In this document: positions 1 to 64,000 of the stretch, in pieces
How positions within the stretch are numbered: position 1 is the stretch's first letter
Layout: each line of letters begins with the position of its first letter
NCBI GenBank assembly: GCA_965217775.1
Contig: CBDCJH010000002.1
Coordinates: 800,001-864,000, forward strand
Origin: Acidobacteriota bacterium
Lineage (GTDB): Bacteria > Acidobacteriota > UBA6911 > RPQK01 > JAJDTT01
Reading direction: 5' to 3'
Length of the DNA: 64,000 nucleotides
Made by a program: the position numbers and the translations under genes
Notes under the pieces: generated by a model
Told to the model about the DNA's origin: nothing
Database searches by the model: none
The model's input: the letters and a program-made list of their open reading frames with translations, nothing else

Positions 1-11
1 AGTACGAGGCG

Positions 12-608
12 GTGGTCAGGACGCTTGCGCCGCGAGAAAAATTTGTGGACTACCTGTCCAACCTGCCGGAGTTCGAGCCTTACCTTGAAGCGAGAGGATC
101 GTTCACTGGCCACGTCCTTGTTGGCTCAACGGAGGCCTTTGCGGCGATTGGCATTCTCCAAGACCCCGTCACCGGGGCGATCTCGACCGTCGAGCCCGAT
201 GTCGTCCGGCGGCCCCTTCGCAGAGAGGTTCCGGCATGGTATGCGAGCAAATCCACGGAGCAGTATGAAATCGCCGTCACCGTCGCGACCGAACCGCACT
301 GGATCACAGGAGAAAGATGGTGGACGAAGGCGACGATCGGAGTTCTTCGGGACTCAGAAGGGTGGAAATATCCGTATCAGGTAGAGATTGGGCTCTTGGA
401 CTCGGCGGGGAAGAGAGTCACCTGGACCTACGTTGACACTCGCCCGTCCATCCACGATGGACATCCTGATTTGCAGCGTCACGGCGGCAAGTTTTATCCC
501 CTCCGCCCGTTCCGTATTCTCCAGCACCATGTGGCACGGGTGCAGGACATCCGAATCGACAAGGTTTGGAGACGGCAAGGGGACCGGTGGGTCGTGATCG
601 AGGATTGA
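12..608 (+). CDS. hypothetical protein, probably 5'-truncated by window edge
   Basis: 198-aa ORF, stop TGA 606-608; no recognised catalytic motif. Confidence 0.55.
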   Translation: MVRTLAPREKFVDYLSNLPEFEPYLEARGSFTGHVLVGSTEAFAAIGILQDPVTGAISTVEPDVVRRPLRREVPAWYASKSTEQYEIAVTVATEPHWITGERWWTKATIGVLRDSEGWKYPYQVEIGLLDSAGKRVTWTYVDTRPSIHDGHPDLQRHGGKFYPLRPFRILQHHVARVQDIRIDKVWRRQGDRWVVIED

Positions 609-609
609 C

Positions 610-660
610 TGTCCCTCAGTCATTAACTATCGAACGTTAACTGTTTCAGTCATTTAACGG
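610..660 (+). repeat. conserved element left-arm motif, homologous to 25811-25847
   Basis: tgtccctcagtcattaactatcgaacgttaactgttt vs tgtctctcagtcaaaaactaacgaacattaacttttt, 6 mismatches in 37 bp. Confidence 0.7.
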
Positions 661-1034
661 GTTCTTCGCCGGATCGGTAAAGTGGTTGACTCCCTATGTT
701 TGACGTGCTGAACAGGCAGCAGAATCGGTTCCTGAAAGCTGACTCACTCTTCCCATTTTCTCTAGTTTCCCAGGTTCGGAACACATGGTGCTTGCGCTGC
801 GTCGATCTTAGGCCAGCACCGCAGGGAAACACTTGAACCCTGACAGACTCGTGGTCCATTGACAACGGGTTCCCCGGCGCGTGTGCCGGGGGGCGGTGGG
901 GAAGATCCGACGCTACTTCGCGCTCAAGCCGCCGAATGCCGTCGAGGCCAACCGGACCGTCTTCGTCCGTGTCGATCCGGGGCATTCGACCGACCAGGGC
1001 CTGCTCAACGCCTACGGCGGAGTGGCGGCCGCCC

Positions 1035-1500
1035 TGAAGCGGGCGGTCGAGGGGCAGCCAGCGGCGGAGGGTCGCTCCTTCCAGGTCGTGATTGACGGTG
1101 AACACACTGGGCAGTCGCAAAGGCTGATGGAGGCTCGTTTCGGCTGTGCGTCAAGGGGGTCTCGTGGCCGATCCGGGAGTGTGAATGGGACAAGCCGGGT
1201 GGATTCACAAATGGCGGTCCCGGTGATTCACAAAGACGCTTCCCCCGATCATTTTGCCTTTCATGCCGTTACGGCCCCACTGAAGCGGCCGTTCATGTTG
1301 CAACCGGTGGTCGAGGATCGCTCCGTCCAGGTCGTGATTGACGGTGAACGCACTGGGCAGTCGCAAAGGCTTATGGAGGCTCGTTTCGGCAGTGTGTCGA
1401 GGGGGTCTCGTGGCCGATCGGGGAGTGTAAGTGAGTCAGCGGGGGTCACTTACATCATGAGAGCTTTCCCCCTTACACAGGCGAATTCCCCGATCTCCCT
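1035..1500 (+). repeat. diverged tandem duplication, period 246 bp
   Basis: ccaggtcgtgattgacggtgaac...gaggctcgtttcggc at 1081 and 1327. Confidence 0.85.
1134..1250 (+). repeat. structured repeat copy A (5' domain only, GTGAAT/ATTCAC variant)
   Basis: near-identical to 16061-16177. Confidence 0.85.
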
Positions 1501-1678
1501 TTCCTGCTTGTGGTTACGCCCAGATCCACGAACGGCGGCGCCCGCACGGGGAAATCGGAGGTGGACGGGAGCGACCCCCCCCTTTTTGCTGCCCGGATCG
1601 GGCACGGCGGCGCGGCGCAATTCACATTGCGCCAACGCCCCCTCGGGGAGGTCGCTCCCGTCCCAAGTATCCCTGCGG
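1380..1678 (+). repeat. structured repeat copy B (GTGTAAG/CTTACA variant)
   Basis: aligns with copies C and D; contains gacgggagcgacc...ggtcgctcccgtc stem. Confidence 0.9.
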
Positions 1679-1746
1679 ACTGCTTCTCTAAAGTCCATAA
1701 CCCATTCTCTATAAAAGAGTTATGAGATTTCCAACACCACTCTTCC
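1674..1746 (+). repeat. att/element-end-like repeat, copy 1 (copy 2 at 7673-7745)
   Basis: 73-bp ungapped alignment, about 75% identity, AT-rich core. Confidence 0.75.
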
Positions 1747-1980
1747 CCCCATTCTTTCCACCGGGATGAATCGGATGTCTTTGGCCCTTCATGGCCGTGA
1801 ACGGACGTAACCGTTCGGCCAGACCGTGAATGGAGTGGACTTCCACTCCGACTAGTCGTGGCTTGATTGGTGCGGTCCGTGTTCGGAGCGGGCGTGCGGA
1901 TCAGGTTGACGAGAACCTCGGCAGTTGGCGCAGAGGATACGTCATTGCGCTGGAAGGCTCGTCCAAGATGTTGGAATGCG

Positions 1981-2739
1981 ATGATGTTGAAACGCAAGCC
2001 GCTTCCTCTCATTCGCCTGATAGTGAACATGACTCCTGCCGAACGCGTCGATCAGCGCACTTGGTCCACGCTCGGTTGTGCCCAACAACTTCGGGTCCGT
2101 TTCGGCGAAGAAACGCTGACCGATTTGCTCGTGCTTGACATGCTTCCACACCAGCGCACCAGGGGCTTTTGGCTCTCTCCAACTACGAAGCATGCCGAGC
2201 ATCGGCACGGTGCCGACCTCCTTGTTGCCGAGCGATATCACACCGGCCGCTGGTCCCGCTTCGCGCTTCAGGCTAAAAAGCTGTACCCGAACGACAAATA
2301 CCCGATGTTGAACGGGGGGCCGAAGTACCACAGCCAATTGGACAAGCTCGACGTGTTCGCGCGGCAGCTACACGCCCTGCCCCTTTACTTGCTCTACAAC
2401 CACTCGAACACCGTACAGCCTTCCAAGCACTGGCACTGCTCGCAGCCTTTCGACGTAGGTCAACTGGGTTGCACGCTTGTCCCGAGTTGGCACATTCGGC
2501 GCATGACTTCCCGTCCGCTCCCTCGGAATTTCGACCTGGCTCACAAAGTCAGTCAGGCCAAACCATGGCGCTACGCCTTCGATTGTCCCGACGCCGAGAC
2601 ATCACTCATCCAAATGGCGTTTCGCACTCGGCATCGAGACCCGAATACACCGCCCGCCGGGCACCGTCAGTACGACTGGCCCTGTCAACCGATGAAAGCT
2701 GCTTGGCCTGAAAGGCTGTTTCGCAAATCGATGACATAG
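1981..2739 (+). CDS. DUF6615-like putative PD-(D/E)XK nuclease-fold protein
   Basis: EETLTDLL...E...GAD...ALQAKKL motif pattern; start uncertain. Confidence 0.6.
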   Translation: MMLKRKPLPLIRLIVNMTPAERVDQRTWSTLGCAQQLRVRFGEETLTDLLVLDMLPHQRTRGFWLSPTTKHAEHRHGADLLVAERYHTGRWSRFALQAKKLYPNDKYPMLNGGPKYHSQLDKLDVFARQLHALPLYLLYNHSNTVQPSKHWHCSQPFDVGQLGCTLVPSWHIRRMTSRPLPRNFDLAHKVSQAKPWRYAFDCPDAETSLIQMAFRTRHRDPNTPPAGHRQYDWPCQPMKAAWPERLFRKSMT

Positions 2740-2972
2740 CTGATGAGGGAAGATGTGGACAAAATCCGACGCGAACTGACTGGGTTCTACCGTTGCGGTG
2801 CCAATGACGGGCCAATAGAATCTTTCAGATATGATGAGAGGTGGTTGTATCCGGCGCGACTCCTCCTAGTTGATCGGTCGAAGGAACCGTAAGTGCGGTC
2901 TCGTGAGCCTCAGCCGCCAGAGCAGGACGTCAAGACCATGGATCACTTCTACCGACAGGTGAGGCTTGGCGC

Positions 2973-3028
2973 GCACAACCGACCGGTTTCTGTTGATAGC
3001 CACCGGCAGGTGAGCCGGATTGTTAGCA
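2973..3028 (+). other. degenerate integron attC-like site
   Basis: GCACAAC ... caggtgagccggattGTTAGCA, 10 bp before ATG 3039; left arm pairs poorly. Confidence 0.4.
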
Positions 3029-3196
3029 GGACAAAGCCATGGACTTCTCGACGCTGCTCGAAAACAAGGTGCTTCTGGCCGCCATTTCAGGCCTATCGGG
3101 CGTTGTCTTAACGCTGATTACCCAGCGGATTCTAGGGAAGCGCGGACTGTTCACCTACTTTGGGGGATTATATACGAAAGTGCCGAAACCTGAGCA

Positions 3197-3379
3197 TTAA
3201 CGCCGGTTCCGTGGCCGGTCTATCCATCTGATATTCACGGGCTGGACCAATGCACGGGCCAGCTCCTCGAAGTCTGCTTCCACGCGCATATCCGGTTCCA
3301 GTTCGGCCTTGGTCGGTTGGTAGGAATCCTTGACCAGTTCGATGGTGGGATGTTGGGGATTGTGTCTGGGTTTCTTCAT
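3197..3379 (-). CDS. 60-aa IS passenger protein
   Basis: ATGA overlap with upstream ORF; identical protein in both IS copies. Confidence 0.65.
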   Translation of the reverse strand: MKKPRHNPQHPTIELVKDSYQPTKAELEPDMRVEADFEELARALVQPVNIRWIDRPRNRR

Positions 3380-3881
3380 GCGGCCCTCGGCATCCTAGGT
3401 TGTTTCCCCTCAAAGTAGTCTTCCGCCGTGTAGATTTGAATCTTGGGCAGGTCCATGAAGCGTCCGGCGTTGACGGCGGCATTTCTCATGCCGTTGGTCA
3501 CTCGGTCTCGAAAGCAGGTGAAGATGCCGAGATCAGCTCCGGCCTGTCGACGTGCGCCGTTGAAGGCTTGGACGTGTCCGGGATTGGTAGAGCCGCCTTT
3601 GACCTGAGAAACGATGTCAATGAACCGGCCCTTGCGGATCGGGAGCCGTCCCACGCCGTCAATTCCGCCATCCCGTCTCTGGATTCGGTTCGGCTCCGTA
3701 CCCTCCACCAGAGCAGCAGCCCACCTCTCAAACCGGAATTTATCGATGCTGGCAAGCTCCTGAGCGTGTGTGATGGTATGGGGAAGGCCAATGTCTTGGG
3801 TGTGTTCCCAACGGATTCATCCGGGACATCCTCCCGCATGACTTCAAGGTGGTCTCCAAAGCTCAGTCGATTTTCGTTCAA
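3376..3881 (-). pseudogene. internally deleted DNA methyltransferase / Mrr-like nuclease passenger
   Basis: N-term MNENRLSFGDHLEVMREDVPDESV (MTase start) joined out of frame to ...DKFRFERWAAALV...DGGIDG...SQVKGG C-terminal domain. Confidence 0.7.
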
Positions 3882-4828
3882 CCCACCAAATCCTTGTAAC
3901 GCAGCCGCTTTCCCACCATCCGGTCAGCGACCAGGGCCATTTGATCCAACGTGTCCATGCGCCTTAGGTTGTGACGTGCGGCAAACTCTCCAACGTATCG
4001 GTCGGTGTGCTGTTCCGAGAAGTGGTGAAAGGTTCCGTGGTAACTCCGCTTCAACATCGACCAGAACGATTCGGCTCCGTTGGTGTGGCAGTTGCCTTTG
4101 ACGTACTCCTGAAGAGAATGCTTGACCGTCTCGTGATTGACAAGCCGGCCGTAAGAGGTTGAATCGTCGGTGTAGATCTTGGCATCTTCTCCCACGTGCT
4201 CCAAGACGAAACGGGAGAGGGTTTCAGACTTGGTGTCAGGGACGACTCGGGCCGACACTTGGTTGGAGGGGCGATCTTTGACGGCAGCCACGGCCGTCTT
4301 TCCAACGGCTCCACGTCCCTCCAGTTTGGCGCGTTTGGCCTTCGGCATATTCTTCCGCTTTCCGCCGAGATACGCCTCGTCAGCCTCGACCGGGCCGGAG
4401 AACAGGGCCATTCCAGTCAGGTTCAGACCTTTCCGTATCCGGTGAGCAAGGTGCCAAGCCGTCTTCTGTGTTACGTCCAGGTCACGATGCAGCTTCATGG
4501 AGGAAACGCTCTTGAGGCTGGTAGTAAGGAGGTAGGTCGCAAGCAACCAAGTCTGATAGCCGAGTTTGGAGGACTGCATAACCGTCCCGACCCGGACGCT
4601 GAACCGCTTGCCGCAATCGCGGCAACGATACGGCATGGAAGGATGCTTGGCTCCGGTCTGGACGTTGGTGGAGCCGCAATGGACGCAACAGACTTCCTCC
4701 GGCCACCGCCGCTTTATGAACCATTCCTCAGCGGCTTTATCGTCGGGAAATCTCTTGAAGAATCCGCGCAGTGAAAGTCCCTCTCGGAACGCCTTTCCGG
4801 GTGCCTTGTTCCGTGTCTCGTAACTCAT
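3878..4828 (-). CDS. IS1595 family transposase
   Basis: Zn ribbon CVHC/CRDC, VEADEAY, IYTDD, HTNGAESFWSMLKR. Confidence 0.95.
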   Translation of the reverse strand: MSYETRNKAPGKAFREGLSLRGFFKRFPDDKAAEEWFIKRRWPEEVCCVHCGSTNVQTGAKHPSMPYRCRDCGKRFSVRVGTVMQSSKLGYQTWLLATYLLTTSLKSVSSMKLHRDLDVTQKTAWHLAHRIRKGLNLTGMALFSGPVEADEAYLGGKRKNMPKAKRAKLEGRGAVGKTAVAAVKDRPSNQVSARVVPDTKSETLSRFVLEHVGEDAKIYTDDSTSYGRLVNHETVKHSLQEYVKGNCHTNGAESFWSMLKRSYHGTFHHFSEQHTDRYVGEFAARHNLRRMDTLDQMALVADRMVGKRLRYKDLVG

Positions 4829-5609
4829 TGCATCCTCCTGACTTACAAGACATATTCTATAGGAAAGTACCGGGATTGTCAACCCCTACGGGAAACCTTT
4901 TCGGCACTTTCGTATATAATCCCCCTACTTTGTGTGGCACAACCGTGTCGGCGTATCAGCCGACGACGCGGTATTCGGGACCGTAGGCGTCACTTGGAAC
5001 AGCAACGTAGTGCCAAACCTGTACTCATCGACAGTTGAGCTGAGAAACGAAAGTCTCGCTGACTACCAGAACGTCGTCGTGCGCGTGTTCTCGAACGACA
5101 CGCGCCTCTTGTCAGAACGCGCGGACTTGATGGGAACGACCCGCACCCTGGAATGGAGCGAGGAGTTCTCCCGTCGGTTGGCAGTCCAGCCAGGAACCCA
5201 GCCGACGGCGGGCCAGATGGTTCTATACGGGCGCCAGCGCGAATACGCCGTGCCGACGATGAATCGTGGTCAGATCGTGCGTCTGACGTTTCTGAATGCG
5301 CCTGACGGTGAGGCTCAGCCCACGATTTGGCTCGACATCGTTCATCCCGGTGTGAAGACCCGGTTCCGAGTGCCACATCAGCAGTTTCTTGGGACGCCGC
5401 AGCCCATCGCCGCGCTCATCGGCGCGGCTCTGGGTGTTCCCTTCCTGCTCGTAGTCGTCGCCTTGACCGACGTGGCCTGGGCCGCTGGGGTTCTGTGCTT
5501 ACTCTATGGGGTCTGCGTCGTCTTCCCGGGCGCGTACTTTATCAAGGCGTGGCGGGGGATCAGAGAGTTGGTCGGTGGATGATAGGGGGCACCGGCGCCG
5601 AAGGGCGCG

Positions 5610-5690
5610 TGCTAGCCTCGCGATGACGCCGACGCCGCGCGGCCATCGCGTGACGAAGCCGCTCGGCGCAGCTTATCGCGAACGTTGGGC
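5610..5690 (+). other. integron attC-like site (R'' degenerate)
   Basis: tgctagc tcgcgatgacgc ... gcttatcgcgaac GTTGGGC; arms pair with an extra base. Confidence 0.6.
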
Positions 5691-5704
5691 CTCTCGGTGA
5701 ACCG

Positions 5705-6637
5705 ATGGCGAGTGACGACAAGAGGGAACCGGCGCCGCCGGACGACGATTGCGTCGTTCCTTCTCACCCAGTTCCGGCGGGCGAACTAAGCCGCTACTCT
5801 GTGGAAGGCGACTCGCACTCGGAAAGCGACATCGCCAACTACGTTAATGGCCAGGCTCTGGATCAGACCGTCTTGCATGTCGAGAAGATCAAGGAAGCAA
5901 TAGTCCTCGGTGAGGCCTATGAGATATGGGATGTAACCACCGACAAAGATCGGTGGTGGGTCCTGACCAATCTAACCAATCTATACTCTCAACGTCATTT
6001 TCCAAGCCTCGACTACACGCTGTCGTTTCACATTGGACTCATGGCCAGACTGCGCAGTCGCTCAGATCGGGTAGACGGAACCGATCCGACGCCGTTTGAC
6101 GAAGTGTTTAGGCGTATCGATCAGGCCGAGTGCAGGTTTGAGCGAGCAGTCGAGCCCGATGAGTTTCAGGCAGTCGGCATGCACCTAAGGGAAAGCCTGA
6201 TATCGCTGATTTACGCAACGAGGCGTCGTGCGGAGCTCCCCGCGAAGATCGAGCTCCCGCAAGGGGCCAACTTCGTCTCGTGGTCAGAGCTGCTGATGAA
6301 TCATCTGTGCAGCGGGAGCAGCAACAAGAAGCTGCGGCAACACCTCAAGAACATCTCGAAGGACACATGGCAGCTCGTGAACTGGCTCACACATGACAGG
6401 AGTGCGAATAAGACTGCGGCATCCGTTGCGATCCATTCGTGCCAAACAACCATTGGTCACTTCATTCAGGTCCTCGAACGAAGCCGGACGGACAAGACTG
6501 AGGAGTGCCCGGTCTGCAAGTCGCGCAACATCAGGACCCACTTCGATCTCGCGATTCAACCGGACGGCGACTACTATTTGAGCTGTGGAGCATGTGCCTG
6601 GACGAATCATCCTGGTCAGGCGCACGACGAGGTCTAA
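5705..6637 (+). CDS. hypothetical cassette protein with C-terminal Zn ribbon
   Basis: 310 aa; CPVC...CGAC; stop codon lies within R'' of following attC. Confidence 0.8.
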   Translation: MASDDKREPAPPDDDCVVPSHPVPAGELSRYSVEGDSHSESDIANYVNGQALDQTVLHVEKIKEAIVLGEAYEIWDVTTDKDRWWVLTNLTNLYSQRHFPSLDYTLSFHIGLMARLRSRSDRVDGTDPTPFDEVFRRIDQAECRFERAVEPDEFQAVGMHLRESLISLIYATRRRAELPAKIELPQGANFVSWSELLMNHLCSGSSNKKLRQHLKNISKDTWQLVNWLTHDRSANKTAASVAIHSCQTTIGHFIQVLERSRTDKTEECPVCKSRNIRTHFDLAIQPDGDYYLSCGACAWTNHPGQAHDEV

Positions 6638-6701
6638 CACGGCGTGCAGATGACAGCGCGAGGGATCGCGAGCGCGCTGCGGCTGATGCCTGACGTTGCG
6701 C
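6632..6701 (+). other. integron attC site
   Basis: GTCTAAC-ggcgtGcag...cagcgcg/cgcgctg...ctgatgcc-GTTGCGC; 70-bp imperfect palindrome with extrahelical G. Confidence 0.8.
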
Positions 6702-6744
6702 CGAAATCAAGAGCACGAGCGGTGGCCGGCGTGAGGATGAAGCA

Positions 6745-7140
6745 GTGTCAGTCGGCGAATCGGCCGCAGAACGCAGGGCACGGCTCCTGAGTTATCAGGC
6801 CGGCGAAGATGCTCTGGCCGTGCTCGAAGGGACGGTGCGGCGAGTCGAACAGCTCCTGCACGGTGTCTCGAATCAAGCTCTATCCCGTCGTCCGTCGCCT
6901 GGGAAATGGTCGGTGCAAGAGATCCTCGCGCATCTGGCCGACACCGAGCTTGTCGTCGCGTACCGGATTCGCAAGATTCTCAGTTTGCCGGGCACCGCCA
7001 TGGAGGGATTCGATCAGGATGCGTGGGCTCGGGCGGGGCGGTACTCTCAGATAGCTGTTACGGACTCGCTAATTTTGTTCAGTGCCGTGAGGGAGGCGAA
7101 CCTTCGCCTACTTCGATCGCTCGAACCGAATCAGGTCGGC
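6745..7140 (+). pseudogene. DinB/YfiT-family protein, 3'-truncated
   Basis: PGKWSVQEILAHLADTE...FDQDAWA motifs; expected C-terminal His motif absent, ORF reads on into unrelated sequence to 7410. Confidence 0.7.
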
Positions 7141-7488
7141 TGCCGAAGGCATCTCCGACGACGACGCCCTCAACCGTTTCGCGACTTCCGAGGAGCCCAA
7201 GCCCCCACTGACCATCAGATGCGCTGCTGCCTCGTAGATCGAGCAATGGGTGCCAGCCAACAATCTTCCCGCGCGAATGTCATCGAGCATCGCCATCTGT
7301 ATGCTCCCGCGATGGCCGGAATCCGCCTAGCCATGGGATGCACTGGGCACTCCACCGATGTCCACATTTGCCCAAGCACTCCAGCGGTTTGTGATCGTAC
7401 CCTCTCCTAGGTGGTCGTCGCAAAGGGCAAGGAAACGGAACGACAAATCGGGTTTCGGCTCACGTGAGCACCGCGACGAACTCTCCGC

Positions 7489-7677
7489 TCAACGCACTCT
7501 GGAAAGGTAGTCGGCCCAACCGTCGATCAGCCGCCGCCGCTCGAACAGGTCCGAACGGGCGTAGGCGGCCTCGACCTTGTTCTGGACGACGTGAGCCAAC
7601 GCCGCCTCGATGACCTCGCGCGGGTGGTCCGTCTCCTCGGCGGCCCAGTCCCGGAACGAGGATCGGAAGCCATGCGG
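7489..7677 (-). pseudogene. C-terminal fragment of P4-like tyrosine integrase
   Basis: manual translation PHGFRSSFRDWAAEETDHPREVIEAALAHVVQNKVEAAYARSDLFERRRLIDGWADYL. Confidence 0.9.
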
Positions 7678-7745
7678 ACTGTTTCTATAACTTCCCTAAA
7701 CCATTCATTATAAAATAGTTAAGTGTTTTTTGACTCCGCTCTTCC
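7673..7745 (+). repeat. att/element-end-like repeat, copy 2
   Basis: homologous to 1674-1746; begins exactly where the integrase remnant is truncated. Confidence 0.75.
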
Positions 7746-7890
7746 ACGGCTTGACCGAACGCTTACAAACGAACGAACGATGCCGAGCGACTCTCCATGG
7801 ACCCCACGTTTCGGGTGATCGGTTCGCAGAAGATCCGGGAGCCCCCCCACGGCGGCGTAAAGCCCAGAACCATGCCTCCGGGTTATAATT

Positions 7891-8520
7891 TTACTGCTTG
7901 GGAACGCTCTTCATTTTCCTCAATACCTCTTGTGCTAACGGGCCATTTTGAGCCTCAATCGCGACGGCCGCTGCGGCGGCCAGGGCGGTCATATCAGCCC
8001 AGAGCAACGCGTCCAGAATCTCGGAGTCCTGGTAATTGTAGCCAAGACCTTGGGGCGTGAGTCGCGCCCCGATTTGCTGGTAGCCAGTGTGAGTATAGCT
8101 GCACAACATTTTCCACGATTGATCCTTTACACCTGAAAAGGGTTTGGACTGGAAGTGAGGAGATTTCTCGAGCGCCGTAATGATATCGGAATTGGGCGGG
8201 ACCTTGTCTCGCCCAGCCCGGTCAATTTCTTCATCGGTCGCCGCGTACATCAGCCACATTCCTCTGAGGTACGCCTCATACATCGACCGGACTAGCGCGA
8301 GGGCCGAACCGTGAAGCGTTGCGTGAACGAGCTCGACAATAGCCATCGAGTGCTCGATTGTGACGAGCCAGCAAGCCGCCGCAAGCTGTAACCGTTTCGA
8401 ATTTGGCCACTGCGGAATCCTCATTCCGTCAAATTTCGATCTCCACCAGCGCACAATGCATTCAGACTTCTTTAATCGCTGGGCGATGGCAGGTGACAGC
8501 GCGGGTTGTGGGTTGCTCAA
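7891..8520 (-). CDS. DUF5677/DUF6988-like helical protein
   Basis: SALALVRSMYEAYLRGMWL and LCSYTH motifs; RBS aggag before TTG. Confidence 0.65.
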   Translation of the reverse strand: MSNPQPALSPAIAQRLKKSECIVRWWRSKFDGMRIPQWPNSKRLQLAAACWLVTIEHSMAIVELVHATLHGSALALVRSMYEAYLRGMWLMYAATDEEIDRAGRDKVPPNSDIITALEKSPHFQSKPFSGVKDQSWKMLCSYTHTGYQQIGARLTPQGLGYNYQDSEILDALLWADMTALAAAAAVAIEAQNGPLAQEVLRKMKSVPKQ

Positions 8521-8816
8521 TTCTTTCTCCTTGTCGTGTCCACCGAAATTTCCATTTTAACCGTCGCTGTCCATTCTTCTGAGTTCGATAACGTAAGAGT
8601 ACTCCCCACCATTTTGCAAGCGGCAATCCTAGTGTCCTCTTCGACTCCCTTCGGATTTGAGCGTAAGGTGACGGGGTGACCCGTAGGCGCTACGTCGCGC
8701 TTTTCACGCAGTGGTGGTTCTGGCGCAGGTCCGGCGGCATCAGGTCAGGATCTCGACCTCCGGCCGGTTTTTCACAGATACGGAATTGCGGTCTGTCTTC
8801 TATTGTCCCTGTGTAC

Positions 8817-9911
8817 TCATTTGTTGGATTTTCTGCGATTGCACTGCTTGCACAGCATTTGACAGTTCTGTGCGATTGTCTTGCCGCCCTCGGCCCAAGG
8901 GGTGATGTGGTCGGCCTCCATATACGACATCTCAAACTTCTTCGCACATGACTTGCAAATGCCGTTTTGACTCTCGAACGCCTTCTGCTTCATGGCGGGG
9001 GAGAAGGCCCGGATGTTGAGATGTTTCTCCTCGCCGGTGAGGAGATACGGGTAGATGCCCGCCTTTTTCGTCACATCGTCGTCGATCATCAGGCGGACAA
9101 TGTCGTCCTCAAGTCCTTCGGGATCCAGGCTCTCGTCTTTGAGTTGCCCGTAAAGCCCGCCCCAATCCACGCCTTTCATTGGCTTGCGGTAGTTCGGGAA
9201 AACCGCTTCCACCCGGTTGATTACCGCTTGGAAGTGACTCCACAAGGCGGTTGCGGTCTTGTCGTGCTGATGCGTGGCCATGTACTCTTCGACCGTCTGG
9301 CCCTCGTCCTTGATCCATTGGATCGCGATTTCGAGGTACTCCTGGCGATCCGCCCTCCCTTTCACATACCGACTTCCGATTGCATAAGCCGGGCAGGCGG
9401 CCCCCTTCCGGCTGAAATGCCGCTTTGCGTCGGACACCCACGGGCCAGCATAGACCGCATTCCGCAGCTCTTGGCTGGTCAGCCTTTCGCCCGCGATGTT
9501 GATGATCCTGAACCAAGCCAGCTTCTCGCTGGCACTCCCCTCGCAGAAATAAACCTGCAACGGGTAATTGAGGATCCGCTCCTGCTCGTCGTCTTGCAGG
9601 TTGTGGAAATACCGCCCGTCAAGGGAGTAGTCGCCTTTCACGTACTGCGCGGCTGAGATCGTGCGCTGCTGGCCGTCTATGACTTCATACGTTCCGTCTT
9701 GGCGCACGGCCCAATACATCACATTGAGCGGAAAGCCCTTGTTGATCGTCTCGATCACCGCATTGCGCTGCTTGTCCTTATAGACAAACTCGCGCTGAAA
9801 AGGCGGGCGGATGTCGAGTTTGCCGCCATAGCCGCGCACCCCGCCTTCGCCGTCGTCATGGTAGTCCTCCACAAGGTCGCGGACTGTGATTTTCTTCAGA
9901 TCAATTTTCAT
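8817..9911 (-). CDS. DUF262 + HNH endonuclease (GmrSD-like domain pair)
   Basis: PPFQREFVY, IDGQQR, EADHITPWAEGG...NCQMLCKQCN. Confidence 0.9.
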   Translation of the reverse strand: MKIDLKKITVRDLVEDYHDDGEGGVRGYGGKLDIRPPFQREFVYKDKQRNAVIETINKGFPLNVMYWAVRQDGTYEVIDGQQRTISAAQYVKGDYSLDGRYFHNLQDDEQERILNYPLQVYFCEGSASEKLAWFRIINIAGERLTSQELRNAVYAGPWVSDAKRHFSRKGAACPAYAIGSRYVKGRADRQEYLEIAIQWIKDEGQTVEEYMATHQHDKTATALWSHFQAVINRVEAVFPNYRKPMKGVDWGGLYGQLKDESLDPEGLEDDIVRLMIDDDVTKKAGIYPYLLTGEEKHLNIRAFSPAMKQKAFESQNGICKSCAKKFEMSYMEADHITPWAEGGKTIAQNCQMLCKQCNRRKSNK

Positions 9912-10434
9912 TGCGGCAGCACTCTCTTAATCAGAAGGCGAACATAAGTGGGTCTGAACTCGCCCCCAACCTTTATCACACCCCTTCTATTCAGATTGCC
10001 TGCGTTGGGCACATCTGCCACCGAGTATTCTTTCGTCTTAAGATCGGAGTTGTTGTCCCTGTCTGTTATCCCCATGACTTCGAACTGCTCCGGGTTGTGT
10101 TTGTCCAGAAATGTTATCGGCACCCCCATCGCCCCGTCCCAATCCATCGGGATTTCGGCGGTCTTGTCCACATTGATCGCGTCGTAGTTGTCGTAGGCCG
10201 GGTATTCCTCCGGCGAGTACCGCTTGTAGAGGATCAATTCCTCGTGGCGCATGGCATGGTCGAGATTGGTGAACCAGCCGACGTTTCTGAATTTGACCAG
10301 TCCGGTCGATTCGTCGAAGTACGACTTGCTTTCGTAGCGTTCAACGTCCGCCACCTTGAAATACGCGTTTCCATTGCTGAAGCCATATCCAAACCACACC
10401 CGGTTCTCTTTGATTAGCGGAAAAATCTCCTTAT

Positions 10435-12430
10435 CCCAGATTATTCATCACGCAAACATAAAATGGGAAAGCGTTCCCGCCATGTCGAGTCGGATCAGAG
10501 GGTTACGGGATACCCACAGAAAAAGGTCGAGAGCCGCCGTGGGTGAAACGCTATCGTGGTTTTCGACTCCGCCTTAATCTTTGGGTTCAGAGGGGTCCGA
10601 AACCCTCGCATTTCCAAGGTTTTCTCCCCTTCCATGGGCGGCAAAAAGAGGCGGCGTGCCCGTCATTTGTGGTATGATTATGGTGCTAAGAAACAACAAC
10701 AAAGAACGGAGCACGCCATGCCTGAGACGATACCGCAGATCCGGCCCTCATTCAACCGATCCCTCCGCCTCGAGACCCGCCCCGAGTTGCTCAGTGCGGA
10801 CACGGGAGCCCTGGTGCAACGGGAGATGATGGATCGTAGCGGCCTCATCGATTGGTTGACCGAGCGGTTGCACGATCGGCGACACCCGAGTTCGATCCGC
10901 TATCCGCTGTCGGATCTGCTGCGGACTCGACTCCTGCTGCTGGGGCAGGGCTGGCGCGACCAGTCCGACGCCGACCGCCTGCGTCAGGATCCGAGCTTGC
11001 GGGTGGCGAGCCAGACCCGTCGGGGCACGGCGGCCTTGGAGGAGGGCCAGGGGCTGGCATCGCAGCCGACCTTGTCCCGACTGCTGGACACGCTCAGCCG
11101 GGAGGAGAACGTTCCGGTCCTGCACCAGGCGGTGACGGAGCTGGCGTGCCGTCGGATCGAGATGATCGAAGGTCGGCGGCGAAAACGGGGGAAAAAGACC
11201 CCACGGAAGAAGAGACGGAAAAAGACGATGGTCCTGGACGTGGACGGTCTCCCGGTGGAGGTCCATGGGCATCCCCCGGGAAGCGAATGGAACGGATACT
11301 ATCGCCAGCGGATGTACCACGGGTTGGTGGCGAGTTGTGCCGAGACGGGGGACCTGATCGACGGGGAGATTTTTCCGGGAGCCAGCTACTTGGGGAAGAA
11401 GGCGCTGAAGTTGACGCTCCGGGTGGTGGACCGCTGTCGGGGGCGTCTGTGCGGCTCGATGATCGTTCGGATGGATGCGGGGTTCCCGGAGCCGGGGCTG
11501 CTGAAGGGGCTGGAATCGAGAAGCGTGCCCTATATCGCTCGAATCCGCAAGAATGAGGTCCTGAATCGGATGGCGAAGCCCTACTTGACCCAACCGGCGG
11601 GGCGATCCCCGGATGCACCACCGAGGCTCTGGTTCCATGAGCTGACCTATCAGGCGGAGAGTTGGGATCGGGCGCGCCGGGTGGTGCTGGTGGTGCGGGA
11701 GCGACCGGGGGAGTTGTATCCGGATCATTTCTGGTTGCTGACGAGCCTGAGCCGGAAGCGTTATGAGGCGGAAGCGTTGCTGGCAAAGTATCGCAAGCGG
11801 GGGAAGGCGGAAGGGCACATGGGGGAGTTGATGGACGTGTTCGATCCGGCCTTGTCCTCCGCGAGCCGGCCCAAGACGCACTATCGGGGCAAACCGCTGA
11901 AGCCGGGAGCCAAGCCGGAAGCGACGACGGAGGCCGGGGTTCGACCCCACAACGAAGTCTTGTTCCTGCTGAATCTGCTGGGGTACGAGATCCTGCACCT
12001 GGGTCGGGTGCTGATGGAGCAGGCGACGCGTCGGGGCTGGAGTCTGCGTCGTTTTCGCGAACGGGTGTTGCGAGTGGCGTCTCGGGCGCTGCGTCAGGGG
12101 AGGCGATTGATTTTCGTCATCAGTCAAGGGGCGACGGACTGGAAGCGGTTGTGGAAGAGCCTGGCGCGGGTGTCCTGGGCGCCGGGATAGTGGACGGAGG
12201 AGGAATCGGGCCCGTGGAAGGGACCGAAACGGTGGGAATTTCTCACCGGAAAGTCAACCTGTCGGCGGATGACGGTCCCCCTGGCCGGTAAACGGTTTAT
12301 GAGTGGTTCAATCGTCCTGTTTTTGAGCCGATTCAGTCGAATCGACAGAGGTTCGAGAGAAACCGGGCTCCGACCGCCAGAAAACGCCGGGCTGGAAGCC
12401 CTTATCAACATGTCCCATGAATAATCTGGG
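10435..12430 (+). mobile_element. IS1380-family insertion sequence
   Basis: TIR cccagattattcat / atgaataatctggg; 5-bp TSD cttat at 10430-10434 and 12431-12435. Confidence 0.93.
10718..12190 (+). CDS. IS1380 family transposase
   Basis: LASQPTLSR, LDVD, VRMDAGF, YRKRGKAE motifs. Confidence 0.92.
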   Translation: MPETIPQIRPSFNRSLRLETRPELLSADTGALVQREMMDRSGLIDWLTERLHDRRHPSSIRYPLSDLLRTRLLLLGQGWRDQSDADRLRQDPSLRVASQTRRGTAALEEGQGLASQPTLSRLLDTLSREENVPVLHQAVTELACRRIEMIEGRRRKRGKKTPRKKRRKKTMVLDVDGLPVEVHGHPPGSEWNGYYRQRMYHGLVASCAETGDLIDGEIFPGASYLGKKALKLTLRVVDRCRGRLCGSMIVRMDAGFPEPGLLKGLESRSVPYIARIRKNEVLNRMAKPYLTQPAGRSPDAPPRLWFHELTYQAESWDRARRVVLVVRERPGELYPDHFWLLTSLSRKRYEAEALLAKYRKRGKAEGHMGELMDVFDPALSSASRPKTHYRGKPLKPGAKPEATTEAGVRPHNEVLFLLNLLGYEILHLGRVLMEQATRRGWSLRRFRERVLRVASRALRQGRRLIFVISQGATDWKRLWKSLARVSWAPG

Positions 12431-13030
12431 CTTATAGGTGACGGCGTTCTTGCTCCCGATAATCAGGAACTTCTTGCCGTACTCCTCCAGTTGGGCGACG
12501 TATTCGCGGAACAGCGAAAACGGCGGGTTGGTCACCACGATGTCCGCCTGCTTCAAAAGCTCGATGCATTCCGGGCTGCGGAAATCCCCGTCCCCTTCAA
12601 ACGCATGGACCCCAATATCCTCTACGTCGGGTACTCTGCCGCCCTTAGAGTTCCCCTTGTATTCGAGCCATATCGCCCGCTCCACATCGTGACGGCTGAA
12701 TAGGTCGCGGTCCTGGTTCTTGTAGCACGCAGTGATGAGCTTCTTCAGGCCCAGGCGCTCGAAGTTGTACGAGAAGTAATGGAAGAAGTTGGAGACGCGG
12801 GGATCGTCGCAATTGCAATACACGACTTTGCCCCGGAAATGTCTGGTGTAGTGGCGCAGCTCGTTCTCGATGTCGGAAAGCTGCGTGTAGAACTCGTCGT
12901 TCTTCTGCCGCTTGGCTTTTCGTAAGTTTTCATTCAGAGACATGGGTTTGCTCCCTAACCAAGCCTGTTATCGGTGATCAGTCCCCGATATTTGAGCCGC
13001 TCATGCTCGTTCCCCAACCTCGGCACTTCG

Positions 13031-13120
13031 CTAGATTATTTCCTTCTCGTAAACCGCGTCCTGCCAGTCATCCGCGAATTCGGCGGCGCGGGCACGGACT
13101 TCGTTCCAAGGCAGGCGCAT
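13031..13120 (-). pseudogene. N-terminal fragment of MmeI/YeeA-like type IIG R-M enzyme
   Basis: manual translation MRLPWNEVRARAAEFADDWQDAVYEK then stop. Confidence 0.65.
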
Positions 13121-13147
13121 TAGCCTGAGCGACGGCGCGAGCCTCGA

Positions 13148-13471
13148 TCATGCGTGCAGCGCCCCCGTGCTCCGTTCCAAAGCCGTCCGGTCGCGCCGCG
13201 CCTGCGCAAGCTCGTAGCTCGCCTGCATCCGCATCCAGTGTTCGGCGGTACCCCAGCCGATATCCTCCAACGCCAACGCCATGTTCGCCGACACCCCTGC
13301 CTTGCCGTTCAGCAACCGCGACAGCGTTCCGCGCTCGCAGCCGAGACGCGCCGCCGTCTCGGTCACGTTCCAGCCCATATCGTCCATGCTCTCCCGGATC
13401 AGTTCGCCCAGGTGCGGCGGACTCAGCATCGGACCGACGCGCTCGCTTGAAATGTCGTTCATGGTCAGCAC
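13148..13471 (-). CDS. higA: HigA family antitoxin
   Basis: PPHLGELIRE, HTH, WMRMQASYEL. Confidence 0.9.
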   Translation of the reverse strand: MLTMNDISSERVGPMLSPPHLGELIRESMDDMGWNVTETAARLGCERGTLSRLLNGKAGVSANMALALEDIGWGTAEHWMRMQASYELAQARRDRTALERSTGALHA

Positions 13472-13480
13472 TCCCTTCAG

Positions 13481-13753
13481 TCAGTGATAGTCGATCAGGT
13501 CAACGTCCACGGCTTCGCCGTCCTCGAAGCGGAACACCACGCGCCAGTTCCCGGAAACGCGAACGCTCCACTGGCCCGCACGGTCGCCCTTCAAGGGATG
13601 CAGCCGGAAGCCCGGCGCATCGGCGCTTCGCGGATGCGTCGCCTCTTGCAGACGGAACAGGATGCGCCGGAGCCGTGGCACGAAACCGACAGGTACCCGC
13701 GCGGGATTGTCCCGCTCATGCAGCGCCCGCAACCCCTTATGTCTAATCTTCAT
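13481..13753 (-). CDS. higB: HigB/RelE-like killer toxin
   Basis: IRHKGL...LHPLKGDRAGQWSVRVSGNWRVVFRF...DYH; toxin upstream of antitoxin. Confidence 0.9.
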   Translation of the reverse strand: MKIRHKGLRALHERDNPARVPVGFVPRLRRILFRLQEATHPRSADAPGFRLHPLKGDRAGQWSVRVSGNWRVVFRFEDGEAVDVDLIDYH

Positions 13754-14174
13754 AGACCACGATGCAACTATTGTAACGCGAAACGCTACGCGCTGCGAAG
13801 CCTCGGTCACTGGCCAACGTTACGCATACGCCCCTCGGCTACGTGTTCCTCCCTGAGTGGCCTGAGGAACGCCTACCGGTCCCGGACCGTGGCTGGAGTA
13901 AGGCGAAACAGGCCGAACCCCAATCTGCTTGACACACTCTTCACGATGAAACTGCGACAAGAGTGGCTGCGAGAGTCCCTCGTAGAGAACCACGCGGAAC
14001 CGTTGGCGGTTGTTGGAAACGTTCTTCTTGCCGATGATCCGGTCGCTGTGGGTCAGGAGATGCGCCGGCCGCGGAGCCTCTCCACCGCCTGCTTCCTGAG
14101 GGTCTCCAGCCGCTGCTCGTGGATGTCGGGGGCGTTCATGCGTCCCATCTTGCCCGTCACGGGTGTCATTTTTA

Positions 14175-14478
14175 GCCTTCCCGCCAGGGATAAATGGGAT
14201 GGGAGCGACCCCCCCAGGGGGCGTTGCGCAAATGTGAATTGCGCAACGCCCCCGCGCCCGCTCCGGGCAGCAAAAAGGGGGGGTCGCTCCCGTCCACGTC
14301 CCCATTCCCCGAGCGGGCACCGCCGGTCCGAGGAATGGGACGTAAACATAGGAAAGACAAGGAGATCGGGGAAATCTCGTGTGTAAGTTGGCGAACTCTC
14401 ATAGTGTAAGTCACCCCCTTTGTCTCACTTACACTCCTGGATCGACACGGGTACCGCACTCTGAAACCTGAGCGAGAC
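14175..14478 (-). repeat. structured repeat copy C (GTGTAAG/CTTACAC variant)
   Basis: reverse complement aligns with copies B and D. Confidence 0.9.
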
Positions 14479-14482
14479 GGAG

Positions 14483-15203
14483 TTGACATTGATCTGCAGC
14501 TTGATGATGGACGGCGAGGTGCTGGAAGAGATGGAGGCCCCGCTGACGCCCAACGGTCAGGACGCCCAGTTCGTCAGTGAGATGTTCGAATACTACACGT
14601 CGGACTTTTCGGGATCGGTGCCTTGCGTGGTGCCAGGCATCGCAAAAAAGTTCACGGAAGTCGCAATAGAAATGGATCCCATGAACGGCATCGTCACCAC
14701 GCTACCGGTGATTCCTCTGGAGAGTGATAGGCTGCCGGAAGAAACGATGGCAGCACCACCGCCGGTGGTTGCGGTCGACATTTACGCGACGGTCTCGGGG
14801 GCAGCACTCGGCTCCGTGATGGTTGAGGACACGGACAACGGTGTCCGCTTCACGCCCGATTTGACAGGCGTCACTGCTGGCGAGCATGGCTTTCACGTCC
14901 ATGTGAACCTGGACTGCGACATGGCTGACCAAAAACGCGGGAGGGCACTATGACCCGGCGAATACGGGGCGTCACGAAGGACCCGAGGGGAACGGTCATC
15001 TTGGAGACCTGCCGAGACTGATGGTCGCCGGAAACGGCACAGCGACCGCTCCTGTAGTCACCCGGCGGGTCCAGGTAAGCAATCTTGCGGGTCGTTCCTT
15101 GATGGTTCACGCGGGTGGTGACAACTACTCGGACATGCCTGATCCGCTTGGCGGAGGTGGATCGCGCGTGGCGTGCGGAGTCGTACCGGCCATCGAGAAT
15201 TAG
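14483..15203 (+). pseudogene. sodC: Cu/Zn superoxide dismutase domain fusion, frameshifted and 5'-truncated
   Basis: HGFHVH, then +1 frame AGGHYDP...HEGP...HLGDLP...VHAGGDNYSD...GGGGSRVACG; shift at caaaaac near 14930-14937. Confidence 0.85.
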
Positions 15204-15454
15204 TCGTATAGCCGGGCCGATCACAAGACTGCCAACAGCTTTCGCCATTCCCGATGGAGTGGCCGCCCCCTGGAATCCCCGAGCCGGAGGAAGTGTGCCT
15301 GGAGTCGCTGGCGGGCGCTTCAGACGCGCCATGCCAGTCGCGCACCACAAGGGGGAGATTCCTCTGAGCCACGGGTGGATTTCCGGGATGCTATGCTTGT
15401 CTGTGAGAGAGACGAACTCTAATAGACGTTACCCCAAATGAGGAGGGAGGAGCC

Positions 15455-15952
15455 GTGAATACATGGTGGCTTGCCATTGATCGGAATCAGGGGAATGCTT
15501 CTTACGAAAAGTTGAAAAATCGGAAAGTGGTAGCACAAGGATGGCCGAAACTGGGAGATCTGAGAACACTCTGCACTCTAGTTGAAAAGGGGGATAGAAA
15601 CGCATTCACTCACAAGGTGAGGGCCCGGCATTTGCTTGTGTACGGCGAAGAGTACAGTAGTCAAGCCTCTCGTATCATGTGGGACTTGTTGAGCTTGAGA
15701 TCCGGTGATCTTGTTGTGGGGATTGAAGGAGTCGCTGTAAAAGGCATTTGCCGACTGGAGCAAGAAGGATGGGAAAGCTATAAGCATGACTCCACATACG
15801 AGTATGCCCAAACTGTCGGTTTCCCGGTCGAGTGGGTTGATTGGGAGTTTGATTTTACGCCACGTGCCCCGAACCAAGGCGTGCCAGGAATCAGACAGCT
15901 TCAAAGCGAAAGGGAGAAAGTAATTTCTGTTTGGGAAAACCGAGAAATCTAG
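15455..15952 (+). CDS. hypothetical protein resembling N-terminal domains of restriction-associated proteins
   Basis: RBS ggagg, VVAQGWPKLGDL...LRSGDLVV pattern; lower GC. Confidence 0.6.
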   Translation: MNTWWLAIDRNQGNASYEKLKNRKVVAQGWPKLGDLRTLCTLVEKGDRNAFTHKVRARHLLVYGEEYSSQASRIMWDLLSLRSGDLVVGIEGVAVKGICRLEQEGWESYKHDSTYEYAQTVGFPVEWVDWEFDFTPRAPNQGVPGIRQLQSEREKVISVWENREI

Positions 15953-16060
15953 TCGATAGGCTCCTAAATTCCTTTTCTACAGGAGACAAGAGGGCATCCA
16001 CACCTCGGTCATTCAGCCAACAACGGTTACCGCGCCTTGCAGGCGAGAGGTCATTCGTGA

Positions 16061-16364
16061 CTCGTTTCGGCAGTGCGTCAAGGGGGTCATGTGGCCGATC
16101 CGGGAGTGTGAATGGGACAAGCCGGGTGGATTCACAAAAAGCGGTCCCGGTGATTCACAAAGACGCTTCCCCCGATCTCCCTTTCCTGCTTGTGGTTACG
16201 GCCAGATCCGCGGACGCCGGCGCCCGCACGGGGAAATCGGAGGTGGACGGGAGCGACCCCCCCTTTTTGCTGCCCGTATCGGGCACGGGGGCGTTGCGCA
16301 ATTCACATTTGCGCAACACCCCCTGGGGGGGTCGCTCCCGTCTCATTGATCCCTGCGGGAAGGC
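16061..16364 (+). repeat. structured repeat copy D (GTGAAT/ATTCAC variant, full length)
   Basis: 17-bp outer stem 16246-16262/16326-16342 enclosing two hairpins. Confidence 0.9.
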
Positions 16365-16483
16365 CCCTGCGAAGATTCCTGAAGACTTGTTGTGGCCGTC
16401 CAAGGCGTCCATGCTCCCCACGTGATACAATGTGATCTATGTATGACCACAGGCTATAAGTGCCCCTGTGGTACGCTTGAAGG

Positions 16484-16905
16484 ATGAAGGGTTTTCGCGT
16501 CCGCTTGGACGACGACCTGGACCGAGTCCTGGAATTTCTGGAGTCGGAACGCTATGTGAACGTCGGCGCCTGGGTCCGCTCTCTGCTACGCGCGGGCCTG
16601 ACCCAGCAACGTTGGGTGCGGCTCCGGGGGTGGCGCCCCTCCTGGAAACTCCAACTACGAGATCTCCGCCGCTTCGGAGTTGGAGTCCCTACAAGCTCGA
16701 AGATGGCTCCTGGGGATCTTCCTACCTTGGCGATGCCGTCAAGCTCCCCGAGGACCCGGCCAGGTGCTCCATCGAGATTACGCCCCGGCGGGGAGACTCC
16801 TGGACCGCCACCGTGTTAGACGTCATCGAGCGCCGGGAGATTTCGTCCTGGTCCGCGACTCGGGGAAACCATCCGACGCTGCGTGATTTATCGGTTGGGA
16901 GGTAA
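16484..16905 (+). pseudogene. ribbon-helix-helix-like protein, probably frameshifted
   Basis: MKGFRVRLDDDLDRVLEFLES...VGAWVRSLL N-terminus; plausible continuation in overlapping frame ending 16905. Confidence 0.4.
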
Positions 16906-16930
16906 ACTGGGCTGAATTGGAGGAGAACCC

Positions 16931-17167
16931 ATGGGAGTCATGGTAAGCGAGATTTACGACGCGTTGATCGATGCGGGCGCGACTGAAGCCAAGGCACGGG
17001 CGGCGGCGGAGGCCATTCCAATCAGTGACCAGTTAGCCACCAAACAGGACATCATCGAACTCAAAACCGACATCGCCAGCCTGAAAGCAGATTCCAAGAT
17101 CATCAAGTATGTCTTCGCTCCTGCTGTCATCTTCCTGCTCCTCAAGATCGCATTCTTCTCCTCCTGA
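16931..17167 (+). CDS. small coiled-coil protein with C-terminal TM (DUF1640-like)
   Basis: EIYDALIDAGA...LATKQDI; RBS ggagga. Confidence 0.75.
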   Translation: MGVMVSEIYDALIDAGATEAKARAAAEAIPISDQLATKQDIIELKTDIASLKADSKIIKYVFAPAVIFLLLKIAFFSS

Positions 17168-17186
17168 TCAGATGGGGACAACCATT

Positions 17187-18083
17187 ATGAGCACGAAATC
17201 CTCTCAGGGGGAGCGACCATGGCCCTCCACTCAGCAAATGTTATTGGATCACCTGCAACGAATTGTGGAGGGAGTGACCCTCTTTGAAGACGATTCCGGT
17301 GAGCATTGGTGGTTCGGGTTTGGGGACTGCCTAATTTCGAAGACTTGGTGCATAGACGAAGATGATCATGAGTTTAACAAACGAGTAATGGATAACGCCG
17401 CCATCACCATGTTCTTGTCCAACCTAGGTGTTGAAGCCAGAGATCGCCCTAGCGGCCCTGTTATCCGAAAGACGAATCCTGACCTCCTGAAAACTCTTAC
17501 CGAGATTTTTTCCGATAGACCATCACCTCAGGAATTTCTACGGCAGAGGGTTCCTGAGGTCGGCGTCGGATTAGAGGAAGCGTATGCATTCGAGATGTTG
17601 AACAAGCTGGATCAGGTTGTGGGCCGCAGCAAACAAAAGGCGGTCCAAGAAATTCTGCTTCTGGAGGATGTTCCGGAGGGGGTGGATGACTATATGGCCG
17701 AAGCTGCGGCCTGCTTCCGTTACGGGTTTGACAAAGCGTGCTTGGCAGTCTGCCGAACAGCGCTAGAGGAAATGCTCAAAAAGCGGATTGAATGCGATCA
17801 TGGCAAACGTGCCATCCAGACCTATGATAAACGTAGAGAGCGTTGGGTCGATAAAAATCTCTACACTCTCATCGAGGAAGCACACAAGCAGTACGGGCCT
17901 AAGCAGCAATGGTCTAAGTATCTGAACGACCAGTTGGCTGGGGCTGCCCATCGAATTCGAAGATGGGGGAATGGAGCAGTTCACGGCTCTAGCACAATCC
18001 CCCGTGATGAAGTTAAGTCCAAAGCACAAAGGGCTCTCTTGCACTCCAAACAGATACTGGAACATCTCTGGTCATCGGTCTGA
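17187..18083 (+). CDS. DUF4145 (HEPN-like) domain protein
   Basis: EAAACF...ACLAVCRTALE...IRRWGNGAVH. Confidence 0.75.
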   Translation: MSTKSSQGERPWPSTQQMLLDHLQRIVEGVTLFEDDSGEHWWFGFGDCLISKTWCIDEDDHEFNKRVMDNAAITMFLSNLGVEARDRPSGPVIRKTNPDLLKTLTEIFSDRPSPQEFLRQRVPEVGVGLEEAYAFEMLNKLDQVVGRSKQKAVQEILLLEDVPEGVDDYMAEAAACFRYGFDKACLAVCRTALEEMLKKRIECDHGKRAIQTYDKRRERWVDKNLYTLIEEAHKQYGPKQQWSKYLNDQLAGAAHRIRRWGNGAVHGSSTIPRDEVKSKAQRALLHSKQILEHLWSSV

Positions 18084-18346
18084 CTTCGGTCCTATGAGAA
18101 GGGCATAGTCCCCTTTATTGGGCTCTGATCCGATCCCAGAGCGGTCCTCCCTTCCACTCTTCCACGGCGCGCCGGGTGCATCTCTGGACCCGAGCTTCGC
18201 GACCGGAGACGACCTTCCCCAGCGGAAGCTTCGCCGCCCGCCGCTTCCGAATCTCAATCTAGGTTCCAGCAGAGAGTAGCGTGCTAATATGCTAGCGTGC
18301 GCTCCCTTCAGTGGAGGCCAAACGGTTATCAAGGAAAGAGCGAGTA

Positions 18347-19300
18347 ATGAGGAACCTCTGTGCCATCGCAATCGCCGTTTTGTTCAATGGCGTGCTGCTG
18401 GCCCAGGACGTGACGGAATACTACGTCCCGAATCCTCACTTCCCCGACACTTACGGAGGGGAGCATCATGTCCTCATCACGTCCATGCGAAACACCCTCG
18501 ACGAACCATTGGTGGTCGCCGTGACACAGGGTGAGCACTGCCAAGATTTGGAGTTGGAGGATTCTGGGCTCACCTTTGAAATCGAGGCCGGAGACAAACT
18601 GGACAGTCGGCGGGAGAGTACAGATGGAGACGCTCCGGCCTGGACGAAAGTTTCTCATCCGCCAGTAGATGGGGGAAAGCGTCTCCTGAAGATTTCACAG
18701 TTCTGGAGGCATGTGGACAAGTGGGGCCGGACCATATCCTCTGCCCCCGTGACGTTGCACCACGAAGTATTTGCTGAATGCCCGGAGCCAAAGACCTTCC
18801 ACGGGTTGCGGATCGAACCGGAAAACCGTTGCTCGCCGTATGACCCGGAAGACTACAGCTACCCGGCTTCAATCAAGGATCAAGTCGCCAAGCAGCAGGG
18901 GGGAGCTTTCTGTCCCTACGATTACCAGTGCTTCGCCAGCACCGACGAAATGAGCCTCGATCATATGGTTTCCCGGGCCGAAGCACACGACTCGGGTCTG
19001 TGTCGTGCCAGTGCAGAGGCCAAGAAGCAATTCGCCTCTGATCTGTCTAATCTGACGCTGATACCGAAGGAGTTCAATCCTTACTGGGAATCCGAGAAGC
19101 TGGACAAGGATGCTGCGGAGTGGGTGCCCGGGACCAATGAGTGCTGGTTTGCAGGGACGGTGATTGAGGTGAAGCGCAAATACAGGCTGTCTGTCGATCA
19201 GGCCGAAGCGGACGCCCTTGAGGAAGTTCTCGCCGGTTGCGCCGCATCCGAAATTGGGAGGATGCACGGACCGGACTGGCCCGAATGTGTTGGGGAATGA
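18347..19300 (+). CDS. secreted HNH/DUF1524-type endonuclease
   Basis: signal peptide; LDHMVSRAEAHDSG...FASDLSNL...KDAAEWVP...VKRKYRLSVD. Confidence 0.75.
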   Translation: MRNLCAIAIAVLFNGVLLAQDVTEYYVPNPHFPDTYGGEHHVLITSMRNTLDEPLVVAVTQGEHCQDLELEDSGLTFEIEAGDKLDSRRESTDGDAPAWTKVSHPPVDGGKRLLKISQFWRHVDKWGRTISSAPVTLHHEVFAECPEPKTFHGLRIEPENRCSPYDPEDYSYPASIKDQVAKQQGGAFCPYDYQCFASTDEMSLDHMVSRAEAHDSGLCRASAEAKKQFASDLSNLTLIPKEFNPYWESEKLDKDAAEWVPGTNECWFAGTVIEVKRKYRLSVDQAEADALEEVLAGCAASEIGRMHGPDWPECVGE

Positions 19301-19886
19301 TGGGCTCCGTCAGGGGTCTAGGCAAGGGGAACTGCGTAGCTGAGTGCCCCAATGAACTCTCTCCATTGGGGTTCGTCCATCAGTCTTCCTCAAGGTTATC
19401 CGATATCGCCAACAGAGAGTGCGCAATGGCGCGTGCCGGGGCTCGGGACAAGTTGGCGTACTGGGGAATGCCAGACTGATATTCGATCCGGTGGCTTGGA
19501 AGTCCGATCCTGAATTCTATCGGGTGCTCGGGGCGTCGCTGGCTCCTATGAAAACCGGACAGGCGACGTTCCTAGTGTTGACCTGGAAGGTTCGGCTTTT
19601 TTTACTTCTCACGGTGCTCTCTCCATCGGTTCCGTTGCCTTCGCCCTGATGTATTTGCTGCCGACGGTAGCGCTCTGGGCGCTCCTCGTCATCCATGTTC
19701 TCCTCGATGTGCCGCTTGAAGGCCCTGTACCCCCAGCCGAAGCCTGCCAGCAAAAGGGACCTAACGGGCACTCAGCTACGCAGGACCCCCCATTTTATGG
19801 TTCGCCTGTAACCGATGCGCTGATTGCCCGGGAAGCCGGGAAGCTGGGGATATCAGACTTCGAGCCGGCCCGTCGCACTGATCCAA

Positions 19887-20405
19887 GTGCCTAACCGGAG
19901 GCCCTTCAGTGTTGCCGCCGCGGCCCAGTACCTGAGCAATGCCATCGGCACGATTCGCAACCTGGCCGATTTGAACATCATCAAAGCCAGAGTCGAACTC
20001 GACACCGCCGGCCGGCTACGGCGGGTCTTCGCTCAGGAGGACTTGGACGACGATGTCGATTCTCTGGAGCCGTGGTACGATTCGCCCCACGGCGAAGAAC
20101 CCGGATCCAGAAAGGAGGAGATGCATGGGCATCTACAAGGTGAAGGATCGCCGGGGGAGGAGACGATACGTCTTCAGCAAGTACTGGCCGAACGGATCCG
20201 GTCGGCTCCGAATGTACGCCCCCAACTACCGGAGCGCACAGGCGCTCCAAACTCGGGTGGAGTCCAGCATCCTGGACGGCACCTGGAAGCAACTCAAGGA
20301 GGAACTCGCCGGTGGGAAACGCACCATCTGGACGGTGCACAGTTTCTACCAGCGTTTTCTCGAGGAGTATTGCAAACCTCGCATGCGCTCCTGGCGGAGC
20401 TATGA
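19887..20405 (+). CDS. excisionase-like HTH protein (tail overlaps integrase)
   Basis: FSVAAAAQYLSNAIGTIRNLADLNIIKA...RRVFAQEDLD directly upstream of int. Confidence 0.55.
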   Translation: MPNRRPFSVAAAAQYLSNAIGTIRNLADLNIIKARVELDTAGRLRRVFAQEDLDDDVDSLEPWYDSPHGEEPGSRKEEMHGHLQGEGSPGEETIRLQQVLAERIRSAPNVRPQLPERTGAPNSGGVQHPGRHLEATQGGTRRWETHHLDGAQFLPAFSRGVLQTSHALLAEL

Positions 20406-21210
20406 GGGTTCGTTCAAGAGCCTCAACGCCATGCTGGGGAACATTCCCCTGAAGGAGTTCCAACGCAAGGACCTGCACCGCTACGTCGCCCAGAGGAAGA
20501 AGCAAGTCAAATCGGCCACGGTGAACCGCGCCATCGCCGCCATCAGCAAGCTGTTTTCCTACGCGCTGGAGTGTGGGGAGATCGACACGCACCCGCTGGT
20601 GCGGTTTTCCAAACTAAAGGAGCCCAAGAAGGTCTTCCGGCCATTGACGGTTCAGCAGTTCCGCGACCTGGTCGAGGCGGTGGACAACCCTTACCTGCAA
20701 GCCATGATCGCAGTGATCGGCGAGACGGGGATACGCAAGGGAGAAGCGTTGTCGCTCACTTGGAAACGGGTGGACCTGCGTCGCGAATTGCTCTGGGTGG
20801 AACTCACCAAGAACGACGAGACGAGGGAGATACCGCTGTCGAAGTACGCCACCGGATATCTGGTCGGGCTGGTTCGTTATCTGAACACTCCATACGTCTT
20901 CGTCAACAGCCGGACGGGGACGAGATGGGTGAATCTCGACAAGCCGCTACGTCGCGCTGCCGAGAAGGTGGGGTTGAAGGTCGGATTTCACGATCTGAGG
21001 CGCTTCCGGTGCAGCCATTGGCTGATGCAGGGTGTGGACGTGAGGACGGTGCAGAAGCTGATGGGACACTCGGCGATCAGCACGACGATGCGGTATGCGG
21101 GGTACGTCAGTTCGCATGCGCTGGCAAGCATTCGGGAGGCACAGGCTAACGAAGACTCACAAACACAACAGGCAACAAACAGGCAACGGGCAGGAAGCAA
21201 GGGGCAATGA
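20125..21210 (+). CDS. tyrosine recombinase / integrase
   Basis: RBS aggagg; TGIRKGE, K, FHDLRR, MGHS, RY catalytic residues intact. Confidence 0.95.
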   Translation: MGIYKVKDRRGRRRYVFSKYWPNGSGRLRMYAPNYRSAQALQTRVESSILDGTWKQLKEELAGGKRTIWTVHSFYQRFLEEYCKPRMRSWRSYEGSFKSLNAMLGNIPLKEFQRKDLHRYVAQRKKQVKSATVNRAIAAISKLFSYALECGEIDTHPLVRFSKLKEPKKVFRPLTVQQFRDLVEAVDNPYLQAMIAVIGETGIRKGEALSLTWKRVDLRRELLWVELTKNDETREIPLSKYATGYLVGLVRYLNTPYVFVNSRTGTRWVNLDKPLRRAAEKVGLKVGFHDLRRFRCSHWLMQGVDVRTVQKLMGHSAISTTMRYAGYVSSHALASIREAQANEDSQTQQATNRQRAGSKGQ

Positions 21211-21252
21211 TTCGAGGGAATACTTGGGATAACCTGTTGAAAATAAAGGATC

Positions 21253-21291
21253 AATCCTGTAGCTCAGTTGGACCGAGCAACGGATTTCCAA
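21253..21291 (+). other. tRNA-like 5' half (att arm), not a complete tRNA
   Basis: aatcctg-TAGCTCAGTTGGACCGAGC-A-ACGGA-tttccaa; no T-arm or acceptor 3' strand follows. Confidence 0.8.
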
Positions 21292-21352
21292 TCGCCCATT
21301 CTTCAGCGCCAAATTGTCACTCTGGAGTTCGGCGGTTGGAAACCCCCGATCC
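21283..21352. repeat. REP-like inverted pair, left unit truncated by island junction
   Basis: gatttccaatcgcc ... ggcggttggaaacccccgatcc, just downstream of the aldolase stop. Confidence 0.65.
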
Positions 21353-21357
21353 AATCC

Positions 21358-22194
21358 TTATCTGATGTTTGCCCGGTAGTCGTCCAGCAGGGCTGCGGCC
21401 CCGGTCCGGATGAATCCCAATTCCGATTCGGCTTCGAAGAAGGTGGCTCCCTTGCGGGCCCACTCGCCGGCGGCGGCGCCGCTCGACGGGGTGGTGCCGA
21501 AGGCCACGCCGTACTTCTTGCAGAGCTCCAGGACCGTCTCCATGGGACCCCGCACCGCAGGGTGATCGTAGTCGCCCGGGTGTCCGAACTCGATGGAAGT
21601 ATCTCCCGGGCCCACGTAACACATGTCCACCCCGGGCAGGCTCAGGATCTCCTCAGCGTTCTCGTATCCGCGGACCGTTTCCAGATGCACCACCACCGCG
21701 GTCTCCTGGTCCTGTTCGTCCATCCAGCCCTGCCAATCGGTGACGTGCCGGTAGTCGCTGTTGCCCCATCCCGGCGCCACGGCCCGGGTTCCCTCCAGTG
21801 GAAACTTCAGGTAACTCAGCAACTTCTGGACCTGCTCCCGGGTCTCGGTCCGGGGCAGTTGGATGCCCACCACTCCCGCCTCAAGCAACTTCGAGACCTC
21901 TTGGCGTTCCAGCTGGGGCGTCTTGGCGATGACCGGCAGGCCGTTGTCCCGGGCCGAGAGAATGGTGTCCGCCAGATCCTGCAAGGCAAAGAGGCTGTGC
22001 TCGTACTCGATATAGACGAAATCGAATCCCGCGTGCTGAAACAGTTTGACGAGGGACGGGTGGGCATACGCCTCCAGCATGGGTCCGATCAACACCTCCC
22101 CCCGCTTGAGGCGGGCCTTGAGGTGCCGCCCCGGTCCCCCCTCCGGATACCAGGGGTTGTCGATTCCGATGCTGGTCTTGGGACATTGGGACAT
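21358..22194 (-). CDS. HpcH/HpaI aldolase family protein
   Basis: GFDFVYIEYEHS, VHLETVRG, YVGPGD. Confidence 0.9.
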   Translation of the reverse strand: MSQCPKTSIGIDNPWYPEGGPGRHLKARLKRGEVLIGPMLEAYAHPSLVKLFQHAGFDFVYIEYEHSLFALQDLADTILSARDNGLPVIAKTPQLERQEVSKLLEAGVVGIQLPRTETREQVQKLLSYLKFPLEGTRAVAPGWGNSDYRHVTDWQGWMDEQDQETAVVVHLETVRGYENAEEILSLPGVDMCYVGPGDTSIEFGHPGDYDHPAVRGPMETVLELCKKYGVAFGTTPSSGAAAGEWARKGATFFEAESELGFIRTGAAALLDDYRANIR

Positions 22195-22215
22195 GGGGTC
22201 TCTTTCCGATGTGAA

Positions 22216-22629
22216 TCAAGTGATCCAGTTTTCGATCTTGAGTCCGGGAACTCTGGAGAAGTGTTTCCGGTTGTTGGTCACCAAAACACAGCCGATGCTG
22301 AGAGCGTGCGCGGCGATCATGGCGTCATTGCCGCCGATGGGCGTTCCGATTCTGAACAACTCTGCCTGTAGCGTTCCGAACTCCTCCGCTGCCTTTGCGT
22401 TCCACGCCATAATGCGGTTCAGCCGGTCGCAAAACAGCCGGATGGCTCGTTTGTAACTCTTGACGCGTTGAGACCTCTCGGCGCCAAGTCGCAACTCAGC
22501 ATAGGTGATGGCGGAAATCGATATTTCCGCACCCGAATGCGCTCTTGCGTGAAGGGTCGTCAGCAATGGCAGATCTCTCGCCCGAATCACGTAGCTGCAG
22601 ATGTCGGTATCCAGCATATACCGCATCAA
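22216..22629 (-). CDS. vapC: VapC PIN-domain toxin
   Basis: YMLDTDICSY, AELRLG, DAMIAAHA, LVTNNRKHF. Confidence 0.92.
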   Translation of the reverse strand: MMRYMLDTDICSYVIRARDLPLLTTLHARAHSGAEISISAITYAELRLGAERSQRVKSYKRAIRLFCDRLNRIMAWNAKAAEEFGTLQAELFRIGTPIGGNDAMIAAHALSIGCVLVTNNRKHFSRVPGLKIENWIT

Positions 22630-22859
22630 AACGTGACTCGATGGCTATCCATCAGCTCTGGTCTGGACTCCATAAAATCGTCGTCCACGGTCGGAGCTTC
22701 CTCGGCGTAGGATTTCCAGCTCTTGCGAGCAGGCAACAAGATCAAGGCTTCTCCGTCCTTACGGATGATCACTTCATCGACGCCCTCGAAACGAAACGCC
22801 TTGGGGATCCGAACGGCTTGACTGCGACCATTTACGAACAGCTTGGCAGTAGTTTCCAT
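22626..22859 (-). CDS. vapB: VapB (AbrB-type) antitoxin
   Basis: AKLFVNGRSQAVRIPKAFRF. Confidence 0.92.
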   Translation of the reverse strand: METTAKLFVNGRSQAVRIPKAFRFEGVDEVIIRKDGEALILLPARKSWKSYAEEAPTVDDDFMESRPELMDSHRVTF

Positions 22860-23033
22860 ACTTGCACTCCGACTCTGACCTGCACCGTCTCAATGCGACC
22901 ATTGTATATCACGGGCATATGCCAAGCGGCAAGTGAACCGTCCTATGGAAGCAACGCCGAATCGGACTTTCGCAGCCGGCTGCTATACTGGCGCCTCCCG
23001 CAACGGCACCGAATCCAATCGTGAAAGGACTCC

Positions 23034-24155
23034 ATGAATCGAAGGGAAGCGCTTCAAGCCGGCGCGGCTTCCTTGGTCCTGCCGGCGCTGGTCTCTTCGG
23101 CGTCCGCCCACACTACTGGAGATCCTCCGGGTAGCCGCATCCGGACGGCGATCCAGAAGGTCTGCGCCTGGCCCAATCTCAAACGCCTGGAGGACGGAAC
23201 CCTGGTGGCCTTCCTCTACAACCAACCCTGTCACGGGCTCTGGGAGGGGGACCTGGACTGCTGGGCCAGCGAGGATGACGGCCGGACCTGGCGCTTTCGC
23301 AGCCGGCCGGCCGAACATGAGCCCACCACGGCCCGCATGAACTGCGCGGCCGGTTTCGCCGCGAACGGTGATCTGGTGGTCCTGTGCAGCGGTTGGGCGG
23401 ACCGGGCGCCCAAGGGTGTCCTGAGCGGTCCTCACCGGCGGGTGGTCCGGGCCTGGGTCTGCCGCTCGTCCGACGGCGGACGCACTTGGGAGGTGAGCCG
23501 GGACTTTCCCGCTCCTCCCGATTCTCCGGCCGGACGAGACAATGAATTCATCGCGTTCGGCGATATTCGTATCGCTGAAGATGGATCTCTGTGCGCGCCG
23601 GTCTACCTTCGGCGGGAGGATCTGCGGGAATCCTATCTGCTGCGAAGCCGGGACGACGGGTGGACCTGGGGCGATCCGGTTCCCTTGAATCCGGGCGGGA
23701 ACGAAGCCGATATCCTGCATCTCGGAGGTGGCCACTGGTTGGCCGCGTCGCGGGAGTTCAAGGAGAGGCGCGACGTTCATCTGGAACTGTTCGTCTCCAC
23801 GGACGACGCTCGCACCTGGGAGCGAAAGATGCCACTGAGTCTGCCCATGCAGGTGACGGGCAACCTGGCGGCACTGTCGGACGGACGCGTTCTCCTCAGC
23901 TACGGAAACCGCTGTTGGAACAACTTCGGCGTGGACGTCCGGCTCAGCGAGGACCAGGGGAAATCCTGGAGCCCGCCCATCCGCATCGCCGACTGTCCCC
24001 GGGCCGACTGCGGGTATCCCAGCAGCGTGCAACTGGCCGACGGCCGGGCCGTCACCGCCTTCTACACCCAGGTCTCGGAAGACTTTCACTACGAGATGCG
24101 CGTGGCTACGTGGCGTCCCGGAAAGTACACGGCGTCCGGCCGGCCGCGTTCGTAG
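23034..24155 (+). CDS. sialidase/BNR-repeat protein with Tat signal
   Basis: MNRREAL; repeated SxDxGxTW Asp-boxes. Confidence 0.88.
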   Translation: MNRREALQAGAASLVLPALVSSASAHTTGDPPGSRIRTAIQKVCAWPNLKRLEDGTLVAFLYNQPCHGLWEGDLDCWASEDDGRTWRFRSRPAEHEPTTARMNCAAGFAANGDLVVLCSGWADRAPKGVLSGPHRRVVRAWVCRSSDGGRTWEVSRDFPAPPDSPAGRDNEFIAFGDIRIAEDGSLCAPVYLRREDLRESYLLRSRDDGWTWGDPVPLNPGGNEADILHLGGGHWLAASREFKERRDVHLELFVSTDDARTWERKMPLSLPMQVTGNLAALSDGRVLLSYGNRCWNNFGVDVRLSEDQGKSWSPPIRIADCPRADCGYPSSVQLADGRAVTAFYTQVSEDFHYEMRVATWRPGKYTASGRPRS

Positions 24156-24216
24156 GAAAGTCAAAAAGCCGGGGGGTGGCCGGCAGGCTGATCCTCGCTC
24201 GAGATGGTCATCTGCT

Positions 24217-25677
24217 TCAGGCCAGGAACTCCTCCATCACCTTTCCGTGGATGTCGGTCAGCCGGTGATGGCGGCCCTGGAACTTGAAGGTGAGCCGGGT
24301 GTGGTCGATTCCCAGGGCATGCAGGACGGTGGCCTGGAAGTCGTGGACGTGCACCGGGTCCCGAACCACGTTGTAGCCGAAGTCGTCGGTCTCTCCGTAG
24401 ACGGCGCCCGCCTTCATGCCGGCGCCGGCCATCCACATGGTGAAGCACCGGGGGTGGTGGTCGCGGCCGTAGTTGTCCTCGGTGAGCTGGCCCTGGCAGT
24501 AGGCCGTTCTTCCGAACTCGCCGCCCCAGATCACCAGTGTCTCCTCCAGCAGCCCCCGTTGCTTCAGGTCCGTCACCAACGCAGCCGAGGCTTGGTCGGT
24601 CGCGGTGCACTGCTCCCGGATCGCACTGGGAAGGTTGAGGTGCTGATCCCATCCCCGGTGGAAGAGCTGCACGAAGCGGACCCCCTTCTCGCTGAGGCGC
24701 CGGGCCAGCAGGCAGTTGGCGGCATAGGTTCCGGGCGTCCTGGAGTCGGGGCCGTAGAGGTCGAAGGTGCGCTCCGGTTCCTGGGAGAGGTCGGTCAACT
24801 CGGGGACCGAAGCCTGCATCCGAAAGGCCATCTCGTATTGGGAGATCCGGGCGGCGATCTCGGGGTCCCCCAAAGAATCCATGCGGATTCGGTTCAGGTC
24901 TCCGATTCCGTCCATCATGCGGCGCCGGGTCGCCATGCTGATCCCCGGAGGGTTGGAGAGATAGAGCACGGGATCGCCGCCGCCCCGGAACTTGACCCCC
25001 TGGTGGCTGGAGGGGAGGAATGCGCTTCCCCACATCCGGGACATGATGGGCTGCATGGCCCGAATCTCCCCCTTGGAGACCAGGACCACGAAGCTGGGCA
25101 GGCTGTCGTTTTCGCTTCCCAAGCCATAGCTCAGCCAGGCGCCCATGCTGGGCCGGCCGGGCTGTTGGCTTCCGGTCTGAATGAAGGTCATGGCCGGATC
25201 GTGGTTGATGGCGTCCGTGTGCACCGTCTTCACCATCAGCAGCTCATCGACGATTCGGGCCGTGTGAGGCAGCAGTTCGCTGACCCAGGTCCCGGACTGG
25301 CCGTGTTGCTCGAACTTGAAGAGGGAAGGGACCACCGGGAGTTGGGCCTGCTGCGAAGTCATTCCCGTGATGCGCTGTCCCCTGCGGATGGAGGCAGGCA
25401 GATCGGTGCCTCGAAGCTCCTGGAGCCGGGGTTTGTAGTCGAACAGGTCGAGTTGGGAGGGTCCCCCCGACTGGTAGAGGAAGATGATCCGCTTGGCGCG
25501 GGGAGCGAAGTGGGGGAGGCCGGGCAGGCCCCTTTTCCCGACTCCGCCGTCCACGGAACCAGCCGCCAGCTCGGGGCGCAGCAGCGACGCCAGAGCCGCC
25601 GTCCCCACACCCAAGGTGGTCCGAGAGAAGAAATGGCGCCGCGTCCACTCCGGATGGAGGGCTTGATTCAATTTCAC
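24217..25677 (-). CDS. DUF1501 domain protein
   Basis: [35 protein letters not shown]. Confidence 0.92.
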
Positions 25678-25757
25678 CGGCTGCTTCTTGGTGAGGCCAT
25701 GGAATGATCTGCTCGAATCGAGTCTATTCCGGGCCGGGCATCCCGGTCAACGCGCCT

Positions 25758-25806
25758 GGAGGGGGGACAGTCTTGTCCCCCATTTGGGAGGGGGGACTGT
25801 TAGTCC
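25758..25806 (+). repeat. GGAG-type REP-like palindromes; second unit split by element 2
   Basis: ggaggggggacagtcttgtccccc and ggaggggggactgttagtcc (3' C-run missing here, found at 28241-28246). Confidence 0.7.
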
Positions 25807-25891
25807 TAATTGTCTCTCAGTCAAAAACTAACGAACATTAACTTTTTACGGAGCAAATGCGGAGGTTGCCGGCTGAACCCGTTTCCTGGTA

Positions 25892-26113
25892 GCCGACTTG
25901 TAATCGGTACGGCGTTAACAGCCCGTGGTAAAAGTCGTCACGGCATTCGACCGTCCCTGCATCCCGGCGGACTGCGTTGCTATCGGCTCACATACTCCCG
26001 GTATGCTCCCTCCGTTGCGCCTTGTCCGGCGGGCGCAGGAACGGTCTCGGTGCTCGCGGGACTTTCACCACGGGCTGTTAAGCCGCGCGGGTTCGACTCC
26101 CGCCCCGCTTCCA
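25892..26113 (+). other. degenerate tRNA-like 3' part (anticodon, long variable and T arms) split by a MITE
   Basis: GCCGA-CTTGTAA-TCGGT, CGGC-gttaa-GCCG, GCGGG-TTCGACT-CCCGC, cccgcttCCA after removing the MITE. Confidence 0.65.
25915..26081 (+). mobile_element. MITE family 1, copy 1
   Basis: TIR acagcccgtggt / accacgggctgt flanked by TA/TTAA; internal hairpins; 3 copies in window. Confidence 0.85.
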
Positions 26114-26265
26114 TCAGCGTATGATAGTTGGGAATCTCAGGATGCAATCAGAAACGAAGATGCCCGCCAAGCAGGCCGAGCGACCGAGGCTCGACACCGC
26201 GCTCACCGAGAATCTAAAGATGCTGGGGTTCGAGGGTGGGGGGCCGTGAAGCCCGGAGGGAACTC

Positions 26266-28017
26266 GTGAACGTAACCGACGCGGAAATCCGCCAGCGTTT
26301 GCGCCTGGGCGAGGACAGCGGCTGGGAGTTCAAGCAGATCGAATTTAGTGGCGATCGCCCGACAAGCCTCCGGCGAGAGGACCTCTCCGATGAGATTGCG
26401 GCCTTCGCCAACGCGAACGGGGGCGTGCTTCTTTGCGGGATTTCCGACGGCGGTCGGATCCAGGGTATGTCCCCAGAGCAGATGGCCGCTCTTGACCACC
26501 TGTTGGTCGAAGTGAGCACGGACGCGGTGGAACCTTCCCTTCGCATCCACGTTCACCATCGAGAACTCGACGGCAGGGCCTTCGTACTCGTGGCTGTACC
26601 GCGGGGCGATGCCGTACACGAGCGAGCCGGTCGCGCATTCATCCGGGTCGGCGCAACCAAACGCCGCCTCGGCGGCGACGAGCGTCTGCGGCTGGCGCGA
26701 GGACGCGCCCAGAGCCGCTACGTCTGGTTCGACCGGCAGATTGTTCCGCAGACCGGCTTCGAGACCCTCAACGAGCGTCTTTGGGAACCGCTGCTCAGCG
26801 TGGCAGGAGCGTCTGACCCTCGCCGGGCTCTGATGAACCTTCGGCTTCTGGCGCCCGATGAAGCCGATGTGGACCGGGCCACGGTAGCTGGCGTGCTGCT
26901 CTGCACCAACTCTCCCCAGGACTGGTTGCCGCAAGCGACTATCGTGGCGACCCGCTATCGCGGCAAGGAACGAGCCTCCGGCCAGTTGGACGCACAGGAA
27001 ATCGCAGGGCCGCTTCCCATCCAGATCGCTCACGCGGTGAAGTTCGTGGTCCGCAACATGCGCGTATCGGCACGCAAGACGCCTTCGCGAGAAGATGCGC
27101 CGCAGTACAGCAAGTCTGCGGTGTTTGAAGCCGTGGTCAACGCGGTTGTGCACCGCGACTACTCAATGTCCTCGCGCCGGATCAGGCTGTCGATGTTCAA
27201 GGATCGGCTGGAGATTGACTCGCCCGGTCAACTTCCCAACGGGATGACAATAGACAGCATGGATTCGAGTCAAGCAACACGCAACGAAGTTCTCGCTTCC
27301 GTGTTTGGACGAATCCCCGTGGGCGACGTTCCCGGGTCTCGGCATCGCCGATACATGATGGAACGCCGAGGGGACGGCGTCTCGATCATCCTCACGGAAA
27401 CCCGCGAGACCGCCGGCATTGAGCCGGAGTACAGAGTCATTGATGTGTCGAGTCTGGTGCTGGCTATCCCGGCGGCCAGACTCGAACTCACACCGTCGGA
27501 CGCCACGGTCACGGTGCACATGGAGGGCGAGCCTCTAGTCGGCGTCGACATCCTGGCCCTGTTTCCGAACAAGACTTGGCAACGGGCAACAACCGACGAA
27601 GCTGGCGAAGCAGACTTCGACCTGTACACGACGCATCTGCCGATGACCGTTTACGCCGCAGTCTCCGGGTACACTGCCGGGTTGGCACGGGAGTGGACTC
27701 CGCGCCAAGGCGGCCTGTTGCTGGAACTGGCTCCGCTCCTGGCCGGAGGCGCGATCATTTTTCCACAGTCTACCGGACATCTCCCCGGACTTCGCGGACG
27801 GCTGAACCCGATACGCGATACTTCCGATCGGACCTATCTGTACGCAGACAACGTCGCCATCGAGCAGGGACGGCAGCAGCCGGTGTCGTTCCGGCTGGGC
27901 AAACCGATGAGGCTAACAGACGCGTTCGGTGTCGAAATGTCAGTAACCATAGTCGACATCATTGGGAGTTCGGCCCTAGTGGAATACAGGCCCTTCGAAA
28001 CCAGCAAGAACCGGTGA
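26266..28017 (+). CDS. AlbA_2 (Schlafen-like) domain + HATPase_c_4 protein with extra C-terminal domains
   Basis: GEDSGWEFK, IAAFANANGG, EAVVNAVVHRDY, EIDSPG. Confidence 0.88.
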   Translation: MNVTDAEIRQRLRLGEDSGWEFKQIEFSGDRPTSLRREDLSDEIAAFANANGGVLLCGISDGGRIQGMSPEQMAALDHLLVEVSTDAVEPSLRIHVHHRELDGRAFVLVAVPRGDAVHERAGRAFIRVGATKRRLGGDERLRLARGRAQSRYVWFDRQIVPQTGFETLNERLWEPLLSVAGASDPRRALMNLRLLAPDEADVDRATVAGVLLCTNSPQDWLPQATIVATRYRGKERASGQLDAQEIAGPLPIQIAHAVKFVVRNMRVSARKTPSREDAPQYSKSAVFEAVVNAVVHRDYSMSSRRIRLSMFKDRLEIDSPGQLPNGMTIDSMDSSQATRNEVLASVFGRIPVGDVPGSRHRRYMMERRGDGVSIILTETRETAGIEPEYRVIDVSSLVLAIPAARLELTPSDATVTVHMEGEPLVGVDILALFPNKTWQRATTDEAGEADFDLYTTHLPMTVYAAVSGYTAGLAREWTPRQGGLLLELAPLLAGGAIIFPQSTGHLPGLRGRLNPIRDTSDRTYLYADNVAIEQGRQQPVSFRLGKPMRLTDAFGVEMSVTIVDIIGSSALVEYRPFETSKNR

Positions 28018-28200
28018 GAGTTTGGCCGAATATCTTGAAAGTAAGGTTTCCTTTTCCCCCTCAAATTGGGGGATGTAGTCAGGATAATCCTTAAAGTGCC
28101 TCGATGCCTTTCCGATCTCTGGCTTCCAGTCGCAGTATGGTTCGGATCTCGTTGCTTCGTCAGAATCTCGCCCAGGCCCAGGAACTACTATTAGTCCCCA

Positions 28201-28239
28201 CATCCCGTAGCTCAGTTGGACAAAGCGACGGACTGTCAG
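28201..28239 (+). other. tRNA-like 5' half (att arm), second copy
   Basis: catcccg-TAGCTCAGTTGGACAAAGC-G-ACGGA-ctgtcag. Confidence 0.8.
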
Positions 28240-28281
28240 TCCCCCCAAGCCCCGGAACCGGGGGTTGCAAACCCCCGCTCC
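28230..28281. repeat. REP-like palindromes at right junction
   Basis: ggactgtcagtcccccc and gggggttgcaaacccccgctcc next to the transporter stop codon. Confidence 0.7.
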
Positions 28282-29660
28282 TAGAGCCGGATCGGGATCA
28301 GGAGCATGGCGATCACGCTGAAGCAGAAGCAGGCCAGACCCACCAGTGACGAGTAGCCCACCACGTCCCCGAACCGCATCCGCGTCAATGACAATATCGG
28401 TATCGCCCAGAAGGGCTGGATAAAGTTCGTCGTGGAGTCGCCGTAGGCATAGGAAAGCAGGATCGTGGTCACCGAAACCCCCAGTTCCTCGCCGGCGGGG
28501 ATCAGGAAGGGGGCCTCGATCATCCACTTGGAGCCTCCCGAGGGAACGAAGAGGTTCATGAAACCCGAATAGGCGTAGACCACGATCGGATAGGTGCCCG
28601 CGGATGCCAACTTGGCGAACAACCCGCCCAGCCAGGCACCCAACGCCGTGTTGTTCATCACGCCGAAGATGCCGGCATAGAAGGGGAACTGCAGGATGAT
28701 TCCCCAGGTCGCGCCCGCACCTTTGCGGCAGGCCTGGATGAAGGAATCGGGGCGGCCATGGAGCAGCAGAGCGGTTCCCAGAAAGAGCATGTTGTAGCCG
28801 TTGATGGTCCACGCCGTCCCAAAGCCTCGAGTGACCAGGGTATGGCCCAGGGGATAGAGGATCAGGACCACGGCCAGCGCAATCCAGCCGCGGAAACGTT
28901 CGAGAGCGCCGGCCGGTGTCGAGATCCTCTCCGGAAGCAACGGCGGTCGAGGCAGGATAGCTTCCACCTGCTCCGTAGAGAGCGTGATCCGATCTCGTCC
29001 GGGGTGCAGCAGAAGGAGGGTGGCCAGCCCGACGGCGGCGATTCCGACGGTATAGATCAGGTTGAAGGGGTTGAACAGCGTCTCGGTGACCGGTAGCAGG
29101 CGATCCACCACCGGCTGTCCCGTGGCCGGTTCCAGGAACGGATTCCTTGGAGTGGCCATGATGAGGGGCGCGGAAGCGGACAGCCCGCAGTGCCACACCG
29201 TCCCCATCCCCAGGTAGGCGCCGACGATCAGAATCCGGATGTCCGCCCTCGGATTGTGACGGCAGACGAAGGGAATGAAGAGGGCGCCGCCGACGATGCA
29301 GAAGGCCCAGTTCAGGTATCCGGTGACCAGCGAGAACAGGCCCGCCAGGAGCACGGCCTGAAGTGGCCGCTCGGGGTCGGGAATCCGGGCGATGCGATCC
29401 AGCAGCCGGTAGACCGGCCGCGACGACACGCAGGCGTGGGAGGCCACCATGGCGATGGCGAATTGCATCGCCAGCTCCAACAGGGTCCACATGCCTGTCC
29501 CCCAGGCCAGGACCGCCGCCTCCAAGCCCACGCCGGCGCCGGCCACCGCCAGCAGCAGGGCGGCGGCCGTCAAGAACATGCAGATGACCCAGGAATCGGG
29601 CACCCAGCGTTCGGTGAAGCGGGAAAGCGAAACGCCGAGATGTCGGAACCACTCGATCAT
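28281..29660 (-). CDS. short-chain fatty acid transporter (AtoE family)
   Basis: ERWVPDSW, ILQFPFYAGI, NLFVPSGG, NFIQPFWAIP. Confidence 0.9.
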   Translation of the reverse strand: MIEWFRHLGVSLSRFTERWVPDSWVICMFLTAAALLLAVAGAGVGLEAAVLAWGTGMWTLLELAMQFAIAMVASHACVSSRPVYRLLDRIARIPDPERPLQAVLLAGLFSLVTGYLNWAFCIVGGALFIPFVCRHNPRADIRILIVGAYLGMGTVWHCGLSASAPLIMATPRNPFLEPATGQPVVDRLLPVTETLFNPFNLIYTVGIAAVGLATLLLLHPGRDRITLSTEQVEAILPRPPLLPERISTPAGALERFRGWIALAVVLILYPLGHTLVTRGFGTAWTINGYNMLFLGTALLLHGRPDSFIQACRKGAGATWGIILQFPFYAGIFGVMNNTALGAWLGGLFAKLASAGTYPIVVYAYSGFMNLFVPSGGSKWMIEAPFLIPAGEELGVSVTTILLSYAYGDSTTNFIQPFWAIPILSLTRMRFGDVVGYSSLVGLACFCFSVIAMLLIPIRL

Positions 29661-29716
29661 GGGCTGAGGTTATTTCGCCTTCGCTGGGATCCGGCTCCGC
29701 GGGCCATGGCGGAATG

Positions 29717-30685
29717 TCAGGCGTTCCCGGCGGGCGCCGGCCGGCGTTCCCGGTACCAGTCCGCGGTCCGAGTGAGCTCGGCCTGGAAGTCGTTGGTCGG
29801 ATTGAATCCCAGCTCGGCCCGCGCCTGCGAGATGTCGGCCTGGGTGTGCGCCACGTCGGCGGTGCGGGGCGGCCGGCGTTCGAGCGGGAGCTTCCTGCCG
29901 CTGATCCGCTCCAAGGCTTGCTGGAGTTCGAGCAGGGAATGGGCCTGCCCCTGTCCGATGTTCAGCACTTCAGCGGAAAAGCTACGCGGTCGCACCGCGG
30001 CGGCGAGGTTGGCCTGGACCACGTTGTCGATGAAGCAGAAGTCCCGCGTCTGCGTGCCGTCCCCTTCCAGATAGGGCTGGTACGAAGGATCAACGTACAG
30101 GTGATGAAGCCACGCCGGCAACACCGTGGAATAGGCGCCGCCGAAACGGGCCCCGGGTCCGAACACGTTGAAGTAGCGCAGGCTCACCACGTCCAGACCG
30201 TAGAGGCGATGGAACATCCGGCACCACTGCTCTCCCTGCAGCTTGGTCAGAGCATAAGGCGACTGTGGGTGGCAGGGATGCGTCTCGGGCGTGGGCAGGG
30301 TGTCGGCGCCGCCGTAGACGGAGCTGCTGCTGGCGAACACCAGCCGGCTCTCCCCCACGAGACCGGACTTGAGCATCGCATCCAGCACCGAGATGGTGCC
30401 GGTCAGATTGGGCGTGGCGCTCCTCAGAGGTTCCTGGACCGAATAGGAGACTCGCGGCACGGCCGCCAAATGGATTACCGCAGAAGGCTTGGTTTCCCGG
30501 AACAGGCGGCGGAGCCACTCCGTGTCGGTTACACAGCGGACATGATATAGGACTCCGTCCACCGGGCGCCTGGAGGAACCCTCGGACAGGTCGTCGACGC
30601 CGATGACCTGATGGCCCAGGTCGATCAGCCTCCGGCAGGTGTTCTGGCCGATGAAACCGTTGCTCCCGGTGACGACCAGCTTCAT
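29717..30685 (-). CDS. NAD-dependent epimerase/dehydratase
   Basis: VTGSNGFIG, ASSSSVYG, PYALTK, LRYFNVFGP. Confidence 0.92.
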   Translation of the reverse strand: MKLVVTGSNGFIGQNTCRRLIDLGHQVIGVDDLSEGSSRRPVDGVLYHVRCVTDTEWLRRLFRETKPSAVIHLAAVPRVSYSVQEPLRSATPNLTGTISVLDAMLKSGLVGESRLVFASSSSVYGGADTLPTPETHPCHPQSPYALTKLQGEQWCRMFHRLYGLDVVSLRYFNVFGPGARFGGAYSTVLPAWLHHLYVDPSYQPYLEGDGTQTRDFCFIDNVVQANLAAAVRPRSFSAEVLNIGQGQAHSLLELQQALERISGRKLPLERRPPRTADVAHTQADISQARAELGFNPTNDFQAELTRTADWYRERRPAPAGNA

Positions 30686-30897
30686 ATTGTCGAACCTCTC
30701 CTGATCGTTCTCACGATCGACCGAGAGGCACACGTCGACCTGCGGCGGTTGATCACGATTCTCCCCTCGTCCATCGCCGGCGCCCACATCAAGGGACCGT
30801 AAATATAACCGCGACGAGTTCTTAAAATAGCAGAGTCGACGGACTCAAATCGGCATGGTGTCGGAGGTTGATTCATTTTGTGTGGTGGCAGGGAAAT

Positions 30898-31980
30898 TCA
30901 ACGGCCGGAAAGGTACGGCCGGAGCCGAGGGGCGATATCGGCGCTGAACCAAGCGGCGCCGGAAGGGGAGAGATGGTGCCCGTCCGTGAAGAGACTGGCG
31001 TCGGAGTAATCCTGGAGAGGGTGCAGAACGTCGACCCCTTTCTCTTCGGCCAGAGATTCCAGCAGGCGCTGGTTTCGGGAGGTGGCCGGCTCATGGACCC
31101 GGAGGAACGAAGGGTGCAGGGGCATGATCACGAAGACGGGGTTGATCCCGGCGTCTCTGACCTCGTCGATCAGCCCTGACAGATTATTCCGGTCGACGGC
31201 ATTCTCTTCCGTGAAACGGGGCCGGTCCCCCTCGCTCCGGTACTCGCCGCTGGTCAGCAAGGCCCACAGATCACTGTGCCACCCATACCGGGTCTGCAGG
31301 CCGGCCACCCGTTCCGCCTCCCGGAAGGTCATGGAGGCGTCGACGTAGGGAGTGACGTAGCAGTCTCCCAGAAACCAGCACTTCAGGTCCGGGATCAGCT
31401 CCTGATGGATGAGGTCGGAACGGTAGCGGTAGAGGGCGAGATGGCGAGCCAGGAAATGGGAGATCATCGTCCCGATCGAATCCTCGGCACCCGATTCGGG
31501 ATGAGTCATCCGAAAATGCAAAGAGTCCCGGTAGAGGCGGATCAGCCGTGTGGACTTTGCCGTCGTCAGGAGCCAATCCGGACTGACCCCGAACACCAGG
31601 GTCCCGGGCCGAATGCCGTTGCCCAGGAGCAGTTCGGGCAGGAAGACCCGCCGTGTGAAGCGGACCGTCTGCGAGCCGGTGCCGAAGTTGAAGAAAGTCT
31701 CGGGCGGCAGGTTCAACGCGCGGCCGATCACTTCCGGGTCGAATCCGCACTTGGTCCGGGAATCTCCCGTAAAGACGATCCGCGGCGGCTGCTCATATCT
31801 GAGGACGCTGGCCAGACGTTTCGTCACGCGGGGATCGTGGGTCGGAATCAAGCGGACGTCGAACTGGGGAAGGACGATCGTTCGGACGTTGAGCTCGACA
31901 AAGGTCCAGTCCAGCAATTTGACGGCGGCAGCGGCCAGCAGGAGCGTCCCCAGAACCCTGAGACTCAGGTTTGCCCGCAT
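30898..31980 (-). CDS. SGNH-like / DUF1574-like membrane-anchored protein
   Basis: N-terminal TM, FTGDSR and DGHHLS motifs. Confidence 0.7.
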   Translation of the reverse strand: MRANLSLRVLGTLLLAAAAVKLLDWTFVELNVRTIVLPQFDVRLIPTHDPRVTKRLASVLRYEQPPRIVFTGDSRTKCGFDPEVIGRALNLPPETFFNFGTGSQTVRFTRRVFLPELLLGNGIRPGTLVFGVSPDWLLTTAKSTRLIRLYRDSLHFRMTHPESGAEDSIGTMISHFLARHLALYRYRSDLIHQELIPDLKCWFLGDCYVTPYVDASMTFREAERVAGLQTRYGWHSDLWALLTSGEYRSEGDRPRFTEENAVDRNNLSGLIDEVRDAGINPVFVIMPLHPSFLRVHEPATSRNQRLLESLAEEKGVDVLHPLQDYSDASLFTDGHHLSPSGAAWFSADIAPRLRPYLSGR

Positions 31981-32134
31981 CTCACCTACTCTACAACGCG
32001 GCGGCAATGGCCGGTCCGGTCCCGGGCACCGAAACCGTCCGGGAAGACTTGACTCTGGTACTCGGCAGTGATACGCCTTGTGGTGTTTCGCATGCCAGCT
32101 TCTTTCATATTGGCCTTTTAAAGAGGGGGAAATC

Positions 32135-35100
32135 ATGAGCGAACGGAAGGGCTCCGTCCTTTTTCTGCTGGTCGTCCTGTTGGCCTGGAGTCCGGTCTGG
32201 GCTCAGAGAACCCGCGGCTCCATCGGCGGCCGCATCGTGGACGACACCGGCGGCGTCATCCCGGGCGTGGCGGTCACCGCAGCCAACGTCGCCACCGGAG
32301 TGGATCTTTCCACCGTCAGCAACGACACCGGCTCGTACCGGATCAACTACATGGACCCGGGAGAATACGAGCTGACCGTGTCGCTTCCCGGATTCAAGAC
32401 CATCAAGCAGCCGGTCCAGGTGCGGACGGGGGAAAGCCTGATTCGGGACTACACGTTGGAGGTGGGCGAGGTCACCGAAGAGGTGACGGTCCAGGCCCAG
32501 GCACCCCTGCTTCAGAGCAGCAACGCCACGCTGAGCAATCTCATCGACAATGAACGGATCGAGACCCTGCCGCTGGCTCAGGGGAACCCGAGCCACCTGC
32601 TGATCCTGGCGCCCGGCGCCTCCAGCCCGCCGGGTGGCGGCTGGAAGTGGGACGAACCGGGGTGGTCCATCGCCACCGGCTTCTATTTTCACGGCACCCG
32701 TGGAAACGCCATCGGCTTCACCCTCAACGGGATCAACAACGTGGGGAACGCCGTCGGCGGCAGCCAGCAGGCCCAGGTCCAGCCCTCCACCGAGGCCGTC
32801 CAGGAGATGAAGATCTCCCACGACTACGACGCCACCAAGGGACACCACTCGGGGACCACCATGGACGTGACCATGAAGTCGGGAACCAACAAATGGCACG
32901 GGTCGGTCTACGGATTCTGGCGCAAGAGCGACTGGAATGCCGCCGCCTTCTTCGACAACCGCGCCGGCGCGGACAAAGTGCCATCCTTCTATCGGCGGCA
33001 CGGCGGCGGAGTCAACGGTCCCGTCTTCAAGGACAAGACCTTCTTCGCCTTCACCTTCGAGAGCACCTTCCAGGAGACCACCGAGTTCTACGGGACCCGG
33101 ACCGTGCCTTCTCCAGCCATGTTGCAGGGGGACCTGTCGGCATTGCTGGACGCCGGTCCCGAATACCAGATCTACGATCCCAATACCATCCAGCCGACCG
33201 GGGACGGCTTCTTTTCGCGAATGCCCATTCCCAACAACATCATCCCTTCCAGCCAGATCCACCCCATCTCCCAGAAACTGCTGGAATTCTGGCCTGCGCC
33301 CAACGTGACCGGGGGAGCCGACGGGACCCGGAACTTTCAGCCGGTGACCCCCTCCCCCACCGGGTGGACCCAGTATTTTTCCCGCGTCGACCACACCTTC
33401 AGTCCCAGCAACCGGCTCTTCGGGAGCTACGCCCTCCTGGGCAACTGGTCGGGTGAGTGGCGGGACTATTACGGCAACCTGGCCACCGGTTTCTGGCAGG
33501 CCATCAAGAGGTGGAACTTCGGCCTGGACGACGTCTGGACCGTGAGTCCCACCACGATCGTCAATTTCCGCTACAGCTTCAACCGGGGAGGATATCCCGC
33601 CTACGCCAAGAGCATGAAGAAGACGAATCATCCTTCCGGTTTCTTCGACTTGGCCACCCTTCCTTTTTCCGAGAACATGCTGAGTCAGGTGGACCCGGCC
33701 GAGACGGCGCTGCCCCACATCCAGATCCAGGGGTTCAGCGGCATCCACGATGAGACCCGGAACGCGCTCTACCGCACCATGGTCCACACCGCGGAGACTT
33801 CCACCGACCTCAACCGGGGCAACCACAACGTCAAGTTGGGTATGGAGTTCCGCAGCAGCCTGACCAACCAGGCCAGCTTCACCTGGGCCAATCCGGTCTT
33901 CCGCTTCGGCTGCGATTTCACCAACGGCCCGCTGAACACCTCGCCCTGCGCCCAGGGTCAGGGTTTCGCCGCCTTCCTGCTGGGGCAACCCTCCAGCGGA
34001 TACATCAACCGGAACGCCAACTTCGCGGCCCACACCAACTACTACGGCGTCTTCCTGCAGGACAACTGGCGGGTGACTCCCGAATTGACCATCAACATCG
34101 GGGTTCGCTGGGAGTACTTCGCCCCCGTCACGGAGCGTTTCGACCGGAGCGTCAGCAGCTTCGACTTCGGAGCCGACAGCCCCATCGCGGCCGCGGCAAC
34201 TGCGGCGTATATGGCTAATCCCATTCCGGAAATCTCGCCCGGCGCCTTCCAGGTCAAGGGAGGAATCACCTATGCCGGCGTCGGCGGAATCCGAAGAGAA
34301 CTATGGGACGTTCCCTCGAACCTCTTCGCTCCCCGCGTCGGCTTCGCCTACCGCTTCGGCGAGGACACGGTCCTGCGCGGCGGTTACGGGATGTTCCACG
34401 AGCCGGTGGGCATCTTTGGAAACCGGTTCCGGCCCATCCTCACCGGATTCAGTCAATCGACCGATCTGGTTCCCAGTTTCGACAATGGCGTCACCTACGT
34501 CGCCAGCTTCGAGGATCCTTTCCCCGGCGGGATCAAGGAACCCATCGGAAACAGCATGGGTCTGGCCACGAATCTGGGTCAGAGCGTGAGCTTCTACGAC
34601 CAGAACACGGTCAAGATCCCCTACAACCAGCGGTGGTCACTAACTGTCCAGCACATGCTGCCGGCCGACACGCTGCTGGAAGTGGGCTACGTGGGAACCC
34701 GGGCGACGGGCGGATTCGGTTCCCGGAACCTGAACGTGTTGCCGGGCCGTTATCTGAGCACGCTGACCCACCGCAACGAAGCCAACATCGCCCTACTGGG
34801 CGCTTCTTTTCCCAATCCCTTCGCCGGACTGCTGCCAGGGACGGGATTGAACACCGCTAACATCAGCCGTAGCAATCTGCTCAAGCCGTACCCTCACTTC
34901 CGGAACGTGACCCTGAGCACGACCAATCAGAACTACGCGTGGTATCACGCGCTGGAGACCCGGCTGGAGCGGCGTCTGAGCCGAGGCATCAGCTACATGC
35001 TGGGTTACAGCTGGTCCAAGTTCATGGAGGCCCGGCAATTCCTCAACTCGAGCGATCCGGTCCCGTATGAGGTGGTGGCGACCGCGGACCGGACCCACAA

Positions 35101-35590
35101 TTTCAAGCTCACGGGAATCTGGCAGGTGCCCTTCGGACGCGGCCATTGGCTGGGCGGCTGGCAGGTCTCCGGAGTGTGGCAGCTCCAGAGCGGATTCCCA
35201 TTGAATTTCGGAAACGTCTTCACCACTTCGGGCTTCGACCCCAAGAAGCTGCCTCTGTCCGGCGGGACCGTGGAGAAATGGTTCAACACCAACGCCGGAT
35301 TCGAGAGGAGTTCCGCCAGGGCACCCGAGGGGACCCACATGCGGACCTTCCCCTTCCGCTTCAGCAATCTGCGTTCCGCGCCGGTCGATTTTTGGGACAT
35401 CAGCGTCATCAAGGACACCTTCATCAAGGAGGGACACCGGCTCCGCTTTCAGGCCCAGTTCCTGAACGCCTTCAACCACGCCAGCTTCGGCCCCGTGGTG
35501 ACCAATCCCACCAGCGGCAGCTTCGGGTTGGTCCAGCGGGACGTGACCTGGCCCCGGCGGATCATGCTCGGCGTCAAATACATCTTCTGA
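32135..35590 (+). CDS. TonB-dependent receptor with carboxypeptidase regulatory-like domain
   Basis: signal peptide, KSGTNKWHG, FLQDNWRV, FAPRVGFAY, C-terminal GVKYIF. Confidence 0.93.
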   Translation: MSERKGSVLFLLVVLLAWSPVWAQRTRGSIGGRIVDDTGGVIPGVAVTAANVATGVDLSTVSNDTGSYRINYMDPGEYELTVSLPGFKTIKQPVQVRTGESLIRDYTLEVGEVTEEVTVQAQAPLLQSSNATLSNLIDNERIETLPLAQGNPSHLLILAPGASSPPGGGWKWDEPGWSIATGFYFHGTRGNAIGFTLNGINNVGNAVGGSQQAQVQPSTEAVQEMKISHDYDATKGHHSGTTMDVTMKSGTNKWHGSVYGFWRKSDWNAAAFFDNRAGADKVPSFYRRHGGGVNGPVFKDKTFFAFTFESTFQETTEFYGTRTVPSPAMLQGDLSALLDAGPEYQIYDPNTIQPTGDGFFSRMPIPNNIIPSSQIHPISQKLLEFWPAPNVTGGADGTRNFQPVTPSPTGWTQYFSRVDHTFSPSNRLFGSYALLGNWSGEWRDYYGNLATGFWQAIKRWNFGLDDVWTVSPTTIVNFRYSFNRGGYPAYAKSMKKTNHPSGFFDLATLPFSENMLSQVDPAETALPHIQIQGFSGIHDETRNALYRTMVHTAETSTDLNRGNHNVKLGMEFRSSLTNQASFTWANPVFRFGCDFTNGPLNTSPCAQGQGFAAFLLGQPSSGYINRNANFAAHTNYYGVFLQDNWRVTPELTINIGVRWEYFAPVTERFDRSVSSFDFGADSPIAAAATAAYMANPIPEISPGAFQVKGGITYAGVGGIRRELWDVPSNLFAPRVGFAYRFGEDTVLRGGYGMFHEPVGIFGNRFRPILTGFSQSTDLVPSFDNGVTYVASFEDPFPGGIKEPIGNSMGLATNLGQSVSFYDQNTVKIPYNQRWSLTVQHMLPADTLLEVGYVGTRATGGFGSRNLNVLPGRYLSTLTHRNEANIALLGASFPNPFAGLLPGTGLNTANISRSNLLKPYPHFRNVTLSTTNQNYAWYHALETRLERRLSRGISYMLGYSWSKFMEARQFLNSSDPVPYEVVATADRTHNFKLTGIWQVPFGRGHWLGGWQVSGVWQLQSGFPLNFGNVFTTSGFDPKKLPLSGGTVEKWFNTNAGFERSSARAPEGTHMRTFPFRFSNLRSAPVDFWDISVIKDTFIKEGHRLRFQAQFLNAFNHASFGPVVTNPTSGSFGLVQRDVTWPRRIMLGVKYIF

Positions 35591-35618
35591 GCGTTCACGG
35601 GGTTTTGGAACCAAAATC

Positions 35619-35645
35619 GTAGGGGCAACCCTTGTGGTTGCCCCT
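35619..35645 (+). repeat. GTAG-type REP palindrome
   Basis: gtaggggcaacccttgtggttgcccct between convergent genes. Confidence 0.75.
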
Positions 35646-35710
35646 TGTCGCAGACATTCGTCCATCCGGCCGGATAAACCGATCCCGGGAATCTGGGAAA
35701 CACTCGGAGG

Positions 35711-36676
35711 TCAGGCGCAGCGGGGGTCGTCCTCGACCCAGCGTTGAAACTTGGGATTTTCGACCTGGGCCAGATGGTCTCGGGCTTGACGCCAGCTCTC
35801 CGCCCAGACCTCCGGATCCCGGAGTTCCGACTCGGGATTGGAACGGCTCCGCGCCACGAAACCCGGAAACCAGGGACGCCCGGTTGCCTGTCCGATGGGG
35901 TTGTATCGAAGATCGAAGCTGCACCGCAGTTCATCGCTTCGATTGGGGAGGGAACTGTGCATGGTCAGCTTGTGCATGAAGAGGACGTCGCCCGCCTTCA
36001 TGGGTAGAGCCATGGCCCCGGCGCCGATGAGCCGGTCGGGAATCTGAAACTTTCCCGGTGTCACGCAGTGCAAGGACAAACCCCGTCTGTGACTGCCCGG
36101 CACCACCATCAGGCAACCGTTCTCTTTCGTGGCGTCGGTGACCGGCACCCAGACCGTCAGCATCTTGGTGGAGTCGGCGTCCGGCGTCACCACGCCCTGA
36201 TCCTGATGCCAGAAGGTGCGTGAGACCAGCGAGTTCGAGAGCACGTCCTCGGACAGCAGGCGCTGGGGCGGCTTGATACGAATGTGCTGGACGGGGTTGG
36301 AGTAGATCTCGGGACCGATGAAGCGTTCGACTGCATCCAGAAGTCTCGGATTTCTGAGGAGACGGAACACCTCGGGCGGATGATGAATCGGAGTATCGGG
36401 GTCGATCCCGCTCTGGGGTAGCGAGATCTCCATCCGCTGGAAGAAGGCACCACGGGTCTCGCTGACCACCGACGCCAAGCGCGTTCCGAACGAAAGGTCT
36501 TCGTAGGTCCTGGAGAGGACCCCCTCCGCCTCCAGTTGACGGCTCAGATCGTCCAATAGACGCTGGTAGTGGTCCAGGATGGGCTGGAGATCACGCTCCC
36601 GATCCAGGATGCCTTCCAGCACCACATAGCCTTGCTCCTCGAACTGCCGCATGAAACCGTTGGGCGTTCCAGTCAT
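35711..36676 (-). CDS. phytanoyl-CoA dioxygenase family protein
   Basis: WHQD, ENGCLMVVPGSH, HSSLPNRS..R. Confidence 0.92.
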   Translation of the reverse strand: MTGTPNGFMRQFEEQGYVVLEGILDRERDLQPILDHYQRLLDDLSRQLEAEGVLSRTYEDLSFGTRLASVVSETRGAFFQRMEISLPQSGIDPDTPIHHPPEVFRLLRNPRLLDAVERFIGPEIYSNPVQHIRIKPPQRLLSEDVLSNSLVSRTFWHQDQGVVTPDADSTKMLTVWVPVTDATKENGCLMVVPGSHRRGLSLHCVTPGKFQIPDRLIGAGAMALPMKAGDVLFMHKLTMHSSLPNRSDELRCSFDLRYNPIGQATGRPWFPGFVARSRSNPESELRDPEVWAESWRQARDHLAQVENPKFQRWVEDDPRCA

Positions 36677-37024
36677 GGCCGACTCCTGCTGTTGCGGTTC
36701 AAACCGTTTCTCTCCTGCCACGCCGATGCCCAGATCGCGATCGGTGGCGGGCCTACGATTGATTCCTCAGAATACGCCTCTCCAGCCGCCCGTGGCAAGA
36801 AGAGAACCGCGCTGCAACCGGTGGGGCGCGGAACGCTCGCCACAGGGTCTCACGTCATGGCCCAACTTGATCCGGGGATTCATTTTGTATTACATACTAC
36901 ATTGAGCTGGGCAGCGGGAGAAACTAATGGGGATTATATACGAAAGTGCCGAAAAAGTTGCCCGTAGGGGTTGACAATCCCGGTACTTTCCTATAGAATA
37001 TGTCTTGTAAGTCAGGAGGATGCA

Positions 37025-37975
37025 ATGAGTTACGAGACACGGAACAAGGCACCCGGAAAGGCGTTCCGAGAGGGACTTTCACTGCGCGGATTCTTCAAGA
37101 GATTTCCCGACGATAAAGCCGCTGAGGAATGGTTCATAAAGCGGCGGTGGCCGGAGGAAGTCTGTTGCGTCCATTGCGGCTCCACCAACGTCCAGACCGG
37201 AGCCAAGCATCCTTCCATGCCGTATCGTTGCCGCGATTGCGGCAAGCGGTTCAGCGTCCGGGTCGGGACGGTTATGCAGTCCTCCAAACTCGGCTATCAG
37301 ACTTGGTTGCTTGCGACCTACCTCCTTACTACCAGCCTCAAGAGCGTTTCCTCCATGAAGCTGCATCGTGACCTGGACGTAACACAGAAGACGGCTTGGC
37401 ACCTTGCTCACCGGATACGGAAAGGTCTGAACCTGACTGGAATGGCCCTGTTCTCCGGCCCGGTCGAGGCTGACGAGGCGTATCTCGGCGGAAAGCGGAA
37501 GAATATGCCGAAGGCCAAACGCGCCAAACTGGAGGGACGTGGAGCCGTTGGAAAGACGGCCGTGGCTGCCGTCAAAGATCGCCCCTCCAACCAAGTGTCG
37601 GCCCGAGTCGTCCCTGACACCAAGTCTGAAACCCTCTCCCGTTTCGTCTTGGAGCACGTGGGAGAAGATGCCAAGATCTACACCGACGATTCAACCTCTT
37701 ACGGCCGGCTTGTCAATCACGAGACGGTCAAGCATTCTCTTCAGGAGTACGTCAAAGGCAACTGCCACACCAACGGAGCCGAATCGTTCTGGTCGATGTT
37801 GAAGCGGAGTTACCACGGAACCTTTCACCACTTCTCGGAACAGCACACCGACCGATACGTTGGAGAGTTTGCCGCACGTCACAACCTAAGGCGCATGGAC
37901 ACGTTGGATCAAATGGCCCTGGTCGCTGACCGGATGGTGGGAAAGCGGCTGCGTTACAAGGATTTGGTGGGTTGA
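37025..37975 (+). CDS. IS1595 family transposase
   Basis: protein identical to copy 1. Confidence 0.95.
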   Translation: MSYETRNKAPGKAFREGLSLRGFFKRFPDDKAAEEWFIKRRWPEEVCCVHCGSTNVQTGAKHPSMPYRCRDCGKRFSVRVGTVMQSSKLGYQTWLLATYLLTTSLKSVSSMKLHRDLDVTQKTAWHLAHRIRKGLNLTGMALFSGPVEADEAYLGGKRKNMPKAKRAKLEGRGAVGKTAVAAVKDRPSNQVSARVVPDTKSETLSRFVLEHVGEDAKIYTDDSTSYGRLVNHETVKHSLQEYVKGNCHTNGAESFWSMLKRSYHGTFHHFSEQHTDRYVGEFAARHNLRRMDTLDQMALVADRMVGKRLRYKDLVG

Positions 37976-38477
37976 ACGAAAATCGACTGAGCTTTGGAGA
38001 CCACCTTGAAGTCATGCGGGAGGATGTCCCGGATGAATCCGTTGGGAACACACCCAAGACATTGGCCTTCCCCATACCATCACACACGCTCAGGAGCTTG
38101 TCAGCATCGATAAATTCCGGTTTGAGAGGTGGGCTGCTGCTCTGGTGGAGGGTATGGAGCCGAACCGAATCCAGAGACGGGATGGCGGAAATGACGGCGT
38201 GGGACGGCTCCCGATCCGCCAGGGCCGGTTCATTGACATCGTTTCTCAGGTCAAAGGCGGCTCTACCAATCCCGGACAGGTCCAAGCCTTCAACGGCGCA
38301 CGTCAACAGGCCGGAGCTGATCTCGGCATCTTCACCTGCTTTCGAGACCGAGTGACCAACGGCATGAGAAATGCCGCCGTCAACGCCGGACGCTTCATGG
38401 ACCTGCCCAAGATTCAAATCTACACGCCGGAAGACTCCTTTGAGGGGAAACAACCTAGGATGCCGAGGGCCGCATGA
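37972..38477 (+). pseudogene. internally deleted MTase / Mrr-like passenger
   Basis: as copy 1, with 8 substitutions. Confidence 0.7.
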
Positions 38478-38656
38478 AGAAACCCAGACACAATCCCCAA
38501 CATCCCACCATCGAACTGGTCAAGGATTCCTACCAACCGACCAAGGCCGAACTGGAACCGGATATGCGCGTGGAAGCAGACTTCGAGGAGCTGGCCCGTG
38601 CATTGGTCCAGCCCGTGAATATCAGATGGATAGACCGGCCACGGAACCGGCGTTAA
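38474..38656 (+). CDS. 60-aa IS passenger protein
   Basis: identical to copy 1. Confidence 0.65.
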   Translation: MKKPRHNPQHPTIELVKDSYQPTKAELEPDMRVEADFEELARALVQPVNIRWIDRPRNRR

Positions 38657-38696
38657 TGCTCAGGTTTCGGCACTTTCGTATATAATCCCCAAACTA

Positions 38697-38942
38697 ATGC
38701 ATACTGTTCCCTTGAGGATTGCCAACCAGAAGTTCTCGAAGCTGGTCCAAGAGGTTGAGAACGGTCAGGAATTCCTGATTACCCGGAGAGGCCATCCGAT
38801 TGCGGAGCTTGTACCCCACCGGGCTGACAAGACGTCAGACCCCAACTGGAATGCGGCCTACCGGCAGATGATGACCCGCCTAAGGGAGGGTGCTTCGCTC
38901 GGAGGTCTGAAGATCGATCGGGACGAGATCCATGAACGTTAA
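38697..38942 (+). CDS. Phd/YefM family antitoxin
   Basis: ANQKFSKLVQEVENGQEFLITRRGHPIAELVP. Confidence 0.88.
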   Translation: MHTVPLRIANQKFSKLVQEVENGQEFLITRRGHPIAELVPHRADKTSDPNWNAAYRQMMTRLREGASLGGLKIDRDEIHER

Positions 38943-39062
38943 CGGGAATGGCCCACTGCTTGGCAAAAGGGTCGCGGAGACGAATCTCATCCTCCCGCAC
39001 CTGTCCGTCGAATGCCGACTATCTCCGGGACACAAGCTGTAACGGGCGTCCCCCGGTGAGCA

Positions 39063-39530
39063 ATGCGCGTTAGGCCCGTCGCCCGGCGCTTCTCGCTTGA
39101 CACCAACATCCTGGTGTACGCGGTCGACCTCAATAGTGGACTCCGACACGATGAAGCCGTCGAGATGGTCGGTCAGGCGGCGAAGTGCGACTGCGTATTG
39201 ACGATCCAGTCGCTGGCGGAATTCTTTCGCGCGACCACCCGAAAAGGGCTGCTCGATCCGGCGCACGCGGGTGCTTTCGTGCGAGATTGGCTCGGTCTGT
39301 TCGATATCGCCTCAGCGGACGATCAGGCATTGGTCGATGCCATGGATGCAGTCGAGGAACACGGGCTCTCATTCTGGGACGCTATGCTGTGGGCCACCGC
39401 GCGCCGTGCTCGTTGCTCGGCGATTCTGACCGAGGATTTGCAAGATGGCCGGCGCCTGGGTGGGGTCCAGTTCCTGAACCCTTTCAGGACTGAAAACAGA
39501 GACCGTTTGGCTCTGGTGCTGGCGGATTGA
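39063..39530 (+). CDS. PIN-domain toxin
   Basis: LDTNILVYA, LAEF, SFWDAML, LTEDLQDG. Confidence 0.9.
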   Translation: MRVRPVARRFSLDTNILVYAVDLNSGLRHDEAVEMVGQAAKCDCVLTIQSLAEFFRATTRKGLLDPAHAGAFVRDWLGLFDIASADDQALVDAMDAVEEHGLSFWDAMLWATARRARCSAILTEDLQDGRRLGGVQFLNPFRTENRDRLALVLAD

Positions 39531-39723
39531 TCCTCCGTGGCTCACATGTTCGATAAACCCTCGTTTCCGGAGGCGTTCGGAATCGGCGCGTCATGCCGGT
39601 TGGGTGGACCGTCACTGCTGGTTCGTCCTTGACGGGTCCCCGCACGCTTCCTACCATGGAGCCCCGGTTCGGTCCGGCGGCGAAATTCTCTGCCGGGACC
39701 ACCACCTTTGAGCTGAGAAACCC

Positions 39724-40323
39724 ATGTTTCTGAAAATACTCTCCCACCCCGTCTTCGTGAACCTGAACTTCCACATGCCCATGATCGTGGATCTGCGCCA
39801 TCCCCTCATCATGTTGAGCGGCGAGAACGGGTCGGGGAAGTCGACGCTGCTTCATTCCATCTTCCATGCGCTCAAGGGCGAAAGGCTGCAGAACTATTCG
39901 TATCGTCTCGAAACCCGGGACGTGGAGATCAAGGAGGTTCGCCTTTTCGACGCCGAACAGCACAATCCCCGCAATCAATTGCACCTCTTCAAGGACGAGC
40001 CGCGGATGCTCGAGTTTCTGCATGTCGCCAGCCACGGCCAGATCATGCTTTCGCTGTTCACGGAGTCGTTCCCCAAGTTGCCCGACGGGACGGTGCTCCT
40101 GCTGGACGAGCCGGAAATGGCCCTCTCCCAGTCCAACCAGCGCCGGGTGCTCAAGATGCTCATGGAACTGGTGGATCAGAAGAATATGCGCATCGTTACG
40201 GCGACCCATTCGCCGGTTTTGCTGGAGTCTCCGCACACCTATGTCATCGATCTGGATCAGGCCGTGAACCGGAACGTCCTCCCCAGCGATCTCCCGGTGC
40301 CGGGTCAGAGCACCATCAACTGA
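39724..40323 (+). CDS. ABC/AAA-type ATPase
   Basis: GENGSGKS, SHGQ, LLDEPE, ATHSP. Confidence 0.88.
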   Translation: MFLKILSHPVFVNLNFHMPMIVDLRHPLIMLSGENGSGKSTLLHSIFHALKGERLQNYSYRLETRDVEIKEVRLFDAEQHNPRNQLHLFKDEPRMLEFLHVASHGQIMLSLFTESFPKLPDGTVLLLDEPEMALSQSNQRRVLKMLMELVDQKNMRIVTATHSPVLLESPHTYVIDLDQAVNRNVLPSDLPVPGQSTIN

Positions 40324-40377
40324 AGCTCCGTCCCGGACTCGCCGGATCCGGCGCCCCGGAGCCCGTGGTGTAGAAAG

Positions 40378-41262
40378 ATGGAAGTCATCCTGCGAGATGT
40401 GGGAAACGTTCTCACCCGGACCACGGGATTCCTCAAGACGGTCACTTCCCACTCGCTCCAACCCTATCGGGGCTGCACTTTCGGCAACTCCCTCTGCGGC
40501 GTCGGTTGCTACGTCCGGCACAATCCCTATGTGACCCGTGGGCGCTCCTGGGGAAGTTTTCTGGAGGTCCGCGAGAACGCCGCCGCTTCGTACCGGCGGC
40601 ATTGGCGCCGGGAAAGGAACTGGGCTCGGCGCCGCCCAGGGCAGTTCGGAATCTTCCTGTCCAGTTCCACCGAGCCCTTTCTGCCCCAGGAGTTCCGCTA
40701 CCGGGTGACCGGCAGCGTCCTGGAGGCCATGTTGGAGCAGCCGCCCGACCTGCTGGTGCTCCAGACCCACTCCCACCGGGTGACGGAATACGCCGGCCTC
40801 TGCCTGGAGCTCTCACGGCGCTGCCGGCTTCGGGTCCATATTTCCATCGAGACCGATCTCGACGCCGTCCCAGGCCTGCCCGGCCACGCCAGCACTGTCG
40901 ATCGCCGTTTCGATGCCGCGCGCCGGCTCAAGCGGCTCGGCCTGTTTACCGTGATCACGGTTTCTCCGCTGCTTCCGATCCGGGACCCGGAGCGCTTTTT
41001 CCACCGAATCAGCGAAGCCGCGGACCGGGTCGTGATCGACCATTTCATCGAGGGAGATGGAACGCGGGACGGGTCACGGACTCTGAAGACGGCGTTGCCA
41101 CGAGCCATGAAGCAGGTCGATGAACGATCGATCGGTCTGGCCTATCGGGACCGCATGGTCCAGTTGGCCCAGGACATCCTCCCGGGACGGGTCGGCGTGA
41201 ACATCGATGGGTTTGCGGGCCGGTATTTGACAAGCGGTCGGCCTATGATCGAACATGGCTGA
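40378..41262 (+). CDS. radical SAM protein (spore photoproduct lyase-like)
   Basis: LQPYRGCTFGNSLCGVGCY cysteine cluster; SSSTEPF. Confidence 0.8.
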   Translation: MEVILRDVGNVLTRTTGFLKTVTSHSLQPYRGCTFGNSLCGVGCYVRHNPYVTRGRSWGSFLEVRENAAASYRRHWRRERNWARRRPGQFGIFLSSSTEPFLPQEFRYRVTGSVLEAMLEQPPDLLVLQTHSHRVTEYAGLCLELSRRCRLRVHISIETDLDAVPGLPGHASTVDRRFDAARRLKRLGLFTVITVSPLLPIRDPERFFHRISEAADRVVIDHFIEGDGTRDGSRTLKTALPRAMKQVDERSIGLAYRDRMVQLAQDILPGRVGVNIDGFAGRYLTSGRPMIEHG

Positions 41263-41356
41263 GTTCCACAGGCTTCGGAGTCGGAGCGGTGGCGGTTCCA
41301 CGGTTTTGGGCGGCCAACGGGACCGAGCAGGATGGGTCCTGCTGATTGAGGGTATT

Positions 41357-41543
41357 GCCCGGAAAGGAGGGGATCCAGTGGAATTAGATAAACATGGTAT
41401 GGCGGAGGTGGCGTCCTTCTAACGGAAGCCACTCTTGTCAGTGGTGTCAAGGAGGGTTTCCCCACGGAAGGAGACCCAACGCCACCGAAACCATTCCTTT
41501 CTGGGCCCCGCGCCTGACCTCAGGCCGGGGCCCTTCGCATTTT
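41357..41543 (+). ncRNA. candidate structured RNA with extended SD-like motif and 14-codon ORF
   Basis: nested stems gcccggaaagga/tcctttctgggc, ggtggcgt/acgccacc, ccttc/gaagg, ggaagcc/ggtttcc; GC hairpin 41503-41533. Confidence 0.4.
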
Positions 41544-41628
41544 CAGGCACGTGATTCCAACGGCGCCGCGCCACGGCGGAGCCAGGAACAGGCGGCCACC
41601 AGCGCCGCCCCTGCAAGTGTGTATTGAA

Positions 41629-42381
41629 CTAATAGGTGGCCCGCCCGCCTGAGATATCGAACACGCCGCCGGTGCTGAACGAACAGTCTTCGGACGAAAG
41701 CCAGGCCACCAGCGCCGCCACCTCTTCGGTCTTCCCGAAACGGTCCATGGGTATCTTCGAGCGCATGTAATCGATGTGCTGCTGAGTCAGTTGTTTCAGC
41801 ATATCGGTCTCGATCACGGCCGGGGTGACGCAATTGACCAGAATCCCGCTGGTGGCCAATTCCTTGCCCAGGGCCTTGGTCAGACCGATGACGCCGGCCT
41901 TGGCGGCGCTGTAGTGCGAGGCGTTGGGATTGCCCTCCTTGCCGGCGATGGAGGCGATGCTCACGATCCGGCCCCAGCCCTGCTCCAGCATCATGGGAAC
42001 CACCGATCGGCAGCAGTGATAGACGCCGAACAGGTCGACCTCGACGACCCAATGCCACTCCTCCGGAGCATACTCCCAGAGGCGCTTGGCGGCGCCGGCG
42101 ACGCCGGCGTTGTTCACCAGAATGTCGATGGACCCCAATTCGCCGCGGGTGCTTTCGGCAGCGGCATCGACCTGATCCGCCCGGGTCAGTTCGACCGTCC
42201 GGAAACTGCAGGCCCCCGTTTCCCCGAGCCGGTTCGCGGCCGCCGCCGCGGCCTCCTCATTGACGTCCCAAATGCAGCAGGCCGCTCCCGAATCCAAGAT
42301 GCGACGGGCAATGGCATAGCCGATGCCCCGGGCGGCACCGGTGACGACCGCGTTCTTTCCTGTCAGATCGATCCTGTTCAT
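41629..42381 (-). CDS. SDR family oxidoreductase
   Basis: TGAARGIG, NNAG, YSAAK. Confidence 0.93.
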   Translation of the reverse strand: MNRIDLTGKNAVVTGAARGIGYAIARRILDSGAACCIWDVNEEAAAAAANRLGETGACSFRTVELTRADQVDAAAESTRGELGSIDILVNNAGVAGAAKRLWEYAPEEWHWVVEVDLFGVYHCCRSVVPMMLEQGWGRIVSIASIAGKEGNPNASHYSAAKAGVIGLTKALGKELATSGILVNCVTPAVIETDMLKQLTQQHIDYMRSKIPMDRFGKTEEVAALVAWLSSEDCSFSTGGVFDISGGRATY

Positions 42382-42490
42382 GTTGGTCCTCCCGTTTTCA
42401 GAATAAACCGTTCGGAGAGGAAAGAGAAAAGAGAAAAGAGGAAAGAGACGAGAGAAGTGGTAGGATTCCGGAAAGGCGGGAGAGACGATT

Positions 42491-43351
42491 ATGGCTTCAA
42501 TCAGGATTGGGTTGGCTCAGGCCAGGCAGGTGGATGACCTTCAGATCAATGCCCGGACCGTCTTTCGTTTCATGGAGGAGGCCGCGGCGCAGGGCGTGCA
42601 GATCCTCTGCTTTCCCGAGACCCACACCGTTGGGTACCGTGTCGACGTGGTGCCGCCCCCACCGGAGCGGCCGGTGCCGGTGGATCACCTTTCCCGACTC
42701 CATCGGCAGGTGGCCGAGCGCTGCGGAGAGTTGGGAATGGCCTGCATCCTGGGGACCGAGATTCCCAACCCGGCAGATCCGGTCCTGGGGAAACCCTACA
42801 ACTCGGCTCTGGTCGTCTCGGAGAAGGGACGGATCCTGGGATCCCACCACAAGGCCCGGCTGACTCCCCTGGATGCCACCGCCTATACTTCGGGGACCCG
42901 GTTCGAGACCTACGAGCTGTGGGGAGTCCGGGTGGGGGTGGTCATCTGCTTTGAGGGGTTCCGCTTTCCCGAATCGACGCGAGAGTGTGTTTCCCAAGGA
43001 GCCCGGCTGATCTTTCACCCTCAGAACAACACTACTCGTCCGGCCGCTTGGAAGCTCCCGGTACACCGTTCCCTGATCCTGGCTCGAGCGGCCGAGAATA
43101 CGGTCTGGGTCGCTTCTTGCAACTGCTGTTACGAGACACATCAGAACAGCACCAGTTTGGTGGTGGCCCCGGATGGCCGGGTCGTGGGAGAAACCGGACT
43201 GGGCGAAGAGGCGCTCCTGGTTCGGGACGTCGATCCGGAACAGGCCACGCGGGCCATGTTCCTCTACGACCTGGAAGGGTGTGCCCCGATCCTGTTCGGA
43301 GATCAGGTCCGGCGGGAGGAATTTGCCCACGTTCTGGAGCCGGCCGGTTAG
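42491..43351 (+). CDS. carbon-nitrogen hydrolase family protein
   Basis: CFPE, HHK, VICFE triad. Confidence 0.9.
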   Translation: MASIRIGLAQARQVDDLQINARTVFRFMEEAAAQGVQILCFPETHTVGYRVDVVPPPPERPVPVDHLSRLHRQVAERCGELGMACILGTEIPNPADPVLGKPYNSALVVSEKGRILGSHHKARLTPLDATAYTSGTRFETYELWGVRVGVVICFEGFRFPESTRECVSQGARLIFHPQNNTTRPAAWKLPVHRSLILARAAENTVWVASCNCCYETHQNSTSLVVAPDGRVVGETGLGEEALLVRDVDPEQATRAMFLYDLEGCAPILFGDQVRREEFAHVLEPAG

Positions 43352-43408
43352 AACAATGTCGATTCCTTCGAATTCCGGCTGAGTACGATCAGGCAGCCGT
43401 TTTCAGGA

Positions 43409-43696
43409 GTGCCTCCGATGGATGCCGAGCCGATCATGGACATCCTGGGTTTCATTCTGGGAAGCTCGTTTGTTCTGATTCTGGGCCTGCTGGTCGTGCT
43501 GGCGCTGATCTGGTGCCTGGTTCCCTTCGCGATTTTCGGGATCAAGCCCCGCCTGGACTCGTTGGTCCGGGCGGTCCAGGAGCAGACCCGGGTGCAGCAG
43601 GAACTGGTCCGGGAAATGCGATCCCTGCGGAATCGAACCGCCGAGAGGACGCCTCCGGCCCGGGAGGCCGAGCCGAAGCAGCGGGAAACTTCCTGA
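43409..43696 (+). CDS. small membrane protein
   Basis: hydrophobic segment, VPFAIFGIK, coiled-coil tail. Confidence 0.65.
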   Translation: MPPMDAEPIMDILGFILGSSFVLILGLLVVLALIWCLVPFAIFGIKPRLDSLVRAVQEQTRVQQELVREMRSLRNRTAERTPPAREAEPKQRETS

Positions 43697-43706
43697 TCGG
43701 TAGAGG

Positions 43707-44504
43707 TCAGTCCAGCAGCCGACGCATCCAGTCGGCCACCGATTCTTCCTTCAGGGGAGTCACCGAAGCCGACATCCCATCCCTGACCTGCTCCGGAGTC
43801 GTGTATCCCCAGGTGGCGTGGTAACAGCCGACTCCCAGCTCCGACGCCGATTGCAGGTGGGAGACCTGGTCATCGACGAAGTGGATGTGGGAGTAGGGTG
43901 TTCCGGTCAGGTCATGCAGATGGGCCAGGTGCCCGTTCTTGCCTCGGGCGCGGCGGACCCGGTCATACCCGTAGATGTGGTCCGTGGCGAGATCGATCTT
44001 CTGATAGTGGAGGATCTTGACGGCTGCATCGCTGGGCTTGGAGGTGGTGACGTAGACCCGGTCGAAGCGGGTCCGGCTGGATCTCAGCCCTGCTTCCACG
44101 CCGGCGTAGAGCGGGTTCATCTCCATCCATGAGGCCTCGTCCCGTTGGCGCATTGTTCTACGGTGCTCCTGGAACACCTCCTCCAAGGCCCGGGGATCGG
44201 AGACTCCCATGGAGGCGCAGAGATCCGGCAGCAGTTCCTGGGAGCGCCGGTCGAAGTCCTGTTGGCGGGTAACCGCCTCCTGACCCAGGATGAGATTCAG
44301 GATGACGATGTAGTCCTTTCCATCGCGGACGAACGGACGCATGCGGAAGAAGGGTCCCCGCACATTCGGGGAGATCTCCTCCAGGTTCGAGGCGGGGGGG
44401 AATCCCGCCACGGGTCCGTAACAGGCATACGACGTGAAGAGGCATTCCCGGGCGCTGTCGCAGATCACGCCGTCAAAATCCAGGGCCAGGATGTTCTGTG
44501 CCAT
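43707..44504 (-). CDS. HAD-superfamily hydrolase
   Basis: LDFDGVICDS, TTSK, FVDD, ATWGY. Confidence 0.88.
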   Translation of the reverse strand: MAQNILALDFDGVICDSARECLFTSYACYGPVAGFPPASNLEEISPNVRGPFFRMRPFVRDGKDYIVILNLILGQEAVTRQQDFDRRSQELLPDLCASMGVSDPRALEEVFQEHRRTMRQRDEASWMEMNPLYAGVEAGLRSSRTRFDRVYVTTSKPSDAAVKILHYQKIDLATDHIYGYDRVRRARGKNGHLAHLHDLTGTPYSHIHFVDDQVSHLQSASELGVGCYHATWGYTTPEQVRDGMSASVTPLKEESVADWMRRLLD

Positions 44505-44588
44505 GATCCTTTCTCCACCACCTGCCGATCGGGCTGAACCTGCCCGACCCGCAATCGCCGCCGATGATACCAAAGCGACCACGGTTTT

Positions 44589-44729
44589 CGAGTGCCGAGA
44601 CCGTTCCTGCGCCCGCCGGACAAGGCGCGATTCGGGTGCATACCGGGAGTATGTGCCCGAATCGCAACGCCGTCCGCCGGGATGCAGGGACGGTCGAATG
44701 CCGTGATGACTTTTGCCACGGGCTGTTAA
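44589..44729 (-). mobile_element. MITE family 1, copy 2 (one end lost)
   Basis: reverse complement of copies at 25915 and 57009. Confidence 0.8.
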
Positions 44730-44784
44730 CATACGGGTCGCAAGGTAACGCGTTCACGCCAGCCGCAACGAGGTCATTTCACCA

Positions 44785-45600
44785 GTGAAGGTCACGGTAC
44801 CGTTCCAGATCCTGGCCAGCTTCCTCACCCAACTCGTGGTGCGGAGGCACCTGATCTGGACCTTCGTGAGGCGCGACCTGAGGAGCCGTTACGTGGGATC
44901 GGTCATGGGACTCTGCTGGTCGGTGCTCCATCCCCTGGTTCTCTTGGCGGCCTACACCTTCGTCTTTCAGTTCATCTTCCGGGTCCGGCCCCCCCTGGCG
45001 GGGACCGACAGCTTCGCCGTCTTCCTCTTCTGCGGCCTCCTGCCCTGGCTCTACTTCCAAGACACGTTGCAGCGTTCCTGCACCTCGGTCGTGGAGCAGA
45101 GGAATCTCATTCAGAAGACTCTCTTCCCCTCGGAGGTCCTGCCCCTGACGCTGGCCGCCTCCAACCTGGTGACGCATCTGTTCGGGCTGGCGGTGCTCCT
45201 GTCGGTACTCCTCTATCTCGAACTGTTGACTTGGACCGCCTGCTTGTTGCCGGCCTGGTTCTTCTGGCTGATGCTGCTGGCGCTGGGCCTGGGATGGCTG
45301 TTGGCGGCCCTGCAGGTCTTCCTGAGGGATACGGCGCAGGTGCTTTCGGTGCTGCTGGTCTTCTGGTTCTGGTTCACTCCCATCTTCTACCAGGTGGAAA
45401 TGGTGCCGCCCCGGTTCCAGCCCTGGCTGCGGCTGAACCCGCTGACCCACGTCGTGGAGGGCTACCGCCTGCTGCTGCTGGAGGGACGGATACCGGCGAT
45501 CGAGTCATGGCTGGTGCTGGCCGGCCTTTCGCTGGCGACTTTCTTCCTGGGTGGCCTGGCCTTCAGAGGGATGAAGCGGGAGTTCGCCGATGCCCTCTGA
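44785..45600 (+). CDS. wzm: polysaccharide ABC exporter permease
   Basis: RRDLRSRYVGS, FTPIFY, LNPLTH. Confidence 0.9.
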   Translation: MKVTVPFQILASFLTQLVVRRHLIWTFVRRDLRSRYVGSVMGLCWSVLHPLVLLAAYTFVFQFIFRVRPPLAGTDSFAVFLFCGLLPWLYFQDTLQRSCTSVVEQRNLIQKTLFPSEVLPLTLAASNLVTHLFGLAVLLSVLLYLELLTWTACLLPAWFFWLMLLALGLGWLLAALQVFLRDTAQVLSVLLVFWFWFTPIFYQVEMVPPRFQPWLRLNPLTHVVEGYRLLLLEGRIPAIESWLVLAGLSLATFFLGGLAFRGMKREFADAL

Positions 45601-46891
45601 GTTGCCGCCGGTGGTGAGCCTGAGGCAGGTCTCCAAGAAATACCGGATCTACCAACGTCCGAGCCACAAGTTCCTGGAGCTGTTTCTGGGGGAGAGAAAA
45701 CGCCTGCACCGGGAGTTCTGGGCCCTGCGGGAGATTGATCTGGAAGTGGCCGCCGGGACGACCCTGGGCATCGTGGGCCGGAACGGATCGGGCAAGAGCA
45801 CCCTGCTGCAGTTGCTGGCCGGAATCCATCGGCAGACCGCAGGCGACTTGTTTGTCCGGGGGACGGTCTCGGCCCTGCTGGAGCTGGGTTCCGGGTTCAA
45901 TCCCGAGTTCACGGGCCGGGAGAACATGATCATGGCCGGCGCCGTCATGGGGTTCACGAAGCCGCAGATGGAGGAACGCCAGGACGACATTCTGGAGTTC
46001 GCCCGGATCGGCGAATTCGTGGACCAGCCGGTCAAGGTCTATTCCACCGGAATGTTCATGCGGCTGGCCTTCTCCGTGGCCGTCCACGTGGAACCGGACA
46101 TCCTGTTGGTGGACGAGGCCCTGGCGGTGGGCGACCTTATTTTCCAGCACCGGTGCATCCAGCGGATCCGTCGTCTGCGCAGCCAGGGCAAGACCATTCT
46201 CTTCGTCAGCCACGATCTGCAGGCGGTCACCCAGTTCTGCGACCGGGCCATCCTGCTGGAGCGGGGGAGAATGCTGGAGGACGGCTCGCCGGAACGGGTG
46301 GTCCAGCGGTATCAGGGCCTGGTCGCGGCGAGACAAGCGGGGCAGGAGGGAGAGAGGCTCCAATGGAGCGGCGCCGGGGAGGATGATCGACTCCGGATTG
46401 TCCGTACCGTGCCTCATGTGCACAACCGCTACGGTGACGGGGGCGCCAGCATCATGGGGGTCCTGATCCACTCTCCCGGCGGAAGGGTCCTGAATCAGGC
46501 GCAGATCGGGGAGGAGGTCCACCTGCTGATCTCGGTGCGGATCCTGAAGGATCTGGAGAACCCCATCATCGGCTTCACGGTTCGGGACCGCATGGGCGTG
46601 GAGATCACTTCGTCCAACACCTCCTACGCGGGACTGGATCTGCCGCCGGCGCGAACCGGAGACGTGCTGACGGTGGGCTTCCGGTTTCGAATTCCCGAGT
46701 TGCGGCCGGGCAGCTATTCCATTTCCACCGCCGTCGCCCGGGGGAACATCTGGGAACATACCATCGAGGACTGGATCGACAACGCCTACATCCTGGATCT
46801 GACCAGTCCGGGCCTGGTCTACGGGATGATGCGCTGGGCGGTCACCCCCCGTTTCCGCCGCTTCAGGGATGGCGACATCCCGCCGGTCTGA
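45590..46891 (+). CDS. wzt: polysaccharide ABC exporter ATPase with Wzt_C domain
   Basis: GRNGSGKS, YSTGMFMRL, VDEALAVGD. Confidence 0.92.
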   Translation: MPSELPPVVSLRQVSKKYRIYQRPSHKFLELFLGERKRLHREFWALREIDLEVAAGTTLGIVGRNGSGKSTLLQLLAGIHRQTAGDLFVRGTVSALLELGSGFNPEFTGRENMIMAGAVMGFTKPQMEERQDDILEFARIGEFVDQPVKVYSTGMFMRLAFSVAVHVEPDILLVDEALAVGDLIFQHRCIQRIRRLRSQGKTILFVSHDLQAVTQFCDRAILLERGRMLEDGSPERVVQRYQGLVAARQAGQEGERLQWSGAGEDDRLRIVRTVPHVHNRYGDGGASIMGVLIHSPGGRVLNQAQIGEEVHLLISVRILKDLENPIIGFTVRDRMGVEITSSNTSYAGLDLPPARTGDVLTVGFRFRIPELRPGSYSISTAVARGNIWEHTIEDWIDNAYILDLTSPGLVYGMMRWAVTPRFRRFRDGDIPPV

Positions 46892-46900
46892 TGAATTCCC

Positions 46901-47758
46901 ATGTCCGCCTCCCTGGGTCTGAGCGCCGTCGTCGTCAACTGGAACAGCGGTTCCTGCCTGGGGAAGCTGCTGGAGTCTCTGGAGCCGCTTCGGAACGGAA
47001 TGGGCGAGGTCGTGGTGGTCGACAACGCGTCCCAGGACGGAAGCGACGGTCCGGCCCGGGGAAGGGACGGGGTCGTACTGGTGGAGGCCGGGGAAAATCT
47101 GGGCTTCGCCGGCGCGGCCAACCTGGGAATCGCCCGGGTCTCGACGCCCTGGGTCCTGCTGTTGAACCCCGACGTCACCCTGCATCCCGAGTCGGTGGAA
47201 ACCCTCTGTCACGAGGTCGAGGAAAGGCCGCGTTGCGGGATCGCCACCGGGACTCTTCTCTCCCGCTCCCCGAGGACCCCCCAGATTCGTCCGCTTCCGG
47301 GTCCGTGGAGTATGCTCCGGGACGCCGTCTTCCTGGACGAGCTACTGGCGCTCGCCGGTTTGAACCGTAGTGCCGATTCCCTGGGGGAAGGTTCCTCCGG
47401 GCAAGCGGTGAGAGTGGAGCAGCCGGCGGCCGCATTCTGGATGCTGAGGCGCCGGGCGTGGGAAGCCATCGGCGGTTTCGACTGCCGGTTCCATCCGGCC
47501 TGGTTCGAGGATGTGGACTTCTGCCGCAGGCTTCTGGACGCCGGCTGGGAGATTCTCCATTTTCCCCAAATCCGGGTCGGGACCCACTTGGGCGGTTCTT
47601 CCCTGGATCGTCTGGGATACGCGGCTTTCGTGGAGATCTACACCCGCAACATGCTCCGGTATCTGGCCAAGCACCACAAGATAGCCTATCCGCTCTTGTG
47701 GCCCCTGATTCGGCTGGGCGCTCTGGTACGGCGCGGCGTCATCGGCCGGTGGCGTTAG
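46901..47758 (+). CDS. glycosyltransferase family 2
   Basis: VVDNASQDGS, NLGFA, LLNPD, FEDVD. Confidence 0.9.
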   Translation: MSASLGLSAVVVNWNSGSCLGKLLESLEPLRNGMGEVVVVDNASQDGSDGPARGRDGVVLVEAGENLGFAGAANLGIARVSTPWVLLLNPDVTLHPESVETLCHEVEERPRCGIATGTLLSRSPRTPQIRPLPGPWSMLRDAVFLDELLALAGLNRSADSLGEGSSGQAVRVEQPAAAFWMLRRRAWEAIGGFDCRFHPAWFEDVDFCRRLLDAGWEILHFPQIRVGTHLGGSSLDRLGYAAFVEIYTRNMLRYLAKHHKIAYPLLWPLIRLGALVRRGVIGRWR

Positions 47759-48001
47759 CCCGCATTTCTCACCAGGGGGCGTGACGATCGCGCAGGATTT
47801 TCGCCCTCAGCGCGTGCTCGCGACCGAGAGCGTAGTGGTAACTACGTTTGAGGGAGCATGTGCGCGCTGAGGGCGAAAAGACCAGGGAGCGCGCGCCCAG
47901 CGCAGTCTGTCCCGGAGAAACCTTGGCCAAATTCGCGTAAGTGCTCAAAAACAGATTATTTTTCATCATACGCGTAGCGGCCTGGTGAGAAATGCGGGCT
48001 A
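47756..48001. mobile_element. MITE family 2
   Basis: TIR gcccgcatttctcaccagg / cctggtgagaaatgcgggc flanked by TA; internal long hairpin. Confidence 0.85.
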
Positions 48002-48219
48002 GGTGTTCAATCTGAGCCGAAACACTTCCGAATCGGGGAGCGCGTCAGTCAGGTGTATGCCCAAAGTCGGTACCAATTGGGAGTTCGACGATAGACGGCA
48101 AGGCGTGTCTGATTTATCAGCCTCGTGTGAGACCATGAATGGTCGAGGTTGTCATTAAACGAATGGCCAGAAGCTATTGCCGACCACTCTTCGCTGGCGA
48201 CGAGAAGTTCCAGAACCTA

Positions 48220-49683
48220 ATGCCAAAAACTCAGAAGCAGAACGGTGCCTACTATACGCCCGAATCGGTCGTTCAGACACTGCTGAGCTGGGTAATCCGA
48301 CGCGAAGAAGATCGACTGCTGGATCCGTCTTGTGGCGATGGGCGATTTATCGCCAATCATCCCAATAGTGTCGGGATCGAGTGGGATTCGGCCTCGGTCG
48401 AGGCCGCAACGTCACGGGCGCCCTGCGCTCTTATCCACGACGGCGACTTCTTTGCCTGGGCGGCCCAAACATCAGACCGCTTCGATTGTGTGGCAGGCAA
48501 CCCACCATTCATCCGCTATCAGATGTTCAAGGGAGAAACTCGCGCGCGAGCCCTGAGCTTGTGCCGAGTGCTCGGTGCCAATTTCACTGGCCTAACCTCG
48601 TCCTGGGCCCCGTTTCTTGTCACCGCAGCTTCACTTGTGGCGCGTGGAGGCCGGATGGCCTTCGTTGTTCCCGCCGAGATCGGCCACGCGTCCTATGGCA
48701 CTCCCGTGATCGAATATCTCGTCGAGCGTTTTTCCGTCGTCCATGTCGTTGCGGTACGGTCAAAGCTTTTCCCGACGCTGTCTGAAGATTGTTGGCTTCT
48801 TTACGCTGGTGGCTGTGGCGGACAAAGCACCGAAATTCGTTTCACAGCCCTTGAACGCTTCGGCGCAATGAAGGCCCCACCGCGCCAATATGAGGCCGTG
48901 CCCGTCACCGATTGGCGCACAAGTTGGGGGTGCCGATTGCGGCCGTTCATCATGTCCCGCCCAGCACGAAATCTTTACCGTGAGGCTGCGGTAGATCGAG
49001 ACTCAACGAGGCTGGGAGACTCGGGTCGAATTGGAACTGGCTACGTCACCGGTGCCAATGACTTCTTCCATCTCCGTCCCTCCGAAGCCGAAAGATCGGG
49101 TATACCGGATACCTTGCTTCATCCAACTGTTCGCAACAGCCGTGTGCTGAGGTCACGCCGGGTGGATGCGGCAACGGTCGAGCGATGGCGGCGCGCAGAT
49201 GCTCCCATGTGGTTGCTCCACTTGTCGAGGGACATGAAGTTGCCAGATACGATCCATCGTTACCTGGACAGCGCCGCCGGTAAAGCCGCGCGCCAATCAT
49301 ACAAATGTCGGATCCGTGATCCCTGGTACGTCGTGCCGAGCGTGCGGATTCCTGATTTCTTTCTCAGCTATATGTCGGGAGTCCAACCGAGTTTGGTCCG
49401 CAATGACGCGAGCTGCACCTGCACGAATTCGGTTCACGGCATCCAGCTTAAACCCGGTGTTACCGGGCATCAGATAGAGGCGCTATGGAATAGTTCCTTC
49501 GTCCAGTTGAGTTGCGAACTTGAAGGGCACCCGCTCGGAGGGGGAATGCTAAAGCTGGAGCCGAGAGAAGCGGCGCGTATTGTCCTACCCGCTCCGTCTT
49601 GCCTGGCGCGCTTGGATGAACAGATCGTGAATAACGCTCTCGCAACGATGCGTTCGTGGAGACACTACAGCCGTGGCAGATAA
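48220..49683 (+). CDS. N6-adenine DNA methyltransferase (gamma class)
   Basis: GAYYTP, LDPSCGDG, GNPPF, GGGMLKLEP; start could be 48139. Confidence 0.9.
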   Translation: MPKTQKQNGAYYTPESVVQTLLSWVIRREEDRLLDPSCGDGRFIANHPNSVGIEWDSASVEAATSRAPCALIHDGDFFAWAAQTSDRFDCVAGNPPFIRYQMFKGETRARALSLCRVLGANFTGLTSSWAPFLVTAASLVARGGRMAFVVPAEIGHASYGTPVIEYLVERFSVVHVVAVRSKLFPTLSEDCWLLYAGGCGGQSTEIRFTALERFGAMKAPPRQYEAVPVTDWRTSWGCRLRPFIMSRPARNLYREAAVDRDSTRLGDSGRIGTGYVTGANDFFHLRPSEAERSGIPDTLLHPTVRNSRVLRSRRVDAATVERWRRADAPMWLLHLSRDMKLPDTIHRYLDSAAGKAARQSYKCRIRDPWYVVPSVRIPDFFLSYMSGVQPSLVRNDASCTCTNSVHGIQLKPGVTGHQIEALWNSSFVQLSCELEGHPLGGGMLKLEPREAARIVLPAPSCLARLDEQIVNNALATMRSWRHYSRGR

Positions 49684-50614
49684 CCAGCGGGTTGGTGCGT
49701 TATTCGGTAACACCTGTACCTGGATTTCACGCCGGGAGGCCCTAAGGCATTTTGCGATCTTTAGCGGTAAGACCCAATCACAGCATCATATCAAGCCATT
49801 GCACTGGTACGTTGCCTGCCGCCTTGTGCTGGAGGGTGGCTTCAGACCAGAAGAGATTACTCCACGACCACCGTTCGAAATCCGCAAGACTAAAGGTGTG
49901 TTCGAGATAAGCCATAACCATGATGCGGGGAGAGGCGGCGAGCGTACGATCCTTGGTGGGCTCAAGACCAAGAATGTGGATGTCGTTGTCACCAAGAATG
50001 GGATTGGTCCGGTGATGGCCGTTTCATGCAAAGGAGCGATTGGTGCCTATCGAAACCTCACCAACCGTATGGAAGAGGCCGTTGGCGATTGCACGAATCT
50101 GCACATCACCTATCCGGCCATGGTTTTCGGCTACATGTTCGTGATGCGTGCCAACCGGGGGAATGGTGAATCGGTCGAATTAGAGCCCTTAGAACCGACG
50201 CCGGGACGCGTTCTCCAGCCCAATGATATAGCTATCGCTCCTGACGGCCACCCTGTTCCTTCGATTGTTCGATTTCATGCGGCCCTAAGGGAATTGACGG
50301 AACGGCGCGGTATTCGGAACGACGGCAGTCGCTACGAGGCCGTGGCTCTAGGGCTGGTTGAGTCCAACCGGAGACGGCCCGGGGATGTGCTGGAGGAATT
50401 TCCACCCAGCGACAGCCCGCTACGACTCGAGCGTTTCTTTGACGCATTGTTTCGGCACTATGATGAACGATACGTCTTTTCGGCACCTGATTTGAAGAGT
50501 CTCACTCGACGGATAGAGTGGTCTCCAACCTCCCCCGCGTTTACCGATGCTCGACGTGCCTCGTCGCGGTCTCCAATATTTGACTATGAACCACGGATCG
50601 GCCCGGCGGAATAA
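49673..50614 (+). CDS. putative type II restriction endonuclease (PaeR7I/XhoI-like)
   Basis: overlaps MTase; KNVDVVV...VSCK...NRMEEAVG motif. Confidence 0.65.
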   Translation: MADNQRVGALFGNTCTWISRREALRHFAIFSGKTQSQHHIKPLHWYVACRLVLEGGFRPEEITPRPPFEIRKTKGVFEISHNHDAGRGGERTILGGLKTKNVDVVVTKNGIGPVMAVSCKGAIGAYRNLTNRMEEAVGDCTNLHITYPAMVFGYMFVMRANRGNGESVELEPLEPTPGRVLQPNDIAIAPDGHPVPSIVRFHAALRELTERRGIRNDGSRYEAVALGLVESNRRRPGDVLEEFPPSDSPLRLERFFDALFRHYDERYVFSAPDLKSLTRRIEWSPTSPAFTDARRASSRSPIFDYEPRIGPAE

Positions 50615-50700
50615 CCGTTCACCCGGCGAGGTCCATGCGGTGTAGAAACTGCGGTGAAATGGGGCAATCGTAACCGGCTTTGCGAAATAGTCCCGGCGTA

Positions 50701-51717
50701 ATGGCGAGTCCTCCTGTCCTGATCAGCGTGGTCACCTACGACAGCGAGGCGCATCTGGACGCCTGCCTGCGCTCGGTGCGGGAACAGGACGTTCCGGTGC
50801 GGATCCGCGTCTACGACAACGCCTCCCGAGACGGCAGCCGCGGGGTGGCACTGAACCATGGGGCCCGGCTGCACCGCTCCAGCGAGAACCGGGGTTTCAG
50901 CCACGGTCACAATTTCCACCTTCGCCAGGGTGGGTTCGACCACGTCCTCATCCTGAATCCCGACGTCATTCTCTCGAAGGGGTACCTGAAGACGCTCATC
51001 GAATCCATGGCCGGCGTCAAGCGCGTGGGAATGGCCGGTGGGAAGCTGTATCGCATGGATGCCGATGGCCGTGCCGTTCATGAGAGCGGATACCCGGTAC
51101 TGGACACGACCGGCATCTATTTCACTCCCACCCAGCGGCATTTCGACCGGGGCAGCCAGCAGCCGGACCGGGGCCGGTACGACCGCCGCCAACTGCTGTT
51201 CGGAATCAGCGGCGCCGCTCTCCTCTGCACCCGCGAAATGCTGGAGGACGTCCGCTACGGGGACGAATACCTGGATGAGGACTTCTTCGCCTACCGGGAG
51301 GACGCGGACCTGGCCTGGAGGGCTCAACTCCGGGGGTGGCGGGCTCTCTACGAGCCGGCTGCCCAGGGCCTGCATCTGCGCCGGGTCCTCCCCTCTCGCC
51401 GCGCTCGTCTCGCCTCCCACATCAACTTCCACTCGCTCAAGAACCGGTACCTGATGAGGATCAAGAACCTGGACCCGGCGGTCCGGCGCAGGTGTTTCCC
51501 CTACATGTGGATTCGGGATCTGGGGATCATCGCGTACGTCCTCTTGCGCGAGCGATCTTCCTTGGGCGCCTTCCGGCAGGTGTGGAGGCTCAGGAAGCGC
51601 TTCCTCCGGAAACGGAAGTGGATTCAGGCTTCGCGCCGAGTGCCGGCGGATTCCGTCGCGCGCTGGTTCTCGTTTCGTCCCATTGCCCAGGATCTGGAGC
51701 CGTCCGATTTCGTGTGA
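50701..51717 (+). CDS. glycosyltransferase family 2
   Basis: YDNASRDGS, NRGFS, ILNPD, FAYREDADL. Confidence 0.9.
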   Translation: MASPPVLISVVTYDSEAHLDACLRSVREQDVPVRIRVYDNASRDGSRGVALNHGARLHRSSENRGFSHGHNFHLRQGGFDHVLILNPDVILSKGYLKTLIESMAGVKRVGMAGGKLYRMDADGRAVHESGYPVLDTTGIYFTPTQRHFDRGSQQPDRGRYDRRQLLFGISGAALLCTREMLEDVRYGDEYLDEDFFAYREDADLAWRAQLRGWRALYEPAAQGLHLRRVLPSRRARLASHINFHSLKNRYLMRIKNLDPAVRRRCFPYMWIRDLGIIAYVLLRERSSLGAFRQVWRLRKRFLRKRKWIQASRRVPADSVARWFSFRPIAQDLEPSDFV

Positions 51718-51777
51718 CTCGTCCGGTCTCTCGGGGGTGCGGGACTTGTTTGGCAGGGACGTAGTAGAGTACGCCGC

Positions 51778-53316
51778 ATGTCTCAGCAGAAGTTGTCTTC
51801 CACGGGTCGTTCCATCGTCTCTGTGGGTTCATTCCTTTTGGTTCTGATGATTGGCCTGTTTCCAGGCGCCTCCTGCGCCGGCCCCGGCGACGAGCCCGCA
51901 TCCAAACCCATCCCGGAAGCCAAGGACCTGGATATCGGGAGCCTGGGCGTGGCGGGTTACGCCAAGCTTCTCTGCTCGTCGGTCTTCGTCTCGAAAATGG
52001 AAGGCGACGTGGCGATCGAACACAGCCGAAGAGTCACACGGGCGTTGGTGCGCCTCCCGGCCCAGGACATGGCGCAGGTCACCGAGTCCATCGACCATGA
52101 CAACCGCCTGGTTCGGGCCACTCTGCGTGGCTCCCTCACGCGGACGGCCAAGCTCTATGGGGACCAGGGTTGCATCATCCATCCCGAGGACCACGACGGC
52201 ATCTATTTCGATCCGGTTCCCGTTCGAACCTCTCTTCCCGATGCGCAAACCCTGCCCTGGCCCATGGGCGATCTCCTGCCGGACGATCCGCTGCCCCCCG
52301 AGGTGGATGAAGAGAAGTTGAAGGCGGCAGTCGAGGTGGCCTTCCAGCCGCCGTCTCGAACCGCCGGCCTGGTAGTGGTCTACAAGGGCCGGCTGGTGGC
52401 GGAGCGCTACGCCGAAGGCGTCACCAAGGACACGCTGATGGAGAGCTGGTCCCAGGGCAAGAGCCTGACCGGGACACTCATCGGCCGCCTCGAACAGGAG
52501 GGTCTGCTGAAGCTGGAGGATCCGGCTCCCGTCCCCGAGTGGCAGGGCCCCGGCGACGAACGGTCCAAGATCACCATCGCCGACCTGATGCGGATGTCCA
52601 GCGGACTCGAATTCACGCTCTACGAGAGGCTGGTGACCAGTCCCGAAGGGCGATCGGAAGTGGGTCCCCAGTACCCGGATCACTACTACCCCTACGTAGG
52701 CGCCATCGATGTCTTTCGCTACGTGGTGAGCCGGCCCCCCCAATTTCCGCCCAACACGGTGGGCCGCTATCGCAACTGCGATCCCCTGACCTTGGGATAC
52801 ATCGTCAAACGGATCGTCCAAGACCAGGGCCAGGAGTATCTGAGCTACCCCCAGCGGGCGCTCTTCGACCAGATCGGGATCCGGCGCATGGTCCTGGACA
52901 CCGACCCCTATGGAAATTTCGTCCTGTCCGGCTACGAGCACGGAACGCCGCGGGACTGGGCCCGGATCGGGCTCCTCTATCTGCAGCGGGGAATGTGGCA
53001 GGGGAAGCGGCTCCTCTCCGAGGAGTTCGTCGACTTCGTGCGAACCCCGGCCCCGGCCTGGAAGAACGAGGAAAACCGGGGCGAGAGCGTGCCCCGGTAC
53101 GGCGGCATGTGGTGGGTCAATACCAAGAGGAACTGGGCAGCGCCGGAGGACGCCTATTACGCGGCCGGGGCCGGTGGACAGAGTACGGTGGTGATTCCGT
53201 CCCGAAACCTGGTTCTGGCCCGGCTCACGGACTATGACGACTCCCTGGAGGCGCACAGCAAGTCCAAGGTCAACCAGGCATTGGAAGGCATCCTGGCCGC
53301 GATCGGCACCGAGTAG
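51778..53316 (+). CDS. serine hydrolase (beta-lactamase-like)
   Basis: SQGK (SxxK), LMRMSSGL, YRN. Confidence 0.9.
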   Translation: MSQQKLSSTGRSIVSVGSFLLVLMIGLFPGASCAGPGDEPASKPIPEAKDLDIGSLGVAGYAKLLCSSVFVSKMEGDVAIEHSRRVTRALVRLPAQDMAQVTESIDHDNRLVRATLRGSLTRTAKLYGDQGCIIHPEDHDGIYFDPVPVRTSLPDAQTLPWPMGDLLPDDPLPPEVDEEKLKAAVEVAFQPPSRTAGLVVVYKGRLVAERYAEGVTKDTLMESWSQGKSLTGTLIGRLEQEGLLKLEDPAPVPEWQGPGDERSKITIADLMRMSSGLEFTLYERLVTSPEGRSEVGPQYPDHYYPYVGAIDVFRYVVSRPPQFPPNTVGRYRNCDPLTLGYIVKRIVQDQGQEYLSYPQRALFDQIGIRRMVLDTDPYGNFVLSGYEHGTPRDWARIGLLYLQRGMWQGKRLLSEEFVDFVRTPAPAWKNEENRGESVPRYGGMWWVNTKRNWAAPEDAYYAAGAGGQSTVVIPSRNLVLARLTDYDDSLEAHSKSKVNQALEGILAAIGTE

Positions 53317-53375
53317 GACCGGTCTCACTCCCTTGCCGTCCGGCAAGATCGAGCGCGTCGACCATTTCGGACCCG

Positions 53376-53645
53376 TCAGGGGTTCGATTCCCGGATCAAC
53401 GCCTCGACGATCCGTTCCAGACAGGAGATGCGGTGCTTCAGATCCGCATGGGACAGCCGGAGCATGGCCTTGACCAGGGAGACTTCCACCGTCATTTCCT
53501 GACGGATGCCCCCGAGGCCTTTTTCCAGGTTCATCTCTCCTTCGGCCACGATCTGGATCTCATCCCGTAAGGCTTCGCCCACGACGTCGAAATGGCGCCG
53601 GGTTTCGGTCAGCTGCTCAACGAAGTTTCGGTAGTTCTGGTCCAT
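53376..53645 (-). CDS. small coiled-coil hypothetical protein
   Basis: RBS aaagg; RRHFDVVGEALRDEIQIVAEG. Confidence 0.6.
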   Translation of the reverse strand: MDQNYRNFVEQLTETRRHFDVVGEALRDEIQIVAEGEMNLEKGLGGIRQEMTVEVSLVKAMLRLSHADLKHRISCLERIVEALIRESNP

Positions 53646-53792
53646 AGCCTTTTCCGGTCACGCGGCCTCGGGCGCGAATGTGGGGAGGCGAAGCCGAAGA
53701 TTCCCCGGTGGGAGAGGTGCATCAGTCAACCAAACGACGGGGGGAGCCAAAACGCGAATTTGCTGTTCGGGAGCCGTACCGGGGAAACCGGT

Positions 53793-54833
53793 TCAGACGG
53801 GTAGATTGGGCTCGGCGGTCAGATCCCACGAGTCCTTCTCTCCTGCGGCGAGGCGCCGGTGTCCGGTGGCGGCGATCATGGCCGCGTTGTCGGTGGAGAG
53901 GAGGAGAGAGGGAAAGTAAACGGGAGTTCGATCACGGAAATGGTCCTCCGCCCGGCGGCGGAGTTCGCTGTTGGCCGAGACGCCGCCCGAGATCTGAATG
54001 GACCGCACGTCGTGTTGGTTCCAGGCTTTTTCGAGTCGATCCAGAAGTTGATCCACCACGCACTTCTGGTAACTGGCCACCAGGTCCAACAACTCCTCCG
54101 GCATCCGTTCCGGGTGTTTCGCCGATTCAGGCTCCACGGGTCGAATTCCCTGCAACCGGCAATGACGCAGGGAGGCTGTCTTGATTCCGCTGAAGCTGAA
54201 GTCCAGCTCTCCGGTCTTGATTCTCGGGAGCGAGAACCGCACCGCATTCGGGTTCCCCAGCGGGGCCAGCCGATCGATGACGGGACCCCCGGGATATCCG
54301 AGGCCCAGCGCCTTGGAGAGCTTGTCCAGGGCTTCGCCGGCGGCGTCGTCGCGGGTACGGGAGATTTCCCGACAGGAAGTCTCGTTCTCCAGACAGAAAA
54401 GGCTCGTATGCCCACCCGACACCACCAGGGCCAGGGCCGGAAGCTCCGCCTCCGGATGCTCCAAGGGGACAGATCGCATGTGCGCCTCAAGGTGGTTGAC
54501 CCCCACCAGGGGGATCTCCAGCGCGAAGGCCAGGGCCTTGGCGTAGGCCATTCCGACGAGTAACGCCCCCACCAGACCCGGGCCCCGGGTCACGGCGATG
54601 CCATCCACGCGGTCCCAGGCCGACTTGCCGTTCCAGGCCTGTTCCAGACAGAGATCTACGACATGGTTGATGTTGGACGCGTGTTCGCGGCTGGCCAACT
54701 CCGGGACCACGCCCCCGTAGACGGAGTGGACGTCCACTTGGGAGGCCACCACGTTGGAAAGGATCCGTCGTCCGTCTTCGACCAGGGCCGCCGCGGTCTC
54801 GTCGCAACTGGTCTCAATCCCCAGAACGATCAT
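53793..54833 (-). CDS. tsaD: tRNA N6-threonylcarbamoyltransferase TsaD
   Basis: [31 protein letters not shown]. Confidence 0.97.
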
Positions 54834-55866
54834 CGGCAGCCTTCCGGTAGAGGTCGGCCAACGCCTCGACGTAAGGCGGACGGGCCACGCCCTCCTCGGT
54901 GATGATGCCGTCGACCAGGCGGTTGGGCGTCACGTCGAAGGCGGGATTGGCGACCTGGACGGTCTCGGGAGCCAGGTTCTGTCCGGCCATCCGGGTGATC
55001 TCGGCCACGTCCCGCTCCTCGATGGGGATCTGGGCGCCTGTGGGTGTGCCCATATCGATGGTGGAGAGAGGGGCGGCCACATAGAAGGGAATCCCATGCT
55101 CCCTGGCCAGCACCGCGACGCTGTAGGTGCCGATCTTGTTGGCGGTGTCGCCGTTGGCGGCGATCCGGTCGGCGCCCACCACCACGGCCTGGATTCTTCC
55201 CGCCTGCATGAAGTAGCCCGCCATGTTGTCGGTGATGAGGGTGCAGGGAATGTCTTCCCGGACCATCTCCCAGGAAGTCAGGCGGGCCCCTTGGAGAAAA
55301 GGCCGGGTCTCGTCGGCGAAGACCTGGATGCCCTTACCCGCCTCGACCGCCGCGCGGATGACCCCCAGTGCCGTGCCGTATCCGGCCGTGGCCAGCGCAC
55401 CGGCATTGCAGTGGGTCAGCACGGTCGAGCCTTGTGAAAGCAACTGCTGTCCGTGCCGGCCGATTCGCCGGTTGATCTCGATGTCCTCCCGGTGCATCTC
55501 CCGGGCTTCCCTCGCCAAGGCATCCTGAACCTCGGCCAGGGAACCGCTGTGGGCCCGGAACAGCCGGTCCATCCGTTCGATGGCCCAGAACAGGTTCCTG
55601 GCGGTGGGCCGGGTCACCCGGATGGTCTCGCAGATGTTCTGCCATTCCGATTCCAGGTCCTGCTCGGACGTCAAGTTCTTCACCCCCAGCGCCAGGCCCA
55701 TGGCGGTGGCCACGCCGATGGCCGGGGCTCCCCGGATCACCATGCTCCGGATGGCCTCGGCCACTCCTTCCACGGTGGTGTAGGTGTTGTAGATCTCCTG
55801 GGTCGGAAGCAGGCGCTGGTCGATCATGACCACGCCCTCGTCGGTCCACTCGATTGTGCGAATCAT
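54814..55866 (-). CDS. mtnA: S-methyl-5-thioribose-1-phosphate isomerase
   Basis: [42 protein letters not shown]. Confidence 0.96.
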
Positions 55867-56173
55867 GGGCACAACTTACACCAAGCCCCCGAAATCGGGC
55901 AACGACCCCAACGCTTCTTGCCCAAACCTGCGCCTAATCTTCACTCTCACTCCTCACTCCTCCTCCCTGTTGCCTCAAAATAAACAGTGGAGTTGACCCG
56001 CTTTCGTGGATCCCTCCTTACTCCACACCTAGTCCGCCCGGCATCGGGTATTCGACGGCAATCCCCGCGTCGACGAGACGTTGGACAAAACGATGGGCGA
56101 CTCGCGGTCGGCCGGATGACGGATCGGCGATTCGCGGTCGGGTGGCCAGACTTGTTCGCCCGACGCGCTAACT

Positions 56174-56911
56174 TCAGACTCCGCTTCGTCGGCTGACGCG
56201 ATTGAGCCGGTGCTCGAAGTACCGGCGGAACACTTCGTTCTCGGGATACGCCGCCGGATCGGCCCAGATCGCCCCAAGACGGCCCACCAATCCGGCAATC
56301 CAATCCGCTGCCTGGAGTGTCTGATAGCGGTGGCTTTCCAGATGGAACGGAGGCTCGATGAGATGCCGCCGGCGTTCCGTCCTCGCATACATGCTCCGCG
56401 CTGCCCCGGTGATCAGGGCAGATCGTTGATCGTGTTCATCGAGAATCAGGACGAAATTCCCGAGCGGATCACAATCCTCTTCGCAGAATCCGTCAATCCG
56501 CTTGATCGCCTCAAGAAATACCCGTGTGTAGAGCCTGTTCGAATTGTGCGCCCTCGGCGCCGCAGTCTTCTTGAGCCCGACATAGAAGACGAATCCGCCG
56601 AGCGCTTCGATCTTGTTGAACAGCCGGTTGGTGAACTTCCTGAGTTCTGCGTACCACGTCACGTTCGTGACAGTGTAGAGGCTCGCCCCCTTCTTTTCCC
56701 ATAGGGCCGGATGTTTACCCGACCGTTCGATCTCAAATACGAGAAGCTCGCACTTGCGTTGGAAGAACCAGGTTCCGAACCCACGCACCACTTCGGAAGC
56801 GAGGACGAAGCCCGCCAAGCCAAACACCGGGCTGTCCTTGTATCTGCAGTCTCGCCTGCTGACATAGGGGCCGATATGTCCGAATTCATCAAAGTAGGCG
56901 AAGTACGTCAC
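56174..56911 (-). CDS. DUF3800 domain protein
   Basis: YFDEFG N-terminal and LQAADWIA C-terminal motifs. Confidence 0.85.
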   Translation of the reverse strand: MTYFAYFDEFGHIGPYVSRRDCRYKDSPVFGLAGFVLASEVVRGFGTWFFQRKCELLVFEIERSGKHPALWEKKGASLYTVTNVTWYAELRKFTNRLFNKIEALGGFVFYVGLKKTAAPRAHNSNRLYTRVFLEAIKRIDGFCEEDCDPLGNFVLILDEHDQRSALITGAARSMYARTERRRHLIEPPFHLESHRYQTLQAADWIAGLVGRLGAIWADPAAYPENEVFRRYFEHRLNRVSRRSGV

Positions 56912-57008
56912 CGATGGCGTCTCCGGAAACACGAAAGCCCGCGCCGGAGCACGGGCCTCGGAAAGAGAGCAAGACAAGCTTGCATCTCATGAGCAACTAT
57001 ACCTCCTC

Positions 57009-57172
57009 AACAGCCCGTGGCAAAAGTCATCACGGCATTCGACCGTCCCTGCATCCCGGCGGACGGCGTTGCGATTCGGGCACATACTCCCGGTATGCAC
57101 CCGAATCGCGCCTTGTCCGGCGGGCGCAGGAACGGTCTCGGTGCTCGCGGGACTTTCACCACGGACTGTCAA
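57009..57172 (+). mobile_element. MITE family 1, copy 3
   Basis: acagcccgtggcaaaagtc ... gactttcaccacggactgt. Confidence 0.85.
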
Positions 57173-57410
57173 AGATGACCTGTCGAGAATGGTGGGAAGC
57201 GGACCCTTTTCCAGGAATTTCTCGACCGATTTGGACCAGTGACTTCCTGAGCAAGGTCCAGCGAGTGCCGCGACCAGCTTTCGAGGCAACGAATCCGTTT
57301 CAGGCCCTTTTTTTGGGAGTCAATTCCTCCTCTTGTGGAGTCCGAAGTCGAAGCGCAGAATGTTAGCGGTTCGTTGAACGGCGCGGACGGGCGCCGGTGA
57401 GGGTGCGGTA

Positions 57411-59483
57411 ATGACCATGATTCGGTCTTGGCTTCTGATCGTCAGTCTTTCGGTATGGGTTGTTCTGTTCTTTCCCGTGCGGCTTTTGGCCGGGGAACTT
57501 GAGCGATTCGAGCCGCAGGATGTCTTCGAGCTGGAATGGGCTTCCGATCCGCGTTTCACGCCGGACGGCGGGCGCGTGATCTACATGCGCAATTCCATGG
57601 ACGTGATGACGGACCGGCGCCGGAGCAGCGTCTGGACCATCGATCTGGACGGAAGCCGGCATCGCCCGCTTCTCTCCGGTGGGGCCCGATACTCCTCTCC
57701 CCGACTCTCGTCCGAGGGGAGGCGGCTCCTGTACATCTCCGACGCCGAAGGGAGTCCACAGCTCTATGTGATGTGGATGGACACGCGTCAGACGGCGCGG
57801 CTGACCCACCTGACGCGGGCGCCTTCGAACCCGGCCTGGTCCCCGGATGGGAAGTGGATCGCCTTCACCCAGTTCGTGCCCGGGAACCGGCAGCCGATGG
57901 TGCAGCTGCCGTCCCCGCCCGAAGGCGCCAAATGGGCTCCTCGGCCCCGGGAGATCCGGAGCGTTCAGTATCGCCGGGACGGCCAGGGATTGCTGGAGGA
58001 AGGGCAGGTCCAGCTCTTTCTCTTGGATGAAGACGGGGGCACGCCGCGGCAGCTCACCCGGGGGGAATACAATTCGGGCCCGCCGGTCTGGCTGCCTGAG
58101 AGCACCGGGATCCTGATCAGCTCCAATCGGTCCCCGAACTGGGAGTATGAACCCCGGGAGTCGGAGATTCACGAGGTGTCCCTGACGGGCGAAATCAGGA
58201 CCTTGACCGACCGCCAGGGACCGGACTCGGACCCGGCCGTTTCTCCGGATGGAAAAACCATCGCCTACACCGGGTATGACGACCTGGGATTGAGCTACGC
58301 CAACCGGGTTCTCTACGTCATGGATCGAGAGGGAGGCAATCGCCGGGCTCTGACTCAAGGCCTGGACCGTTCCGTCTCCAGTCCCCAATGGCATCCCGGC
58401 GGCGAGGGCATTTACGTCCTTTACGGCGACGAGGGCACGACTCGGGTGGCTCTGGTCGGCCTCGGCGGCGAGATCAAACCTGTGGTCACCGACGCGGGCG
58501 GCCTCTCCCTGGGGCGCCCGTACGGGGCGGGTGCCTATCGGGCAGCACGGGAAGGCGTCGTCTACACGGCCGCATCGACCCAAAGACCTCCTGACGTGGG
58601 TTTCGCTCCGGCCGGCGGCAAGGCCCGTCGTCTGACCCGTCTGAACGAGGACCTGCTGGCCCACAAGGCGCTTGGCCCGGTGGAGCCGGTCACCTATTCG
58701 TCCACGGCGGATGGCCGTCCCATCGACGGCTGGATCGTCAAGCCTCCTGATTTCGATCCATCTCGGAAGTATCCCCTGGTCCTGGAGATCCACGGAGGTC
58801 CCTACGCCTATTACGGACCCTATTTCAGTATCGAGCTTCAACTGATGGCCTCGGCGGGCTATGTCGTGCTCTACACGAATCCCCGGGGCAGCACCGGCTA
58901 CGGCGCCGATTTCGCCAACCTCATCCACCAGAACTATCCGAGCCAGGACTACGACGATCTGATCGCGGGTGTGGACCACGTGCTGGAGCAGGGCTATGTG
59001 GATCCGGACAACCTCTTCGTCACCGGAGGTTCGGGGGGAGGGATCCTAACGGCTTGGATCGTAGGCAAGACAGACCGTTTTCGGGCGGCAGTGGCGTCGA
59101 AGCCGGTCATCAACTGGATCAGCATCAGCGGCACCAGCGACATCTACGTCACCTTCAGCAAGTATTGGATGCCGGGCCCGGTCTGGGAGGACTACGAGAC
59201 GTACTGGAAGTACTCACCGCTCTCGCTGGTGGGAAACGTCACGACACCCACCATGCTGCTCACCGGAGAGTCGGACCTGCGGACGCCCATCTCGGAGACG
59301 GAGCAGTATTATCAAGCCCTCAAACTGCGCAAGGTGGACACGGCCATGGTGCGGATTCCCGGGGCGTCCCACGGCATCGCCCAGCGTCCCAGCCATCTGG
59401 TCGCCAAGGTCAGCTATATCCTGGCCTGGTTCGAGAAATACCGCGTCGATGCCGGAGAGGGTCGGGGAGGAAACAGCCCGTGA
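57411..59483 (+). CDS. S9 family peptidase
   Basis: PD40-like repeats, IHGGP, GGSGGG, D and H of triad. Confidence 0.93.
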   Translation: MTMIRSWLLIVSLSVWVVLFFPVRLLAGELERFEPQDVFELEWASDPRFTPDGGRVIYMRNSMDVMTDRRRSSVWTIDLDGSRHRPLLSGGARYSSPRLSSEGRRLLYISDAEGSPQLYVMWMDTRQTARLTHLTRAPSNPAWSPDGKWIAFTQFVPGNRQPMVQLPSPPEGAKWAPRPREIRSVQYRRDGQGLLEEGQVQLFLLDEDGGTPRQLTRGEYNSGPPVWLPESTGILISSNRSPNWEYEPRESEIHEVSLTGEIRTLTDRQGPDSDPAVSPDGKTIAYTGYDDLGLSYANRVLYVMDREGGNRRALTQGLDRSVSSPQWHPGGEGIYVLYGDEGTTRVALVGLGGEIKPVVTDAGGLSLGRPYGAGAYRAAREGVVYTAASTQRPPDVGFAPAGGKARRLTRLNEDLLAHKALGPVEPVTYSSTADGRPIDGWIVKPPDFDPSRKYPLVLEIHGGPYAYYGPYFSIELQLMASAGYVVLYTNPRGSTGYGADFANLIHQNYPSQDYDDLIAGVDHVLEQGYVDPDNLFVTGGSGGGILTAWIVGKTDRFRAAVASKPVINWISISGTSDIYVTFSKYWMPGPVWEDYETYWKYSPLSLVGNVTTPTMLLTGESDLRTPISETEQYYQALKLRKVDTAMVRIPGASHGIAQRPSHLVAKVSYILAWFEKYRVDAGEGRGGNSP

Positions 59484-59502
59484 TGGAGGAGCAGTTCAGA
59501 AC

Positions 59503-60459
59503 ATGAAAGTCGTCATCGCCCACAGGATTGGACCAGGATTCGTCGAGGAACTGCGGGAAAGCTTCCCGGAGGTCGAGTTTCGAACCGCCTATACGCCGGA
59601 GGAGCAGTTGCGGGAGGCCCCCGATGCCGAAGTCCAGTTCGGCCTGATCACGGAGGAAGTTCTCAAGGCGGCCCGCAAGCTCCGCTGGTTTCACTTCGTG
59701 GGGATCGGTTTTGACCACGTTCTCAATAACGCCCCGGGACTCGTCGAGAGCGACGTGGTCATGACCAACGCCCGGGAGACCCACGTCATCGCCATGGCGG
59801 ACCATGCCCTGGCCATGGTCCTGGCCTTCGCCCACTGCGTCCCCGAGTTGCTGGAGGACCAGCGGGCGCGAAACTGGGACACCAACAAATATTTCGGCCG
59901 GATGACCGAGCTGGCCGGCACCACCATGGGGGTCCTGGCCATGGGGGACATCGGAAAGGCCGTGGCCAAGCGGGCCGCCGGTTTCGACATGGAGGTCTAC
60001 GGCGTCGATGTCATGCAGATGGATCCTCCGCCCGGGGTGCGGGAGGTGTGGGGTCCCGACCGCCTGGACGACATGCTGGCCATCAGCGACTGGTTCGTGG
60101 TGACGGCGCCGCTGGTCGACTCCACGCGCGGGCTGATCGACGCGGGCCGCCTGGCTCGTCTGAAGCGGGGCGCCCACCTGGTCTTGGTTTCCCGTGGGGG
60201 GATCGTCGACGAAGACGCCCTGGCCGAGGCGATTCGCTCGGGACACCTGGGCGGCGCCGCGTTGGACGCCACCGAACCTGAGCCGCCGGCCCCGGAGAGT
60301 CCGCTCTGGGACCTGCCCAATGTGATCATCTCGCCCCATGTCTCCGCCGACTCCCCCCAGATGTGGCAGCGCCGCCGGGAGATCTTCAAGGATAATCTGA
60401 GGCGCTACCTGGCCGGAGAACCGCTCCGGTTCGTCTGCGACAAGGCGAGGGGATTTTGA
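59503..60459 (+). CDS. D-2-hydroxyacid dehydrogenase
   Basis: MGDIG, SRGGIVDE, LDATEPEP, ISPHVS. Confidence 0.92.
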   Translation: MKVVIAHRIGPGFVEELRESFPEVEFRTAYTPEEQLREAPDAEVQFGLITEEVLKAARKLRWFHFVGIGFDHVLNNAPGLVESDVVMTNARETHVIAMADHALAMVLAFAHCVPELLEDQRARNWDTNKYFGRMTELAGTTMGVLAMGDIGKAVAKRAAGFDMEVYGVDVMQMDPPPGVREVWGPDRLDDMLAISDWFVVTAPLVDSTRGLIDAGRLARLKRGAHLVLVSRGGIVDEDALAEAIRSGHLGGAALDATEPEPPAPESPLWDLPNVIISPHVSADSPQMWQRRREIFKDNLRRYLAGEPLRFVCDKARGF

Positions 60460-60502
60460 AGAGGGCGGGGAACGGGCATATCAATATCGAGAGACAGGCC
60501 GC

Positions 60503-61744
60503 ATGAAGTTGACGGAGGAACAGAAGGCCGTTCTCGAAGGAGAGCGTGGAAAACTTCTGTCCCGGTATCTCGAATGGTCGATCCTTTGGGGAGAGGCGCT
60601 GGGCGCCACCCGCCTGGTGCCCGTGACCAACGTCCACTGCATCCTGCGGACGCCTTGCCTGAAGGGAATCTCGGAGCGGACGCTGGACACCTACCTGGAC
60701 GAGTTCCGGGAGCTGTGCAGCCACCAAGTCGAGTGCATCACCCTCACCCACGCCAACTGCACCGACCTGGCCGCCCTGCGGGAGAAGGGGCTGACGGAGA
60801 AGGAGTTGAACTTCCAGCAGGAGTTGCACGCCATGGCCGCCCGCGCCGGCGTGCGGACCACCTGGTCCTGTGCTCCGTACCAGGTCGGAGCGGTTCCCAA
60901 GTTCGGCGAGATCTGCGCCTGGACCGAGTCTTCGGCCGTGGTCTATTCCAATTCCATGATGGGAGCCCGTACCAACCGCAACGGCATGGAGAGTTCGCTG
61001 GCCGCGGCTTTCCTAGGTTGGGTACCCGAATTCGGCGCCCTCCTGGACCAATATCGCAAGGCGGCGGTGCGCGTGGAGCTCCAGGTGGATATGAAGTCCG
61101 TCAGCGACTGGGGCGCTCTCGGGTACTACGTGGGGGAGAAAGCCGGCTCGCGAATTCCGGTGTTCGAGGGGATCGGGGAGATCGCGCCCGCCGAGGCGAA
61201 GCAGCTCTCCGCCTCGCTGCCTTACGCCGGACGCGGAACCACCATGTTCCACATCGCCGGTTTGACTCCCGAGGCCGCCACGGTGGAAGATGCGCTGGAC
61301 CCGCACCAGCCCGTCGAATCGCTGACCTTCGACCGGGACGACCTCCGGACCACGTACGGGAAGATGAACCGGATGGAAAAGGGGGAGCCCATCGACACGG
61401 TAGCTCTGGGTTGTCCCTTCAGTTCCCTGGACGAACTCCGGGGAATCTCCCGGGTGTTGGCCCGCCAGCACGTGGCTCCGGGAGTAAAGCTGATCGTCTG
61501 CACCTCCCGGCACACGCTGGTCGACGCCCGGCGGCTGGGCTACGCGGGAGTGATCGAGGAGGCGGGAGGACACATCCTCTCGGACATCTGTCCCGGCGCC
61601 CTGGGGCATGCGCGCCCCCGCAACTACGTCTCCAACTCCTTCAAGCAGGCGTTCTACGGCCGCAGCACCCTGGCCTCCCGCACCGGGGTCCTGCCCCTGG
61701 AAGGTTGTGTCGCGGCGGCCGTCAGCGGGAGGTGGGCCGGTTGA
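60503..61744 (+). CDS. aconitase X catalytic domain protein (DUF521)
   Basis: SCAPY, ESSAVVYSNS..GARTN, LGCP, DIC. Confidence 0.88.
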   Translation: MKLTEEQKAVLEGERGKLLSRYLEWSILWGEALGATRLVPVTNVHCILRTPCLKGISERTLDTYLDEFRELCSHQVECITLTHANCTDLAALREKGLTEKELNFQQELHAMAARAGVRTTWSCAPYQVGAVPKFGEICAWTESSAVVYSNSMMGARTNRNGMESSLAAAFLGWVPEFGALLDQYRKAAVRVELQVDMKSVSDWGALGYYVGEKAGSRIPVFEGIGEIAPAEAKQLSASLPYAGRGTTMFHIAGLTPEAATVEDALDPHQPVESLTFDRDDLRTTYGKMNRMEKGEPIDTVALGCPFSSLDELRGISRVLARQHVAPGVKLIVCTSRHTLVDARRLGYAGVIEEAGGHILSDICPGALGHARPRNYVSNSFKQAFYGRSTLASRTGVLPLEGCVAAAVSGRWAG

Positions 61745-62163
61745 AGGAGAAGAGGGTCATTCGAGGAAGGAAGATCGTGCCCGGAAATTCCTCGGGGAAA
61801 GCCATGGTGAGTGAAACCCCCCTTTGCTTCCGGTCGGAATTCGATCCGGCCAGCGGGAAGGTGATCGACGTTCAGCATCCGCTCTACGACCGGAACCTGT
61901 CGGGAAGGGTGCTGGTCATGCCTTCGGGCACCGGCTCGTCCGGCAACACCATGCACGTCCGGGTCGCCGGCATGGAGGGAACGGCGCCGGCTGCCCTCAT
62001 CAACCTGGAGGCGGACCCGCCCTCCATCTTGGGTTGTGTCATCGCCCGGATCCCGGTGATCCAGGTCGAAGCCGCAGATCTGAATTGGATCGAGGACGGA
62101 GACTGGGTGGAGGTCGATTCCGACGGCGGAACCGTCCGCGTATTCGATAATCATTGTCTGTAA
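61741..62163 (+). CDS. aconitase X swivel domain protein (DUF126)
   Basis: GRKIVPG...G.VIDVQHPL...PSGTGSS; TTG overlaps upstream stop. Confidence 0.85.
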   Translation: MKEKRVIRGRKIVPGNSSGKAMVSETPLCFRSEFDPASGKVIDVQHPLYDRNLSGRVLVMPSGTGSSGNTMHVRVAGMEGTAPAALINLEADPPSILGCVIARIPVIQVEAADLNWIEDGDWVEVDSDGGTVRVFDNHCL

Positions 62164-62195
62164 ACGGTCGAACCGATTCGGGAAGGAAACGACTC

Positions 62196-63455
62196 ATGAG
62201 AAATTGGACGGCACTTCTGGTTGGACTCAGCTTGCTCGGAACAGCTGCGGGCCAGGAAAAGGAGAAGTTCCTCGCCATCAGTTGGGGCGATGTGATCCAC
62301 ATGGCGACAGGGGTGGCCAAGCTGGACACCCCCGAGAAGGTGTTGGAGGCGACCCGGAATTGGAAGCGGAACGGCGTCGACAAGGTCCTGTTCCGCGTCG
62401 ACGACTTCCGGGTGGTTCTGTATGCCGACATCACCGTGGACGGAAAGAACGAGTACCTGCGGGAGTGGATCAAGATCACCCGGCGGGCCTGGAAGGAGGG
62501 GCTCGTCAAGACCGCCGTGGATGCGCTGAAGGCCGCGGGAATCGAGGTCTTCATGTGGATCGCACCCACCGACGAGGGGCGGCCTCCGGACGTGAACGTG
62601 TTCGACTTCGGTCCCACCGGGCGGGCCTTCTGGCCGTGGCACTCCAAGTTCACCAAGGCGAATCCCCGGTTCCTGGTCCACGACCGGAGCCTGACCACCA
62701 ACGGCCGCAAGTACCAGTGGCACGTCATGGAATACGCCTACCCCGAGGTGCGCGACTACATGATCAACAAGATCATCCGCACGTTTTCCGACGGGTTCGA
62801 TTTCGACGGAGTCTTCCTGAGCATCCGGTCCCACGGCCTGCCGCCGGACCACGCGGATCAGTACGGTTTCAACCAGCCCATCGTGGAGGAGTACAAGCGC
62901 CGGTACGGTCAGGACATCATGCGGGAGGACTTCGACGTGGAAAAGTGGCGCGAGCTCCGGGGCGAGTACTTGACCCTCTTTCTCCGGGAGTTGAAGGCCC
63001 ACCTCAAGACGAAGGGACAGAAGCTCTCCATCGGCGTGCAGCAGGGTGATTACATCGGTCCACCCTTCGGAAACATGAGGATTCAATGGCGGCAGTGGAT
63101 CGAAGAAGGAATCATCGACGACCTGGTCCTGGGCCACATCACCCGGGTCCGTTCCCGCTATCCGGAACGCATCCAGCGCACCTGGGGGTACCTGCAGAAC
63201 CAGGAGACCGGCCTCGGGCTGCCCCCGTTGGTGCACGCCATTCGCAGAGACTACGGTCCCCTCTGCCAGAAATACGGCGTCAAGCTGTACGTGGAGCCGG
63301 GCAACTTCTACCGGTTACATGAACACCCGTCGGTGGGACGGGCCGGTGCCGCTCCCGAGGTCCAAAAACGGCTCCGTCAACAACTGGAGGCCCTGCCCCA
63401 GGTGACGGGGCTGCCGGCCAATTACAGGGAAGTGACGAACCCGAAGGAGCCTTGA
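62196..63455 (+). CDS. secreted glycoside hydrolase-like protein (GHL10/DUF187-like)
   Basis: signal peptide; YAYPEVRDY, FDFDGVFL, YGFNQP, WRELRGEYLT. Confidence 0.7.
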   Translation: MRNWTALLVGLSLLGTAAGQEKEKFLAISWGDVIHMATGVAKLDTPEKVLEATRNWKRNGVDKVLFRVDDFRVVLYADITVDGKNEYLREWIKITRRAWKEGLVKTAVDALKAAGIEVFMWIAPTDEGRPPDVNVFDFGPTGRAFWPWHSKFTKANPRFLVHDRSLTTNGRKYQWHVMEYAYPEVRDYMINKIIRTFSDGFDFDGVFLSIRSHGLPPDHADQYGFNQPIVEEYKRRYGQDIMREDFDVEKWRELRGEYLTLFLRELKAHLKTKGQKLSIGVQQGDYIGPPFGNMRIQWRQWIEEGIIDDLVLGHITRVRSRYPERIQRTWGYLQNQETGLGLPPLVHAIRRDYGPLCQKYGVKLYVEPGNFYRLHEHPSVGRAGAAPEVQKRLRQQLEALPQVTGLPANYREVTNPKEP

Positions 63456-63585
63456 CCGCCGGCTCGGTCACGGCTGGCGAGACTGCAATTGAACGCCGGC
63501 CGTCGACTCAAGATAAATTCAATTTCGGCACATACTCAGCGACCGGTTGAGAAACTCGAGCTGGACTGGGGTTCCGAGTGAGAAC

Positions 63586-64000
63586 ATGAAGTACTTGAGA
63601 CTGCTGGCCAGGAATCTGTTCCGAAACAGGCTCAGGACTCTGTTGACGACGAGCAGCATCGGGGCATCGATCTTCCTGGTCTCCACCTTGATGACGGTGC
63701 TCGACGAGCTGACCAGTCCCCCCGAGACCCCGGACTCGGCCTTGCGGCTCGTGGTCCGGCACAAGATTTCCCTGTTCAACACGTTGCCCACCTCCTACCG
63801 GGAAAAAATCGCCGCCGTGGACGGGGTGGAGGCCGTGATCGGATCGATGTGGTTTGGCGGCCTCTTCAACCATAACGGCACTGAGGTCGGCCTGGCGCAG
63901 TTTGCCTCCGATACTGACGATTTCTTTCGGGTCTATCCCGATATCATCGTTCCCGACGAGCAGAAACAAGCGTTTCTGCAGGATCGTTCCGGAGCGCTGG
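63586..64000 (+). CDS. MacB/FtsX-like ABC permease, truncated by window end
   Basis: manual translation MKYLRLLARNLFRNRLRTLLT...LVVRHKISL...WFGG. Confidence 0.8.
   Translation, partial: MKYLRLLARNLFRNRLRTLLTTSSIGASIFLVSTLMTVLDELTSPPETPDSALRLVVRHKISLFNTLPTSYREKIAAVDGVEAVIGSMWFGGLFNHNGTEVGLAQFASDTDDFFRVYPDIIVPDEQKQAFLQDRSGAL

Follow-up and report, generated by a model that had tools for sequence, protein, structure and literature searches.

Tyrosine-integrase elements with a tRNA-Arg-derived attachment site have very probably been retargeted to REP hairpins in one bacterial lineage

INTRODUCTION

REP-targeting IS are IS-sized and rely on DDE or DEDD transposases, the latter being the RNA-guided IS110 type. 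Among the tyrosine recombinases, elements of the Tn916/CTnDOT type and TnPZ/XerT cross over within a region of 6-7 bp and can insert at multiple places in a genome; they prefer loose sequence motifs and tolerate or carry over unlike coupling sequences. The integron attC and XerCD/CTX systems act on single-stranded folded substrates, with replicative resolution.

Islands with a tRNA gene fragment have been collected in Islander, whose description counts 159 islands with a 5′ tDNA fragment and 3760 with a 3′ fragment, for a total of 3919 (PMC4383910). The Tycheposons of Prochlorococcus are presented in their preprint as elements that encode tyrosine recombinases, carry cargo, have partial tRNAs at their flanks, and often occur in tandem (bioRxiv 10.1101/2020.12.28.424599). 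REP-targeting IS (IS1397, ISKpn1, IS621/ISPpu10, and others) are described as inserting specifically within REP palindromes, which provide many neutral intergenic targets (PMC1525189). Sequence-variable, hairpin-forming repeats are used by the integron integrase on attC and by XerCD on folded CTX phage DNA (PMC4792948 in part, otherwise general background). Our literature search found no description of a tyrosine integrase targeting REPs.

RESULTS

Element A and its integrase

The window analyzed here is a 64,000-nt stretch (positions 800,001 to 864,000 of contig C2) of G000, the genome of an Acidobacteriota bacterium. Element A fills window positions 1-21291 (+ strand). Both of its ends could be read, the left terminus lying 1,137 bp (1.1 kb) before base 1, outside the window, and the full element measures 22.4 kb (C2:798864-821291). 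The left end, at C2:798852, reads GGCGA-TTTCCAA-TCC and runs into the conserved left-end sequence of the family. At the right end, a 5′ half derived from tRNA-Arg(UCU) (21253-21284, +), equal to the real tRNA-Arg gene at 26 of 32 positions and decayed in its acceptor-stem part, runs into TTTCCAA (21285-21291), which is the 7-nt loop of the REP and the proposed crossover overlap, and then into TCGCCC (21292-21297), the chromosomal 3′ arm of the split REP. The left copy of TTTCCAA occupies C2:798857-798863. The partner REP of the doublet, CGGCGG-TTGGAAA-CCCCCG, is found at 21330-21348, and the blastn matches of the right flank to other REP doublets begin at 21283. A truncated second copy of the left-end sequence lies inside element A (595-760, +) with no REP arm or loop in front of it, as revealed by blastn against the minimal element (see below) and element C and by direct reading.

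The ORF at 20125-21210 (+) encodes a tyrosine integrase of 361 aa and stops 42 bp upstream of the 5′ half. The protein passes the curated Pfam cut-off for Phage_integrase (PF00589; E=1.1e-26, 94.1 bits vs. 27.1, residues 174-325), with the same result for a G004 copy, and has SAM-like N-terminal domains; Int_N scored 25.6 bits, slightly below its cut-off of 27. R203, H289-x-x-R292, and Y324 are present (motifs IRKGE at 203, HDLRR at 289, and MRYAGY at 322), these catalytic residues being assigned by reading the sequence and not via alignment to a solved structure. This is the sole intact copy in G000, where tblastn gave only broken copies elsewhere; the integrase, and element A with it, may still be active today. 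Pfam returned no match for the ORF upstream of int, and no excisionase was identified. The 17-mer CAGGCAACAAACAGGCA is present in the P arm (21169-21185, +) and has a matching copy in the left end (P′ arm, C2:798974). Its six genome-wide matches (≤2 mismatches) all fall inside element ends. Such a distribution would be compatible with arm-type integrase sites in both arms.

Element B is a decayed relative

The second junction belongs to element B (25804-28232, +), which is 2.4 kb long and has no integrase. Its left end is homologous to the family left end in an alignment of six left ends, and it is a decayed, non-autonomous relative. The original prediction had located the missing 5′ arm of this REP 2.4 kb upstream of the junction, and GGGGGGA-CTGTTAG-TCC was indeed read at 25790-25806, with the arm GGGGGGA and the loop CTGTTAG at 25790-25803. 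On the right, the 5′ half (28201-28232, +) leads into the loop CTGTCAG and the 3′ arm TCCCCCC (28233-28246). Also borne out were the presence of the same tRNA-like 5′ half at both junctions, continued at element A by TTTCCAA-TCGCCC, and the position of the first junction 42 bp past an intact integrase. The left and right loop copies differ at 1/7 positions, as they do in G002, which, together with G007, carries element B at the same locus. An intact neighboring REP, GGGGGGA-CAGTCTT-GTCCCCC (25761-25781), is kept at the locus in relatives. The cargo gene (26236-28017, +) encodes a Schlafen/AlbA_2 + HATPase_c_4 protein. Element B also harbors a palindromic 163-165-bp MITE-like repeat (25916-26080) with TTAA on either side; G000 has 215 copies of at least 140 nt of this repeat.

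Element ends in G000 adjoin split REPs

The tRNA-like sequence corresponds to the 5′ half of tRNA-Arg(UCU). It matches the single tRNA-Arg(TCT) gene of G000 (C2:3954257-3954331) to the last anticodon-stem base and then diverges; in the window, ARAGORN found no tRNA and Rfam nothing at gathering score. The switch to non-tRNA sequence had been placed exactly at the anticodon-loop position. Since element ends and REPs share GA + 7 nt + TC, the switch point has to be extended to the loop with its closing bases.

A fuzzy search of G000 with the 26-nt half (≤5 mismatches) gave nine matches, corresponding to five real tRNA-Arg genes and four element ends. All four right ends adjoin a REP-like loop and 3′ arm, and the six conserved left ends all come after a REP 5′ arm and loop. 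The 7-mers were identical in three of the four end pairs and agreed at 6/7 positions in the fourth. Elements B, C, and D are relics, with only one of the four elements carrying an intact integrase, and elements E and F are represented by orphan left ends that lack a right end over a distance of 150 kb.

The palindromes proved to be a dispersed repeat family, as originally proposed: G000 contains 130 GGCGA-N7-TCGCC, 224 GGCGG-N7-CCGCC, and 51 GGGGA-N7-TCCCC, compared with 5-29 for each of four control palindromes. Exact GGCGATTTCCAATCGCC occurs 27 times in G000 and 79 times in G004. The targets are short imperfect palindromes of high copy number, intergenic and often in inverted doublets, as is characteristic of REP/REPIN. 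Their loop consensus YTTCYAR covers the tRNA-Arg anticodon loop CTTCTAA. Three Y1_Tnp (PF01797; RAYT/IS200-like) genes are present in G000, one with a GGCGA-TTTCCAG-TCGCC unit ~65 nt downstream and none near the other two.

Empty sites in relatives

All relatives compared are metagenome-assembled genomes. In G006, G007, and G003, which belong to the same genus as G000, an intact REP (GGGGCGA-TTTCCAA-TCGCCC) stands exactly at the site of element A, between the same msrA-like and HpcH-like genes, and the flanks match on either side. This empty junction recurs in contigs of two public runs (X20 and X1); the public runs found, all of them contigs, contained no joint indicative of excision or of a circle. 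An exact empty REP allele thus exists for element A but not for element B, whose locus is element-free in G003, G006, G004, and G008 with the second REP absent.

Multiplication in other genomes

In G004, G005, and G006, paired elements of 2.7-25 kb had identical 7-nt repeats at both ends in 31/31 cases, and their outer arms, once joined, form a hairpin again. Perfect stems of ≥6 bp were obtained at 26/31 rebuilt sites vs. 132/2000 shuffled controls. In 34/35 cases, the integrase-proximal end carried a 5′ half that led into a loop and arm of REP type, the 35th being cut by a contig end; together with the four ends in G000, this answers the concern that other copies of the 5′ half might not abut REPs. 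When all genomes were pooled, 35/35 paired elements split a hairpin at its loop, 34 of them with identical 7-mers. Sixteen of the 47 left ends were unpaired, and no left end to pair with lay within 40 kb of three right ends in G005. The full-length integrase copies without stops number at least 26 in G004 and seven in G005. The minimal element (G004, 2.7 kb) gave a Pfam match for the integrase only, 1 of 10 ORFs scanned.

At least eight loop classes occur among integrases 87-95% identical to that of the window, in hairpins whose stems differ in sequence (GGCGA, GGGGGA, GTGGGGG) and whose loops measure 5-8 nt. For the TTTCCTA class, the hairpin is GTGGGGG-(T)TTTCCTA-CCCCCAC; its 7-mer is flanked by GT and CC instead of GA and TC, and one core consensus therefore does not cover every target. 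Integrases that are almost identical use either CTGTTAG or CTAACAG, its reverse complement, indicating that orientation goes with the overlap rather than with the protein.

REP-inserting integrases are nested among tRNA-Arg inserters

Integrase homologs were found at intact tRNA-Arg genes in G003, G035, and G010 as well as at REPs; hence, they are not confined to intact tRNA genes. The closest integrase outside the REP group is encoded by a 47-kb island that occupies the anticodon loop of tRNA-Arg(UCU) in G003 and supplies the 5′ half of the gene. The attL of this island joins the native promoter and the tRNA-Arg 5′ half to CTTCTAA, TCC, and the family left end; in its attR, the integrase precedes an intact tRNA-Arg(TCT). 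The island has an intact tRNA and a displaced fragment, as is typical of Islander, and a 42-nt identity block in common with the tRNA gene. The unoccupied tRNA-Arg gene of G000 has the same outer flanks.

In the integrase tree, the REP clade (34 rows, support 100/93) has the G003 integrase as its sister (100/98), followed by those of G010 and G035 (100/100), both upstream of tRNA-Arg and co-directional with it. The REP-inserting integrases are one derived clade nested among tRNA-Arg inserters.

DISCUSSION

End anatomy, empty sites, copy numbers, and phylogeny, all observed directly, lead us to conclude with high confidence that these are tyrosine-integrase elements, probably of lambda type, whose attP is of tRNA-Arg origin and which were retargeted to REP hairpins in one lineage. 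The predicted redirection of an integrase from an anticodon arm to a look-alike hairpin fits both the tree and the att anatomy. The elements would be moved by the integrase, which presumably catalyzes insertion. The attP core would comprise the 5′ strand of the tRNA-Arg(UCU) anticodon stem (..GAGCAACGGA), the 7-nt overlap, and the TCCC.. that opens the conserved left end. Ancestral members would recombine with the tRNA-Arg anticodon stem-loop and supply the 5′ half of the gene. In one genus-level lineage, the target would have changed to REP-like hairpins, whose G/C-rich inverted arms (GGCGA/TCGCC, GGGGGA/TCCCCC) may serve as the two core binding sites in place of the anticodon stem, with strand exchange within the 7-nt loop and closing bases (YTTCYAR and CTGTTAG, among others). 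Most likely, crossover uses the 7-nt loop as its overlap, with the hairpin arms acting as mimics of the anticodon stem. The same 7 nt at both ends and the REP halves flanking each element would result from the conservative nature of the reaction. Overlap identity is probably needed for insertion, the attP overlap would set both the REP subfamily used and the insertion orientation, and the many intergenic targets would allow multiplication within a genome.

We have weighed other readings of these data. RAYT-mobilized REP units could have arrived later beside element ends, or the ends could lie by chance in REP-rich spacers; REPs are plentiful in intergenic DNA, and the three Y1_Tnp genes of G000 would suit a late arrival. 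Yet in three relatives one intact REP stands exactly where element A splits it, the hairpin is interrupted at the loop in every paired element, almost always between identical 7-mers, and REP loops add up to only a few kb of the 6.4-Mb genome, which leaves this reading hardly any credibility. Slightly less improbable, but still very much so, is insertion by another enzyme, a transposase making a 7-bp target duplication, with the integrase and the tRNA-like end as passengers. The identical 7-mers do resemble a target-site duplication, and element A carries IS1595-type and DDE_Tnp_1_4 transposase genes. These genes are not conserved among the other elements, however, and a methylase gene is interrupted by one of them, whereas the integrase is the sole recognizable gene in the 2.7-kb G004 copies. 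Moreover, the element ends are not inverted repeats, and the 42-nt identity block of the ancestral member is a signature of site-specific recombination.

A closer alternative retains the mechanism and has the integrase recognize by structure an extruded or single-stranded REP hairpin that mimics the anticodon arm, in the manner of integron integrases on attC or of XerCD on folded CTX phage DNA. The unlike stems and variable loops used by close integrases speak for this, as does the ancestral target being a stem-loop too, but a duplex palindrome with a 7-bp spacer is already laid out like a normal core site, and both strands were apparently exchanged precisely, fitting ordinary duplex recombination. 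We regard structural binding as unlikely, on data that do not tell single- from double-stranded substrates. Returning to the retargeted integrase, we tentatively suggest, while giving it less than even chances, that it senses little beyond hairpin geometry (a G/C stem mimicking the anticodon arm), with the attP 7-nt overlap as the real address. If true, the family would be a naturally re-addressable integrase, in which a change of overlap, e.g., by crossing with a one-base-different loop as in element B, moves a lineage to another REP subfamily or flips its orientation. This would explain the loop classes and allow burst-like spread of defense-gene cargo within a genome.

On the preferred reading, retargeting by an attP of tRNA-Arg origin, living relatives display the stepwise shift of a site-specific integrase from a single essential tRNA target to a look-alike dispersed repeat family, the outcome being an element with the size of an island and the behavior of a transposon. 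Tyrosine integrases would join the short list of REP-exploiting enzymes, and REP hairpins would acquire a new function, that of landing pads for cargo, the cargo here being genes of restriction-modification, GmrSD, and Schlafen type. The set of close integrase/attP pairs with unlike 7-nt addresses is material for specificity studies or engineering. For annotation, tRNA 5′ halves and REP doublets in these genomes should be read as att sites and not as pseudogenes.

Among known systems, anticodon-loop islands with a displaced 5′ tDNA fragment, the Islander minority class, share with these elements a tyrosine integrase, an anticodon-loop crossover, and a carried partial tRNA gene, and the G003 island is a plain member of that class. 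Unlike such islands, the window elements regenerate no tRNA gene, have lost most of the acceptor stem from their 5′ half, and are flanked on both sides by REP halves; their target is a REP hairpin with many sites, and there are many copies per genome. Tycheposons, as described in their preprint, integrate at tRNA/tmRNA genes and not at REPs (bioRxiv 10.1101/2020.12.28.424599). In contrast to Tn916/CTnDOT and TnPZ/XerT, nearly all pairs have identical 7-mers at their ends and insertion is into a defined hairpin repeat, while the integron integrase on attC offers a mechanistic analogy only. REP insertion at many intergenic targets is common to these elements and the REP-targeting IS. The latter have their own conserved DDE- or IS110-type enzyme and IS-type ends, whereas here the minimal element holds the integrase only, the transposases of element A are unshared, and a tyrosine integrase, probably of heterobivalent type, is combined with a tRNA-derived attP and up to 25 kb of cargo.

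Element ends and their tRNA origin

The original prediction described two tRNA-like 32-nt stretches, each running into part of a hairpin repeat. Reading of the sequence placed their ends at window positions 21284 and 28232, followed as claimed by a 7-nt loop and a GC-rich arm (TTTCCAA-TCGCCC and CTGTCAG-TCCCCCC). For the second junction, the partner arm with its loop (GGGGGGA-CTGTTAG-TCC, 25790-25806) was likewise confirmed, as was the integrase ORF (20125-21210), whose stop lies 42 bp before the first stretch. ARAGORN detected no tRNA gene in the 64-kb window, and an Rfam scan of the window gave nothing reaching the gathering score. Across the whole genome (G000), ARAGORN called a single tRNA-Arg(TCT) gene (C2:3954257-3954331). 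Starting at about position 4, the element ends follow this gene through the final base of the anticodon-stem 5' strand (..GTAGCTCAG-TGGAC-GAGCAACGGA) and diverge beyond it. A fuzzy search of G000 with the 26-nt half returned nine matches, namely five real tRNA-Arg genes and four element ends, A at window 21259, B at window 28207, D at C2:2753625 and C, on the minus strand, at C2:2771619. Each of these four right ends continues into a REP-type loop and 3' arm.

Searching G000 for a REP 5' arm and loop followed by TCC yielded six left ends, all sharing a conserved stretch of about 200 bp (TCC-cgnctgcccctcagtcaa...cattaac...ttaccgggttcttcgccgaatcgg...caggcaacaaacaggca). Each of the four right ends has a partner among them. 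Element A spans 22.4 kb (C2:798852 to 821291) with TTTCCAA at both ends; it begins 1.1 kb ahead of the window, so that its left end was out of sight of the original prediction. In element B (window 25797 to 28239, 2.4 kb) the left 7-mer is CTGTTAG and the right one CTGTCAG; C (4.5 kb) has CTTCCAG at both ends, and D (1.9 kb) has TTTCCAA at both ends. The remaining left ends, E (C2:1548551) and F (C2:4137036), are orphans, with no right end found within 150 kb. C and D lie 19 kb apart in opposite orientation, and a further left-end-type copy of the 17-mer CAGGCAACAAACAGGCA found in the element ends, at C2:2778978 (minus strand), about 2.9 kb past the left end of C, hints at another decayed element there.

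The targets are a dispersed repeat family

The palindromes had been proposed to form a dispersed repeat family, and their counts in G000 bear this out: 130 GGCGA-N7-TCGCC, 224 GGCGG-N7-CCGCC and 51 GGGGA-N7-TCCCC units, against 5-29 for each of four control palindromes of similar composition. At least 100 of the 130 GGCGA-N7-TCGCC units carry a YTTCYAR-type loop or its complement, a consensus that the tRNA-Arg anticodon loop CTTCTAA also matches. Exact copies of the 17-mer GGCGATTTCCAATCGCC number 27 in G000 and 79, 43, 27 and 58 in the compared genomes G004, G005, G006 and G003. When other REP doublets were compared with the A junction, the blastn matches began at 21283, with the GA before the loop. 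G000 holds three Y1-transposase genes, only possibly RAYT genes linked to these REPs, and we therefore call the targets REP-like. ARAGORN calls of odd length (75-95 nt) as "tRNA-Gly(tcc)," "tRNA-Ser(gga)" or "tRNA-Ser(aga)" in G000 turned out to be REP doublets (C2:117489, 1906447, 2649412, 4307977, 4661454 and 6111332). The program thus reads the REP hairpin as an anticodon arm, which underlines the likeness of the two.

Another repeat in the window is a palindromic, MITE-like sequence of about 163 bp, flanked on each side by TTAA (25916-26080, 57009-57169 and 44589-44728). Counting those of 140 nt or more, G000 has 215 copies (76-100% identity), one of them inside B. Directly to the right of that copy, 26086-26130 resembles a T-arm plus acceptor (GGGTTCGACTCCCGC...), and to the left of that fragment lies an anticodon-arm-like GCCGA-CTTGTAA-TCGGT. 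That the fragment belonged to a tRNA gene broken by the MITE was rejected, as ARAGORN found a tRNA in 0/440 in-silico MITE removals.

Empty sites in relatives

The empty REP allele that had been predicted in relatives was found for element A. The HpcH-like gene to the right of A is present in 8/8 same-genus genomes. In three of them (G006, G007 and G003) the msrA-like gene, the left neighbour of A in G000, leads directly into ..ggagGGGCGA-TTTCCAA-TCGCCCattcttc.., the partner REP and the HpcH-like gene, and the flanking sequence matches that of G000 to the left and to the right of the 22.4-kb insert. The empty A junction also shows up, as loose ends at 21283, in contigs from two public sequencing runs (X20 and X1), and loose ends at other REP junctions were seen as well. 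The runs found were all in contig form, and no excision or circle joint appeared in them.

For element B, an element-free locus was found in G003, G006, G004 and G008; the second REP is also missing there, and thus the exact empty REP allele was not recovered. The locus holds other sequence in G005 and G001. B occupies the same place in G007 and G002 and is therefore old.

A multicopy family with 7-nt repeats at its ends

Among 61 genomes searched, G004 stands out with at least 26 full-length integrase copies free of stops, which share 87-93% identity with that of the window; G005 has seven, and G006 and G003 one each. We have collected 35 integrase-proximal (right) ends and 47 left ends from relatives, all of them MAGs labelled Acidobacteriota in their record titles. 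The reversed left-end motif, used as a control, gave no match, and the right ends at loci L027, L050 and L055 were detected at up to 7 mismatches, not at up to 6. One right end was cut by a contig end, three had no left end within 40 kb, and the remaining 31 were paired with the nearest same-strand left end, giving elements of 2.7-25 kb. The same 7 nt stand at both ends in 31/31 pairs. In 26/31 pairs the site rebuilt from the outer flanks has a perfect stem of 6 bp or more, compared with 132/2000 controls with a shuffled right arm.

Eight different 7-mers occur among the 31 pairs, including TTTCCAA, TTTCTAA, CTTCCAG, CTGTTAG, CTAACAG, TTTCCTA and CTTTCCT; unpaired right ends add TTTCTAG and CTTTTAG. 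The 7-mer varies together with the final bases of the 5' half (ACGGA, CGGGA or CCGGA), and one target class lacks the common GA/TC bases. For GGGGA-CTGTTAG-TCCCC, G004 has 15 paired insertions vs. eight intact exact sites. The integrase is the only part of the 2.7-kb G004 copies with a family match. In one G004 copy (L111, 1810-3057) the integrase frame lacks its usual stop and runs through the tRNA-like end into the REP (415 vs. 361 aa). At another locus (L113, G005:C1:408300-411300, around 2485-2540) the 5' half is joined via TTTCCAG to a family left end in an attP-like manner, with no integrase upstream and no acceptor-stem bases; this junction may be what is left of a tandem array or of a rearrangement. 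A loose IUPAC pattern for free attP matched at least 118 stretches in metagenomes, with no adjoining D-arm or left-end motif among the matches listed.

Within G000, the integrase is intact in A only, broken in C, a fragment in D and absent from B. A carries a GmrSD_N+HNH protein (8817-9911) adjoining an EcoRI-type adenine methylase (minus strand), whose two parts (12308-12943 and 9908-10399) are split by an insertion sequence with a DDE_Tnp_1_4 transposase (10556-12190), together with an IS1595-type transposase and DinB_2, DUF6988, DUF4145 and DUF6615 proteins. B encodes a Schlafen/AlbA_2-HATPase_c_4 protein. No excisionase was identified. ORF 19824-20405, upstream of the integrase, reads to us as helix-turn-helix-like; it had no Pfam match, and the G004 minimal element does not conserve this region. 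A also contains a second left-end sequence, truncated (595-760) and directly following a 436-aa ORF without a family match, which suggests growth by accretion or nested insertion. An approximately 300-bp segment of the minimal element (L111, G004:C1:4494900-4498100, positions 680-1070) occurs in four copies inside A (76-88% identity, one inverted), and is either a family module or a separate small repeat.

From tRNA-Arg to REP

Integrase homologues were not confined to intact tRNA genes, as both tRNA-Arg and REP sites are used. In G003, an 85% identical integrase precedes an intact tRNA-Arg(TCT), and 47 kb from there stands another, identical copy of the 5' half, where native upstream sequence and the 5' half lead through CTTCTAA-TCC into the same conserved left end. 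The outer flanks of this island are those of the unoccupied tRNA-Arg gene of G000. Together, the flanks, the duplicate 5' half and the left end place the G003 island in the anticodon loop, where it supplies the 5' half of the working gene. A 1.9-kb contig titled Rhodothermales MAG (L212), a label that may be a binning error, holds an integrase fragment of 85% identity with an intact tRNA-Arg(TCT) after it, making it a second tRNA-type member. In G035 and G010 (72% and 71%) the integrase lies immediately upstream of tRNA-Arg and points the same way. Most of the more distant homologues (36-50%) converge on a tRNA-Arg, Thr or Leu gene, the usual arrangement on the 3' side.

A maximum-likelihood integrase tree of 52 rows was built excluding all broken copies, a G004 copy at a contig end and the partial G007, G008 and G002 copies. 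The 34 REP-associated integrases form one clade (100/93), sister to G003 (100/98), with G010 and G035 next (100/100). This topology indicates that REP use is derived, with a single origin among the genomes sampled. Inside the clade, GGCGA-type targets separate from GGGGGA-type ones, and CTGTTAG and CTAACAG are mixed among near-identical integrases. The end anatomy, the empty sites and the tree together support the original interpretation, that a tRNA-type integrase was redirected to REP hairpins.

We propose that attP would consist of a tRNA-derived core arm, the 7-nt overlap and a TCCC core arm, flanked by arms that each contain CAGGCAACAAACAGGCA, a candidate arm site; this 17-mer has six matches in G000, 6/6 of them in element ends. 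The REP would serve as attB, its arms replacing the anticodon stem and its loop being equal to the overlap, and a conservative exchange would leave the same 7 nt at both ends. Catalysis by the integrase and a need for overlap identity both seem probable. On each side, the outer two bases of the 7-mers are self-complementary (CT..AG, TT..AA); this may make changes of orientation easier. The overlaps of REP-type elements differ from CTTCTAA, and these elements mostly lack the acceptor-stem bases; their integration into the single tRNA-Arg(UCU) gene would destroy it.

Comparison with known systems

Full-text search of the open-access and bioRxiv literature returned no tyrosine integrase or island that targets REPs. 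REP targeting is documented for insertion sequences (PMC1525189), and in the available passages of that paper "integrase" appears only as an analogy to viral or retroviral integrases. The corresponding portions of PMC7549136 and PMC3390384 describe integration at tRNA or other sites, not REPs. The same holds for the retrieved sections on tycheposons (bioRxiv 10.1101/2020.12.28.424599), which differ in this from the elements of the window. Islander, in the part of its description retrieved, gives a 5' tDNA fragment for 159/3919 islands (PMC4383910), so that the G003 layout is, by that account, rare but known. Tyrosine-integrase islands are a known kind of element; what is new here, as far as the portions of these sources reach, is the target class and the transposon-like copy numbers.

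Follow-up and report, generated by a model that had tools for sequence, protein, structure and literature searches.

Some genomic islands and prophages have tyrosine integrases that cross over in the anticodon loop of tRNA genes, for which a sublocation scheme of tRNA integration sites exists, and the secondary-site and 'site affinity' mutants of lambda are a precedent for a core that is changed by a mismatched event. Identity of the overlap is strictly required by most members of the tyrosine-recombinase family, with IntDOT as the exception (PMC2817482, in the part of the source cited here). REP sequences are targets of several insertion sequences (ISs), namely IS1397 and ISKpn1 (IS3), IS621, ISPa11 and ISPpu9/10 (IS110), and members of IS4, IS256 and IS5 (Tobes & Pareja 2006, PMC1525189); the cited part of that work names five IS families as REP-targeting and no tyrosine-recombinase element. 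The literature searched yielded no description of REP targeting by tyrosine recombinases, and the REP-targeting tyrosine-integrase family described here looks new.

The window analysed is a 64,000-nt stretch of an Acidobacteriota genome (G000; GenBank assembly GCA_965217775.1, contig CBDCJH010000002.1, positions 800,001–864,000, forward strand), and it holds two insertions, element 1 and element 2, with the following features:

1–21284, + strand: body of element 1, about 22.4 kb in total, its left end lying outside the window
20053–21210, + strand: tyrosine integrase of element 1, 385 aa (PF00589, E 1.3e-26)
21257–21297, + strand: right junction of element 1 (ACGGA-TTTCCAA-TCGCCC), with a tRNA-like arm, the core TTTCCAA (21285–21291) and then the REP 3' stem TCGCCC
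25761–25781, + strand: intact neighbouring hairpin GGGGGGACAGTCTTGTCCCCC, kept in relatives without element 2
25790–25796, + strand: 5' stem GGGGGGA of the split REP-type target hairpin, left flank of element 2, pairing with 28240–28246
25797–25803, + strand: left 7-nt core of element 2, CTGTTAG, with identical letters in the orthologous copies of G007 and G002
25804–25842, + strand: conserved left arm of the family as found in element 2, a 39-nt motif (TCC...CAGTCAA..ACTA...AAC.TTAAC)
25915–26081, + strand: MITE-like repeat (about 163 nt, ends inverted) lodged in a TTAA within element 2 and not part of the element family
26236–28017, + strand: sole long ORF of element 2, 593 aa, SLFN_AlbA_2 plus HATPase_c_4, cargo and not a recombinase
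28205–28232, + strand: right arm of element 2, by repeat comparison a look-alike of a tRNA 5' half (D arm and 5' strand of the anticodon stem), ending in GGA
28233–28239, + strand: right 7-nt core of element 2, CTGTCAG, with identical letters in G007 and G002
28240–28246, + strand: 3' stem TCCCCCC of the split target hairpin, pairing with 25790–25796

Direct reading confirmed that element 2 (25797–28239) splits a GGGGGGA-N7-TCCCCCC hairpin. On the + strand, its left junction runs GGGGGGA (25790–25796), CTGTTAG (25797–25803) and TCC (through 25806), and its right junction GGA (from 28230), CTGTCAG (28233–28239) and TCCCCCC (28240–28246); the outer flanks, when joined, form a perfectly paired hairpin, 7 bp in the stem and 7 nt in the loop. 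The two cores are about 2.4 kb apart and show a single difference, T at 25801 versus C at 28237. The imperfect duplication reported in a preliminary description of this DNA is therefore real, as is the difference in core between the two insertions (TTTCCAA in element 1, CTGTTAG/CTGTCAG in element 2). The only long ORF matched PF04326 (E 1.2e-16) and PF13749 (E 2.2e-19) and had no match in NCBIfam. Neither a domain search of the window nor tblastn identified an integrase or recombinase gene within element 2, whose mobility would need an integrase in trans, and the element is an old, integrase-less derivative of a family of elements with a Xer-like integrase. The MITE-like repeat is present in many copies in every genome of the genus and is missing from the G007 ortholog of element 2, a contig joint from 25913 to 26077 falling at the repeat. 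Rfam gave no match in the whole window at gathering score, and a looser scan of the MITE-free G007 copy returned solely an 18-nt T-arm-like match to the tmRNA model. A known RNA family was rejected on the basis of this Rfam result and of ARAGORN, in which the window, L116 and L104 all came out without a tRNA.

Element 1 begins 1,144 nt (1.1 kb) ahead of the window, at G000:C2:798857, with the junction GGGGCGA-TTTCCAA-TCC, and its core TTTCCAA is identical at both ends. Its integrase, the sole intact copy of the family in G000 according to tblastn, has a SAM-like N-terminal domain and a PF00589 match spanning profile positions 3–166 of 172; with this Phage_integrase catalytic domain encoded, element 1 would qualify as a tyrosine-recombinase integrative element. 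The nearest solved structures are XerC-like, XerA and XerD, and the best NCBIfam matches are Xer models, yet at scores far under the curated cut-offs (XerC 104 bits versus 335). This likeness is shared with chromosomal XerC/XerD/XerA, from which the family gene differs in being multi-copy, in lying inside mobile elements and in these low scores.

Several observations place the two insertions together. They share the left arm and the tRNA-like right arm, the final 44 nt ahead of the right flank of element 2 being 80% identical to 21254–21297 at the right end of element 1, and they represent one family of elements, presumably moved by the Xer-like tyrosine integrase; the preliminary description was right to treat them as such, even though element 2 itself lacks the gene. 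The 39-nt left-arm motif occurs at 9 places in G000, 30 in G004 and 27 in G005, a scan of G000 gave four right arms and nine left arms, and dozens of loci in six genomes of the genus carry the motif or the tRNA-like right arm, so that these ends of elements are not a chance resemblance. Two more complete elements were found in G000 (e3 and e4), with the cores TTTCCAA and CTTCCAG, each alike at both ends. Integrase matches at E ≤ 1e-30 were present in 24 of 41 related genomes (G000 counted), reaching 28 in G004, where many copies are intact, and 14 in G005, both of which also contain elements of 2.7–3.1 kb with the integrase only, and the integrase gene ends about 50–90 nt ahead of the right arm. 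Insertion has been recent, since three sets of identical integrase genes have their members at different loci.

Each flank of these elements is half of a hairpin from a family spread over the genome, GGG[CG]GA-N7-TC[CG]CCC, of which G000 contains 113 perfect copies (0 in a reversed-sequence control), with TTTCCAG, TTTCCAA and TTTCTAG as the commonest loops. By simple count, the rebuilt targets had stems of 4–7 bp in 31 of the 42 left/right pairs considered below. In REP-specific insertion, multiple copies and the sparing of genes the family resembles the REP-targeting ISs (PMC1525189, in the part cited), whereas those ISs are moved by DDE/DEDD transposases and the present elements encode a tyrosine recombinase in place of a transposase.

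The attachment site consists of a fossil tRNA-Arg(TCT) 5' half, 7 nt at the place of the anticodon loop, TCC and the conserved left arm. The resemblance of the right arms to tRNA-Arg(TCT) extends from roughly position 4 as far as the anticodon stem, and the real gene of G000 lies at C2:3954263. In the window no tRNA gene is rebuilt at either junction (no tRNA by ARAGORN, and flanks that are REP hairpins). In G003, an integrase with 85% identity is located directly upstream of an intact tRNA-Arg(tct) that forms the right junction, and the left junction, about 47 kb off, comprises the tRNA 5' half, CTTCTAA and the family left arm; this element still splits a real tRNA-Arg(TCT) gene at the anticodon loop. 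Relatives further removed, in G035 and G010, likewise present an integrase followed by a tRNA-Arg gene. The position of these integrases points to the tRNA-Arg anticodon loop as the ancestral target, with the 5' half supplied by the element, and within the genus the family has shifted to REP-type hairpins resembling an anticodon arm. G035 holds two identical integrases beside tRNA-Arg genes with the loops CTTCTAA and CTTCGAA; the left junctions found there do not pair with these two integrases, and one of the tRNAs adjoins a second, unrelated integrase.

With the islands of tRNA anticodon loops the family has in common a 7-nt overlap at the loop, a symmetric stem that provides the half-sites and, in G003, a relative in tRNA-Arg(TCT). 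It differs from them in that what the element holds of the tRNA is the 5' half and not the 3' part, and in that targets in the genus are REP-type hairpins, with up to 28 integrase matches per genome. A lineage of tRNA-targeting tyrosine integrases has gone over to repeated extragenic hairpins that mimic the anticodon arm, behaving like an IS while keeping a fossil tRNA half.

To compare the cores at the two ends, arms were located in G004, G005, G006, G007, G003 and G002 with sequence patterns and from the DNA that follows each integrase, each right end was paired with its left end, and pairs were counted from six genomes (G000 3, G003 1, G004 25, G005 9, G006 1, G007 3). Across these six genomes, and with draft assemblies hiding repeats, the 7-nt core was identical at both ends in all 42 pairs other than element 2 (41 distinct flank pairs), and one further identical pair, beyond the 42, belongs to a 0.6-kb mini-element on G007 C33. 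Twelve cores are represented among the 42 pairs, with TTTCCAA (10), CTGTTAG (8), TTTCCTA (7) and CTAACAG (7) ahead of eight rarer ones. Dropped before the count were G005 3872057/3873901 (TTTCCTG versus TTTCCTA), which has a left end of opposite orientation in its interior and a doubled, identical left junction ahead of it, and which is perhaps, but not certainly, a second one-letter mismatch; G007 C59 12380/20528, with nested elements; G000 800596/821285, whose nearest left motif is internal, the true partner being 798857; and G000 4125333/4167095 and G008 C257 978/1060 as spurious pattern matches.

The TTTCCTA class delimits the core, as its target reads GT...CC where the element reads GA...TC; the letters shared by element and target are exactly 7 nt, and these 7 nt are therefore the crossover (overlap) region. 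The block of identity between the ends measures exactly 7 nt in this class and 11–13 nt elsewhere, as an overlap plus half-sites. The same class qualifies the view that the GA...TC flank is constant: it is so at 8 of 8 canonical left ends and 4 of 4 right ends in G000, but not in the GT-TTTCCTA-CC targets of relatives. As in lambda-type integrases, the overlap is the same in attL and attR, element 2 being the single exception, and the usual unlikeness of ends in Tn916- and CTnDOT-type elements is seen in 0 of 42 pairs and at 1 of 7 positions in element 2. The family thus appears, from the junction sequences, to follow lambda-type overlap identity and not Tn916/CTnDOT-type tolerance, with the difference from lambda-type integrases that one integrase type serves many cores and element lineages carry different overlaps. 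Targeting by loop identity is ordinary tyrosine-recombinase logic.

A tree of 40 integrase genes showed the cores to be clustered, with 15 changes (minimum 11; mean of shuffled sets 27.4; none of 200 shuffles so low). Cores are not strictly bound to clades, CTGTTAG and its reverse complement CTAACAG interleaving in one clade of 16 rows (one of them a copy cut short on the right by the contig boundary), where integrase genes about 0.66% apart serve these opposite cores. Since near-identical integrases are associated with different cores, the protein does not specify the loop. Integration would require the 7 nt of the element to equal the target loop, as in lambda-type recombinases, while the integrase would bind the flanking half-sites and be indifferent to the letters of the loop. 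Each element lineage would keep its own core and enter the REP subfamily with that loop; CTGTTAG and CTAACAG would be one hairpin entered in two orientations, the asymmetric loop setting the orientation within a hairpin of symmetric stem. The earlier proposal that the stem is read and not the loop thus holds in so far as crossover takes place in the 7-nt loop, whose sequence is not dictated by the integrase, and fails in that left and right core agree in every counted pair.

The mismatch of element 2 is old, because the CTGTTAG/CTGTCAG pair is common to three orthologous copies and reflects one event: G000, G007, which has the same flanks, and G002, which agrees in the right flank and has acquired an IS upstream. 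A copy at another locus, on G008 C595, has cargo 92% identical and a right end that also reads CTGTCAG, and no recognisable left end was found for it; the cargo homologue in G005 is not bordered by ends of the family, and a search of metagenome contigs with the exact 27-nt right-arm pattern gave no match for further copies of this lineage. An empty target was sought in the orthologous intergenic region, flanked by a DUF1501 gene and a short-chain fatty acid transporter gene, of the 8 other genomes of the genus and not recovered: G007 and G002 carry element 2 at the site, G003, G006, G004, G008 and G001 lack the second hairpin, and G005 has no recognisable hairpin. In sequencing runs X19, X21, X23 and X24, contigs that span the site have neither element 2 nor the second hairpin.

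We give about even chances to the reading that the T/C difference is a post-insertion transition, from C to T in the left copy; the direction is suggested by the independent relative of element 2, which also has CTGTCAG. A matched target for such an element was possible, as the genus has 15 hairpins with a CTGTCAG loop, spread over 5 of 9 genomes. Consistent with mutation, element 2 is old and decayed, lacks an integrase and carries a MITE-like repeat; core transitions do occur, the left core of the remnant e8 being CTTTCCT in G000 and CTTTTCT in its G007 ortholog; and no recent insertion with a mismatch is found among the 42 pairs. Against it, a random single change would have to yield exactly the commoner natural variant of the loop.

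For the right end in G008, an element with a C core that met a T-type target is no worse an explanation than mutation. In such a rare one-mismatch integration, which we regard as a serious possibility somewhat short of an even chance, an ancestor of element 2 with the core CTGTCAG would have entered a CTGTTAG loop, and replication would have resolved the heteroduplex overlaps, leaving the letter of the target at the left end and that of the element at the right. The presence of CTGTCAG at the right end in two independent copies of the lineage (the site shared by G000, G007 and G002, and G008 C595) speaks for this, as do the available targets: the 3 other hairpins of this class in G000 are all CTGTTAG and none is CTGTCAG, and T-type hairpins outnumber C-type across the genus (74, some of them element junctions, versus 15). 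The class with CCCCC directly after, to which the G008 right end belongs, had a single further copy (CTGTTAG) among five genomes, too small a number to weigh. It is weakened by the lack of any mismatch in the other 42 pairs, by the fact that the sole clear case is an old, decayed element in which mutation is also expected, and by the G008 copy having no recognisable left end. One-mismatch events would be the way in which the family changes its core and hence its target subfamily, and 15 of 18 junction cores fall into one network of single-letter steps (plus one reverse-complement link) from the tRNA-Arg loop CTTCTAA, whereas 2000 random 7-mer sets gave largest components of 1.2 on average and of 3 at most. 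REP loops share descent among themselves, however, so the network may reflect the repeats and not the elements, and is compatible with stepwise retargeting without proving it. The identical integrase genes of G035 beside tRNA-Arg loops one letter apart point the same way, although these loci have undergone rearrangement and a second integrase, different in type, adjoins one of them, which makes them no clean case. The wider reading, in which the family retargets stepwise by one-mismatch integrations, carries the new core along after excision from CTTCTAA to REP loops and has left element 2 as a frozen intermediate, is one that we hold to be less likely than not; if true, it would have allowed IS-like proliferation. 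The earlier notion that the family picks up the loop of its last target survives solely as such a possible rare one-mismatch event and not as a regular habit.

Far less probable is tolerance of heterology throughout the family as in Tn916 or CTnDOT, in which the stem alone would be recognised and the loop of the last target regularly carried on. The variation of the core among members with like arms, the near-identical integrases that serve different cores and the mismatch in element 2 speak for it. Regular carry-over should produce frequent differences at several positions, whereas the exception is confined to one position, and the cores cluster on the integrase tree. Collecting the left and right cores of family members, as the preliminary description had proposed, gave perfect duplication in all other copies examined, the outcome that it had itself set against its claim, and the notion of a heterology-tolerant, stem-only integrase should not be carried forward. 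That the repeats are target-site duplications from a transposase-type staggered cut is least credible of all: although a direct repeat of 11–13 nt flanks each element, a tyrosine integrase is the only recombinase tied to the ends, these lack the form of inverted repeats, the arms themselves supply GGA and TCC around the core, and the repeat in G003 is a whole tRNA 5' half, as predicted by attP/attB identity and not by a duplication of fixed length.

With lambda-type overlap identity as the preferred reading for the family, near-identical integrases on different 7-nt overlaps offer natural sets for testing the role of the overlap in target choice and orientation. As to cargo, element 1 encodes functions of defence type (a GmrSD_N/HNH nuclease, an EcoRI-type methylase interrupted by an IS, a HigB/HTH pair and a DUF4145 protein) and also holds IS1595- and IS4-type insertion sequences. 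A second left-arm motif, without a junction, is found inside element 1 at about 596–650.

Element 2, the shorter of the two tyrosine-integrase islands in the window (25797-28239), is 97% identical between the source genome (G000) and G002, another genome of the genus, against only 91% for the flanking transporter gene, a difference in sequence identity that hints at transfer of the element 2 region between species. In G002, a multi-copy IS-like element (L142; G002:C1 ~5422350-5423850) lies directly upstream of element 2's left junction. Within element 2, both G000 and G002 carry a MITE-like repeat of ~163 nt that is missing from G007, the closer relative. This repeat has inverted ends (TTAACAGCCCGTGG...CCACGGGCTGTTAA) and TTAA flanks, occurs in many copies per genome in all nine genomes of the genus, and occurs in the window at these positions:

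25915-26081, plus strand, MITE-like repeat (inside element 2)
57000-57172, plus strand, MITE-like repeat
44589-44730, minus strand, MITE-like repeat

In its left part (25848-26116, corresponding to L116:1560-1660 of the G007 copy, which lacks the MITE), element 2 also contains an anticodon-arm-like hairpin, GCCGA CTTGTAA TCGGT, followed by a T-arm-like hairpin and ...CTTCCA. ARAGORN called no tRNA at these hairpins, and their sole Rfam match, which covers 18 nt of the T arm, was to the tmRNA model.

The target hairpins form part of a longer two-part repeat unit (window 21298-21345 and 28247-28280; C2:2771560 region of the source genome), with a second hairpin 25-40 nt downstream of the target hairpin at the sites of element 1, element 2 and e4, a further complete family element in G000. 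The second hairpin consists of CGGCGG or GGGGG, followed by TTGGAAA or TTGCAAA and then by the complement.

In G005, a right arm is fused straight to a left arm via the core TTTCCAG (L160; G005:C1:410789-410830), an attP-like junction as expected from two elements arrayed in tandem. In the more distant relative G035 (L226, L228, L230, L231), two identical integrase genes adjoin tRNA-Arg genes with nearly identical bodies but different loops (CTTCTAA vs CTTCGAA); two left junctions bear a tRNA 5' half of another type, and a second integrase (46% identical) lies on the other side of one tRNA.

Element 1 (body within the window 1-21284) holds one of two inverted copies of an IS1595-family insertion sequence (1765 nt, 99% identical), bounded by 27-nt terminal inverted repeats, and an EcoRI-type adenine methylase gene interrupted by an IS4-type transposase gene and adjoined by a nuclease gene:

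3160-4924 and 36929-38693, inverted copies, IS1595-family insertion sequence
8817-9911, GmrSD_N/HNH nuclease gene
9908-10399 and 12308-12943, minus strand, two pieces of the EcoRI-type adenine methylase gene
10556-12190, IS4-type DDE transposase gene

A family of 70-170-nt repeats in element 1 (1026-1678, 14185-14444 and 16061-16358) comprises direct and inverted copies of 85-91% identity, and a related stretch occurs in e3, a short complete family element of G000.
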